A DNA stretch of 64,000 nucleotides from Entomortierella parvispora E1425 (taxonomy: Eukaryota > Fungi > Mortierellomycota), in NCBI GenBank assembly GCA_020891255.1, contig BQFW01000002.1, positions 1,736,001 to 1,800,000 of the forward strand. The letters run 5' to 3'. Of this stretch, positions 1-64,000 are shown one piece after another. Both the position numbers and the translations under genes were made by a program. The stretch's first letter is position 1. Each line of letters opens with the position of its first letter. The notes beneath the pieces are model-generated. The model did no database searches and was not told where the DNA came from. It saw only the letters and a program-made list of their open reading frames with translations.

Positions 1-1367
1 AGAAGCAAAAAGGGAAGGACCGCAAAGTCAAAAAGGACTGCAAGGTGAAGAAAAGAGAAAGTCGCGTCAAGAATGGGCAGGATGCGAAAAAAGAGAGCAA
101 AGCCGACGCCGGGGTTCTCTTTTGTTCGCTCGTTGGTTCTCGGCACCGTGATGGTAACGCTTCCTGGGAGTCCTTCGCGTCGCTTCCTTCTCCTTGGACA
201 CTCCTCTTTTGAATTCCTGAACCTGCTTCTGTCCCTTCTTTTCTGGCAAGGACTGTGGTTCCTGTCGATAACGGACCTCCAGCAGGGCGGCAGTCGCACG
301 GCAGGCAAGGCGGCAGCTTAGGCAGGGTCATGCTTTTGTATTCTTTGCCACCACATCAGGTGAAAGAAAAAAAAGATGGAGGTGTTCCCGTCCTTTGGTT
401 GTGTTTTCTCCTGGCCTGTGGAAAAAGGGCCGAGATCTCTGCCACACCCTCTCCAAAACACAATCCATCGCCGCCCCTTTCGCCAAACGAGCACGTTTTC
501 TGTTAGCCACAGGTATGTCGTCGTTCCCACCCTTTGACAACAAGAAAACAAAAAAGAAATCATGCACGACGTGTGTCTTTTGGGGGATTGTCCCCTGTTT
601 TTTCAGGGCTTAACGATTGTTCGTGTTCAAGACCCACACCACCACAAGAACCACCACCTCCAACGGGCTCGCTATAATTAGGTTGGTGGGAAGCAACGCC
701 AAAGAAGCAAGCACATCACTGCTCTTGTTCTTTTGTTCGTTTCCTTTTCCTCCCAGCGTGCAGCAAACTGATCAACACCTGCAGCAGCGCGTTTCTGCGC
801 GCAGGTTTTATGTTGCTTCGTTCCCTTGATCTCTGCCTTTTCTGGCACCACAAAGCGTGGATCAAAAGAACGATCTGATTGCATGCTCGACGATCGCATT
901 GAGATATGGGCTCCACGAGACAAAGGGGGACTCGATCCACCTTCTGTGCTCCAGCAGGGTCCGCAAGCGAATGTACCTTTGCGTTCGTTATTTAGACTGT
1001 CAGTCTAGTACATAAATAATTGACCATCGTCATTACCGAGTATCGGTCCATTTTACTGAGAGCAAGGAATTGAAGAAAACCACTACGTTTGAAGGTGTCA
1101 CACGCCAGAAAAAAGACGAAGTGGCAACAGGCATGCTACCCTTTCGAGCCCTCTCTTGGGTTCTCACAGACCATGAAACTGCACTACTTGAGGGTCTCAG
1201 AGCTCACAGACCTGAAACGAACTAGAACAAGCGAAAAAAATTCCAAGTCGATGCGCTAAAATGCTGTCTAATTTCCGCAATATCCGACATCCACGCGCTT
1301 TGAGTGCTCTGCACCAAGAATCCTTTCCGGTGTAAATAATATTGCAATTGAACCTCACTTTATTGGA

Positions 1368-1463
1368 TAGTGCGAATATCGTAATTTGGCTACAAGGCTA
1401 CACAGACAACCAGGGTAGTTCGAATATCGTAATTTGGCCACAAGGCTATACAGACGACCAGGG
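1368..1463. repeat. 48-bp tandem duplication, 2 copies, 4 mismatches
   Basis: tagtGcgaatatcgtaatttggcTacaaggctaCacagacAaccaggg (1368-1415) is followed directly by tagtTcgaatatcgtaatttggcCacaaggctaTacagacGaccaggg (1416-1463). Confidence 0.9.
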
Positions 1464-1626
1464 TCCCAGTCTTACGTCTTGTAGTCTAATACCAACCCAG
1501 AGTACCAAACATATGAAAGTTGTGCGTTCATCTCAAAGATAACAATTCAAAGGTGTGAGCAACTATCTCTGATCGGACTCTTTCTCCGTAGGTCATAACC
1601 AATTGTTTTTTGTTTTGTTTTTTTTT

Positions 1627-2865
1627 TCACTTGGAGGATCGCGTCGTGGGACGACTAGAAGAATCAAAGGTGCCATAGGGAGGTGGGTCGCGTTGAGAAC
1701 CTGCAGGGCCCAAAAGTCCTTCTTCCTGAGCTCGAGCCAAAGTTTGGGCGCGCACCTGATCAGCAAGCGCTTGGTAATGGTTCCTTCTTTCTGCCTCTCG
1801 GTCGCGTCGGGTTCTGTCGATGGCCCTGTCCACCTGCTCTGCCTCCAACAAGGCTCGCACCAATGCGGTCTCACCTTCTGCACGCTCGCGCTCATAGCGT
1901 TGCTTGTCAAATCGATGGAACAAGATGGCTGCACCCACGAGACTCACCAACTAAATAATACAATTTCTCTTAAGTCAGACACTGCCTTGACACGATCTGC
2001 GATACCACCCAAATGAAATTACCACGATCCCATCTCTTTCTCTATTACCTCGATGCCTCCCAAGATGGCGCCAATGACGCCGATCGATTGAAGACTGTCT
2101 TGGAAAGCCGTTTGAATATGCTCTCGGCATCCTGTCATGTAATGGTGGTCAAGCGCGCAGGTCGCGGGAACAGCTCGGTCAAAGACATGCTCAAATCCAC
2201 AGCACTGAAACTATCATCACAGGAGGTCCAAAAATGGGCGTCAACATGGGCGTAAAGCATGCAAACAGAGGCTCCAAGGTATCAGTCTTCATGCATCCTG
2301 ATGGATAGCGGAAAAGGGGAATCCATGCGAAACGACACAGATTGATACGTACAAAGGACTCCAGGTCGTGGATACCACGAGGGTCAGTGCGAAAAACTCG
2401 ATCCCAAGCTTTATCTAGGACCTCGCCCCCTTGGTTTCTGTAGGCAAAAGCAAAGGCTCCAACGGTGATTTGAAGCGCAATGGCAATGAGGAGAGTAAAG
2501 CCATGAACCCAGAGGATCCATCTCTTCTCATTCATGACTCCATAGTAGCCCAAGAATGAAACCAGTGTGATGGTTGCACCGAGAACCAGGACCAGGTGTG
2601 GAAGCATGGTTGACGTAACAAAGACTGCACCTGGAGCAAAGTAGACAAAGGTGCCTACGCAGAGGAGGATCATCCCCACGAGCTAGCCATTCGACAGAGA
2701 TAGAGCGACGGGGGACAGGGGTGAGTGTTTGTTCATAATGGACATGCTCCCACCTATAGCATTCCATTTCAATTCATTCACTCGGCTCATTTCGACCATG
2801 AGTTCGTCTTTTTTTTTTTTTACCAGGGACAACAAGTTCAGCACCGCAACCGCAAGAGCGTACAT
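1627..2865 (-). CDS. Tetraspanin (4 TM, CCG-containing large extracellular loop), 4 exons, ~285 aa
   Basis: Exons 2865-2824, 2682-2353, 2210-2049 and 1950-1627 join in phase 0 via GT-AG introns. Protein: MYALAVAVLNLLSLLVGMILLCVG...SFLGYYG...LESF|FQCCGFEHV...TC...GC...IGVIGAILGGIE|LVSLVGAAILF. Four hydrophobic segments and the CCG motif are present. Confidence 0.88.
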
Positions 2866-3068
2866 GGCGACTGTGTGTAAGTGTGTATTATGAAGCAAGG
2901 GCGGTTTGTTCTGTTCACGGTTGGTTTTTCGGGTCGTGAGATAAAAGGGAAGAAGACAAAGAGGGTCTGAACCCCGTGATGGCGCCAAGCTTTTTGAAGC
3001 AAGGACCTGCGTGGCTATATTTCGCTGCTACTGCTTCTCTTTTGCTTCATCCAAGGGCAGGGGCACAT

Positions 3069-4936
3069 TTACCGCGCATCGCAACTCACTTCGCCATCGC
3101 CGACTTTTTGCAGATAAAAGTTGACAATCTCGCGGTCCTTTCTCAGTTGCATAGGAATAGTGCTCATCTTCTTGGGATCCAGGTCAATACATGTGATCTT
3201 GTAGACAAACGCCACGTCGTTGACGACGACCCTGTGGTGCAGCTCCTTGAACTCGATCCTGTCCCCTGCTTCGGTCACACTACGAACGGAAAGGCATCGC
3301 CTGTGATCAGTCCTCAAAAACACACATCTGGGGCTCAACCAATCTTTGATCGCTGTCTATTAAGCCATCAGGCCATGACTTACCTCTTCCCTTGAACTTT
3401 TGAAATCTCGCCAGTTTCGTCCGCATCATCTTCTCGGCGGACTGTAATCAGGACAGAGCAGTCCTTCAGGGTCGCGGACAACAGGTATTCTCGTATGAAG
3501 TGTAGCTTGATTTCCTCTGGAACATCGTCCAGGTCATCATCTGCTTGGAACCCAAGACTCGACATGTTTTGAGCCTCAAACGACTCTTGGTCTTGATTCA
3601 TCATTCCATCCATGTCTGTACGCTCTAGGAAGGTCTCGGCTGCAGTAAAGAACTCCTCCAAGGTTGGCTGTGCAATGGTCTCTGAAGCACTCGATCGAAT
3701 GAGTTGCTCGTAAAACTGATGAACGGTTTCGATATCCAATGAATCTAATCCTAGTTGTAGTCGACCCAGTCTCTTGAGTAATGGAGAGTCTACCAAGATC
3801 TGTGCCAATACATCCGGAAGCGTCGTCGATAGGTCGACGGTATTCGACGAGGGCTCAGTTTCGACGCTGAGGCAGCTCTTCATTGAGTCTTCGGATATAT
3901 CCTTCTGTGTCCCTTCCACAAAGAGACGTAGATTGTTCTGAGGGGTCCTGACAAGCGCATCCAACGCGTAATGCACCAGCGACTCCTCTCCTGAGAAGAG
4001 GTCTATGGGGCAGTACTCGCTCAAGTGGCTCTCCTGACCTTTTTGCTTCTTTTGGTGTTGATACATGCAAAAACGACACTTGCGCTTCTTGATTTCCTGG
4101 TCTTTGCGAATGAACTCTGACTTTGTCAGGAATCCCCACTTTGGCTAAAGGAAAAGGGAGAAAACGGTCCATGGTTATGAAGTCTGAGAGTAACAAGTAT
4201 CTCTCAGTAAGCTGTCGGGACTGCACGCCTACTTTAATCTCCACTGCAATAGAAGGTGCATGACTGCGCGAGTCTTTGATGAACCGGGTATGATCGAGGG
4301 CTAAAAATCCGACGCGTTGTTCAAAATCAATGCCTTTTTGTTTTCTGGCTTCTGGTCTAGAGGATTCAATGGCTAGGGCCAGCTCCTGCAGGAACTCTGT
4401 AGGGAGAGTGATGGTGATCTATAATTCGATCGGAGAATTTTAGAAAGCAGTACTGGACCAGAGCACACAAGTCTTGAGTATCGCCCTAGATGCTGCGGCA
4501 CCTACCAACTGCTCTACAAACTCTTGACCCAACAAAAGACCAATAACTTTGGATGAAAAGAGAGACTCTTGGGTGATATCGCTCTTTTTGAGGGATGGGG
4601 ATGGCTTGGCGTCGGCTGTGGTGGTGCTACTACCCACAGCGAAATCACGATCAGATTTACGAAGCCGGAGAACGGTGGTGTGCTGATACGTAGGGAAAAA
4701 AAAAAAAAAAAAAAAAGAAAGAGCCAAGAGAGGAGGACTGGGAATGAGTGAATCTGATGTGGAACAAGGACTCATTCAAATTGCCTGTGCTCGCATGCAA
4801 CCATGAGACGAATTAGGAAGGAAGGTTGGCGTACAAAGCGGGGATCAGGGCCAGTGTACTGCAACACGAGATTGGCGTTTCCTTCGGCACGGTACTGCCA
4901 GTGGGGGACAATGTAGAGCTCTGGGATGGTGGCCAT
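3069..4936 (-). CDS. IPK1: Inositol-pentakisphosphate 2-kinase (multi-exon)
   Basis: ATG at 4936 gives MATIPELYIVPHWQYRAEGNANLV. Downstream motifs: PSIAVEIK|PKWGF, KCRFCMYQ, YCPIDLFSG, PQNNLRLF, YLLSATLKDCSVLI, YKITCIDLDPK. Introns are GT-AG. Confidence 0.92.
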
Positions 4937-5229
4937 GGGTAGAATGGCACTTGTGGGTATGAGTGTATGTATGGGTATGGGTATGTGGGTGTAGGTTTAT
5001 GCCTCGAGTCAATGCAAGGTTGGGCGTAATGCAATGGAAGGACAGAGAAAAAAACGGTATTCTGAGTCCAGGAGACCGCACTTGACTGGATGACCGAGCA
5101 CCGCGCAGGGGACGAACGGCTTTTCTCGTCTCTTTTTTTCTTGTCCCATTCCATTGACTCACTCATTCGCTCCTTCCTTCCTTCCTTCCTTCCTCTTCTC
5201 AACCCGACCTTTATCGCCCCTCTCCAAAC

Positions 5230-7082
5230 ATGACCGCTGCTCCCCTTCATAACCCCACGCCGTTGATGCACTCGACTCCGTTGAGCCGAAAGACCCAGAC
5301 GTAAAGTCTCGTGGATCTTCTTCCCACGGGCATTGCCACCAATTTTAAGAGTGCTCTGGAGTTTTCTCTGGGGCGTGGCACCATGATTTAATCTCCTTTA
5401 CTGGCACTAACAATTCCCCTGGCATCCTTCTAATGGGCAACCTAATAGTAATGTGTGGCTAAAACTGGAGAACCTCCAGCCCAGCGGATCCTTCAAAATG
5501 AGGTACCAAACAAGATGATAGCCCCCACTTTTTTTTATTTTTTTATTTTTTATTCTGATTGATTCATCCTGTACCGTTCAACAGAGGTTTGGGCCACATG
5601 TGCCAGAAGGCTGTTCAAGAACATGGGAAAGCAACCCATCTTGTCTGCTCTTCTGGTGGAAATGCTGGTCTGGCCGTCGCCTATGCTGGTCGACAGCTGG
5701 ATGTTCGCGTCACGATTGTCGTGCCCTTGTCTTGCAGTCAATTCATGAAGCAAAAGATCGAGTCTGAAGGCGCAACGGTCGAGATGGAAGGCGAGGTATG
5801 GTCGACTATCTGCATGTTTGCTTCCTATGAGTGACTCTGCTTATTGTCCTAGTCTTCTTAACAAACGGATCAAAACTGTTCATCTCTAGGCATGGGATGA
5901 GGCTGATTTGCGTGCCAGGACCATTGTCGCAAATGATCCACACGGGTAAGACAGACTGGGGTCAAGCTCACCCTATAACATATAGCTATCTTTGTCCCCA
6001 CATGATGCAGATCCAATTGCTAAATCCCTGGCGCCTTGCTACTGTTATTCTAGAGTCTACGTTCCTCCCTTTGATCACCCTGACATCTGGGCAGGAAACT
6101 CAACCATGGTGGATGAGCTCAAGACTCAAATGGGAGGTATCGTTCCTGATGCCATTGTCTGCTCTGTGGGCGGCGGTGGAATGCTGAATGGAGTCATCCT
6201 TGGATGCGAACGCGCCGGATGGGACAGGGGTAATATATGACTCTGAAAAACTACAAAGCGCATTGGCTGGGATATCGCGGTGAACAATTGACTAATAGTC
6301 TTAATTCCGCTCAACTTTTAGTGCCAATCATTGCAATTGAGACCCATGGTGCCAACTCGTTCCAACAGGCTGTCGTTGCAGGAAAGCTTGTGACGCTCCC
6401 CAAGATTACGTCTGTTGCAACCACACTGGGAGCAAAGAGAGTTTCGGCAAAGTCGTTGGAATTGAGTTTTGTCCACCCCGTTATTCCTTTTGCAGTCAGT
6501 GATTCGATGGCCTGCCGTGCATGTTGGCAATTCTTGGGTAAGGAGTTTGATGCGACTGCCTTTTGCGTCTCTGTCAGCTGGAGTTTCCCAGAGGGATCTG
6601 TAATAACATATTTTCCTTCTTTTTTTCCAGATGATCATCGCATCTTGGTAGAGCCCTCTTGTGGTGCCTCTCTGTCTGTTGCGTACACGCCCTCGTTGCT
6701 CTCCAATGTCCTTCCTCACTTGAACCACCAATCGAACGTGGTGATGATTGTCTGTGGTGGATCCAACATCAACTTTGAACAATTGACCGACTTCAAGACC
6801 AAGTTTGCCTCCCAGGGTCAACAGCCTGCTATTGCCGTCCGAAATGGCGATCAGATCATGCTCAAGATGACCCACTCGCTTCAGGAAAAAGAGAGTACCC
6901 CAGCTCAGAGATTTATCATCTCGACTCTTTATCGCTCCCCAGTCTCGGAATCGGACGAGGCTGCAACCAATGGAGTCTCTGCAACCAATGGCTCCTCGGC
7001 ACTAGATGCTAAGTCGCTCTCCGCACCTGCCACGAACCATGACGATCATGTCGCTGTCAAGACTGAAGAAACAAATGAATGA
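5230..7082 (+). CDS. PLP-dependent L-serine/L-threonine dehydratase (SDS/CHA1-like, fold type II)
   Basis: Exon 1 MTAAPLHNPTPLMHSTPLS (5230-5300) splices to NVWLKLENLQPSGSFKMR (PLP lysine). Also SSGGNAGLAVAY, PPFDHPDIWAGNSTMVDEL, SVGGGGML, ETHGANSF, VEPSCGASL, IVCGGSN. Confidence 0.92.
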
Positions 7083-7215
7083 TTTTGACAATTGCAAGTG
7101 TAAGTATATAATAGAAGTATAGTCAACTGTTCCCCCCCCCCCCCACACACACACAACTCACAAGTTTAGAGAAAAAAAAATACGATATTTTTGTTTATTT
7201 ATTGTTTTTTCTCAT

Positions 7216-10200
7216 CTAATCTTGGTCAGCCATGGCTTGGAGACCCTGAAGGACGCTCGACACGCCTGGGACGAACCAACGAGCCTCGGAGCTCTTGGAT
7301 CCGACTGTACAGGTGACCACCCGCCGTTCAGATCCATTCTCGCCCAACTTGAGACCGTTGCAGTACACAAACATGTCTTCGTCCGATCGATCGTCACCGA
7401 CACAGAGCACAAAATCGACAGGATCGGCGCCCGCCTGTTGCTGGACCAGGTTCTCAAAGATGGTCTTTGTGGCGTGGGCTTTGCTGACATCTCGTGGCAT
7501 CACCTCCAGGCATTTGCGACCGACGACTGCATGGATAGGGTAGATGACGCCAACAGCCTCCTCAATATGATTCTGGCACTCGCGAGCTTGCCAGAGTCCA
7601 TAGTTGGGATTGTCGGCCTGACGGTAATGCCACACGATTGGGATTGTCTTTTCCTCGATTTCTGATCCAGGCGTCCTTTCCTTATAGTACTCAAACATCT
7701 CCATGACCTTTTTGCGCCACTGCAAATCACTTCCTTCCTGGACCTGGTTTTCCCAAACAGTCTTTCCAGCTGGTTTGAGGAAACAACCTCCCTCGGCACT
7801 ATAAATAGTTTAATCAAAAAAAGGACAGGGAGGGTTAGTTCTGAGGATTAGAACAATAGAATATAACGCAGGCGTAAACACGGTTAGAGGTCTTTTCTGC
7901 AACGTACCAAAGTCCAAGGTTCTCAATCGATCCAAAGATCTTGTCCAGGCTCTCTCGTGTCCGGCCGCTCATAATATACACAATGTTCCTGGGATCCTTG
8001 ACCAACCGAGCAATGGTGCGGACCATTTCCTCGCTCGATGCTCTGCCCTTGTAACGGACACTTGAAGTTCGCTCATAGGGCAAAAGAGTACCGTCATAGT
8101 CCAACAGCAAAAGACGGCGCTTTGCGGTCTTGAATTCCGGCAAGACCACGTTCATATTCAACAACGGAATATGAATCGAGTAACGACGCTGAACGTCTCC
8201 GTGCACCTTGATCAACTCGGACACAAAGTCTTTGGCCCAGAACTGAGCCGTATTTGTGCAGACGTGCTTCTTGAGCTCATTCCACCGCACAGTCTTTTCT
8301 GGCTCCCTCATTTCCAACCCCTCGTGGATCGCCTGTGCAACCTCGGTGTAGTTCCAAGGGTTCACTCTCAGACATGCTCCGAGCGAACCATATGTGCCTG
8401 CAAACTCACTCAGAACCAATGGGTTCTTTTGCTCTTCTTGACAAAGGACGTATTCGTGCGAAGTGAGGTTCATTCCGTCGCGAAGAGATGTGATGAGACA
8501 CAAATCCGCCACTGTCAAGAGGCCGAGGTACTGTGAGAAGGTGATGTCCTGGCGCAAGAAGACAATCGGCTGGTACGAAAGGTTGCTGAATCGCGAATTA
8601 ACTCTCGTAACCACATCCGACACCTGTCCCTGTACTTCGTTCTGTTCTGAGGTTGAAAGTGCAACTTGGATAAGAACAATCTAACAAAGAAAACGAATAA
8701 TACGATCAGCCTTGTAGCTTTTTTTTTTTTTTTTTGTGAGTGTTCTTCAAAGAAATAGAAAAATTCACTGCTATATTTACCTTTCCTAGCCACTCGGGGT
8801 ACAAGTCCAAGAAACGCTCAAAGGCGAGCATCTTCTGACGAACGCCCTTGATGTAATCCAATTTGTCACGAGCCACAATGAGTTTCAAACCAGAGTACTT
8901 TTCCTTGAGCTCGCTAACCCACTGTGCCACTTCAGGGTCTTGGCGCTTAATGGAAAGACTCTGAGTGTCGATACCAATAGGAAAGATGCCGACATTCACC
9001 GCTGTGTTCTCCAACTGAATACCTTTGGGGCTCGACTCGACCGACAGAATACGCGAACATGTCTGCAGGAAATGACGTGCAAAGGAGTATGTCTGGAATC
9101 CAACTAAATCTGCACCAAGAAGACCTTCAAGTACCTCTTTGCGCACTACAAAAGAAACGAGGATTCAAAACCCCTCCCTATGTTAGTTCAGTGCTTGAGA
9201 TCATCCAAATCCATCATCCCTTCAATTGCGCACATGAGCATACCATGCAGACACCTAAAGATTTCCGAACTGGGGAACGGAATGTGCAAGAAGAAGCCAA
9301 TGGATGCATCCGGAAGACGCTCCCTGATCATGTTTGGAACAAGCATCAGATGATAGTCATTGACCCAAACTAACAAAAAAAGAAGGAAATACATTGCCGT
9401 CGTCATTGTTAATTTTTTGGTTTCCCTGGCAAAGCGCACGATAAGATCAAAGATAAGGAATAGCACAGGGCAGAACACAAAATGTGGTCAAGGCCCAAAA
9501 CTTACTTGTGTCACCTTGACGGTAATTCTCGACGATCGTGTCAGCAAACGCACGGTTGACAGCGACATAGTGTTTCCAGGAGCCGTCCTCGTAGCCCTTG
9601 CTTCTGAGGTTGTCGGGTAAGACGTAATGGAAGATGGGCCAGAGGATCTACAACACGGAAAAGGAACGTGATTAGTTTTTTTTTTCTTTTTTTTTTTTTT
9701 TGCTCTAGAAACGCGTACACTCTGAGCAATTGAGGATGCCAACCGCCACGGCCGAGTCCAGGAACTAGACTAGTGAGCAACGCAACGCCAACAAACAGCC
9801 GTCTCTGGAAATTCACGAGGAAGGAATTGATGCAGGCGTTCGCCTCCCTGTGTGCGCACTTTTTTCCTGCAAAAATGTGCTGGGGTGGAAATGACAAAGT
9901 AAAAAAAAAAAAAAAAATGACGCGCCAATGTCATCATTTCCACTCGGTCCCCCCTCCGTATCCACATTCATATCCACACATCCTATGGACGATGAGTGTG
10001 GCTCCATGTGCTGATGCCGAGCTGTGTTTGCTTAATCCCTCAAGTCGTCTCCTCGTCTTCTACATGTATGCGGTCATAAAAAAAAGGCGAAAAGGGGGGG
10101 GGGGGGGGAAGAGAGAGAGAGAGAGAGAGATGGTGGACGTCACCGTACCTGCTTGCAGAACTGGTGGTAATGACCTTCAAAGTCAAGATCGTTCACAAAG

Positions 10201-11132
10201 ACGGGGATAGAGCTATGATTGAGAGCGAGCTCCGACTTGATGTCCCCGCGAGTACGATCCGGCAAGGTATCTGTTGCCATGCCCAGCGTGCCCACCCAGA
10301 TACGCTTGGCCAGTTGACTTTGGATCGAGTTGACGGCATTGTGGAGACCAATGTTACCGCCGTTGGCCTTCTCGACTGTCCAGGCTGCATCTGCAAACAC
10401 CTTGGCAGAATCGATGGAAGATCGTCGTTGGGGCAGAGAGCCGTGGATATTGATTGAAGGATGATCTGAAGTCCTGCTTCGAGGCTGATTCAAAGTTGGA
10501 CGAGGAGCAGCCGTGGGAAACACATTGGCCTCTTTGCTCTCAGAGGGGGGTGTGAGGATCGAGGGAGGAGGGACAGCGTTCTGGCCGTGGAATGAACTTC
10601 TTTGAGGGGCGCCAGGACGGTCTTCAGCCTTTAACCGATCTGCCTTGTTGCTGATGGGCTTGGGCATGGTCGTGACAGCCTCGCCTGTGGAGCCCGCAGC
10701 CCTGTAAAAAACCGGCGACGACGGCGCTGGTGGGACAAGAATGCTAGTCGGTGAGAGAGCCATATCGCGAGGACCGGTCTTGCGCGGTGGGGATGAGCGC
10801 TGGGTGTGATCTGACATGGCGCCGTTCGAGGTATCGACGGCTGAGAGAGGGTTGATCGAAGCGGCAGGGCGTGAATAAGAGACAGGTAGAGCAGGATGGA
10901 GCAGACTCGTGCCCGCAGGGACGTGGGTCGCGGACAAGCTGGATGGATTGAGAGACGTAACGTTGCTGCAGCCAGTGGAGTTGGTGGAGGTTGACTTTGC
11001 AGAACGGAAGCGGCCATCCTTCTCTCGGGTGGGAACCTGGAAGGAAATGGTCTCGGGCAGGAGGAAAGTGGCGACAAGGAGCCTGCCGCTGGTGAGAAGC
11101 TGGCCGGGACTATTGTTGGTGTCAGCAACCAT
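7216..11132 (-). CDS. TPS2: Trehalose-6-phosphate synthase/phosphatase complex subunit, TPS2-like (GT20 domain + HAD phosphatase domain)
   Basis: Motifs: [23 protein letters not shown]|[66 protein letters not shown], intact HAD motif [12 protein letters not shown]-terminal [10 protein letters not shown]. Confidence 0.88.
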
Positions 11133-11264
11133 TGGCGCGGGTATGTAGGGTGGAAGGGAGTGGTGGGAAGGGAGTGAAGAGGAGACGGAGACGGAGACAC
11201 GGAGCTATGAAGAAAAGAAAGAGAGAAGGAGAGAAGAAAGAAAGAGAAAAAGGTGTCAAGGAAA

Positions 11265-11299
11265 GAATGAATGAATGAAAGAATGAATGAGCGAATGAA
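11265..11299. repeat. Imperfect (GAAT)n microsatellite in the TPS 5' region; (CT)n tracts at ~11455-11530
   Basis: Read directly: gaatgaatgaatgaaagaatgaatgagcgaatgaa. Confidence 0.75.
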
Positions 11300-11986
11300 C
11301 ACATGCATGGACCCACACACATCACACAAAACGAGCGTCATTGTTTCGAGATAAAGAGGGAAGGCGGCTTGTTTGTCTTTGCGGAGGGTGAAAATAGAAT
11401 GAAGCGGGCAAAAGGGCTTTCTGGACGAACGCGTCTTTTCTGACTCTTTCTCTTTTCTCTCTCTCTCTCTCTTTGTCTCCTGAGCCTCCCCATGCTCACA
11501 GTGGGCAGTCCTCTCTCTCTCTCTCTCTATCTCACTCTCCTCTCCGATGCCGAGAGGATGACCAGATAGGTGCACGCTCTATAAATCCAATGTCAGCGCT
11601 CCTGTGCTTCGCCTAGAGTGCCTGGCTGCAGCAATGCGATACAGTCCAAGGCCTCTGGGGAAGGAGAGCAACTGGACACAGGCGGGTCCGGGTCAACAAG
11701 ACGAGACCAAGGTCTTATCACGAAGTAAAGAGAGAGATACTGTATAGAGAGAGAAGGACCATGAAAGAAAGCAAGAAAAAAAAAAAGAAAAAAAAAAAGA
11801 AAAAAAAAAAAGGTTTTCCCAAAAAGCTTCTTTCGGCCGTTCTTTTTTCTCTTTTTTCCCTTTCCCACAGAGAGGGATCGTCTTTTCCTTTTTCTCTCTC
11901 ATCCACTCATTCTCTCCTCTGGATCCAATGGCCTGTCCTCCTTCTTTAATGGAACATACCTCTCCCTGAATCCCACCCTGATCACA

Positions 11987-13821
11987 ATGTCTCCGTCTAC
12001 ACAACCACGGCCGTCCACAGCTGCCCAGGACGACCATGATGCCGGTTCATTCCCAGCCCTCGACAGTCATTCCACCGGACTGCGCTCCAACAGTCCCGAC
12101 CCCAAGAAGAATGCATCCAACCATGGAACCCGCTCAGCACAGGGTCGTCTTTCGTTCTCTTGTCTGTGGGATAGTCTCCTAGTGCACAGAACATACTGGG
12201 CCATTTTTGTGTCCTTGGTTGCAATCGGTCTCTTGGCCAGACCCCCGTCACCTTCCGCAGACGTCAACCCAGATCCGACCACAGGTATGCAAAAGACGCT
12301 CAAATACAGCGTGTGCACTCTGTCCCAACTTATCTGGCCATGGCAACTAACCCAACAACTACCAAAGTAGGAGATTTGGCGCAGAGAGAGTGGCCCAAGA
12401 ACATTACCTCGGATCACTGCAAGATGGCTTATCCTGGGCGGCCTCTGATCCAATATGTGCTCATGCTGGATGCAGGATCAATGGGATCGCGGATACATGC
12501 CTACAAATTCAACTACTGCAACGCCACGCCGGAATTGGAGGACGAGGCTGCCTTTGGACATGTTGAGCCCGGACTGTCATCCTACGGTAATGACCCCGAG
12601 GCTGCTGCTCAGAGCTTGGATAAACTGCTGGAAATTTCTCTCAAAGCCGTTCCACAATATCTTCACACGAGCACCCCCATTGCCGTCAAGGCCACTGCAG
12701 GACTTCGGCTTTTGGGAGACGAGAAGTCCAACAAAATTCTGGAAGCGGTACGTCGGCGACTCGAATCCCAGTACCCTTTCCCCATCATCAAAGAGCAAGG
12801 AGTTGCAGTCATGGATGGCGCAGAAGAAGGTAAGGAACCTTTCGCTCCACCATTTTGCACATCTGACTCGATGCATGTGTTGTTGTTTTCTGTGATGACG
12901 ATTTGTTGTTTAACATTGAACCATTTGATCCGCCCACGTGTAGGTGTCTTTGCATGGGTTACGGTCAACTATCTTTTAGAGAGATTCAACTCACTGACAA
13001 AGAAAGCCACAGTGGCCATCTTGGATATGGGAGGCGCTTCCACACAAGTCGTATTTGAACCCCAGGTCGTTGGAGGACACTCTGTCGCCCAGGGTGTACA
13101 CCGATACCCAATGAATTTCAACGGCAACCAATATGTGCTCTATCAACACTCTCATCTGGGCTATGGCCTAATGATGGCACGTAGCCAGATCAACGACTAC
13201 TTGGTCGCAAATCCAATCGAAATGGATATGGAGAATGATCTAGGTCAGGAAGAGTTTCCCCACCCATGTCTCCCAGTTGGACATCGTCAGTCATGGACCA
13301 CAGCATCAGGGCAGAAGGCAGTTCTCGTTGGTACGTCAGACCCTGGAGGCAAATGCAGAGCATTGATCGAAGCCATCTTTTACAAGCACCGACCCTGCGA
13401 TATGTGGCCGTGTTCGTTTAATGGCGTTTATCAGCCGTCGCTCCACACCTCGTTCGAGGACGACATTTATGCATTCTCGTTCTTTTTCGATCTTACTGCC
13501 CCTTTCCGGTCCGGAACAGCCGTGCAAGCGCAAGAGATGACCATCCAGGAACTAGAGGATCTTACCGAACGCGTGTGTAAAGGTGACGAGGATAACTTTG
13601 TAGAATTTCATGGATCCCCCGAGGCTATGAAGGAATTGGGCAAGTCGACAGACATGTGCATGGATCTGACTTATATCTATGGACTGCTTGAGTATGGCTA
13701 TGGCATTCCCAAGGACCACAAGATCAAGCTTGCCAAAAAGCTGAAGGGGTACGAAACGGGATGGTGCGTCGGTGCCAGTATCGCAGTGTTGGAGGAGCGC
13801 GACTGGTATGGAGAGGCCTAG
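11987..13821 (+). CDS. GDA1: Golgi guanosine diphosphatase / apyrase (GDA1/CD39 family), type II membrane protein
   Basis: N-terminal TM YWAIFVSLVAIGLLA. Apyrase conserved regions DAGSMGSRIH, KATAGLRLL, MDGAEEG|VFAWVTVNYLL, LDMGGASTQ, GWCVGAS. Introns at ~12285-12370 and ~12830-12943. Confidence 0.93.
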
Positions 13822-14150
13822 TCAGCCTCAGAAACAGGAAACAGGAAGCGCGTGTCCGTAGTATACTCATTGCGATAGACCGAATAATACAGACCAAGAT
13901 ACCCCCCATGTGCTGCTCTTTTCTCTCTCTTTGTCTCACGTTCCTTGAGGATGGAAACAGGCACGCTGGACCGATGCTGCATATCTGCATGCCTGTGATC
14001 CGGCCTGACACCGCCCCCTTTTTTTTCCTGTTGTGCTTGCGGATGCGTGTGCCCATTCTCTTTTCGCATGCACATCCCCTTCTCTCCCTTTCTCTCTCAA
14101 ACACATTCATCACATTCATCCTTCGCAAGGAGACCGCTTGTTGCCCACCA

Positions 14151-17100
14151 TGGAATCAAGCTTTTGGAACAAGCTCAAAAAGACAATCATGACGGCGCCC
14201 AAGGAGCCGCCAAATAGTGCAGTCCAGTTGGCTCGCTTCAATGCGAACTGGCTCACGATTCAGGTAAAAGAATAATAATGTACCTTGATATCTTGATCTC
14301 TCTCGTCTTTCTCAGCTCAAGGGTCTGTTCTTAACAAAGACTGAGACTGTGTGTTTCTGCGTGCTCTTAGAAAGCAGTGTCGACTCTTGAGAAACGGAAC
14401 GTCCCTATTCAACAGACCGAGATACCCGCTCGACTCAAGAACTTGATTGACCTGTTGGTAGAAGAAGAGTCTCGACTCGAGGACGCAACAGGAACGACGG
14501 GCGTGTGCATGGAATACCTTTTCAAGAACAATATCCTGACTAAGCTCGTCAACAGTGCCGAAGGTGACCAGCCTCGGGGGATTATGGGCGAGACCATTCG
14601 CTCCATGGCGTCAATGATTAACCTGCTGGACGACAGGTTCTTGGTCCACAATGCTGTCCACAAGCCCGTTGTCAAGTTGCTGAGAACCTGTTGTGCACCG
14701 GGAACAGAACTTGAGGGCAACGAGAGCTATCACGAAGATCTAGTTGACCTCATGTACATTCTCTGCTCCAAGATCCATGGATACCCAGAGCTCCTCAACA
14801 TTTTCTTTTACGACAAGCAATGGCTCACTGTCCCTGAAAGGATCCCTTCCAGACGGCTGCAAAAGAACAGGGAAACCATGGCGCTCTTGAGGAATATGAG
14901 TCATCGGTCTGGCCTGAGCAACTTAGGGTCACCCGCCACGGGCAGCTCAGCAGCGTCCGTGGACCAGCAGATAGATTCGCTGCAGTCACCAACGTCATCA
15001 ACAACAGAGGTCGATCCACCGTCGCCTATCACAGAATCCCTGTCCGAGTTTCGAGACCGAGACCACCATCAAGAGGATGAAAAGAATGACGGAAAGAGAG
15101 ACTATGAATTCTTACTCTTCACATACCTCTCAAAGTTTGTGCATCGGGAAGGAAAGTCAGGGGATTTTGCTCGGACTGGTCTCTTGTTCCTAATGGAGCT
15201 GGCAACTGGATCTCTTGGGGAATACATACTGGACTCGGAATTTGCCTCGTATCTGACTGCCGGCGTGGGTGCCTTGTATTCACAGCTACCAAGAAAACTG
15301 ATCGTCAAAGGCGGATTTGAATCCCTCACCAACAGTTACCTCCCCAATGCGAACAGTGGCGCAACCGGCAGCAACACAGATGACAGCAAGGAAGATGAGG
15401 CAGCAACAAAACCGTCTAGAAGAGCCAACATTGAACTTTCGACATCAAAAGATTTTCAGTCGCGACTGGACGCGTTCTTGAAGGTGCTCGAATTCTGCCA
15501 GGATGTGCTCATGCGATGCCCAAACACGGAGATTGCGACCACACTGTTGGCCTCGTTCAAGACTGTCTTTTTGGAAAACGTGCTATACCCATCTATCTTG
15601 GAGTGCTCTGATACGGATGGAAGTTCAGTCGCTGTTATTAGCTATATCGACCTTATCCTTCAGGTTCTGGAACACGAAGCTCTAGTGGATCTGGTAGTCG
15701 GGTTCCTTATGGCCTCGGAAGAGGATGACACTCGTGCAAAGGTTCCTGAGGTATTGGACGCATTTGCAGAGGTCCAGAACCCACAAACGACATCGCCTTA
15801 CTTCATGGCTACGGGACGCTTTACTTTGAAGGATTTGGTTCTCTCTCGACTGAAATCTCGATCCCAACCTACGGTCATTGCAACCCTCAAGCTCCTCAAC
15901 ACGGTCATTACTCGCCACTGCAAATACTCGCTGAAGCTTTTGACCATCCAAGTGGACATTAATGCGACATCCTTCAGTCAGCTTGCAGGGTTTCCACAAA
16001 GAGAGCTTTCAAAGGATGTCCCTCTGATTAACCACCATGCGCACGAGCTGGATCTCTTTTTCGCCCTTGTCGCCACCATCAACCCTTACAATACTGCTGA
16101 TATTTTCGCCAATGGTTACGAATCCTATCTTCGAGATGCGGAAGGTTCAGTCGAGACCCATCAATGTTTCTTAAGGAGCAAGGAAAAGGTGGAGCAGAAG
16201 GTACCTGGAGTCATTTCGGAGGCGGAGCGTAAGAAGCAGCGACGACGCAGCATGAAGTACGGGCATCGATTGGATCTCCCCGACGATCAGACTGGAGACG
16301 CATTCTTAAAGGAACAGGAAAAGATTGTCGAGGCTCTGGGCATGTTGAGCTGCTGCGACAAATCTCATGGAACAGGACAGCACCCTATTCAGATGCACCG
16401 ACTCTTGCCTTCGGACCCTCTGCTACAGATCCTTCTCGGTACTTTGTCCCATTTCTTTGCACACAGCGTCGAACTCAACTTGGCCCTTACAGGAGTTATT
16501 ACGTCTTTGGCCGTCTGTCCTTACAGGTCCTTAGAAGGATGGCTTTTGTTCAGAAGTACCGATATCAAGAGGCCTGCGATCGACCGAGGATCGGAAGAAG
16601 ACTCGGAAATTGACTCGCCTAGGGACTCTCTCTCTGTCGGGGCTAGTATCTTTGCACAGTTGGATGCAGTCCGGCAAAGCCCTAATGGTGACGATTCAGA
16701 CGATGAGGAGACTCTCCCATTCTATCTCTCGCGCGGATTCAACAAGGCTGTTCTGGACAACCCTACCATGTCAGAGCCCCCAGCGTTTAAATCCTTCCCG
16801 CCATTCTTCACGATGCTCCGGACCCTCACCCAGCAGGTGGACTATTATCGCAGCGAGATTGATGGATTCGATGAATTCCTAGCGGACAGGAGAAGAAGCC
16901 TCTTGCCTCCAGTGGAGGCCAACATCAGTTTAACGCAGAGTACTGGAACTCTCTCGGAAAGTAATACCTTCAATCCTGGACACCTGTACGGATCAAGTGA
17001 CTCGTTCATGTCTTTGACAGGAGACGCGCTCAGCGGTTCAGCGAGACCATCGACCCCGAGTGCTGCCAGCGCGGTTGCTCCGACCAGTCCTCGGTATGTC

Positions 17101-18141
17101 GCCAGCGGTGGCCACTCTGGGCCTGCTTCGAGAGTGACTTCTCCAGCTCCTCCAAGGGCCATGTCCAAGACTCCTGTTCAAGGAAGTAACCTTGCCAATC
17201 CCGTGACGATGGTCAAGATGAGTTCGCCTAGGGCCAGAAAGAGCAGCTCCCCCTCGAGTTTAATGTCGACGCCTTCCAACATGTCGTTTTTGGCCCCTCC
17301 AGGAGTTGGCGGCAAACGAACTTTCAAGTCCAGTAGCGCCAGCCCTTTGGCCGCAACACGCCAACCTTTTGGATCCAACGATGGTGGTCAAAGTGAATCG
17401 CAACAGTCGCCACTTCCTTCCAGGAACATGACAACATCTCCGGTGCCCATTTCGCAACCTCGGGCACTTTGGTCACCCTCGGTGTCAAGATCCGCAGTCC
17501 TTGGTGGGACGGCAAGTGCGGGAGGCCTGTCCAATGCATCTTTGCCATCTTTGGCAGCCAGTGCGGCCCAACCTATTCAGAATACGAGCGCGGCCTCTTT
17601 TACATTGAGTGGCAGCAGTCTAACAGCTGGCAGTAACGCTACACTTGCGGGCTCGAGCCAGCTAGGATCCTTTGGAATCAACCCCCTGGCCAAGATTATG
17701 GATACCATGATGATCAAGCCCCTCTTCCCTGATGGATTCGTCAATGACTCGGACAGCGATGCGGAAGAAGGACTGGATATTTTCAGTGACGATGAGGAAG
17801 AGGAAAGCAGCGAAGACGACACCTCGAGTGACGATGACGGCGATGACACGGACGAAGCAGATCGAGAGCTTAACTCGGATCTTCAGGAACCGACCCGTAA
17901 AATCAAACATATTCGCATCAAATCCAACAATGGAGCGTCCAAGACTCCAAAGAGACCCCACCAGCATCATCGAGGGTCCAGCAGAACCTTGAACAAGAAG
18001 CAGCTTGCAGCCAACGAAAAGATGATCACCCTGACTCAACTGTTGACCAACGTTGTGATTTTGGAGGAGGTGGTCAAGGAAGTGGTGGCGATTGCTCAAG
18101 TTCGCAAGGGCATGGGTGTGGACAAGGTCCGATTCTTGTAA
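14151..18141 (+). CDS. FHF complex subunit FHIP (FAM160/RAI16-like)
   Basis: Exon 1 MESSFWNKLKK...WLTIQ (14151-14264) plus a 3.77-kb exon. Motifs CMEYLFKNNILTKL, HPAVH-like HNAVHKPVVKLL, LFTYLSKFVHREGKSGDFARTGLL, NLALTGVITSLAVCP, C-terminal LLTNVVILEEVVKEVVAIAQVR. Confidence 0.85.
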
Positions 18142-18395
18142 AAAAAATAAACCATTACGTTTTCTCGTTTATTCGTTTTATTTTGTCGTTTGAAATGATT
18201 TAGTGTACTATAGGATGAACTATAGTAGGGTATTAGAATATTGTAATGCAGTGAAGGACTATTGATGAAAAAATGAGTTTGGGGGTTATGTGGTTAAAAC
18301 TACACACAAAAAAAAAGGTAAAAGATCTTGACCAGTGAGGTTGTCGATGGTGCTGCTGAGTGCGGGTGGTTTTTTTTTTTTTTTACTTTACTGGT

Positions 18396-20669
18396 TTACT
18401 GGTCCCGGAAATGTTCCTGTTTGAGCAATTGCTGGCAATGAAGCATGTGGATCTCGGCTTGTACCTCTTTTTGTTGCTGGATCAGTCTGGCCATCCTTTG
18501 TTTTGGGTCTTCGCACTCTTGCTTGATATAGATCAGATCGCTGACCTCGCCTTCCAACGTCGGCACGACATTGTCAGAGGAGCAGGCCAGTGGAGGGGAA
18601 GGGGTTGGATCAAAATGCAACAGTTGGCTAGTGCTCGCGCCGGTGCCGAGGAAACTGCCGTTCGCGGACTGGTTGTCCTCTCCATCCAAGCTCATGCCCA
18701 GACTCACGTCCAGACCACTCAGGTCGCAGGCCACTGGATCGACTTGAAGACTCTCGGGTGAACTCGTCGTCATGGTAAATAGACCTGACGATCCATTTTG
18801 ACTCTGCTGCTGCTGTTGATGTTGTTGTTGCTGCTGCTGAGGATGACGGAAATGAGACCAAAGCAAGGAGACATTGGGCGAAACACCGAGCTCCATGCAA
18901 TTCATTCTTTGCAAAGGAGGGACTTCGGCATTCCATACCGAAAGAGAAGGCACCATCGGACTCGACGAACTCACGATGGGGGTCGGCGTCATTGTTGGCA
19001 GAAAGGGAGTAGGCTGCGCTGGCTGCGACGTGTCCAGGGAAGAGGACCGATTCATCGGTGGAGCGCAACTCATGGCCAAGGCAGGTGAGGACTCGGCGGT
19101 GGTAGACAGCGTCGAGTTCAGCGACGAAGAAGAAATCGACGACATCGAATAGGTCGATGGATAAATGTAAGGGTAGGTCACATTTGGCCAAGGCCCTGAA
19201 GCGAGCTCGGGTGTAAAAGCAGGACTTGTGGACAGAGACCCCATCGGCGAGACCGAGTGTGGGGGACTTGTGGGTGCATACAGGTGACGAGAGATGGGCA
19301 ACGAGGGCCGTCGCTCGGGCCGCATTGGACGGCCTCTCCATTGAGGTGGAAAGGCAGGTGAGGCACTTCGGGAGTCGTAACTACCGACGCTGTTGGTGGG
19401 CGTCCCTACAGAGCTGACAGACGATTTGCGAGATTGCATATGCAAATATTGCTGCTGTTGTTGCTGTTGCTGTTGCAATGGCATCGACGGCAGTGGTGGT
19501 GCCAAAGGTGGAAGGGTAGAGGTCAATGCCGATGAGGACACGGACCTAGGAATGTATGGTGATTTGGGAGCCTGCGGAAGCGAGCGCACGCGTAGGCGAG
19601 GACCCTGTCGCTCCGGAAGATTTTGCGTGTACTTGATCACCTGAGGACCCAACTCTGGCCGTTGTGGCTGCGGGAACTGCTGAAGGTGATGCAATTGCAT
19701 CTGCTGCTGGTGGTGGTGCTGATAATGATGCTCACGAAGCTGCTGTTGGTGTTGTTGGTTGATCCTCGCCATGAGGATCGCCTCCGCGGCGGCTTTGCTG
19801 CCACCTTTGGGTCGACCTCTTGGTTTTGGACTGGCATCTCGGCAGGTCTTGGCCTTGGAGGGATGTTTGAGGCAACTCTGGCAAGGCCGACCACTGTCGC
19901 ATTTGATATGGGATCGTTTGCAACTTGCGCAGGCTGTCACGGAAGGGAGCATGGCGGATGAGGAAGGGTCATCGTAGTTGGGCGAGGTAGGCGATGACAT
20001 GGCCGACGAGGATGCTGAGCGCGATGAGTAGCTTAACGTCGGTGAGGAGGAAGGACCTGAGGAAGGAGACCGATGCCGACCAGCAGTAGCTTGTGAGGGA
20101 GCAAAAGGATGAAGGGTACCTCCGTGGCCTGTACGAATCGGGAGGTTTTCTGAATAGCCGGGCACGAGTGGACCCCCGATATTGAACCCAGTCGATCCGT
20201 CACTGTGGTTACCAAAGAGTGGGGACGAGGTGGGAGCTGCCTGGGCGCCATTCCCCTCAAAAGAGGGGAAGAGATCGAGGTCTTGCGTTTCGCGGCCCAT
20301 GGCTTGGATGAGTGGATTGAATTGGAAATCTTGGACTTGCGATGGATGCTGGTGATATTGAGGGTATTGTAGTTGCATGCTTTCGAGGAAACGCTCAGGG
20401 GTCACCAACGGCAAGGAGTGGACTTCTGATTCTGTAGATCCAAAGCCCATCGATACCACGGGCGAGGTCTGATAAAGATGTGTGACAGAGGATAGAGAGT
20501 TTGTTCTGGCTGTGGTTTTCTGCTGGTGTGTGTGCATTGGTGCTGAAGAGGATGAGGACGAAGTGGCAGGAATCTCTCGTCGAGGATGCATCGGTCCAAA
20601 ATTATAACCATAGAGTCCAGAGTCGTTTCCTGGGTATGATGTGGGAACTTTGTCGGACAGGGTTGTCAT
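18396..20669 (-). CDS. Zn(II)2Cys6 transcription factor with poly-Q and S/P-rich regions
   Basis: CASCKRSHIKCDSGRPCQSCLKHPSKAKTC fits C-x2-C-x6-C-x5-C-x2-C-x9-C. First ATG in the long ORF is at 20669. A likely 5' intron ends at 20682, so the true start could lie upstream. Confidence 0.85.
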   Translation of the reverse strand: MTTLSDKVPTSYPGNDSGLYGYNFGPMHPRREIPATSSSSSSAPMHTHQQKTTARTNSLSSVTHLYQTSPVVSMGFGSTESEVHSLPLVTPERFLESMQLQYPQYHQHPSQVQDFQFNPLIQAMGRETQDLDLFPSFEGNGAQAAPTSSPLFGNHSDGSTGFNIGGPLVPGYSENLPIRTGHGGTLHPFAPSQATAGRHRSPSSGPSSSPTLSYSSRSASSSAMSSPTSPNYDDPSSSAMLPSVTACASCKRSHIKCDSGRPCQSCLKHPSKAKTCRDASPKPRGRPKGGSKAAAEAILMARINQQHQQQLREHHYQHHHQQQMQLHHLQQFPQPQRPELGPQVIKYTQNLPERQGPRLRVRSLPQAPKSPYIPRSVSSSALTSTLPPLAPPLPSMPLQQQQQQQQQYLHMQSRKSSVSSVGTPTNSVGSYDSRSASPAFPPQWRGRPMRPERRPSLPISRHLYAPTSPPHSVSPMGSLSTSPAFTPELASGPWPNVTYPYIYPSTYSMSSISSSSLNSTLSTTAESSPALAMSCAPPMNRSSSLDTSQPAQPTPFLPTMTPTPIVSSSSPMVPSLSVWNAEVPPLQRMNCMELGVSPNVSLLWSHFRHPQQQQQQHQQQQQSQNGSSGLFTMTTSSPESLQVDPVACDLSGLDVSLGMSLDGEDNQSANGSFLGTGASTSQLLHFDPTPSPPLACSSDNVVPTLEGEVSDLIYIKQECEDPKQRMARLIQQQKEVQAEIHMLHCQQLLKQEHFRDQ

Positions 20670-23600
20670 GATGGTCCACAACTAACGCGTCGTTATTATT
20701 TCTTTTTTTCTTTTACGGAAAGGCGAGACGAGAAGACGAGAACAGGTTACCCGTTGAGGCGAATTGTGGTGGATGTTCGATATATATTTTTTGTGCTTGG
20801 GGCGCCGTCGAGTACGAAAGCAAAAAAAGAACTAAGAGCGTTGTGGGAGAGAAGCAAGAAGGGTGTGAGAAATCGAGAAAAACTGGTTACAGGGAGGTAG
20901 AACTAGTGAGTTTATAAAAGGAATGGGAGGATGGAAGGAACGGTGCTGCAGAAGCAACTGAAATTGTCCAATTGTCAACTTTGTGCAGTTGTACCTGATT
21001 TTCACCCTTAGGATGGGGGCAAGAAAAGAAGGGGAGAAGAAGGAAGTAACGGGATATCACTATCAAAGAACAGGCTACGGGAGTTGAGTCGAGGGGTTGA
21101 ATGGATTGAAGAAGGGCCGATCCGTGAGAGCTGACTGGGGGAGTGAACTAAAGACCGGAAGGGGTGGGCAGGCACCGGTGGGCGATGAGTCAATACCCTC
21201 CAAACAAACCTCCTCTTCCTTGTCAGAGGTCCCAACTTTCGGTCGCATGCATGCATGCCCGAGAAAATTACAAGATCGACGGAGAAGGATAAAAGGATGG
21301 ATGGACAGCTGTCTTTTGTTTTGATTTGTTGTTCGCAATTGAGCAACCAAAAAAAACAATAAATCCAGGGAGGAGTGGGGGGAGAGGGAGCAAGGAGAGG
21401 TAGGAAGCAGGAATGGGATTGTTTGCGCTTTTGTAGTCCTCAAGAACGATAGGACAGCCAGGAGGATGTGGCCAATGGCTCCAACAAAAATCAACACGTA
21501 CAAAAAAGGGCCACGAAATAATAGCTATCGTAAGCAGAGAAAAAAAAAGGAGTGGCATCGCTGTGCTTACTTTTTTTGTTGCTGCAGAGTCTGACTAGAC
21601 AGCTCCGTATGCCTTGTTTTTCGACGTTGACTGTTCACTCAGGTGAATACCTAACTCCTTGGTTAGGGCAAAGTCGCGGCTTTTTTTCCTGTTGTGGCGC
21701 GGGCAAAGGGATGCGGATAAAGGTGCGTGTCGTTTGGAAAAGCGGAGGAGGACTGTGTGATATTCAAAGATTGCGTGCGAAAGGCGGTGTTGCTTGTTTG
21801 TGGGTGCAAGGGTGTGCGTGCTCAGGGTGTGCGTATTCAAGAGGGCGTAGCTGAGTGAGCAAGTGCAAGACTATACGCACTGTGGTGGTCGGAGAGAGAA
21901 GGTATAGGGGTGGACGGAAGCGGATGGGAGTGGATAGGAGTGTTGAAGTCGGGTGTTGGCAGCGAGATTTGGTATACAGGCTGTAGAGAGCAAGGAATCA
22001 TAAAATGCGAAGAGACGACAATGAACAGAGAAGAAAGGGAGAGGGGGAGAAGAGAAAAAGAAGAAAGAAAATCGGTTGCGCGGAAGCCCCCTCGCTGCTT
22101 TTTTATACTCTGTTGATGGCGAGGGACGGACGGGCTCGGTCGACGTTGTTGGCGAACGCAAAAAGAAAAAAATAGGTGTCTGCCGCGCCTCTTTGCGATT
22201 CAACTGAACAGCAACTGAGTGGAATACCCGCTCCAGCCTGATGCCTCGAGCAAGAGCACCATGGCAACCAGTTCTGCTTCTCTGCCCTACCATTGCCCAT
22301 GCTCCTATGCACGCCTACTCACTTATTGATGCGACCATTGTTGATTATTAGCATCGTCACCATGGGCCCTTGAAATCAAAGAGCAAGATATCTTCCCGCC
22401 AAAACAATTTTTAAGAAATATCTCTGCATGCATGACAAACAGACAAACAAGGACAGGGACCATCCAGGCCAAAAGTCTCTCTGGAGGTTGGGCCATGGTC
22501 AGGGTATAAGAGCATCCTCCCTCACTCTCATAAGCACAAAACTGAAAGGCGTACAAAGAAAAAAGAAAAAAACGAGGACCCCCGTTGTGTGCCTGCGTGT
22601 GTAACTTTGTTAGAGTCGAGTCACCATTGGAGCATTGAATAACGTACAGCACAATACTCAGGCGTCTACTGAGGGTGGACCATGTACAAACCTAGAAGCT
22701 TGCAAGACTGTGCCTGCGTTCAGGTGCAAAAAAAATAGAATAGGAACAATAAAAAAAAGGCATTACGCTGGATTGCAGGACCTGTCGGGATTTGCTCCTC
22801 ACTCACACAGACACACAGATACATACACACACTTTCTCCTGCTGCCCTCACGTTGGCGAGGAGAACGCAAGGGTCGCCTCTAAAGAGATCCTGAGTCGTT
22901 CCCTCTGTTCGGCTCTCAGTTTACAGTTTAGTGGGCCAATCACCGCCGTTTTGGCCAACGTATGGCTTTGCTGGGGCCATGTCCATACCCAACTTTGACA
23001 ATCACTCCTCCCCCCAGCTCTGAACAGTAAACCGAGCTGGATAATCTTTCTTCTCTATCCTATCAAGATGTCGTGCTGCCCGATTTCAGAGTAGGTTTGT
23101 GTTGGATGTGTCACCCTGTGGTAAGCTTGCTGAGGAAAATGAGCCCAAGATGTACTTCTCGATTAGTTTAAGCGTCTGAGCGCCAAGGGCTTCTCGCACA
23201 GCTGCTCCGGGAAGGCAATAAACGCGAAGTGTCATTAAGGTCATTTGAACAAACGAGCACCCCTGCATCCCTCCCATTCCGCTCTCGCAATAGTCGCCCT
23301 CTCCTCTCCAGTTCTCCAAGGGACAATCTGAATATAGAAGTAGTAGACTAGATGGAATGAGCGGGAAAACGATCATTTTCTGGCGATTGCCTGCATGATT
23401 GAAACGAAGCACCATCCGTCCAACAGCCAGACAACAAAAAGGCACGCACGCACATACTTTTTTTTTACCCCTTCTTCTCGCTCCGCGGAATGGAACGGTC
23501 CAGTCAGGTCGCGATTTGCAAATAGGGTGACTGGCTATGGCTTTTGGGCACAGCTCACGCAAGCACTTCTGTTCTCATCTTCCCTCGTTTCCGTTGGTCC

Positions 23601-25534
23601 TTGCAGATTTCCCGCCAATTTTCTCTTTTGTTTGTCGTCGTGATAGCATCACCTGTCAACAAGCCCCCTCCTCCTCCATCCCTCGTTCACTCTTCTATTC
23701 CTTGCTTAATTGCATTTCCTATCATTCAATTTATGACGCACTTTTCTTTGGTTCGCTGCAACCGCAAGGTCAGAAAACTGGTAATCAACAATAGGGGGGA
23801 TAGATACAGAGATACAGAAGAGGAAAAAATAGAAAATTGAACAAACAGGACAAAACAAAATAAACATGCATTGGGGACCGTACCATGGATTGGACAAGAA
23901 GCGAGCATGGTGGGTCACGACTCGTCGTCCTCCTAGTGGTCCGTCGTCCGTCGTCCCAAGTTACACGAAATCACGCACCATCGACCAAAAAAAAATGGCG
24001 GGAAACTGAAAATGGGATAGGGACAGCCCCACCCCTCCCTCTTTCTCCCCCCCCCCCCTCTCTCTCTATCTCTTCTTTGTGCTTTTGGGGTGTCATGAGT
24101 CTTTGGCTCGCATGCCTCCCTCGAGGTGAAGAGGCGGGGAGTGAAGGAATGAGGGTCATACATCGCTCGTGCAAGGAGCCCACCCTGACAACGCGTTCTT
24201 GCATCCACCTTTTGCTTTTTTTGTTTTTTGTTTTATTGTTTTTAGCTAGCCCAAAACTGGAAAGGCAAAAACCGCCAGTTGCATTAACCCTTTCCGAACG
24301 ATAGCAAAAGGAAGCAAGGGGGTGGGGGTGGAACTGACCAACAAACATCAACCGGCATCGTTGATTCGAACAGGAACGAACATGACCTCGACCAGTGATT
24401 TTTTTTCTTTTGACTGCAAACATTCCATGACCAAACCAACATAGAAATAAACAGCCGTAGGCGTAATGTCGCGACAGTTGGAACCAAAAGAGATCAAGCC
24501 AGAAAGCATGATTGAAACATCCGATGACCATAGGGTGTGCCCTGAACAAAGCAAAATAATTGAAGAGGCCCATAACTTGCCTTGATTGTTCTCCTTCTGC
24601 AGGCGCGCACAAAGCGCTCCTTTTGCACCTTCCATTGAACTGAGCACCAGCCCATCCAACCCATCCAGCCCATCCATGCACAATGCACGCCATATTTTAT
24701 TTTATTTTGTTTATGGTAGCAGGTTACTCACCTTCCTTGCAAGGAAAAAAAACAGGATCGTCCCCCCCTCTCCTCATCCGTCCCTGACCTTTTTCCCTAT
24801 CTCATGCAATTGGTTGCATGAATGGCTAGTAGGCGAACAAGGTTAGCGTCGTGCGGGGGGAGTCGACAATGGGCGTTGTTGCAGGCAAGAAGAAAGAGTT
24901 AAGGATGGGGCAGGCTCTTTTGGTGACCACAAGGAAAAAACTTTGGTCCTTTTTAAGGGGACACTCGATTTTCCTTTTCGCGGCCTCAATTGACGAAGCA
25001 CCGCCATCTCGGTAGCACCGGTTTGTCTGTTTTTGTTCTTCATCGACGCGGCAACCCTCTACCGCTCTTTTTGGCTCACTCATCTCGGGGACTTTTTACA
25101 ACACTTGGGGTCTGCGCTGTGGCATGTATGTGTCGTGCAAAGAACGATAGCAAAGAAGACACGCGCTGCGCTGAGAGGCAGTCAAACAGCAGGCTCCTAC
25201 CCTCCAACGCGTCTGCTTCAATGCAGGCACTGGAATAAAGCGAGCAGTCCCACCACAGAACAGACACGCAAGCGATCACCCATCGGCTGGAATACTGTGG
25301 CTCGCCCAACGTTAGTATCGACACTACTTTATCAGTTCCAGTTCGTTCTTGACATCTTCAATCACTGTGCTATGATGTCGCTTGCTACTGAACCTGGGAC
25401 TATAAATGGGCAAGAAGATTCCCTCCAAAAGACCACTACCCGCTCAACTCTGACCACTACCAACACCTGCAACTACAACATCCAGTGCAATCCACAGCCC
25501 AGCATCTCTTTCAACAGCAAAAAAAATATCAGCA

Positions 25535-25969
25535 ATGGCCCGTTTCTTCATCCTTGTCTCCCTATCGGTCTCAATGGCTCTTTTCTGCAAGGCCCAGTCT
25601 GTCGCTGGCATTGCCTCGGGTCTCGGTGTTGGTGCTGGCCTCGGTGTTGGCGCTGGCCTCGGTGTCAGTACTGGCCTCGGTGTTGGTGCAGGCGTTGGCA
25701 TTGCCGGGGCTGGACCTGGCTATGGCGGTGACTTATCCGACTTGGGCTCGACCAATGTCCCTGTCTCGCCCATCTCGATCAGTCCGGAGACTGACTTTTT
25801 GCCAGTGAACAATGTTCAACCCATTGTGAACGTGTTCCCCACCGATTTCAATGACTACTCGGGCTACTCGGGCTCCATCTATGGCGGTGGTTACGGCTAC
25901 GGTTGCGATGACCAAAGTGGAGACTACGGATATGGTGGATATGGAGGACCCGCTCTTGGATTCAACTAG
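25535..25969 (+). CDS. Small secreted Gly/Tyr-rich protein, 144 aa, unknown function
   Basis: Signal-peptide-like N-terminus MARFFILVSLSVSMALFCKA, then GLGVGA repeats, a PVSPISISPETDFLPVNNVQPIVNVFP core and a GYG-rich tail. Intronless with biased codon usage and an upstream TATAAA at ~25402. Confidence 0.8.
   Translation: MARFFILVSLSVSMALFCKAQSVAGIASGLGVGAGLGVGAGLGVSTGLGVGAGVGIAGAGPGYGGDLSDLGSTNVPVSPISISPETDFLPVNNVQPIVNVFPTDFNDYSGYSGSIYGGGYGYGCDDQSGDYGYGGYGGPALGFN
25619..25690 (+). repeat. Coding 18-bp tandem repeat x4 (GLGVGA/GLGVST)
   Basis: ggtctcggtgttggtgct / ggcctcggtgttggcgct / ggcctcggtgtcagtact / ggcctcggtgttggtgca. Confidence 0.9.
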
Positions 25970-26127
25970 GCCTTCTTTGGTCTTTTGATTCTATGGTTTT
26001 ACTGTACGAGTTTGCCCCTCTTCTCTTACAAACACAACAACAAGTTCGTTCATATTATCATTCAAATAAACAGCCTGTTTTCCAACGTTCATTGCGGTTT
26101 GAAACGATATTCTGGAACAAAAAAAAC

Positions 26128-27711
26128 TTAATGTTGGTGCTGCTTGTAGGTATCATGGATCTTGACCAAGAAGTCTCCCATGGCATGGCGTGCCACTTGC
26201 CGATCCTTCTCGGTTGAGATTTCGTCCAGCAAACAATAATTGTGAGGTCGATCCTCCCCAAAGACCATTGTAATATCGACATCCTCCACCTTGGCTTTCT
26301 TGACAAAGTTCTCGATCGAGGATCGCAAGATCTCCTGTCCGCCCACATAGATTAGAGTCGGCGCCAATCCTGAAAGAGTCTCAGCAAAATAGGGTCGTGT
26401 GTACGGACTCTCCTGAAGCTCGGGCTTGTTCTTGGTATAGGCCTCCCAATAGACTTCGCATCCCTCTTTGCTCACGAAATCATACAGGGAGTCCTCCAAA
26501 GGCTCGGGACTGCAGACCCAGGGAGACACTCCAATCTGTCCTCCAGGCCTTCCAAGCTCCGGAAATTGATCGCGCAATCTAAGAGTTGTTCCCAAGCAAA
26601 TATTTCCTCCTGCAGAGTCGCCAACTATGAGAATGAAAGGATAAGAATGAGTCAGTGAGAAAGGAACTGCGAACTCCAACCTGGTTTCTTAGAACTTTGA
26701 CCATACTAAGAACGATTTTCTTGGAATGCACCGAGTGCTCCTGGATAAGACTCTTGTACGAAGCAATGATCTCGTCTGAAGCGACAGGATAGGTATGCTC
26801 AGGGGACAAGCCTAGAAAGAAGGGAAAAGAAGGCCAGTATTAATAGCTTTCCCGCATGCTCGCTGGCGTGACATCTTGCTCTCAAAACTCGATCACTTTT
26901 TCTACTGCTTTTGTTGTTGTTTTCTTTTTTCCTTTGGCTCGAGCTTTTCCCACATGCAACCCTGTGCTTACTGTAATCAATCGCGAGGATCCCAATCTTC
27001 AAGTTGTGCGTCTGCTGCGTTGCTTTCATTGTCTTTAGGAAGAACTCCAAGAACATGAGTGGATTTCCATCGATGAATCCTCCTCCATGAATGTACAACA
27101 GAACGATGTCACAACCTGAACCCACAGGAACACTTTCTGGTGGCACCATGGTGGTCGCACCATGGCTGTCCTTGACTGAGTTCACCTGATCCTGAAAGGG
27201 AATCCAGAACCCTTTCCATCCATTTCCTTCCACAGGAACGGCCCACTTCTTTTGGGCCTCAGGCCCCAGTCCTGCCATCCTGGCCATAATATCCAAACTG
27301 GTCTTCATGACCACTCTGGATTGACGGATGCTGCAACATTCAATCACTGGGAACAGCAAGGCAGTGTTGAAACCAGTGGTGTAGGGCATCTTGGCAGGTG
27401 TCTTTCTTGCGAGGTAGTATCCAGTATACTTGGCCGCGCGGCCAGCTAGTTATAAGTAATGGAGGAAGTTGGTCCTCTTTTAGTTTCCAATGGCTACTAG
27501 AAAAGATTCATCCCCATTAGAGTCAAGTAGGATGTCCTACCCATGGCGAGTGCAAGACCTGAGTAGGCCAAAGGGGACCTACAAAGCAAACATGGATTTG
27601 AGGATGAGCAACAAGATGTGAGATTTCAGAGAAGTATCAAGCGATTTCGCACCATGTTTCGTTCTTCAGCTTGCTTTGCAAGAGAGTGAGGTTCTCTGTC
27701 TGGCTTGACAT
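26128..27711 (-). CDS. HSL-family alpha/beta hydrolase (Abhydrolase_3; Say1/Mug180-like esterase)
   Basis: Oxyanion motif YIHGGGF, DYS|LSPEHTYP, nucleophile elbow GDSAGGN, acid GQEIL, His in DRPHNY. Two small 5' exons (MSSQTENLTLLQSKLKNETW|SPLAYSGLALAM|AGRAAKY) join in phase; the start is less certain than the core. Confidence 0.85.
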
Positions 27712-29084
27712 GATGGAGGGGTTTGAATGATCGACAACAGGGGGAGAGAGGAAGATAAAGAGACAGAGTCTTTTTTTTGGGAATGGAAGAGCATGGTGTG
27801 ACTGTGTGTGGGCTCACGCCTCAAGCTCTGCAATGCTGGCACCCAGCGTAGCAGGATCATTTTTGTCTTGTGAACCAAGCTGCAGGGTCTGGTCTTGACC
27901 ACCACCGTCGTGATCAGAGAAAGCAAAGCTGAAGAAAAGAAGCCATGTTCAAAGTTGAGTCAAAGTTGAGTCTCTCGACGTTCAATTAACCGGGCATGGG
28001 GAATATAAATTGGGCTGTATGAGAGCAATAGAACAGTTGCTTTTTCTCATTTTGCGCCGACTTGGAGCCGATCCCCGGGCAATCTGCTCTCTTGACGCCT
28101 CAGCTGCAGTGGTGGACCAATAGCTTGTACCGTACACGATACGGTTTACATATCTGGTACCGCAACGGCGTTTCCAGACGCCTCGGTCCAATTTTACCGG
28201 AAATGACATATAGTTCAGCAGAGTGTGTCTTCCACTAGCCAACGTGGGAGAGCGGGCGGCAAGGGACTGGTGGGTGGGCATAGCCAGGATCGAGATCCAG
28301 GGTGAAAGGAGAGAGCACGGAAACCCATGGTGGCACAAGCACTTTTGTTTGCATCCATTTTCGCCAAAAAAAAAAAAAAAAAAAAAAAAAGCACAACAGA
28401 CGGACGACATGCCAACAGCCAACAACAGCGTTCTTTTGCAGCAATAAAATGACCTGCTGGAGGGCGGGATGAGGTGAGGGACAAGACAAGAACACACAAA
28501 GAGCGGTGGCTAAAGTGTAATTATTGAGTTCGTTGTCCACACGCCCACTTCTGCCTCTTTCAGAAATGAAGATATGGCTCGTTTTCAACAGCCGATATCA
28601 TCGCAACTCATGGATATCCCCAGGAGCAATCAAACTGTGAACCAGGGCTTTCAAGATGAACAAAAGTTCATCAATTGACCATTCTATTTCCAGGAACAGC
28701 GTTTTACAACACCTGTCTTTATCTCTCTTCATCTCCCTCTTTCTCTCGTCTCTTTTCTCTACTTCTTCACCTCTTTTCTCTTTCTACCATTCTGGTTTTG
28801 CTATAAGAGTCTCCTTATCGCAAGAGAACACCCCTTGACACCTCCTTTGCTGCACTCCACGCCCCGTATTCTCCTCCCTCTTTTATTTTCATGCATCGCA
28901 CAATCAATCAACTGCCCGTCTTGGTTCTTTAATTACTCTCCGTGTATAGCCCTTGGATTCCTCTTTTTTATTCTTTTCTCACATTCATCTTTGTTTTTTA
29001 TTGTTTTGTTTTGTTTTTTTACCTCCAACTGCTCGCTCTCAAACATCCAAAAGTCCTCCAGCACCGAAAGCACCCAAACTCACA

Positions 29085-30965
29085 ATGCCCTCCTCCCCAA
29101 AATCACCGAGGACTCCAAATCACTTTGACTTTGGTCGCAATCATTCGGGAAAGAGGTGGCATTCCCGTCGACGGTTCTTTTTTCTTTTTTCAGTCGTCCT
29201 CCTCATCTCTACAGGGTCCTTGCTCATGCTGCGACTCTCTGTTGACCCTAATTCGCTCAACTCGCCTTCATGGACCAGGCCCAGGATACCATACTCGCCA
29301 CTTCGGAACAACAACAATCATGATAACAATAACGACAGTGACAGCAAAGACAACAACAAAAGTGAGCTTCACGCAGGGGACGAGCTAAATCCATCTGCAG
29401 ACAAGTCTACATACATGTACAGCAACCCATATTTAACTCGCGGAGGCCAACGACCTCGGCAAGCACTTCCCCACCGCAACGTCTTTAACGACGAAAAAGA
29501 ATTAGCCTTGATGATGGATCAGCTTGAGCTTCAAGAACAACAACTACGACAATTGAGGCAACAGATTCTTGACCAACAAAAAGAGATCAAGGAGCTGGAC
29601 CTTCATCGACAGGTTCTGTTGCAGAAACAGGAGGAACCGCAACCACCCAAAGGGCGTCAGGAGGCGCCTCTGCAGGGGCTTCTGCACCCTTCTGGGACGG
29701 ATCTTGATCCCACCAACGACCACACAAAAAGCAGCACCAACTCTCATGAACCAGGACAGAGCCCACTCCAAGACTCCAACTCTTTCGAGCTCGGGGCTGC
29801 GGACGATGGAGAGTTTGAAGCGGAAGAGGCCAAGCGTGCCGCCTTTCTAGAATTCAGTCGAGAAAACCCTCTGCCCTTTACAAAAGCCCTCGAAAAAAAA
29901 TTATCGACAACAGCCAGGACAAAGGCGCGGGGGACTCGCTATCTGACCTACCTGCCCTACGCGGGCATCACGAACCAGTTCTATGGAATGCTACGTGCCC
30001 TCGAGGTCGCCGATGCGCTGGGTCGCACCTTGATCCTCCCTCCCATCACGGCATCCAGTCACGACAAGTCGAAACAGAATCAACCATGGTCTAGATTCTT
30101 GGACCTGGATCGGTTCCGCAGCCTGACAGGAGCCAAAGTAATCGAGTACCATGAGCTCCTTTTGTCCGAGGGGCAACACCACGAGGATACAATTCAGGAG
30201 TATCATCTCCTTCAGTGCAAGATCACCTGTGGCTTCGGATCCAAGCGCACTATCGACTTCACAGCCAAGGGGTTCTTGAAACAGTGGCATCTCCAGGAGT
30301 CTCTCGTGCCCCTCCAAACAGTCGCCAAGGACGACTCGAGCTTTGAATCCATTGTGGCTGCACTACAACCATTCAAGGATGACCCTTACCTCTGCCTCTC
30401 CAACACCTACAAGATCGCCATCAAAGACAAAACAGAATGGGAACGATTCGGTCAACACTTGTATTTTACGACAGAACTGGAACAGTTTGTACAACAGTTT
30501 TTGGTGGCCAACAGGCTGGCAAGCACCGCCGCTTCTGGGTTCATCCAACCCTATCTCGCCATTCATGCTCGGAGAGGCGATTTCGCAAAGTACTGTGAAG
30601 GGAACTTTCCAGGTCGAAAGATGATCCATTGTCTGCCTTCGACTTCTCAGTTCGAGGCGCGGATCGACATCATTCAATCGGACCTGACACAGGCCATGGC
30701 CGTATCAGATCACCTCCCGGTCTTTGTCGCCACGAATGAACGCGATCCGGACGAGTTGGCTCAGTTTGCTCAACTCGGTTGGCACGTCTTGGACCACGAA
30801 GCAATGAAGACTGTTGAATCGTTAGGCGTGTTTGGACCGATGATGGTAGACCAGGTCTTCATGGCCAATGCGCAAGTCTTGGTGGGCATCCAAATGAGCA
30901 CCTTTTCTAGAGTCGGCGCTCTCCGACAAAAGAGCTGGCATGGCAGAGAAGCCGAGTACATGTAA
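29085..30965 (+). CDS. GDP-fucose protein O-fucosyltransferase family (O-FucT / POFUT2-like), type II membrane, intronless
   Basis: TM FFFLFSVVLLISTGSLLML, then a stem/coiled coil. Catalytic motifs YLPYAGITNQF, LGRTLILPP, YLAIHARRGDF, VFVATNE, DQVFMANAQVLVG..MSTFS. Confidence 0.85.
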   Translation: MPSSPKSPRTPNHFDFGRNHSGKRWHSRRRFFFLFSVVLLISTGSLLMLRLSVDPNSLNSPSWTRPRIPYSPLRNNNNHDNNNDSDSKDNNKSELHAGDELNPSADKSTYMYSNPYLTRGGQRPRQALPHRNVFNDEKELALMMDQLELQEQQLRQLRQQILDQQKEIKELDLHRQVLLQKQEEPQPPKGRQEAPLQGLLHPSGTDLDPTNDHTKSSTNSHEPGQSPLQDSNSFELGAADDGEFEAEEAKRAAFLEFSRENPLPFTKALEKKLSTTARTKARGTRYLTYLPYAGITNQFYGMLRALEVADALGRTLILPPITASSHDKSKQNQPWSRFLDLDRFRSLTGAKVIEYHELLLSEGQHHEDTIQEYHLLQCKITCGFGSKRTIDFTAKGFLKQWHLQESLVPLQTVAKDDSSFESIVAALQPFKDDPYLCLSNTYKIAIKDKTEWERFGQHLYFTTELEQFVQQFLVANRLASTAASGFIQPYLAIHARRGDFAKYCEGNFPGRKMIHCLPSTSQFEARIDIIQSDLTQAMAVSDHLPVFVATNERDPDELAQFAQLGWHVLDHEAMKTVESLGVFGPMMVDQVFMANAQVLVGIQMSTFSRVGALRQKSWHGREAEYM

Positions 30966-31082
30966 ACGCGGCTATTAAAAATATAGAAAAATAAAAAAAC
31001 ATGCATCATCATCATCATCAATGTGGCAGCTTTAGAGCAGTTGAGTCGTTTATTACACAGCTTTGGTTGATAAATAAGCCAC

Positions 31083-34000
31083 CTAAAGAGCGTCATGCAT
31101 AGAACAAAGACAGCTACAATCACTGACGGGACATTGGGTGTGGCGATCGAACCAGTCGGCCATGTGCATTGCGTGGCCTCCGTGGCGACACGTCTGACAC
31201 CAAGTAAACCATAGATCAAAACTTGTGGGCTCTAGATCGTTTAGAAGTTGGAGAATGATCAGATGCTGTAGGATAATTTCAATAAGCGCTCTTCTCCTCA
31301 ATGTTATAAAAATGCACTTACTCTCCCCTGTTGCTTTGTGACCGAGACTAGACCATGGCCCCAGACCGGCATGCCCGTCTGCGGGTACCCCGAGGTGCAG
31401 GAGACAGATTGCACAGCGCGGCAATGGCTTGCTACAACTCGGGCAAACAATTGACTTGCCTGCTCCAGCGGCTCCTCCTGATCCTGGTGCGCCTCCTGGG
31501 ACAGGTCCACCAGCACCACCCATGGATCCAGACTTGTCATGGCCGTGCATTCCTCCACCGCCACCACCGCCTCCGTAACCTCCTCCCGAACCAGGACCAC
31601 CTCCGCCTGGGACAATCAGTCGTCGGCCCTCTCTGCTACGGACGCCTGGAATCATAAGACTCCGGGCAATACTCTGATTACAAAAGTTGCAACGAACATA
31701 GATCTGCGTCGGTGTCATATCCGCTGCAGAGACACCAGAAGAATTGCTCAGCTGAATACAGCGTCCGCGTGCAATATCGAATTTAGCCCTTGTATAATAT
31801 AACTGCCAGCGATCCAAAAGATCACGGTAGCAGTCCACCCATTCTTCAACGCGCGTATCTTTGAAGTACCGCGGTACTGCTACCGATGATGCCAACGACG
31901 CCGTCTGAATATCGCCGGTCCTGTTGACGTAATTCGTCAGTAGATCCAGCCCCAGTTCAGTCAGTCCTGTCAAAATCATTCCGTCGATTTCACCAGCAGC
32001 CAGCAAGGTGTCTGTTGTCGTTTGGATGTAAACCATCAACTAGATAAAGGTTCCACATAGAAAAAAGGCGTTAGAATTGTTGCTATCAGCGACAATTCAA
32101 TTTCAGATACACGGATATACTAACTTCGTCATCGCTCAAAAAGCGGAGCGCCACTCCAATGCGGTCGGCGAGGCATAAACTGTGTTCTTCCAAAACGTCT
32201 CTCCAGTCGCCTGAGGCAATGTAGTTAAAGATGGCACGAATATACGGGTTGGATTGGCTTTGTCCGTGGGTCCGGCATTGTGCTCTCCAGGCTGCTGATT
32301 TCTCGCTGCTACTGTTCAGACCGCCTCCAAGTGTCGCGCCTGCCATGGTACTATAGTTTCTACTGAATCCGGCTACGACAATCGACATCAACTTCAACCG
32401 ATCGTCTAAATGACAAAGAGATAGGGGGAAAAAACGTTAATGAAATTCAACAACTCCCAGGCGAATGAATGGGTCTGAAGTGTACCTCCTCGGCTCAAAA
32501 CGTCAATGGAGAGGTCCAGCTCTCCATGAAAGAATGCCCATCCAGCAGCGACTTCGAAGGATCCTTCATTTTCCAGCCTAATTGAAGTCAAATCAGTATT
32601 AGAGTCCCCGAAATCAATCTCCTGCCCAGGCAACCTTCGGAATATGTACCTTTCCACGGTTTTCTTGAGGTCCGATCTCAGAAGTTCCGACCCGCAGAGC
32701 TTTAGTCCAAGTTTCCGTTGAGCAAGCTTCAGTGTAGGCACAATAGGGATCTCGTCTTGTTGTTTTGAAAGCTGGGTAGTAAGGTCCGAAGATGAGCGAG
32801 GAAGCGGTGACATCGTACGTGGTGTTCCTGAGGGCGTCGATCTTCTGGAGACTAGATTGCAGTAGTAAGATGAATAGTAGCAAATTGTCAAAAATATACC
32901 TCTTGATATCGATACATATACAACAGCCGGTGCACTCCGCCCTATTTACCTCCGTTTCCTAGCAGAACAGGCAGGACGCCTTGATAACTGAAATCAAATT
33001 TTCCGATACGCGCCCCGTCTCTTTGAGAGATTTTATCTGCTCGGATCATCCAGGACCAAAAGTCCTTGAGAGGGCCAGGCGCAACTAAATTTACATTCGT
33101 GACCGCATCCATCGAGTATCCTTTGATGGCCGCCTCACGCATTGTCACTGAAACATCCTGCTCCAAACCTTGATCAACATCCTCTGCTGAAGCCGTTACC
33201 CATCCGTTGTTGACGACAGCTGTCAATGACGATCGTCGAACCGTCTCCGCCATCGCACTCGTGATGCCTCCAGCCTTCATTGCGTCTGTTACAGCACCTC
33301 CACTCAATCCACTGGGCAAAACCACGGTGATTGAGGGTGCGGGGTTCGAAGCAGGCACATCTGTTGGCCCTACACCGGTATCAGAACCACCCTTGCGACT
33401 GGCAGGGAGTTGCAGGTTCAAAACTTTCGAGTTCCTTTTTCTCATTTCTGAAATGGCGTGTTGAGGAGCTGGCTCTGCTACCGTAGCGGCCAGTGACCGC
33501 TGGCTTGGAAAGCATGAGATAGAGTTGCCATCTGATATCACCAAGGCCCCTTTGGGCTCCCATGCTATCTGCGAAGTCTCGTTCAGGATCGTGGTTTCGA
33601 TCACGGACTCTTTGTTGATTGAAATCAGACCAGATGTTGAGTTGGAAACAAGAGTTGGAATCCAAGCAAATGACTGCAGAGGCTTTGTTGAAGGTGGATT
33701 TGCTATTCAAAAAAAGGCAATTAGCATACTCTTCAAAAAATTGGTCAAGTCAACTCTCAAGTTGGATCATAACGTGCGCTTACCTCGACGGGACTTCCAA
33801 AGAATTGGAACGCTGACCTCTGTCTCTGGGTTGTCCGATTCTCGAACAGTGTGCAAGCCCTCCCTGTCATGACTCCTGGAAAGCAAACTTGCGGCTGCAG
33901 ATCCTTGCGGCATACCATTCTCGCCAGAGAAAATTTCCATCCTAGACGAGGGTCGAGAGGATCCCACTGTGCCCTCTTGAATATTCCATACTTTAAGGGA

Positions 34001-35494
34001 AGAAGCATCCTTTGTGAGTGAGGCTAGCTGGCCTGCTCTTTGCGGCGAGAACTGGATACGGACCAAGGTGGACGAAGACTGCTGTACAGATTTTGGTCCA
34101 GTGTAGAAAGATAATATCGGCTCTGATGCATTCCTCACATCCCAGATCTTTACATTGCCATCGTCAGAACACGATGCCATACGGTTGTCGTGGAAAGGAT
34201 CCATGCAAAGACCATGAACAGCTTTGGTGGAGATGATCAATGACGAAGGTGAATTTGGATCCTCTAGAGCAATTCATAATTTGATATTAGTTTTCGGCAT
34301 TATTTTTTTTTTTCACCAGGTCAGTCAAGATAGCCTACCTCGGGTATCATAAACACGAATGTACTTCATGCCCATTCCAGCAGCAAGCACCTTGGGATCA
34401 TTTGTGAACCAGGCGCAAGAGGAAATGACTTCACTGGATCCGTATTGGCACAATGGTCGTACATCTGTGGAATGGTCCAAGCTGAAAAATGCCTATTGTA
34501 TTAGCACAGCCCTTTCCATAACAACCACATCTATTGGCGTCAAAAGCCTTCTCACCTGGACGCAGCCAATGCACGAGCAGTTCCAGTATTCTCTGCCAAT
34601 GACAAGGGATTCATAGAGAGTCGAGTGTCTACAAAGCAAACGGGGTTCAGCAAGGTAGTCGACAATCAACACAACTACTTCTCTTTTGGACACGGCGTAC
34701 CTCCAAAGTAACTTTCAGCGATCTCGCCAGTCCTGCCAAAGCGTGATGTCTGTGCGCTTCCCGCAGTAGATCGTCCATTCGCAGTAATGGGTCCAGAGGG
34801 TGCATAATTAGAATCTGTTCCTCTGGACATTTTCATGGATTGTTCAATATCCCAAACCATCAAGCAGTAATCATTTCGAACTTTGTCGAGTCCAACTGCG
34901 AGCAGATTTGGCGATCCTTTGGAAAACGACACCACGTTACAGGCGCGCGAATGGCGAGCACTGAAGGATGGGTATGTTCTCTGGTTCTGAGCTATTGAAA
35001 CCTGTCGTGGCGTGTCTGGTCGAAATTCACTCCCTTTGTCTTCAAAGACCCACGGCTCTGATTTGTTCATGCGGACAAGCATCGTCCTTCCTGTTGTCAG
35101 CCCTACGGCTGTGAGATCCATGTAGTTCGGATCAGGGGACCAAGTAAAGCACTATCAAAGAATGGGTTCCTCGTTGGATCAGTCCCCAGGATGCAAAAGC
35201 GCGCTGTTCTGACAGCGATTGAACGTATATGCCTACCTTCATCAGCGCCACGTCCGTGTTCACGGCGATAGGCGTGGAATGGCCGTCCTATGCAGTTTCC
35301 AGGGTGGAAGGGCAGTAGACGCGTTAGCTGTAAGTCTGCGATGTGTATGTGTGTATGAATCTGAATACAAGACTTGCACACATGCATACCTCGGGAGTCC
35401 ATTTGAACAAGCGCAGGTCCGTAGACCCAATCAGGAACTGATTGTGGTTCGGATGGGGTGACCATAGGAGGCGATGGGGCCTGGCAGTCGACAT
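31083..35494 (-). CDS. SEA4: GATOR2/SEACAT subunit MIOS/Sea4 (WD40 + C-terminal zinc/RING), multi-exon
   Basis: ATG 35494 MSTARPHRLLWSPHP. Motifs MK|CFTWSP, LLAVGLDKVRNDYCLMVWD, PYIRAIFNYIA, LTNYVNRTGDIQTA, YRDLLDRW, CNFCNQSI, CPSCSKPLPRCAICL, WFTWCQTCRHGGH..H..WF...CPVSDC.C.C. Confidence 0.92.
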
Positions 35495-36566
35495 TTCTGG
35501 ATCGACTGTTCACAAGCAAAGAGTTTGGGGGTTGAGGAAACTGAGGGCGAGCAAGGTAGGGAATAGAGGAGAGTACATAGACGATTCAAGCATGTCTGCA
35601 AGTGATGCACATGCCTGCCTCCAAGAAGAAAGAGCGACGAGTGACTGCTCCAGGCTCTGTTCTTCTTCACGCTTTGTTCTCACACTGCAGATCACACAGA
35701 TCACATACTGCACACATACGAAAAGTGTTCTAGTATTCTCAAGGGCCTGGACCGTTGGAGTCGTGTTGCTTGAGTGTGCGCACAGTCCATGTGGGCATGC
35801 GGTCCAGGGAGGTCCTTGTTGGTTCAAGGAGATGACAGCGACCTCGCTCAATCGCTCGATTGGATCAGTCCGATACACAATCTACAGGAAGCCGGGCAGA
35901 CAAACACCGAAACCCGAGAAGAGAACAGATGGAAGTGCTGATGCCAGGAACAGGGGTGGTGGGTGTGGGCCCCCGAAACAGGTGCTCGAAAGAGAGATCT
36001 TTGATGACACACGAGTGGGTGGAGGTGGCGGTATTGTGGTGCTGTGGTGCAGGACAAAGCGAACGAACGAGTGCAATATGCACGTGTCTAGGCTGCGACC
36101 CTTGGATTCCCGTGGAGGAGAAAAGTGCGGCATCGGATAGGATCGCACTGGTGTGAACGGTGATGACAGACGCTTGCTCAGCCTGTGTCTGTTTGTCTGT
36201 TGTTTGTTGTTTGTTGGCTCCCGCTCTTCTTCTTCCCTCTGCTCTCTTTCCTTGTTCACACAAGGAAATGAACGGAAGGAAGAGGGAAGGAGATCAAGCT
36301 TGTCCAGTGACCAACCGCGGTCGTCCTTTGTCACAAAGGGGCGGATTGGACGACTCTTTGGTTGGCCCCTTTGCCAAAAATATCTATCTCCCTCTCTTTA
36401 TCTTGACCTCTCTCTCTTTTCCTCTTTCTCCTCCATTTTCATTATCTCTATATCAATCTCTATCTCCTCTTTCCTTTCCTTTTCGTCTCTTGCCACCGTT
36501 CTCAGTCTTTTAATCCCTCCTCTTACCAACCCTGCCTACCGCAGCCAAATCGCCCACTGACACACC

Positions 36567-37938
36567 ATGACTGAACGCTCAAGGCCGAGCCGCTCTGCCT
36601 CATCCACCTCTTCCTCCTCTCGCCACAGAAGCTCGTCTGTCAGCAGTGATCGATCATCACGTAAAGCCAACAGGTCAAGCTCCTCTTCCACCTCCACAGC
36701 TCGCCATGGCACCTCTGCCCCTTCCTCAAGGTCTCCTCTCCACAGAAAGAGCTCCTCTGCTAAAACAACACCCATGCACGACGACACTGATGCCGGTCGA
36801 CTCATCCCAGTGGACAGACCTGCATTGGCCATTGATTACCTGGGCAATGGTTGGTGCAACGAGGACGACATTGCGGCCTCTTGGAAATTCATGACAAAGC
36901 AAAAGAATGATCTGATCAACGGTCTGCGCCTCGAAAACGCTTCATGGCGCAACTGGGCCAAACAACGACACCACTTGAAAACCGTCAGTCCAAAGTCTTT
37001 GAACTGGTAAGCAACCCTTCTCTCCTGCTGGAGACATTGGAATCTCGACTTTAGGCTTCTATTCATATGTCTCCGTCGTTGTCTGTGCAACGTTTCTTTA
37101 CTAACCAAAAAGAAAAAAAATCGTTATCTTTCCCCGCAAAAATAGGCTCAAAGACAGCGATACCACCTGGCTTTACGGCCCTCTATACAAAGCTAGCATT
37201 GACGAGTTTGATCTAGCAAGGTTTGGCACTCAAACGATATCAAACAGATCCACCACGATACCCACCACACCCACAGGCGAATACTCTGGACTCAAACCCG
37301 CACTCAAACATAAAACCGCATCCGAGCTGTTCAAGGAGGACACGCTCTTCCATGTTCAGTCGGATCTCAAACTGGACCGAAAGATTGAACCCTACAGCAA
37401 AGCCCAGGAGACGGCTGTTATCAAACAACATCGCCAGCCTAAGCTCAGGTTCAATGACTCGGTGGAGCAATGTGTCTCCATCAACTCTGATGTGGCCTCT
37501 GATGACGAACTCCAAGACGACGAAGATGAAGACGATGGTATCATGATGCGGATTTCTGATCGCCGCCGCCCTGCTAGAAGCATTGTCAGGATCAACCCAA
37601 CACGACTCAAGGCAGCCAATATTTATGGTGTTGAATCCGACGATGAATCAGAACCGTCAATAGCACCCGGCCGGTTATTCGCTGGATCAGAAACGACCTT
37701 TGTACGGTCAAAAGAAGACGACTCTGCGCAGAACGATGCCGGTGGGATTTCGTTTTCCAATGGTGGCACTAATTCTGGATCAGAACGAACAGCTCAGCCT
37801 CCGGCTGAAGGAACAGATGATGACGACAAGACACTGCCAAAAGGGGGGATTGGACGGCGAGCGGCCGATATGGTGAATAATGTAAAAGACATTGTCAATT
37901 GGGCCTCATCTCTTGTGTACAACAGCAGTACCTTTTAG
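36567..37938 (+). CDS. REG1: REG1-like PP1 (Glc7) regulatory subunit with DUF1752-type motif, 2 exons
   Basis: IDYL..W..EDDIAASW, LRLENASWRNWAK...LKTVSPKSLNW|LKDSDTTWLYGPLY (intron 37007-37145), LKPALKHK, RVxF-type docking KLRFNDSVEQCVSI. The symbol reflects resemblance only. Confidence 0.75.
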
Positions 37939-38260
37939 TCTACCGCAGTGAAAATATGCTACCCCTCATTCTCTTGTATATTATTAAACTCTTTACGTGT
38001 GAAAATAACAGAATCCGATAATGATGATTGTTGACTATGAACGCTGTGCGCACAGACTCATCGATGCAAAACGCCACCAATATTGGTCGATTACATTAAG
38101 GGTGTGCCTCGGAAGAATTACGTTAAATAGGACTTATTTCCATATATGGGCATTTGAGGATCGCCGGAGTTAAGGTAACTCGATGAAACAGTAATGGGTT
38201 TATAGACGTCTCGGAAATTCGATTTTCATCAAATCAAGTGTTCACAATTGTTTCATATAT

Positions 38261-38333
38261 GCCCGGCTAGCTCAATCGGTAGAGCGTCAGACTCTTAATC
38301 TGAAGGCTGTGGGTTCGACCCCCACGTTGGGCG
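38261..38333 (+). tRNA. tRNA-Lys(CTT), intronless, 73 nt
   Basis: GCCCGGCTAGCTCAATCGGTAGAGCGTCAGACTCTTAATCTGAAGGCTGTGGGTTCGACCCCCACGTTGGGCG. Anticodon stem TCAGA-CT[CTT]AA-TCTGA, A and B boxes intact, acceptor stem pairs. Confidence 0.97.
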
Positions 38334-38339
38334 CTTCTC

Positions 38340-38349
38340 TTTTGCTTTT
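38340..38349 (+). terminator. Pol III oligo-T terminator (TTTT-GC-TTTT) after the left tRNA; mirrored after the right tRNA
   Basis: Two T4 runs 6-16 nt downstream of the tRNA 3' end, conserved in both arms. Confidence 0.65.
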
Positions 38350-40458
38350 GCTTCTCCGGGCTTCCCCGTCATCTTCTCCTCGAGAGATCTATCCGCCGAC
38401 CAAGGAGGACTTTTCCTTTTGGGTTCGTTTTTCTGTCGACTCTGCTACCCCCTAACTATCGACCGCCGAACAGTCGATTTCTCTTCTTTTGTCTTTTCAC
38501 CTATATTCCTAGTTCATGTGCACACTCGTCAACTTTTGTCGAAATTTTATCTAGGTTGCCCATTTGTACGCACGCACGCAGATGTGCCAAGGAATAATAC
38601 AAGGAGAAGCTGATGAGTACGATCATGAGGTAAGGTCGGTGGTAATGGAGAGGAGATGTCTGTGGCTAAGAAACAAATCCGTCGGCAGATAGAAGAAGAG
38701 AAGTCGGCGGTTGAGAGGGGGTCGATAGATAAACCACCCAAAAGACCTCCTTGGCTGGTGGAAAACTAACGGACAGACTGAAAGGATGGCATCATACGCA
38801 CCCTCTTCATCTATTCATCTATACACTACATTTTTCTTTTTTTTTTTTTCGCCGACCACAGCTAGCGAACAATGTAGCAGACGAGGGACAAAAAAAAAAA
38901 AAGGCGCCAGGCCTGCAGGAGCGTGCTTACTGTATTTCCTGCGCCGTCTGGATGTCAGCTCGGAGCACAAGTGACGCGCTTCACACACACCACCTACCAG
39001 TAGAGCCCGGTATCTTAAATGCAAGAAGAGTAAGCTATATGTCTTCTTACACGCTAGCTCCTCGCGGATTCTCGCTCCAAACATTCTTCATAGAGGACGT
39101 TTAGGCGGTCGATCTGTATTTACTTTTCTCAAATACCGTGTCGATCTGAGATCCAAATACTCACCGTCGCTGAATCCATTTCTCGGTTGCTCTTGTTGTT
39201 GACTGGTTGCACTGATATCTAGAACATGAACAGCGTTGTTTCCTTCACTTGGCCAAGACCCTCTTTTATTGATAACGGGGCCAGGCGATCTAGGACCTTA
39301 ACTACCATAGGTGAAGTAGTAACCAAGCCCATTCCACACACAACGATACTAGGTCGCAGCAAGGTGTAACTCGTGCTCTTTGTCCTAGGTAGAGAATATA
39401 CAAGATAAGACAATGAGGGCAACGACAGTCGAACGCCCTGATGAAGAACTTTTCTGTTATAGAATTGTGCCTTGTAATTTCGCTGGACATGGCCGACCTG
39501 GCACTTTTTTTTTTTCCATCGTGCCTTGTAACTGGCGAAAGGAGCATGGCTCAAAGCAGTGGCAAGAAAGAATGCTTTGCGAGTTATTTTGCGAATACAC
39601 TGAAAATTGCATGAGTTTGTGATCATCTTGATCTGTCGTTCATGGCAGGAGACGTCGCGCAAGAATACAGGGGGGGTACGTATTTTTTTTGAAAGCCATT
39701 AAATAGTGGCACTGTGTGGTTTTGAAATAGGGCCCTGGGCGTTGTGGACTTGACAGAAGGTGCTTACCACATTTTGTTCCGTGGCCTCATCATACGTTCC
39801 TTGTTTGGATTTTCTATCTGCAGAGAGTAGGTAGAGTAGGTAGGTAGACAGCAGTGCGGTTGCCGCTCATTTGTATTGACGGATTTTTTTTTGTGTGGTA
39901 GATCAGCTCACTTCTATTTTTCCAGGCTAAACAAAACATAACGCCTACACGTTGAATACAAGGGCCGGATCCTTGAGTATCGTGAGCTCGATGTCCTTGT
40001 CGGATCGTTGTTCACGAACTCGATCTTAGTACATACTAGACGCTGTGCTCCTTGTTCGCGTCTCACAATATACGCCGCTGTCTATTTCTATAGCAAATAT
40101 TCACATATAAGATGGCGCCCTCTCCTCCATGTCAGTCAATTCATCTTGATCTTGGTGAGGATAGTTAGTCAAGTGGTTCAGAGAAGACCACATTTCGTTT
40201 CCTCGCTTCCACTATGGTGTTCTGAAACAGATGTTGATTATCATTATTGTTCTCGTATCGACGGCCGAAGATGGAAAAGATGATCATTTTACGATGTTAA
40301 AGCCTTGTGAAAGCGAGAGAGACGAGCGGGAAAAAAAGATAAGAAACTGCTAAGGTAATGTGTGAGAGTATGGGAAGATGGTCCGTGAAAAGAAAAAAAA
40401 AAAAGACGTGACCACCTCAGTTCTTGAGGTGAAGAAGGTGTGCACCAAGAAAGGAGGG

Positions 40459-40739
40459 AGCAAAAGCAAAAGATAAGCGCCCAACGTGGGGGTCGAACCC
40501 ACAGCCTTCAGATTAAGAGTCTGACGCTCTACCGATTGAGCTAGCCGGGCATATATGAAACAATTGTGAACACTTGATTTGATGAAAATTGAATTTCCGA
40601 GACGTCTATAAACCCATTACTGTTTCATCGAGTTACCTTAACTCCGGCGATCCTCAAATGCCCATATATGGAAATAAGTCCTATTTAACGTAATTCTTCC
40701 GAGGCACACCCTTAATGTAATCGACCATATTAGTGGCGT
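40459..40739 (-). repeat. Right arm of the inverted repeat (281 bp)
   Basis: Reverse complement of 38071-38352 at ~98.6% identity; ends 86 bp upstream of the b5 reductase ATG (40826). Confidence 0.97.
40478..40550 (-). tRNA. tRNA-Lys(CTT), identical to the copy at 38261-38333, convergent orientation
   Basis: Exact reverse complement of the left tRNA over all 73 nt. Confidence 0.97.
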
Positions 40740-40825
40740 CGAAGTCTATTATTCATCTCGAAGAAGTTTACCCCATACTGCACCTTCTCTCTCTCACTCT
40801 TCCCCCCCACAATCTAACACACAAA

Positions 40826-42026
40826 ATGTCTGCTGCTGCTACTGTCGCCACCGCCTTGGATCCCACCGCCTTCGTGGACTTCAAGCTCAAGAGTGTTGAG
40901 AAGCTTACTCCCAACACCAGCAAGTTCATCTTTGAGTTGCCCGAGGACCAAGTCCTGGGTATGACTGTCGCTTCCTGCTTGATGACAAAGTTTGTGAACG
41001 AGGAAGGAAAGGCCGTGATCCGCCCTTACACTCCCACCTCTGAGGCTGATGTCAAGGGTTCTTTCGAGTTTGTTGTCAAGAAGTACGATAGTAAGTATCG
41101 CGTTTCATTTTTCTTGGGATCGATTCAAATTAGATCAGGATGATGACAGAAATGATCGAAATGACAAATGAGGAGCCATGAGAATGAATCAGACAATGAG
41201 CATGCACCAACAGACGGTCACTTTACTTTTATTCCTCCATAGCTGGTGTCATGTCTGGCCACATCCACAACCTCAAGGTTGGCGAGACTCTTGCCATCAA
41301 AGGTACGCCAAAAATCTCGCCAAACAGGGGAAAAAGAAAAAAAATAATGACTCTGAATCCATCTCGTTCCTCGACCTGTTTTGTCCCACCATATTTTTCC
41401 GTGTTGACGCGATTTCTCTTTTTTTTTTGCTATCGAATCATTCCAGGCCCCATGACAAAGTACGCGCTCAAGCCCAACCAGCACGAGTCCATCTCGTTGA
41501 TTGCTGGTGGTACTGGCATCGCCCCTATGTTCCAGCTCATTGCCGGTATCCTCCAGAACAAGGATGACAAGACAAAGATCCATTTGATCTTTGGAAACGT
41601 TTCCGCACACGATATTATTCTCAAGGATGAGATCGATGCTTTCGCCAAGGCTCACCCCGAGCAATTCAAGGTCACCTATGTGATCGACAGCGCCTCTGAG
41701 GGTTGGGAGGGCGAGACTGGCTACATCACCGCCGAGATGATCAAGAAGCTCATCCCAGAGATCGGCTCGGCCGGTAACCAGGTCTTTGTTTGCGGTCCTC
41801 CTCGTAAGTTTTTTTTTCTTAAATTTTTTTCTCATTATCGTTTGGAAAGTGGACGGTGGCATGTCATTCTTGAAAACTAATCTCTGTCTCTGTTCTACCA
41901 CGTTGTTTTTCTTTAGCCATGATGGTCGCCGTGAGCGGACCCAAGGGCCCCAACTATACCCAGGGTGAGGTCAGCGGCGCTCTCCAGGAGCTCGGTCTCA
42001 CCATTGAGCAGGTTTACAAGTTCTAA
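40826..42026 (+). CDS. NADH-cytochrome b5 reductase (MCR1-type C-terminus, no N-terminal anchor), 4 exons
   Basis: FAD motif RPYTP, VKKYD|TGVMSGHIH, NADH motif IAGGTGIAPM, FGNVS..DIILK, VCGPP, C-terminal GPKGPNYTQGEVSGALQELG...VYKF*. Confidence 0.93.
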
Positions 42027-42082
42027 GGTGGCGTTTGCCGGAAAACGAGGCTTTTTTTTCTTTTTCCCATAGACTAATAAAT

Positions 42083-44604
42083 CTACATCACAATAGTCTG
42101 GAGTTCATAAAAGAGGATATAACCGTTCCGTGCCCAATCAGACTCCATGTCCATGCTCTGAGCAGAATCGCGTTCAATGGTATGAACCCTTTGACCAGAT
42201 GGATCCAAGTCATCGTGTTTCAACCATCGAGGTTCCTGAAAGGCGAGTGGGTGAACAGACCTTGCTGGCGATGGCGTCGAACCTACCACATCCGCAACAT
42301 AACTTCTGTAGTGACCAGAATCCAATCGAGATCCAACATGACAAACGACGGACTTGAGCTCCAGCATATATTTGACTTTGGGTTGTTGGCAATCCAGGTA
42401 GTCGCTTGTTCCGTTGGTGTCCAGAGGACTGGGCGACCATCCTCTCTTGTCGTCAGATGCATCCGGAAATTGCTTCGAAGGTGAGTATTGGGGTGGTGGA
42501 GTAACAGGGGTACGTGGCGATTCGGCGGCTTGTAGCAATGACATAGAATACTTCCGGTTGGAGGGCGAAACTTGGGTATTGATCTTCATAGCAGAGAAGC
42601 TTTGAGCTGCAGAGGAGGCTCCAGCCGTTGATCTGTCGTCTTTGTTCGATGTTACATCCAGCAGTTGGTCGGGTTCTGATGAGAACTGAGCTGAAAGTGG
42701 CGACAACGAAGAGGCAGAGGCTGAAGAGGCAAATACCGGCGCTGTAGACCCTGATGTTGACGTGGCTAAATTCTGAACAGATCCAGTTGCCGTAACTGCC
42801 GTCTTTGAGTCGAGTTTTGATTCCGTAGTTTGAGGATTCACAAAGCGCGAAAAATCAATACGCCGAGGAATGTCAATTGGAGTTCCTATCCGCCTTGCCC
42901 TTCCGTCTGCTCCAAAAGAATACCGCTTGAGGATCAGAGGCAAAATCACCACATCGGCAGGGTATTGGGACTGACTCGCATGAATGATCCCGCCTTGTTC
43001 ATTCGTAGAGGAGTAAAATGGCAGCAGTTCCAGGACCTGCCAGGCAGACACAGGAACCTCTACGCCCGGCGATAGTGGCGCGCCTGTGCCAGAAGACACA
43101 AGTCGTCGAATTCCCGTCAGAGTGTTATCATAAAAATGTTGGGCCAGCAACTGTTCCAGTGAAAGGATCTCGTTCATGGACGACCCTTGACCAGCAGGGT
43201 CGATCAAAGAAAAACTTAGAGATGATGTAAGCGATGGGGATTTTGAGTGTCCAGGTTCTGGCGTGGGAATGGAAATCTGAAGCATTCTTTCCGTGATCAC
43301 TTTATCATCGTCAGCTGAAACCCTGGCACCGTGGAGAAGTCTCTGTTCCAGCGGTAAATAAGGTAGGTGCAGTTTTTCAGTTAAGAACATGAACAGCTCG
43401 CTCGAGTCCTCCTGTCTGCTGCTTCCTGGAGGATCCATAGGTCCTGGACAATGCCATCCGCAGCTGTAGAGGTGTTGGCGAAGCTCCTTTACAACATGTG
43501 CTTGCACCAACTTTCCTGACCGAAGCTGATTCACAAACATGCGCAGCCAGGTTTGTAGACGGTGGGTGTGTAGTAGATTTTCCTGTCTTTCTTCGTCCCT
43601 TTTTTGCTCTGTAGCATCACCGCTGACGTCGCTGTCACTATCGCTTTCTGCATCCAGATTCACATTCAACAGGCCTTCAAACGCGGACAGCCGGGCGAAC
43701 ATTGCAAACAGCAACGCATCTATGACGAAGGGACATGGTTAGTCAAGAGAAAAACATGAAACCTTAATCCGGATAAAGGTTTTGGTCCCTTCCGCATCGA
43801 TTATTCCATGACAGGTGTTGACATACCGATATAGCAGCTCGTCATCTGATCGTTGACGGCACCACTCAAGAATGCTTCTCCCTGGACCGGAAGTAGTGTT
43901 CCTTCAACAGCTTGCACCAAGTCCTGAGAGTACAGTAGCGTCTGGTCAATGTCCCACTGATATGAACTGAGCAGGTACTCGGCGGTTTCCTCGTCAGCGC
44001 GATGGCCAGCATGCTCAAAATAGGACATCACGCGAAGAAGGAGCACCTGTTGTTCAGGGTCTAGGCTGTTTCCTGACCTCTGTCGTTCTCTTGGAGCCAA
44101 TCCAGATTGGGGTTCAGGAGCACAGAGCTGACTTCCTGCAGAGAGAATAGACGACGATGGTAAAGACGCCGACCGATAGTGCTGTCCACTGCCACCATCC
44201 ATTGAGCTCCGTGGAGGGGCAAGTCCACCTACAAATCCTTGGCTTGCTGTGCCACTGCCGCTTGAAGAGATAGAGTATTTGTGCTTGTGAACGTGGAGAT
44301 AGGACTTGATGTTCTTTATGAGCTTGATGGGGGATCGAGATCGTTTCAAGCCTTCTTTACCCTCTTTGGTTTTCTTGGATTCCTTGTCACTCTTTTCCTT
44401 TTTGATGCGGATTGAAGGGTTACGTCGGAAGAGTGAGGTGTTTGCGGTGCTGCTGTTCTTGGGCGAAGCTGTCACGGTCGCAGGCGGGGTCGTGGGAACA
44501 GCAGTGGCGTGAGTGTGCGTGATGCCAGTAATGGGAGAGGAGGCGGAGGTCGATGGAGCGCCATGCCGGGTCTCCCGCGAAGGCAGTGGCGGTGGAGGGT
44601 TCAT
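42083..44604 (-). CDS. USP/C19-family ubiquitin C-terminal hydrolase (CYLD-like Cys box), 2 exons
   Basis: Cys box NDQMTSCYI|DALLFAMF across the intron at ~43823-43723, QEDSSELFMF, LPLILKRY, His box VVCHVGSRLDSGHYRSY, WLKHDD. Confidence 0.85.
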
Positions 44605-45727
44605 GGGAAATGCGAAGCAAGAATAGGTGAATGGGTGCAAGGAGAAGAGCTTGCTGCGAAAGAGAGGATGTATGAGTGGAGAAGGAGAGGGGATGAAAAG
44701 AATCAAAACACGCGAATGTGACGGTAATGACGGTGAAGAAAGAGGAGCGAGATTCTGCGCCCGTTTCAGTGCGGTGGGGCGCGAAAGTCGAAAATTACGC
44801 AGTTGGAGGTGTGGGGGGTACAGTAACTTTGTTGATCAGGCAGTGCATGTGCTATGGGAAGAACAATGCAATGAAACTGATGCTGTTGAACGCACAGCAG
44901 GGCCGACGCTGTTCATCCTTTTCTCTGCTCTTCTTCCTAGTCCTTTCACGCTGCAGGACTCGATTATCCAACCGACACAACACAACCTTGCCAACCCGTT
45001 TCCTGTTTCTTCTCTTGTGCTCTGAACTTGGCGCTTTGTTGGGCGACAGCCCTGTCTTGTGGCCCTTCTTGCGCCAAAAGATCAAGGCAGAGAGATAGGT
45101 GGCCTGATTGATGCTTGTTGTTGAAGTTGTTGTTGTTGTGGTTCTCTGCTGGTTTTGTCAGCAGCAGGTTTGCATCACAATTCCTTCCCACCATCCGCTT
45201 GCCACCAATTTTGACCTTGGAACAACGTGGCAACGGAAGGAGAGCCAAGGCGCATTCCATGGTTCTTTATCCAGTGGCCATTGCGCCATAACGGCAACGG
45301 GTGAACCCATGCACATGTCTGGATCCCCAAAGCCAGAGATCTTATCAGCAATATTTCACAGGGGCAACACGGACGTACGTTGTGCCGACCTTCAGCCTGG
45401 CGGCTGCAACTGCACAGCCCGTCTTCAACCCCCTTCGTTGATGGGTGAACATTGTCCCCTTATTTTTTCTGTGTCCAACCCATATCATCCTTTCTTCCTT
45501 TCTTCATTCACTTCGTCCTTCCAGTTGAATTGTTCCTCGACCATTCCCTCATCCTTTCTTTCTTTGTTCTTACTTCCCTCTTCCGTCCTCCTCTTCTCAT
45601 TGCTTCTTTGTTTTTCCAGTAGGTACGGACCAACGTACTTCGCTTTCTTGACATTGCGGTTTTACCCGACCTTCTTCTCATTCTGTTCCAACTGTCTGTA
45701 GCACATCTTCATACCATCCCAAACGCA

Positions 45728-47162
45728 ATGGCTTCCCGAAAGAAGGTCCTCTTGAAGGTAAGTTGACACTCATGAATGCATTAGCTAATACGCATTGAAG
45801 TTCATTCCTCACAAAGTCTTTGCGCTTATTGCGCACCTACAGTTCTTCGGACTTGCAAATTAACGCCGTCGCTTCTTCTTCTACTAGGTCATCATCCTCG
45901 GAGAGAGTGGGTGAGTAAGCAGGATCATATGGATAACATACAGAGGTGCAATGGCGTTGTGAAGTGATCTTGATCTCTGGACCGTCTGGAGCATCTGGAC
46001 CATCTGAACCCTGTCTTTTGAACGACCCGTGCAACAACACACGTTGCAGTTTTGACATCTCTTTTGGCTCCTGAAAATAGTCACATGGCAAACTCACCAG
46101 CATCGACTCCTTTACTTTTTGTTTCCTGTGTGTGCATGGATGATTCAAATAGAGTGGGAAAGACTTCCCTGATGAACCAGTATGTGAACAAGAAGTTCAG
46201 CAACCAATACAAGGCCACCATCGGGGCCGATTTTTTGACCAAGGAGGTTCTCGTTGAGGATCGCTTGGTGACTATGCAGGTAAGGGCGCTCTTGCCTGAG
46301 GAGATCTCTCGAATCTCTCTCTTTTTCTTTTTGTATCGCGTCATGTTCTGGTCACACGGCTGCAATAATCTGTCCTTTTCCCTCAGAAATGAGGTTTCGC
46401 GATTTAACAGATTTTTTTTTTTGTTTTTTTTTTTTGTTTTTTGCTATTCATTTTATGTGCTAGATCTGGGACACTGCTGGGCAGGAGCGGTTCCAATCAT
46501 TGGGGGTTGCATTTTATCGCGGAGCAGATTGCTGCGTGTTGGTTTATGATGTGAACAATGCAAAGAGCTTCGAGACTCTGGAGAGCTGGAGAGATGAATT
46601 TTTAATTCAGGCGTCACCTCGTGGACCAGAAAACTTTCCTTTTGTTGTTATTGGAAACAAGATCGATATGGAAGAGTCCAAGCGTATGGTAGGCAGAGAC
46701 AAGTGTTTGATCTGTGTGGGCTATCTTTGCCGGGTTGGATGTGTGGGAAACAACCAATTGATCACTTACTGTTTTTGATCCCTGTATATAGATTTCTCAA
46801 AAGAGAGCTATGGCATGGTGCCAATCCAAGGGCAATATTCCGTAAGTCAGCTCCTTTCCGTGCTTTTGCATGACTTGGACGCGTTTTACTGACGAATATA
46901 TAAATATCTCGATTGGTAACAGATACTTTGAGACCTCGGCAAAGGAGGCTATCAATGTCGAGCAGGCGTTCCAGACCATCGCCAAGAACGCGTTGCAGCA
47001 GGAGGTTGAGGTGGACATGTAAGGGGAGGGGGACTTCATATCTTGTGCCGTGATTGTTCATTTTGAGTGGTTTCTGACTTTGCCTTTGCCCTGAATAGTG
47101 ATTTTCCCGACCCTATCAAAATCGACAGTGACACATCCAAGGATTACGGATGTGCTTGCTAG
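45728..47162 (+). CDS. YPT7: Rab7/Ypt7 small GTPase, 7 exons
   Basis: [10 protein letters not shown]|VIILGESG|[61 protein letters not shown]-terminal prenylation motif CAC*. Confidence 0.97.
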
Positions 47163-49070
47163 GATAGCGTCCTTTTTTGACCAAAAGAGTTTGATACCTT
47201 CATGATCACTCACTATTCGCCCTCCCCCTGGAGCATCGCCCCTTACTTTTCTTCAGCTTGTCACCAGCTTCGCCATGGAAGAAATGTGTCTCATTCCACC
47301 ATCTACAAATGAGGATCGATCAAGCGAAAGATATCCATACCAGTATTTTTTTTTTTGTTCTTCATAAACAACCATTTTTTTTTCTGAACGTGGAATATCG
47401 TTTTTCTAGTGCGCTTTTAGAAGACGGGACACAATGTCAAGGATCATTCGTGTCCACAAGGTCTACGCGATTCAGGAAGGATGTCAAGCTTGTGAACAGA
47501 CGGAGAATCGGGAATCGTCTTGGCCTGGAGCGCTCTGGACCGTACCTAGAACGTCCATTTTGGAGGCGCAATGGATGGGTTCCGCAAGTCGGGCGAGTGT
47601 TACTCACTGTTGCCGAGACTAACCCGGCTCAGAACATGGAAGGGGACAGAAAAAAGCAGAAATGCAAAAAAAAACAGATGCGAGATGACGCATCAAACAG
47701 CCGACCGCGAGCCAGACATAGAACAAAAGAGTCGGAGCAGGGGGGAGAGCTGGTTAGGTGGGTATCAACAACACAACACCAACAAGATTATAATAGCGAA
47801 CGCTGCTAAGGGGAATCAGTTCCATTCGAGGACAGTCAAGAATTACATATTAGACTGCGCCGAAGCCAATGTTTCCCATGACCCGACCTGGTTACCTTGG
47901 CTGTCGCGAGGGGTTAACGAATCAACCTTCTGGGTGATGTGAAGTGAAAAGGTGAAAAAAAAAAATAATCGATGACGGCATCGGAGCCGATCACAAAACG
48001 GACGCGTCCAGTCGAGAGCCAAGGGGGAAAAGAAGGAGTGTGGTGACGATGGTGGTGGTGATGGTGGTGGTGGCAAAGGAAGCAAGGGCGCAGGCAAAAA
48101 ATAGAACTGGGCCAGGAGGAGAGCAGAGCATGGAAAGAAGGAAAAGACGCGTCCCTGTTGGCAGTCGCTGACGAGTGCGCTCAACGAAAAAGTAAGAAAT
48201 GTGATGAGGACAAGGCATGATGTCATGGAAGGTCGTACAACGGGGACCCCCTTGTGTCGCGTCTGAGTGTGGCAAGAAGTTGACATGCTCCTCTGGGGTG
48301 ACTCTCGAGCAGAGGTAAGGGAATGAAGACAAGGGCACCCAAGGACGGCAAGGGAGCACAACGAAAAGGATGATTTTAAAGCGAGAGAACAATGAACAAG
48401 CCAGCAGGAAGGCATTGCTGCCGAAGAGAGACTGCAGGACAGACTAGCGTGGATGGGTGGATGGATGCAACTCTCTCGCTCCCAGGGAGGGAATTTCACT
48501 GCGTGTGTCCGTCGCTGCGTGTATGTCCGTCCATCGGTCTTGCCTTGTCTGCGCGCTGTTCTGTCTGTCGCACCCCATCCTCTTTCTTTCCCATCCCATC
48601 CTTTTGATTGATCGCTTGATCGTCAGATTGATCGATTCTTTCATTCTTCTTTGTTCATTCATAGCCTTGTTTGCCGTTAGCTTTTTTTTTCTTTCATTCC
48701 TTCTTTTGTTCTTTTGTTCTTTCTTTCTTTCCTCTTTCCATCTCTCATCTCATCTAATCCATCCTTGGCTCTCATTCTCGCCGCGCCTTCTACCTTCTCC
48801 TCCCTTTCTCTTCCTCTCGATCGTTCGCCCCCGTGCTGGTGTGATCGGCTGATCTTTTTATAACCTGCACCAACGGTCATCAAAGGTCCTTTCTCCTTGA
48901 CCAGATTCTTGTCACTTTCCGCATTGCACACCTAGACTTTGTGCATCCTTTCTTTTTTCTATTTTTTATTTCTTCAATCCTTTCATCCGGCGGATGGTGT
49001 ATGTCTGTTCCTGTCCATCCGCTCCTTGACTCTCCCCTCTTCCTTGTCCTCCTTTTCTCTTCTGCCACAC

Positions 49071-52000
49071 ATGTTATCGCCGCAGGGTCAAGAGCAGCAA
49101 CAGCAGCAGGATCAGCAACATACCCATAAACAGTCTGCAGGACCCCTATCTGACTCTCGCATTTCTGCCCTGTCATCTGCACTATCGACAACCACACCCA
49201 ATGATCCACCCACCTTGGCCCTCGTAGCAGATCCTTCCTCCACCTCACCGAATATGCACGCGTCCGCCGCCCCCTCTGGGGCATCACCCGCGGCCGCTCA
49301 TATCGCAACCGCGACCGTCCGCTCTACGCCAACCTTCTCGGGATCAGATGTCTTTGCCACGTCTCAGGATCCGTCACAGCATCTCAACCAGCCTCCGCTG
49401 GAAACCCCCTACTTCACCCCTAAGGCGGTCTGGAGCGAACCTCGAGGCGACTACTTTGCGACTGCAGCCTCGACCCCGGCCCCAGGGCACCATCCTCTCT
49501 CCTCTGCGTTTCAGACACCTGCAGCTTCCTTTGAGTATTTTCCCTCCTCTGCAGATCAGCAAATCAACAGCAACAGTGCGGATCATCCACCGTCGTCGAC
49601 GGGTTTTCAACTTGCACCAAGTACCCCCCTCCAGCTCTCGCTGCCTCGCGCTGTGCCAACCAATGCTGGCCCAGGCGGAGCATGGGCACCTTATCCAGGC
49701 GCCAAGATGTCGTCGGCTTCTGATCGCACGGGATCTCTTCCCAGTATACCCTCGCATAGGAACAGTTTATCCATGACCATGCCCATGTCCGCGTTGATGT
49801 CAACACCGGGCGGCATGTCGATGCCTGCACGACCTCTCTCGCAGTCAAACTCTTCGTCATCGATTCCCACAGCTCTTCTCGCAGAGTTAAACTTGAAAGA
49901 AATGGGCGAAATTGCAGTTTCTGAGCTTCTTGAGAAGGTGCTCAGTGGTAACGACAAGAATGCCGTCATGATGCTCGATATGCGTCCATCCATGTCCAAT
50001 GCAGCGTCATCCATCAAGACCGCTGTGAGCGTCTGCATACCCAACATGCTCCTAAAGCGCCCTGTGTTCTCCCTGCAAAAGGTGACTGAGCAATTGACAT
50101 CAGAGCAAGACATGGAGACGTTTTCCCGGTGGAGACAGTTTGCCACCATTGTTCTCTTTGACGCTTCTGGCGCAGTGCCAACAGTGGGCTCGCCAGCACT
50201 CATCATGGCCCAAAAATTCCGCAAAGAAGGATGTAACGCGGCTCTGGGATATCTCCAAGGTAAGGCCATCGAAACACTAAACGGGAGATTTTTTAGTCTA
50301 TGATTTGAACTAGATGATACTCAACCCATTGGCCCTCTCTCCCCATTTTGTTCTATTTTTGTTGTTCACTGAACTAGGTGGCTTTAACACGTTCCTGGCC
50401 CGTCACGGCGGTCAGTGCAGAACGGATAGTGGTTCATCAGGAGAACAGGAGTCTTCAAAGATGGCAATGAGTGGTGTCAGTGCTTCTCTCGCAATGCCTC
50501 CACCGCCAAATCCCATGTCCATCGTATCACCTCCACGGCAACGCTTGCATCTCGGATCACTGCCTTCTATGATTACTCAGCTGCCAGAAGGGACTCTTGG
50601 ATGTCAAACACCGATGCTTGAGAACCCTAACGTGAACCCACTTTACGAGAGTGTTCGGCAATCCATGGGGCTTAGCACGGATATTACCGAAGAGATTCCA
50701 GTGCGGATGCCAATGGGCTTTACTCTGAACACGATGCGGGGCCACCTGCCTGAATGGTTGGTGTCGGCCGTGAGCGATGGAACGGGCAAGGCCAGATTGG
50801 CCGAGCATTTTCAGGTACGGCTTTTGATTTTTAGGGGCCCTGATTACCGAAACAGGACAAAAAGAAATATCAGCTGACGAATGCCTAAAATACCTAATAG
50901 AAAGTGGAGATCAGCGAAAGCAAACGTATGGCGCTGCTCATGTCGCCTCAGATCATGCGATCCGGCAAGACGACTCATTTCAGCATCAGTGCCGGCATTG
51001 AACAGGGACTTAAGAACCGATATAACAACATCTGGCCATATGATCATACACGCGTTATGATTTCAGAGCTGGATCCTGGTCACGACGACTACATCAATGC
51101 ATCGTTCTTGACACCGTTCCTCAGCAAGAAAAAGTACATTGCCACGCAAGGTCCTTTGCCGTTGACGTTCCAGGATTTTTGGAAGATGACATGGGAGCAA
51201 CGGTCAAGGGTAGTAGTGATGCTGACTCGTGAGAAGGAGATGGGCAGGATCAAGTGCCATCAGTACTGGCCGTCAGCTGCGGAGCCCGTAATGGAAGTTG
51301 GCGCCATGCGAGTGACATTTGTCACGGAATTTCTACCGGACCCGACTGTTGGCACGATCCTTGTGCGGCAATTGAAGATCCAGCATCGACTCAAGCCAGA
51401 GCTAGGAGAGCGGTCGATTACTCAAATTCAGTACACTGGCTGGCCTGATTTTGGTGTGCCCGAGACGCCGCTCGAAGTACTTCGTGTGATCCAGTTGGCA
51501 AACGAACACAACAACACTGTAGAATCGCCGGGTCCAATGGTTGTGCATTGCTCAGCAGGATGTGGGCGGACGGGTGCGTTTTGTGTGATTGATTCCATTT
51601 TGACAGAGCTGGAGGTACATCCCGAGGCGGTCATGAACCCTGTGCCTACCATCACAAGCGCCAGTGCCAGCAGTAAGCCTAGGCTATCCTTGTCAAGCCG
51701 ACCTTCCCTTGAATTCTCTCTCTCCACGAACGACCGTGTCAAAAGTGCGTTGACTATGACCAGCAGCAATAGCAACGCCAGTACTGCGCCAAAGGCGGAG
51801 GATCCTACGACAGACATTGTTTTTGCAAGCGTAAGCGGTTTGAGAGAGCAGCGAGTGTCCATGGTCCAGACATTGCGCCAATACGTTTTTTGTTACGAGG
51901 CCATCTTTTGGCATATGGCGGTACAGTTCACGAAGGAGAAGCCCAATTTGGGCCTCATGGTCTTGCCACCTCCACCTTTGGCTGTGCATACACCTCTCTT

Positions 52001-52094
52001 GCCTGTAGCCCATTCCATGACATCAAACCCTGCTCTGTCCATGGGTAACGCCCCCATCTCTACAACTACAGAGGAGTTTTCGTTCTTTGGGTAA
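49071..52094 (+). CDS. Protein tyrosine phosphatase with N-terminal rhodanese-like domain (Ptp2/Ptp3/Pyp1-type MAPK phosphatase), 3 exons
   Basis: Rhodanese-like segment LDMRP..SIKTAVSVCIP..LLKRP..LQG|GFNTF. PTP motifs KNRYNNIWPYDHTRV, DYINAS, YIATQGP, WPDFG, VHCSAGCGRTG, QRVSMVQTLRQY. Confidence 0.93.
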
Positions 52095-52321
52095 AACGCC
52101 ACGAACAGACATACTTCTAGTCCATATCTCCTTTCCCATTCCGGCAATCAGTCTATTTTATCATTCCTTTCATTTTCAAATTGCCGCTACACTACGCCAA
52201 GAGAAGAGCACACACCCCGCACCCCCTGTAATAATAATTTACGGTCGCGATAATGCCGACTGTTCAAGTGCCAGGATTAAATGCTGACTTCTGCCTGCCT
52301 CGTTTCCCTGAGGGGGGATCT

Positions 52322-53980
52322 TCAAGTACTTGAACAAATGGTTCTTTGAATCTTGGATGCCTGTGAGTTACAAAAAAGTACTCCGGGGTTAGTGATTTGT
52401 TGGAGATGCGAGTCATCAGCATAAGTTGGATCATCTTACAAGTTGCGCAAAATTTGGATTCGCGAGAATATGGTCGATTGCCTTTTGTAGATCTTCATCC
52501 GACATGTTCAGCAATTGGTCAAAGTCGCCACCTCGACTGGGGTTCGGGATAAAGTCTGGTCCCTGAAGTACTGGGGTCGATTGAGAACCATATTGAGGGG
52601 TAGCAGAGGTCAATGGCCCAGACTGCTGAGTGAGTACTCCACAATCCTGACTCTGAGAAAGAACGCCTGCACGACCAAGTCTACTCTCTGTTCTCTGCAA
52701 TCTTTCGCCAAGTCGACGAGACTCTGTGTTCTCTGCACTGCTGTTGTGATTGCTTGTTGTGCGACATTCGATAAACAGCGAAAGGATGGATGCGCATTGA
52801 CCACAGTCCTGTTGAGATCGGAACTTGACCTGGAACTTGCGGGTCTGTTCGGTTCAAGAGGAGGGTAAGTAGAGTGGCGTATCTTTCAACTCGCATGATC
52901 CAAGTTGCTACCAATCTCGTAGGACGAGCGAGTTCCCTTTTTTTTCTTCTTTACCTCAACGACATTAGATCCAGGAGAAAGGTAGTTGTAACGAAATCCA
53001 ATCATGCTTCCTTTGACAAGTCCTTTGAGTTTCGTTTGTCGTAGGCTGTTTGTGTCAAGGCCAATGCAATCCTAGTGCAAAGAAATACGAGGGATACGTC
53101 AGTTCGTTTAAAATTCTAAAGACTCCGCCCTTCCCTCCACACCATGTTGTTGTTCAATGTCCACTCTTTGTTGTCCGGTCTCAAAAGCGTTTCTGAGTCT
53201 AACGTTGTAACAGAAAAGAGATAAAGCGTTCATGATACGGTACTAGAGTCGTTTTCCCAGATTGAATCAGTAGCTCAGGACCAGGTTCTTGTTCCTGAGC
53301 ATCGAGTGAGCTAACGCCAGACCTTGGACCAGGTTGTGCTAATGATATGGATAATGTCGAGTTGGTCTCTCTCATGTATCGACATTTCAAGTGTTTGTTG
53401 ATCAAGAAGGACAATGGACATCTTTGGAGATAACATTCCCCAACTTTCTTTTACAGTCCCCCTATTTTTCCTTTGCATCATCAGCGTCATCACGGATGAG
53501 AAACGGTTGCAAACCTTGAGTAGCAAAGTTACTTGTGCGTGAACTCGCTGAGATAGAACGGTGGATCTTCAAGGTGACAGAATGTTGCGGAGCAGAGAGG
53601 TGAACCCAGGTGGATTGTTCCTTTGTCTCGGCCACCGATTGACCGAATCCAGAAGGGCGAGACCGGGTAACGGAGCCACCCTTGCCGCCACCAAACCCCA
53701 CTTCAAGGTCAGATTGTGGAAGTGGGGTTTGCAAATACCCTGGCTCAGGACGATCAGGCCATCGTCCACCTGCTGCAGTAGGAGGCGCCAGAGCAGAGGA
53801 AGATACTCCAAAGTGAAGCTCTGGCTGTTGCAGATTTGTTGTCGAATCAGCCAATGAGCCTTTGCCGACAGGGGCGGCGACCGGGCAGTGCTTTGAGAAC
53901 CTCTCGAGCACAAAAACAGCAACGCTGTATGGAGGAGACGGATGTGGAGGAAGAAGAGCAGGGGGGTGGAGAGTGGACAT
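52322..53980 (-). CDS. REC114: REC114-like meiotic double-strand-break protein, 5 exons, 367 aa (largely absent from the ORF track)
   Basis: Exons 53980-53533, 53338-53244, 53071-52955, 52844-52440 and 52360-52322 total 1104 nt, in phase, with no internal stops. PH-like motifs FVLERFSK, TWVHL, VKGSMIGFRY, TRKFQVKFRSQQDCGQCASIL. C-terminal MSDEDLQKAIDHILANPNFAQLASKIQ resembles the REC114 MEI4-binding helix. The gene model is solid; the family call comes from motif recall. Confidence 0.72.
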
Positions 53981-54409
53981 GGAGTTGAGACAGGGAGCGG
54001 ACGAAGGAAGAGACCAAGGAGCTAATGATTCCGAGTCTGTGTCTGCTGATCTCATCCTCTGTCCCGTCCCTGTCCTGTGCTGCCCTGCAGTCATGGAGTG
54101 GCGGCCACAAACAGCGCGCCGTCCGGGGACGATCAACTCGCCGACTGACATCCAATAATGATCGAATTCTGACACTCTGAGACATCCGTCTTTCGTCTTT
54201 CCGGTCAAAGCGAGCCAAGGTGGGGGTCATCTGGCTCTGGACGGACGGGCCAATCACCCGCCGGACTGATATTTTGTTTTGTTGTCTGGTTCTCTTCCTC
54301 ATCACTTGCTTTCCTCTTTTCCTTTTTGTTTCTTCTTCTTCACTTATTACTTCCCCTCCCCTCCCCTCCCCACTCCACCTTCAACGTTCACATCTTCATA
54401 CACATCACA

Positions 54410-54796
54410 ATGGCCGAAAAGCAACCACAGCAGTTCCACGCCAGCTCTCGTCAACCCATCATCGCCGTTGACACCTCCGCTACCGCCCCAACAGCTGCCT
54501 CGGACTCTATCCAGCCTATGGCCATCCCTGGCGCTGGTCGTGCCTTGACCACAGATGAGCCTATCTCGCCCACCAGCCCCTCAAAGTCTCTTGGAAAGAA
54601 GACCGGCACCCGCTCCACCTTTTGCCCAAACACCCTTCGCAAGGGCACCAAGCTCACGGAAGAAGACTACGAGCACCACGAGAAGGTTGATCCTCAGCCC
54701 ACTGGTTGGCTCCAGATGTTGGGACTGAAGAAGTCGGCCAACTTTGGCGAGGCTATCGACAAGGGCGATGAGCCTCATCATCAGTCTTACTACTAG
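54410..54796 (+). CDS. Small hydrophilic protein of unknown function, 128 aa
   Basis: acaATGG context after a CT-rich leader, strongly C-ending codons, intronless. MAEKQPQQF...RSTFCPNTLRKGTKLTEEDYEHHEKVDPQPTGWLQMLGLKK...HHQSYY*. Confidence 0.7.
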   Translation: MAEKQPQQFHASSRQPIIAVDTSATAPTAASDSIQPMAIPGAGRALTTDEPISPTSPSKSLGKKTGTRSTFCPNTLRKGTKLTEEDYEHHEKVDPQPTGWLQMLGLKKSANFGEAIDKGDEPHHQSYY

Positions 54797-55751
54797 GCAA
54801 TACACTACGAAACATATTAAAGTCGGACGAACAAAGGATAAAAGTATTAGTGCCTTGTGGCTGGATCGAACCGGTTTGGATGCTACCACTACTTGTTGAC
54901 TATTATTGTCAAAGAGTGCGGGAAAAAAATAATACCCACAGCAACACCAACAATAACAACAACAATGACATGACCAAGGCCGCCTTTATGTTCTTCCGTT
55001 GAAAATAAGCCAGCGCTCGCATGAGCAAAGAGGCGTTTGGGGGACATCGTAATGCCGAAATAGCCTGACCTTCTGCTTTGTTTCGCTCTCGAGTTTTTTC
55101 TATTTTTTTTCTATTTTTTTTATTTTTTATATGGTGTATTCCTCTTTCATGTAAGCGCGTTGTTTGGAGGATCGGCACTAGATCGTGCTGTCATGGATAA
55201 CAAGCGAACGTGGGGATAGAGTCATGACACCCCGCCCCGTTCGATCATAACAAAATGAGCCCCAGACGCGTCGCGGAACAGAAAGACGGACCAGAGCAAC
55301 AAAAAAATAAAGGGCAAGCGAGATCCGATCAGCACCGAGGACAAAGTGGTGATTGGGTGCAGACAGAGAGATGTTGCATGCTCTCTGTCGTTGAACACCA
55401 CACGGCAGGTCTGTTTCTGAAGCAATTGGGTGATCTCGACGTTGCAGAGTAGACGACGGTTCCGGTTAATCTTCAATAAGAGGGCCCATCTTGTCCAGGA
55501 TACCGGGTATCTCTCCTAGATAGGCTACGGATGTGTGTGGGGATGGGCGGAACGAGCTGTGGGAGGATGCCCCATTAAAAAACAGCATCAAGGTTAAGGC
55601 CTGGCTCGGGACACGCCTTACTGCAGTGTGTCCTGGGCGCGTCATTTTATGATTCGATGTTTCTGCTGGCGGCTGAAATACCTTTTCCTGCCCTCCTTCA
55701 TCCCTTTCTCTCTTTTCTCATCAACCCCCATCGACCCCAGAATCGACCGCC

Positions 55752-58395
55752 ATGGACGACTCGAAACATCACAGCTTCGTCCAGTCCGCGTTCAACGCTC
55801 TGGACCACAACAACGACGGGGCCATCAATGCCAAAGATCTGCTCTCTGTCTATGCGGCTACATTCCCAGTACCCGAGCCTGGACATGCGGCCCTTGATGA
55901 GGTACAGACAGCACCATCTCTCCTTTGCACACAGGGCGAGGCACTGGACCCAATGCATTGAAGGAAAATTGGGCGGCATTGAACTCTTTGTTCTGCAGAT
56001 CTTGCACAATGCACCAAGGGCGCGCTCTCCATGGCAATGCATCGCTGTGTCCTCGGTGCTGTTGGAAAGGGACTTACTCGGAGGGCAGCAGCGCTATCCG
56101 CACAGGACCACCTCCTTCCTCACTTCTCTGCTTAGCTTGTTTCCCAGCATGTCAATCACTCCATATCATACACAGTCATATAAGGATGAGAGACTGACTG
56201 CCCCTGCCGCCTGCCCTGCACCTTCCCTCCCTAATCTAACGTTTTCCTGGGATAACTCTAGGCCACCGCCAATGCCCTTATTTCCATTGCCTCAGGTTCA
56301 TCGCCCACTGACGGACAGGAATCACCTTCTATTTCGTTTCAGGACTTTCAGCACTTTTTGAAGATCCATCGGATAGAAGTCATCCCATCTGGCAAGGAAT
56401 GGAGCCGTGAGAGTTTAGAGACGTTATTAAGGGATTTGACGCAGGTCAAGACGTCCGTTTCGGATAGTCTTCATCAGGAAGAGATAGCTGGTAAGGTGAT
56501 GCGATAAGCGAAAAAAAAGAGGGATCGGAAGTGCGTTTTTGCGTGCTTTTCTCGCTCAGGGTTGAGGTTTGTGCTCAACAACGAAAGGTCAGGAGAAGGA
56601 GGCGGACTGTTTTTGTTTTGAAGGCGAGGGTTGCGCTACCAACTGACCCAGTGGCTGTTGAATTGCTGGAGTCTTTGATTCTTGGGAACACAACTGAACT
56701 TGGGCCATCTTTGGTCCTGGTTTCGACTCTGCACAGTGCTGTCTTTTCATTCGAAGCTTTGGGTGTTGTCTTTGTACTTTGCGGCCAACCATCTGCCTCT
56801 ATCGGCGCACGTCTCAAGCTGATTGGAGCAGAGGCAGTATATGCAGGAGATTCACTCAAAAGCAACTATGCATACTAACACATTAAACATGGGCATCTCC
56901 TCTAGCCAAGGCAGCCGCTCAGAAGACACCTGCGAAGAGTGACCTAGGGTCATTGGAGTCATTCAAACGCGTGATTACAAGCGACACTGTCAAACACTTG
57001 ATTGCAGGAGGAGCTGCTGGAGCTGTCAGTCGTACTATTGTCAGTCCTCTCGAGCGTATGAAGATTCTGTTCCAGGTACGCTGGGTGTTTGTTTTCTGTT
57101 GGACTTCAAAACTGGAGCACCTTTCACTGAGATCGTTAAATCATTCTTTGAAACTTTTGCTTAGGTTCAAGGACCAGAGCCTGCCAACTATCAGGGGGTA
57201 ATTCCCACGCTACGCAAAATGTGGGTTGAGGAGGGCATGGTCGGGTTCATGCGCGGAAACGGTACGAATGTCATTCGAATCGTTCCCTACAGCGCCGTTC
57301 AATTTGCTAGTTATGAACAGTTTAAGAAGGTATGTCTGCGTTATTGTCAAAGGAGGAGAAGTAGCCGTGCAAGAACAATTACGATGCTGTCCCATAGTTT
57401 TTGCTTTTACTGACTATGTTTCTAATTGGCGTTGTAGTTGCTGATGGATCCTGCAAAGCACGACCTCGACACACCCAGACGTTTGGCAGCTGGAGCACTG
57501 GCAGGATTGACATCTGTGGCATGCACGTACCCTCTCGATATTGTTCGCACGCGTCTTTCGATTCAATCAGCTCAAATGGCAAAGTCAAAGGAAGTGCAGG
57601 CAAAACTTCCAGGCATCTGGAAGACAATGGTCATCATTTATACAAAAGAAGGAGGCATCGTTGGATTATATCGCGGACTCGGGCCTACTCTGACTGTATG
57701 ACTACTTTGTATTTCTATCTGCAGCACAACATGGCACAATGGCGACAATGCTGATGCATTATGATTTATCTGCTCTCTCACATCTGCTTATGAATAGGGT
57801 GTTGCTCCATATGTCGCGCTCAACTTTCAAGCATATGAAGTCCTTCGTGCCCATCTCACACCTCCTGGAGAGACCTCGCCTTCTGTCGGGATGAAGCTTG
57901 TGTGCGGCGCGTTGGCAGGTAGTTTTGCTCAAACTATAACCTATCCTTTGGACGTGCTTCGCCGCAGAATGCAAGTTACAGGAATGGCCTCAGTGTCTTA
58001 TAAGTACAGCTCCACATGGGATGGAGGTAAGTAAATCGGATTTTTCTCTTAGCCCTTGTCCATTTTGCGTCGTATTCCTTAGACACGGCTTTGACAAAAG
58101 TATCTGGCTCTGCCATTTTATTGCACCGTTACAGTGAAAAAGATTATTAAGCAAGAGGGTGTGCGAGGACTTTACAAGGGCATGGTACCCAACTATCTTA
58201 AAGGTAAGATCGCTTGATCCCATAGTATTGATATACCACTGACTTACAAATACGCGTCGAACACAGTTTCAATTCTGACCCTTCTTTCAATTCTCCTAAT
58301 CCATCTTAGTGGCGCCCGCAATTTCAATATCCTTTGTTGTGTACGAGCAGTGCAAGCAGGTGCTTATCGGAAAGAAGACCACTGCTGGAATGTAG
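55752..58395 (+). CDS. Mitochondrial carrier (SLC25; YPR011C/ADNT1/SLC25A42-like) with predicted N-terminal EF-hand pair, 8 exons, 451 aa
   Basis: Carrier signatures [30 protein letters not shown]. Exons 55752-55901, 56262-56490, 56906-57075, 57165-57329, 57438-57695, 57798-58026, 58135-58203 and 58310-58395 join in phase (1356 nt). The carrier part is high confidence; the join to the EF-hand exons is moderate. Confidence 0.8.
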
Positions 58396-58540
58396 ATGCT
58401 GATAAAAGGTGCCTGCACCATCCCGTAGACCTCTTTATTGCCCATTTTTTTTCTTTTTTGACGATATCCTCTCCTCTCCACGAAAATAAATATCACGTAG
58501 AAATTACGATAATATACAAACAGTGACATCAACCATATAA

Positions 58541-58552
58541 TATCACGTGATA
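58541..58552. promoter_or_regulatory. Perfect 12-bp palindrome TATCACGTGATA (E-box/Cbf1-type bHLH site) upstream of ATP20
   Basis: Lies 140 bp before the ATG. A partial direct copy AATATCACGT sits at 58489-58498 and GGGCCCGCCC follows at ~58577. Function is inferred only. Confidence 0.4.
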
Positions 58553-58692
58553 CATATGTTTTCCAAGTTTTTTAACGGGCCCGCCCGTCCTGGCTTTCAG
58601 GCACCGGAGCAAAAAGCCTCGAGCATCACATTCACTTTGCATCCTTCCATCCATTTGCATTCTCCACTCCACCCCATACCCTTGTCATCGCC

Positions 58693-59600
58693 ATGAACAA
58701 CGTCACCAAGACCCTCACCAACGCCAGCTCGACTGCTACCAAGCTTTCCGGTAGGTCGATGTCCCTCTTTCTGTTTATTTCCCATGCTTTTTGCAGATCC
58801 GATAGATTGGGAAACAATACAAGGGGGAGCTTCAACAGTGTCATCTTCTCGGGATTTGTCCTTGCCGTTTGGAAGACGATGGCAACCAGAACTGCAGATC
58901 GGCATCAGCAATGCAGGACCCTGGATAGAGAGGTTATCGTTCGGCCATGGATGCAAATACAAAAGCCGCATCGCCTTACCACGACTAGGGATTTATCCTC
59001 CCCGAGGTTGAGGGACGGGCGATGGCGGAATGTTGACCTCTCTGCTCGGGGTCTAAAGCAAAGCAAAAGCAAGCAAGCCAGCCACTCGCTTGCTTTTCCT
59101 TGCTCCTCTTTCCTCCACCCCCTTTTTTTTATCTCCTTTGAGAGAACTGCTTCACCATGGACAAGGAAGGCTCTTTGCGAAACTCAGGCTCAGGGCGACA
59201 CCCAGCCTCAGGGCACACCCAGCCACTCAAAAAACGCTGTCTCGATTCATCCCCTGACTCTGACACTTCTATTTGAATCGGTTCTTTTTGTGTGTCAATA
59301 GGCCCCATCTTCTACAACGCCAAGGTCGCTGGTCAGATTGCCAAGCAGGTCTACATTCGCGAGGGTATGGCTCCCCCCACTGGTGCCCAGTTCGAGACTG
59401 CCAAGGAGGCTTCCTTGAAGTTCTTGAAGTCGGCCCGCTCCGCCTCCACATGGAAGAACATCTCCAAGGATCAGTACTTGAAGGCTGGTTTGGTCGCTGC
59501 TGAGGCTTACACCTTCTTCCTCTTTGGAGAGATCATTGGACGCAGGAACTTTGTCGGCTATGATGTCCAGAGCGCCGATAGCCACGCTGAGCACCATTAA
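58693..59600 (+). CDS. ATP20: Mitochondrial ATP synthase Fo subunit g, 2 exons
   Basis: Exon 1 58693-58750, a 551-nt intron, exon 2 59302-59600: GPIFYNAKVAGQIAKQVY..EGMAPP...AAEAYTFFLFGEIIGRRNFVGY (GxxxG motif GEIIG). Confidence 0.93.
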
Positions 59601-59846
59601 ATTATCCTACCCTCCTCTCTTTACATTATTTCGCTGAAAAGATCCCATAAGAACAAAAAAGACTTTTGCATTTTCTCGACAAGAAGTCGAGAAAAAAATA
59701 TACACTTTTTTTCATTTTGTTAAACCCATGGTCCGGTTTTTTGTCAGGGGCAAAGGAAGGAGCGCATCCGATCTGATGAACAACAAAAAAAAAAAAAAAA
59801 CAGCGCAAAAATCGTAGATATTTTAATATGTTTTTTCTCTATGATA

Positions 59847-63894
<4,048 letters not shown>

Positions 63895-64000
63895 CTGCAA
63901 AAAGGGCAAAAAAGAGCAACGGGGGGTACAAGTTGGTTAGCATTGAAGAGTCCTTATTTGGCGTGTGAAAACCATCGTCCTCCTGGAAGACGTGTGACAA

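Follow-up and report, generated by a model that had tools for sequence, protein, structure and literature searches.

How does a fungal chromosome come to carry two identical tRNA genes that face each other across 2.1 kb of other DNA, each embedded in the same upstream sequence? The question is raised by a locus of the soil fungus Entomortierella parvispora, which lies in a window of 64,000 nucleotides (the whole stretch of DNA that was analysed) from an assembly of 38.9 Mb in 20 contigs, near chromosome level, of this member of the Mortierellaceae. A first-pass annotation, made from the letters of the window, had described a near-perfect inverted repeat with a complete tRNA-Lys gene in each arm and had offered three readings of it, namely a very recent inverted duplication, a pair homogenized by gene conversion, or a non-autonomous fold-back or terminal inverted repeat (TIR) element that had captured a Pol III gene, with the added suggestion that recombination between the arms would flip the enclosed DNA like a switch. 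Here, we examine the arms, the DNA between them, their relatives in the genome, and the corresponding locus of a related fungus. The tRNA-Lys inverted pair is best read as a local duplication of a type met repeatedly in this genome, and is neither a jumping gene nor a proven switch.

Results

A repeat search of the window returned inverted arms at 38084-38352 and 40459-40727 (269 nt, 99% complementary, 2106 nt apart), which reach 38071-38352 on the plus strand and 40459-40739 on the minus strand, a length of 282 bp, once gaps are allowed in the alignment. Over this length the arms are 98.6% identical and differ at exactly four positions, just as had been annotated: three substitutions, at 38078 (C/T), 38221 (G/A), and 38337 (C/A), and one indel at 38083 (T/gap). 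Three of the four differences sit close to an arm end, at distances of 7, 12, and 15 bp; under uniform placement, the probability that at least three of four would fall within 15 bp of an end is approximately 0.004, with the threshold picked post hoc. Each arm is made up of 190 bp of 5′ flank, a tRNA-Lys(CTT) gene, and a T-rich trailer of 18 to 19 bp, in which the two copies differ at 38337. ARAGORN and Infernal (Rfam RF00005, 68.2 bits for each copy) agree on two complete genes at 38261-38334 (plus strand) and 40477-40550 (minus strand), which are identical in sequence and converge across the 2106-bp spacer, consistent with the original description. Each copy has the appearance of a functional Pol III gene, and the immediate effect of the pair would be one extra tRNA-Lys(CTT) gene.

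The identity stops as abruptly as the annotation had stated. Past the arm ends, on the inner as well as the outer sides, local alignments over 40 to 300 bp found no homology and scored like shuffled sequence (z of 0 to 2), and there is thus no sign of a larger, decayed duplication. Direct reading of the outer ends, with GATGCAA immediately before the left arm and CGAAGTC immediately after the right one, gave no direct repeat, in agreement with the reported absence of a target-site duplication. The left arm starts 133 bp past the stop codon of the upstream plus-strand gene, the 3′ part of which (36567-37938) encodes a GATA_AreA-type domain (PF08550) and which had been labelled REG1-like. The outer end of the right arm lies 87 bp before the ATG, at 40826, of a plus-strand gene for NADH-cytochrome b5 reductase (40826-41880) that has at least two exons and the FAD_binding_6 and NAD_binding_1 domains; when its exons were searched singly, not joined, the closest named relatives were all from Mortierellaceae. 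A gene for a UCH-type protease lies farther to the right on the minus strand. At some distance from the repeat, the part of the window from 18001 to 22000 has a strong positive GC skew (0.21-0.33) over approximately 4 kb, in the same place as a long ORF on the minus strand (18396-20681), and no tandem repeat was found that would account for the skew.

An inverted repeat of this kind may, with a very slight probability, reflect misassembly that doubled a single tRNA locus, as chimeric long reads can create inverted repeats. The arms differ at four positions, however, and they enclose 2.1 kb of unique DNA and are bounded on the outside by unique flanks that differ from each other. Moreover, the assembly is near chromosome level, and like architecture recurs at other tRNA loci of the genome, described below. 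In view of the four arm differences, the unique flanks, and the recurrent architecture, an assembly artefact is unlikely.

The spacer (38353-40458, 2106 bp) has a GC content of approximately 45% and is non-coding by all tests. Its ORFs are short and mutually overlapping, and none of them is transposase-like or has a Pfam match above threshold, which upholds the earlier view of a transposase-free spacer. Apart from the two tRNAs, no Rfam family was found in the region, even at E ≤ 1. The codon-usage log-likelihood, from a score trained on the long ORFs of the window, is at most 4.7 in the spacer, which is the background level, and 8 to 12 in the neighbouring exons. Sub-threshold matches to DUF1561 and PK-repBA in the spacer were taken as noise. 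From its sequence, we conclude that the spacer has no detectable gene inside it.

This emptiness bears on the proposal that the locus works as a programmed switch, the 2.1-kb spacer being flipped by arm-to-arm recombination so as to alter expression. The geometry does permit an inversion that would leave both flanks unaltered, and arms of 282 bp are reportedly about as short as efficient mitotic homologous recombination in yeast allows (Jinks-Robertson et al. 1993). Nevertheless, we found no recombinase within the structure or beside it, the spacer ORFs being without Pfam matches and the neighbouring genes encoding the b5 reductase, the UCH protease, and the GATA_AreA-domain protein. Since the spacer lacks coding potential above background, any ORF family or RNA family, and a recombinase, a flip would have no visible consequence, which weakens the idea of a switch. 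In addition, the DNA beside the tRNA gene in the related fungus described below matches the spacer in neither orientation and so provides no evidence of a flip, and similar tRNA pairs elsewhere in the E. parvispora genome enclose unrelated DNA. We therefore consider a programmed switch highly improbable. Homologous recombination between arms of 282 bp could turn the spacer around as a passive event, and nothing indicates any use of such an inversion.

Copy number in the genome speaks to another interpretation, that 38071-40739 is a non-autonomous TIR or fold-back element whose terminal repeats carry a captured tRNA gene. Long, near-identical inverted termini with sharp ends are in keeping with such an element, as is the presence within the spacer of a small, imperfect fold-back of approximately 370 bp (38386-38762; DNA fold z of -3.2), which starts 52 bp behind the left tRNA-Lys gene and has one partial relative downstream of another tRNA gene. 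The relative is a stretch of contig 1 (L025:3010-3084), located 83 to 157 bp downstream of a tRNA-Met gene, that is 82% identical to the 75-bp piece at 38386-38460 forming the left end of the fold-back. A multi-copy MITE family was considered for the fold-back at 38392-38762 and rejected: its terminal 17-mer has only two exact copies, and the contig 1 relative is without a matching second arm. Apart from the 75-bp piece, the spacer is single-copy genome-wide, and in a search of all 38.9 Mb the 190-bp 5′ flank of the arms was found only in these two arms, so that the genome-wide comparison suggested by the first-pass annotation gave no further copies of the flank and, for the spacer, only the short piece at 82%. 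An element of this type is thus at odds with its being the single such structure in the genome, with flank and spacer lacking other copies, and also with the missing target-site duplication, the lack of a transposase remnant, and, as shown next, a right "terminus" that is a resident tRNA gene, kept in position and sequence beside the b5 reductase of the related fungus. On these grounds the TIR element is very unlikely.

The related locus was reached by a metagenome scan with the closest b5-reductase fragment (P0001), which led to a contig of 5595 bp (Ga0302182_10005931, hereafter L026). This contig is collinear with 40455-44809 of the window at 80.7% identity, and its only tRNA-Lys(CTT) gene, a minus-strand one, sits where the right arm does; it covers the b5-reductase side and runs only 1.2 kb past the tRNA. 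The position of this gene indicates that the right arm is the resident, ancestral copy and the left arm the derived one. On this comparison, the right arm is the ancestral, syntenic tRNA-Lys gene and not the terminus of an element. The synteny proposed for comparison between the REG1-like gene and the b5 reductase is thus retained on the right in one relative, with the left side lying outside the contig. The tRNA-Lys unit of L026 is approximately 78% identical to either arm. When L026 is used to polarize the differences between the arms, the right arm is derived at 38078 and the left arm at 38337, and this one derived change per arm at the two polarizable sites indicates that the two units have each gone on changing since one was last copied from the other.

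Similarity between the two species in this region spans 40455 to approximately 40741, and its limits fall within approximately 4 bp of the arm ends at 40459 and 40739. Outside the conserved block, the b5-reductase promoter is only 53% identical to that of L026. A sensitive blastn comparison of L026:146-1214 with 37000-40458, on both strands, gave only poly-A/T matches like those of shuffled sequence, a result that is uninformative on rearrangement, as unconstrained DNA is saturated at this distance (the b5-reductase promoter, at 53%, being an example). The very end of the contig (L026:13-145) matches, at 78 to 81% identity, a repeat that is dispersed through the E. parvispora genome in 23 or more copies, suggesting a transposable element family common to both fungi.

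Besides the two arms, 15 other tRNA-Lys-like loci were found in the genome, and these match the arm only over the tRNA and at most approximately 19 bp of trailer. The first-pass annotation had started from the premise that isoacceptors share the mature sequence only, which does not hold in this genome: the dispersed tRNA-Lys(CTT) genes share approximately 50 to 100 bp of 5′ flank at 82 to 95% identity. In a family alignment, the elements shared among these copies are a TATA-like box, ATATAGATGTC, and the sequence CAACAAAT, which adjoins the tRNA. Most of the dispersed genes have, together with the conserved ATATAGATGTC, two upstream TCACGTGA boxes, which are E-box-like palindromes. The TCACGTGA palindromes stand at approximately -80 to -120 from the tRNA, at loci L005-L010, L012, and L003 on contigs 2, 5, 13, and 14. 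Neither the present locus nor its orthologue on L026 has CACGTG boxes, and in both the distance from the TATA-like box to the tRNA is longer by approximately 22 bp.

Paired tRNA genes are common in this genome. A census of tRNA neighbourhoods, which covered approximately 40 loci and two coordinate lists, revealed same-anticodon pairs in all orientations, the identity of their flanks grading between 74% and 100%. The closest analogue of the tRNA-Lys inverted pair is a tRNA-Ile(AAT) triplet on contig 6 (L075:7973-9631, at ~1.896 Mb), in which copies 2 and 3 are inverted and converge on a spacer of approximately 1.2 kb, with 100% identity over 213 nt and 99% over 257 nt, and copy 1 lies in direct orientation and is 93% identical. 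Other pairs are a convergent tRNA-Lys pair on contig 2 with its genes 7.4 kb apart (100% over an 85-nt tRNA block and 80 to 85% in the 5′ flank), a direct tRNA-Lys pair on contig 4 (86% over 545 bp), a divergent tRNA-Met pair with a 112-bp repeat at 99%, and a convergent tRNA-Phe pair that has the tRNA alone in common. Repeats of other pairs in this genome stop at about +19 to +24. More neighbours of the same family, 0.2 to 14 kb apart, appear in the two coordinate lists. At least 10 same-family pairs lie within 10 kb of each other, compared with fewer than one expected at random by a rough hand estimate that places a few hundred tRNA genes randomly in 38.9 Mb, which indicates that local tRNA duplication is the rule in this genome.

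Two further arrangements were seen among these neighbourhoods. Head-to-head pairs of different tRNAs, 150 to 190 bp apart, occur as Ser-Arg, Lys-Glu, and Lys-Ile combinations (L014/L015, L003, and L010/L074). The Ser-Arg module is present at two loci (contig 2 at 1.555 Mb and contig 14 at 1.355 Mb) that are 74% identical over 366 bp, suggesting that whole two-gene modules are copied too. A repeat of 0.6 to 2.8 kb, with copies 96 to 99.8% identical, abuts the 5′ side of Met, Lys, and His tRNA genes (L013, L020, L025, L076, and L077, on contigs 8, 15, and 1).

Discussion

The structure at 38071-40739 is best explained by a local inverted duplication of the complete resident tRNA-Lys(CTT) transcription unit, with a recent last copying event, a reading to which we assign a probability of roughly 0.78. 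The structure of the arms can be read directly from the alignment, and the history of their copying is reconstructed from it and from L026. The copied unit would have extended from a promoter-bearing 5′ flank, at -190, through the Pol III terminator, at +19. From the ancestral right copy beside the b5 reductase, a reversed left copy would have come to lie 2.1 kb off, immediately downstream of the gene with the GATA_AreA-type domain. The pair has the features of a local tRNA duplicate, with the same anticodon in both copies, a common flank, an intact gene in each arm, and other pairs of graded similarity in the same genome. We suggest that it belongs to a genome-wide process of birth and death combined with concerted evolution, in which tRNA units would be copied locally and in either orientation.

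The last copying event was either the duplication or a subsequent gene conversion from arm to arm, two possibilities that we regard as about equally likely. Arm-to-arm identity is 98.6%, against approximately 78% to the L026 orthologue, the relation expected of copies homogenized by conversion, and the high identity of the arms would follow from a last copying event that was recent relative to the split from the L026 lineage. "Recent" refers here to that event; one relative, with its contig ending 1.2 kb past the tRNA, places no bound on the age of the duplication itself. That the arm ends coincide with the ends of the conserved block, and that differences cluster at the edges, is expected if conversion homogenizes a constrained unit that runs from promoter to terminator. 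The same two features would also arise from duplication breakpoints dictated by the margins of the Pol III complex. Neither is predicted by a young, random duplication. Of the three readings in the first-pass annotation, recent inverted duplication and gene conversion thus both fit and are not separable, and the fold-back element is set aside by the two copies of the flank, the single-copy spacer, the absence of a target-site duplication, and the resident tRNA of the relative.

Local copying of tRNA genes has precedent. According to PMC4981973, which cites Amstutz et al. 1985 (S. pombe), tRNA genes give rise to copies both nearby and elsewhere, and intergenic conversion makes them evolve in concert. 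The locus described here resembles such systems in that same-anticodon copies lie close together, have flank as well as mature sequence in common, and are far more alike between copies than between species. It differs in that the near-identical tract spans the whole 190-bp upstream region and ends where the block conserved between species ends, and in that the pair is inverted and convergent. Palindromes and inverted repeats that are maintained by conversion, such as those of sex chromosomes and plastids, provide a second parallel. The arms of the tRNA-Lys pair are approximately 99% identical while the orthologue is approximately 22% diverged, and their differences are concentrated at the edges; these arms, however, are very short, at 282 bp, and hold a single Pol III gene. 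Fold-back and TIR elements of the MITE-like and Pack-MULE-like kinds likewise have long terminal inverted repeats around non-coding DNA, but the present structure lacks a target-site duplication, is single-copy, and has an ancestral resident gene as one of its arms.

Chromosomal rearrangements are often bounded by tRNAs and transposable elements (PMC2817429), and the breakpoint of the duplication described here lies similarly at the tRNA terminator (+19), although the involvement of fork stalling or break-induced copying is in this case only conjectural. We speculate that one mechanism linked to the Pol III complex might recurrently make tRNA-bearing inverted repeats by copying the promoter-to-terminator unit in reverse orientation, for example through breaks where the TFIIIB/TFIIIC footprint ends or through template switching after forks have stalled at tRNA genes. 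The resulting pairs might then be kept alike by conversion and could flip or insulate the DNA that they enclose. We hold this broader proposal to be improbable.

By itself, the tRNA-Lys pair amounts to an ordinary extra copy of a tRNA gene, and its value is the modest one of a well-delimited case in a series. The genome holds several inverted pairs of tRNA units in which the repeat ends at the Pol III terminator, and in the tRNA-Lys pair the ends of the repeat are also those of the conserved unit. A full census of such pairs could reveal whether a specific, Pol III-linked mechanism of tRNA duplication operates in Mortierellaceae, and whether gene conversion homogenizes short inverted repeats in this family.
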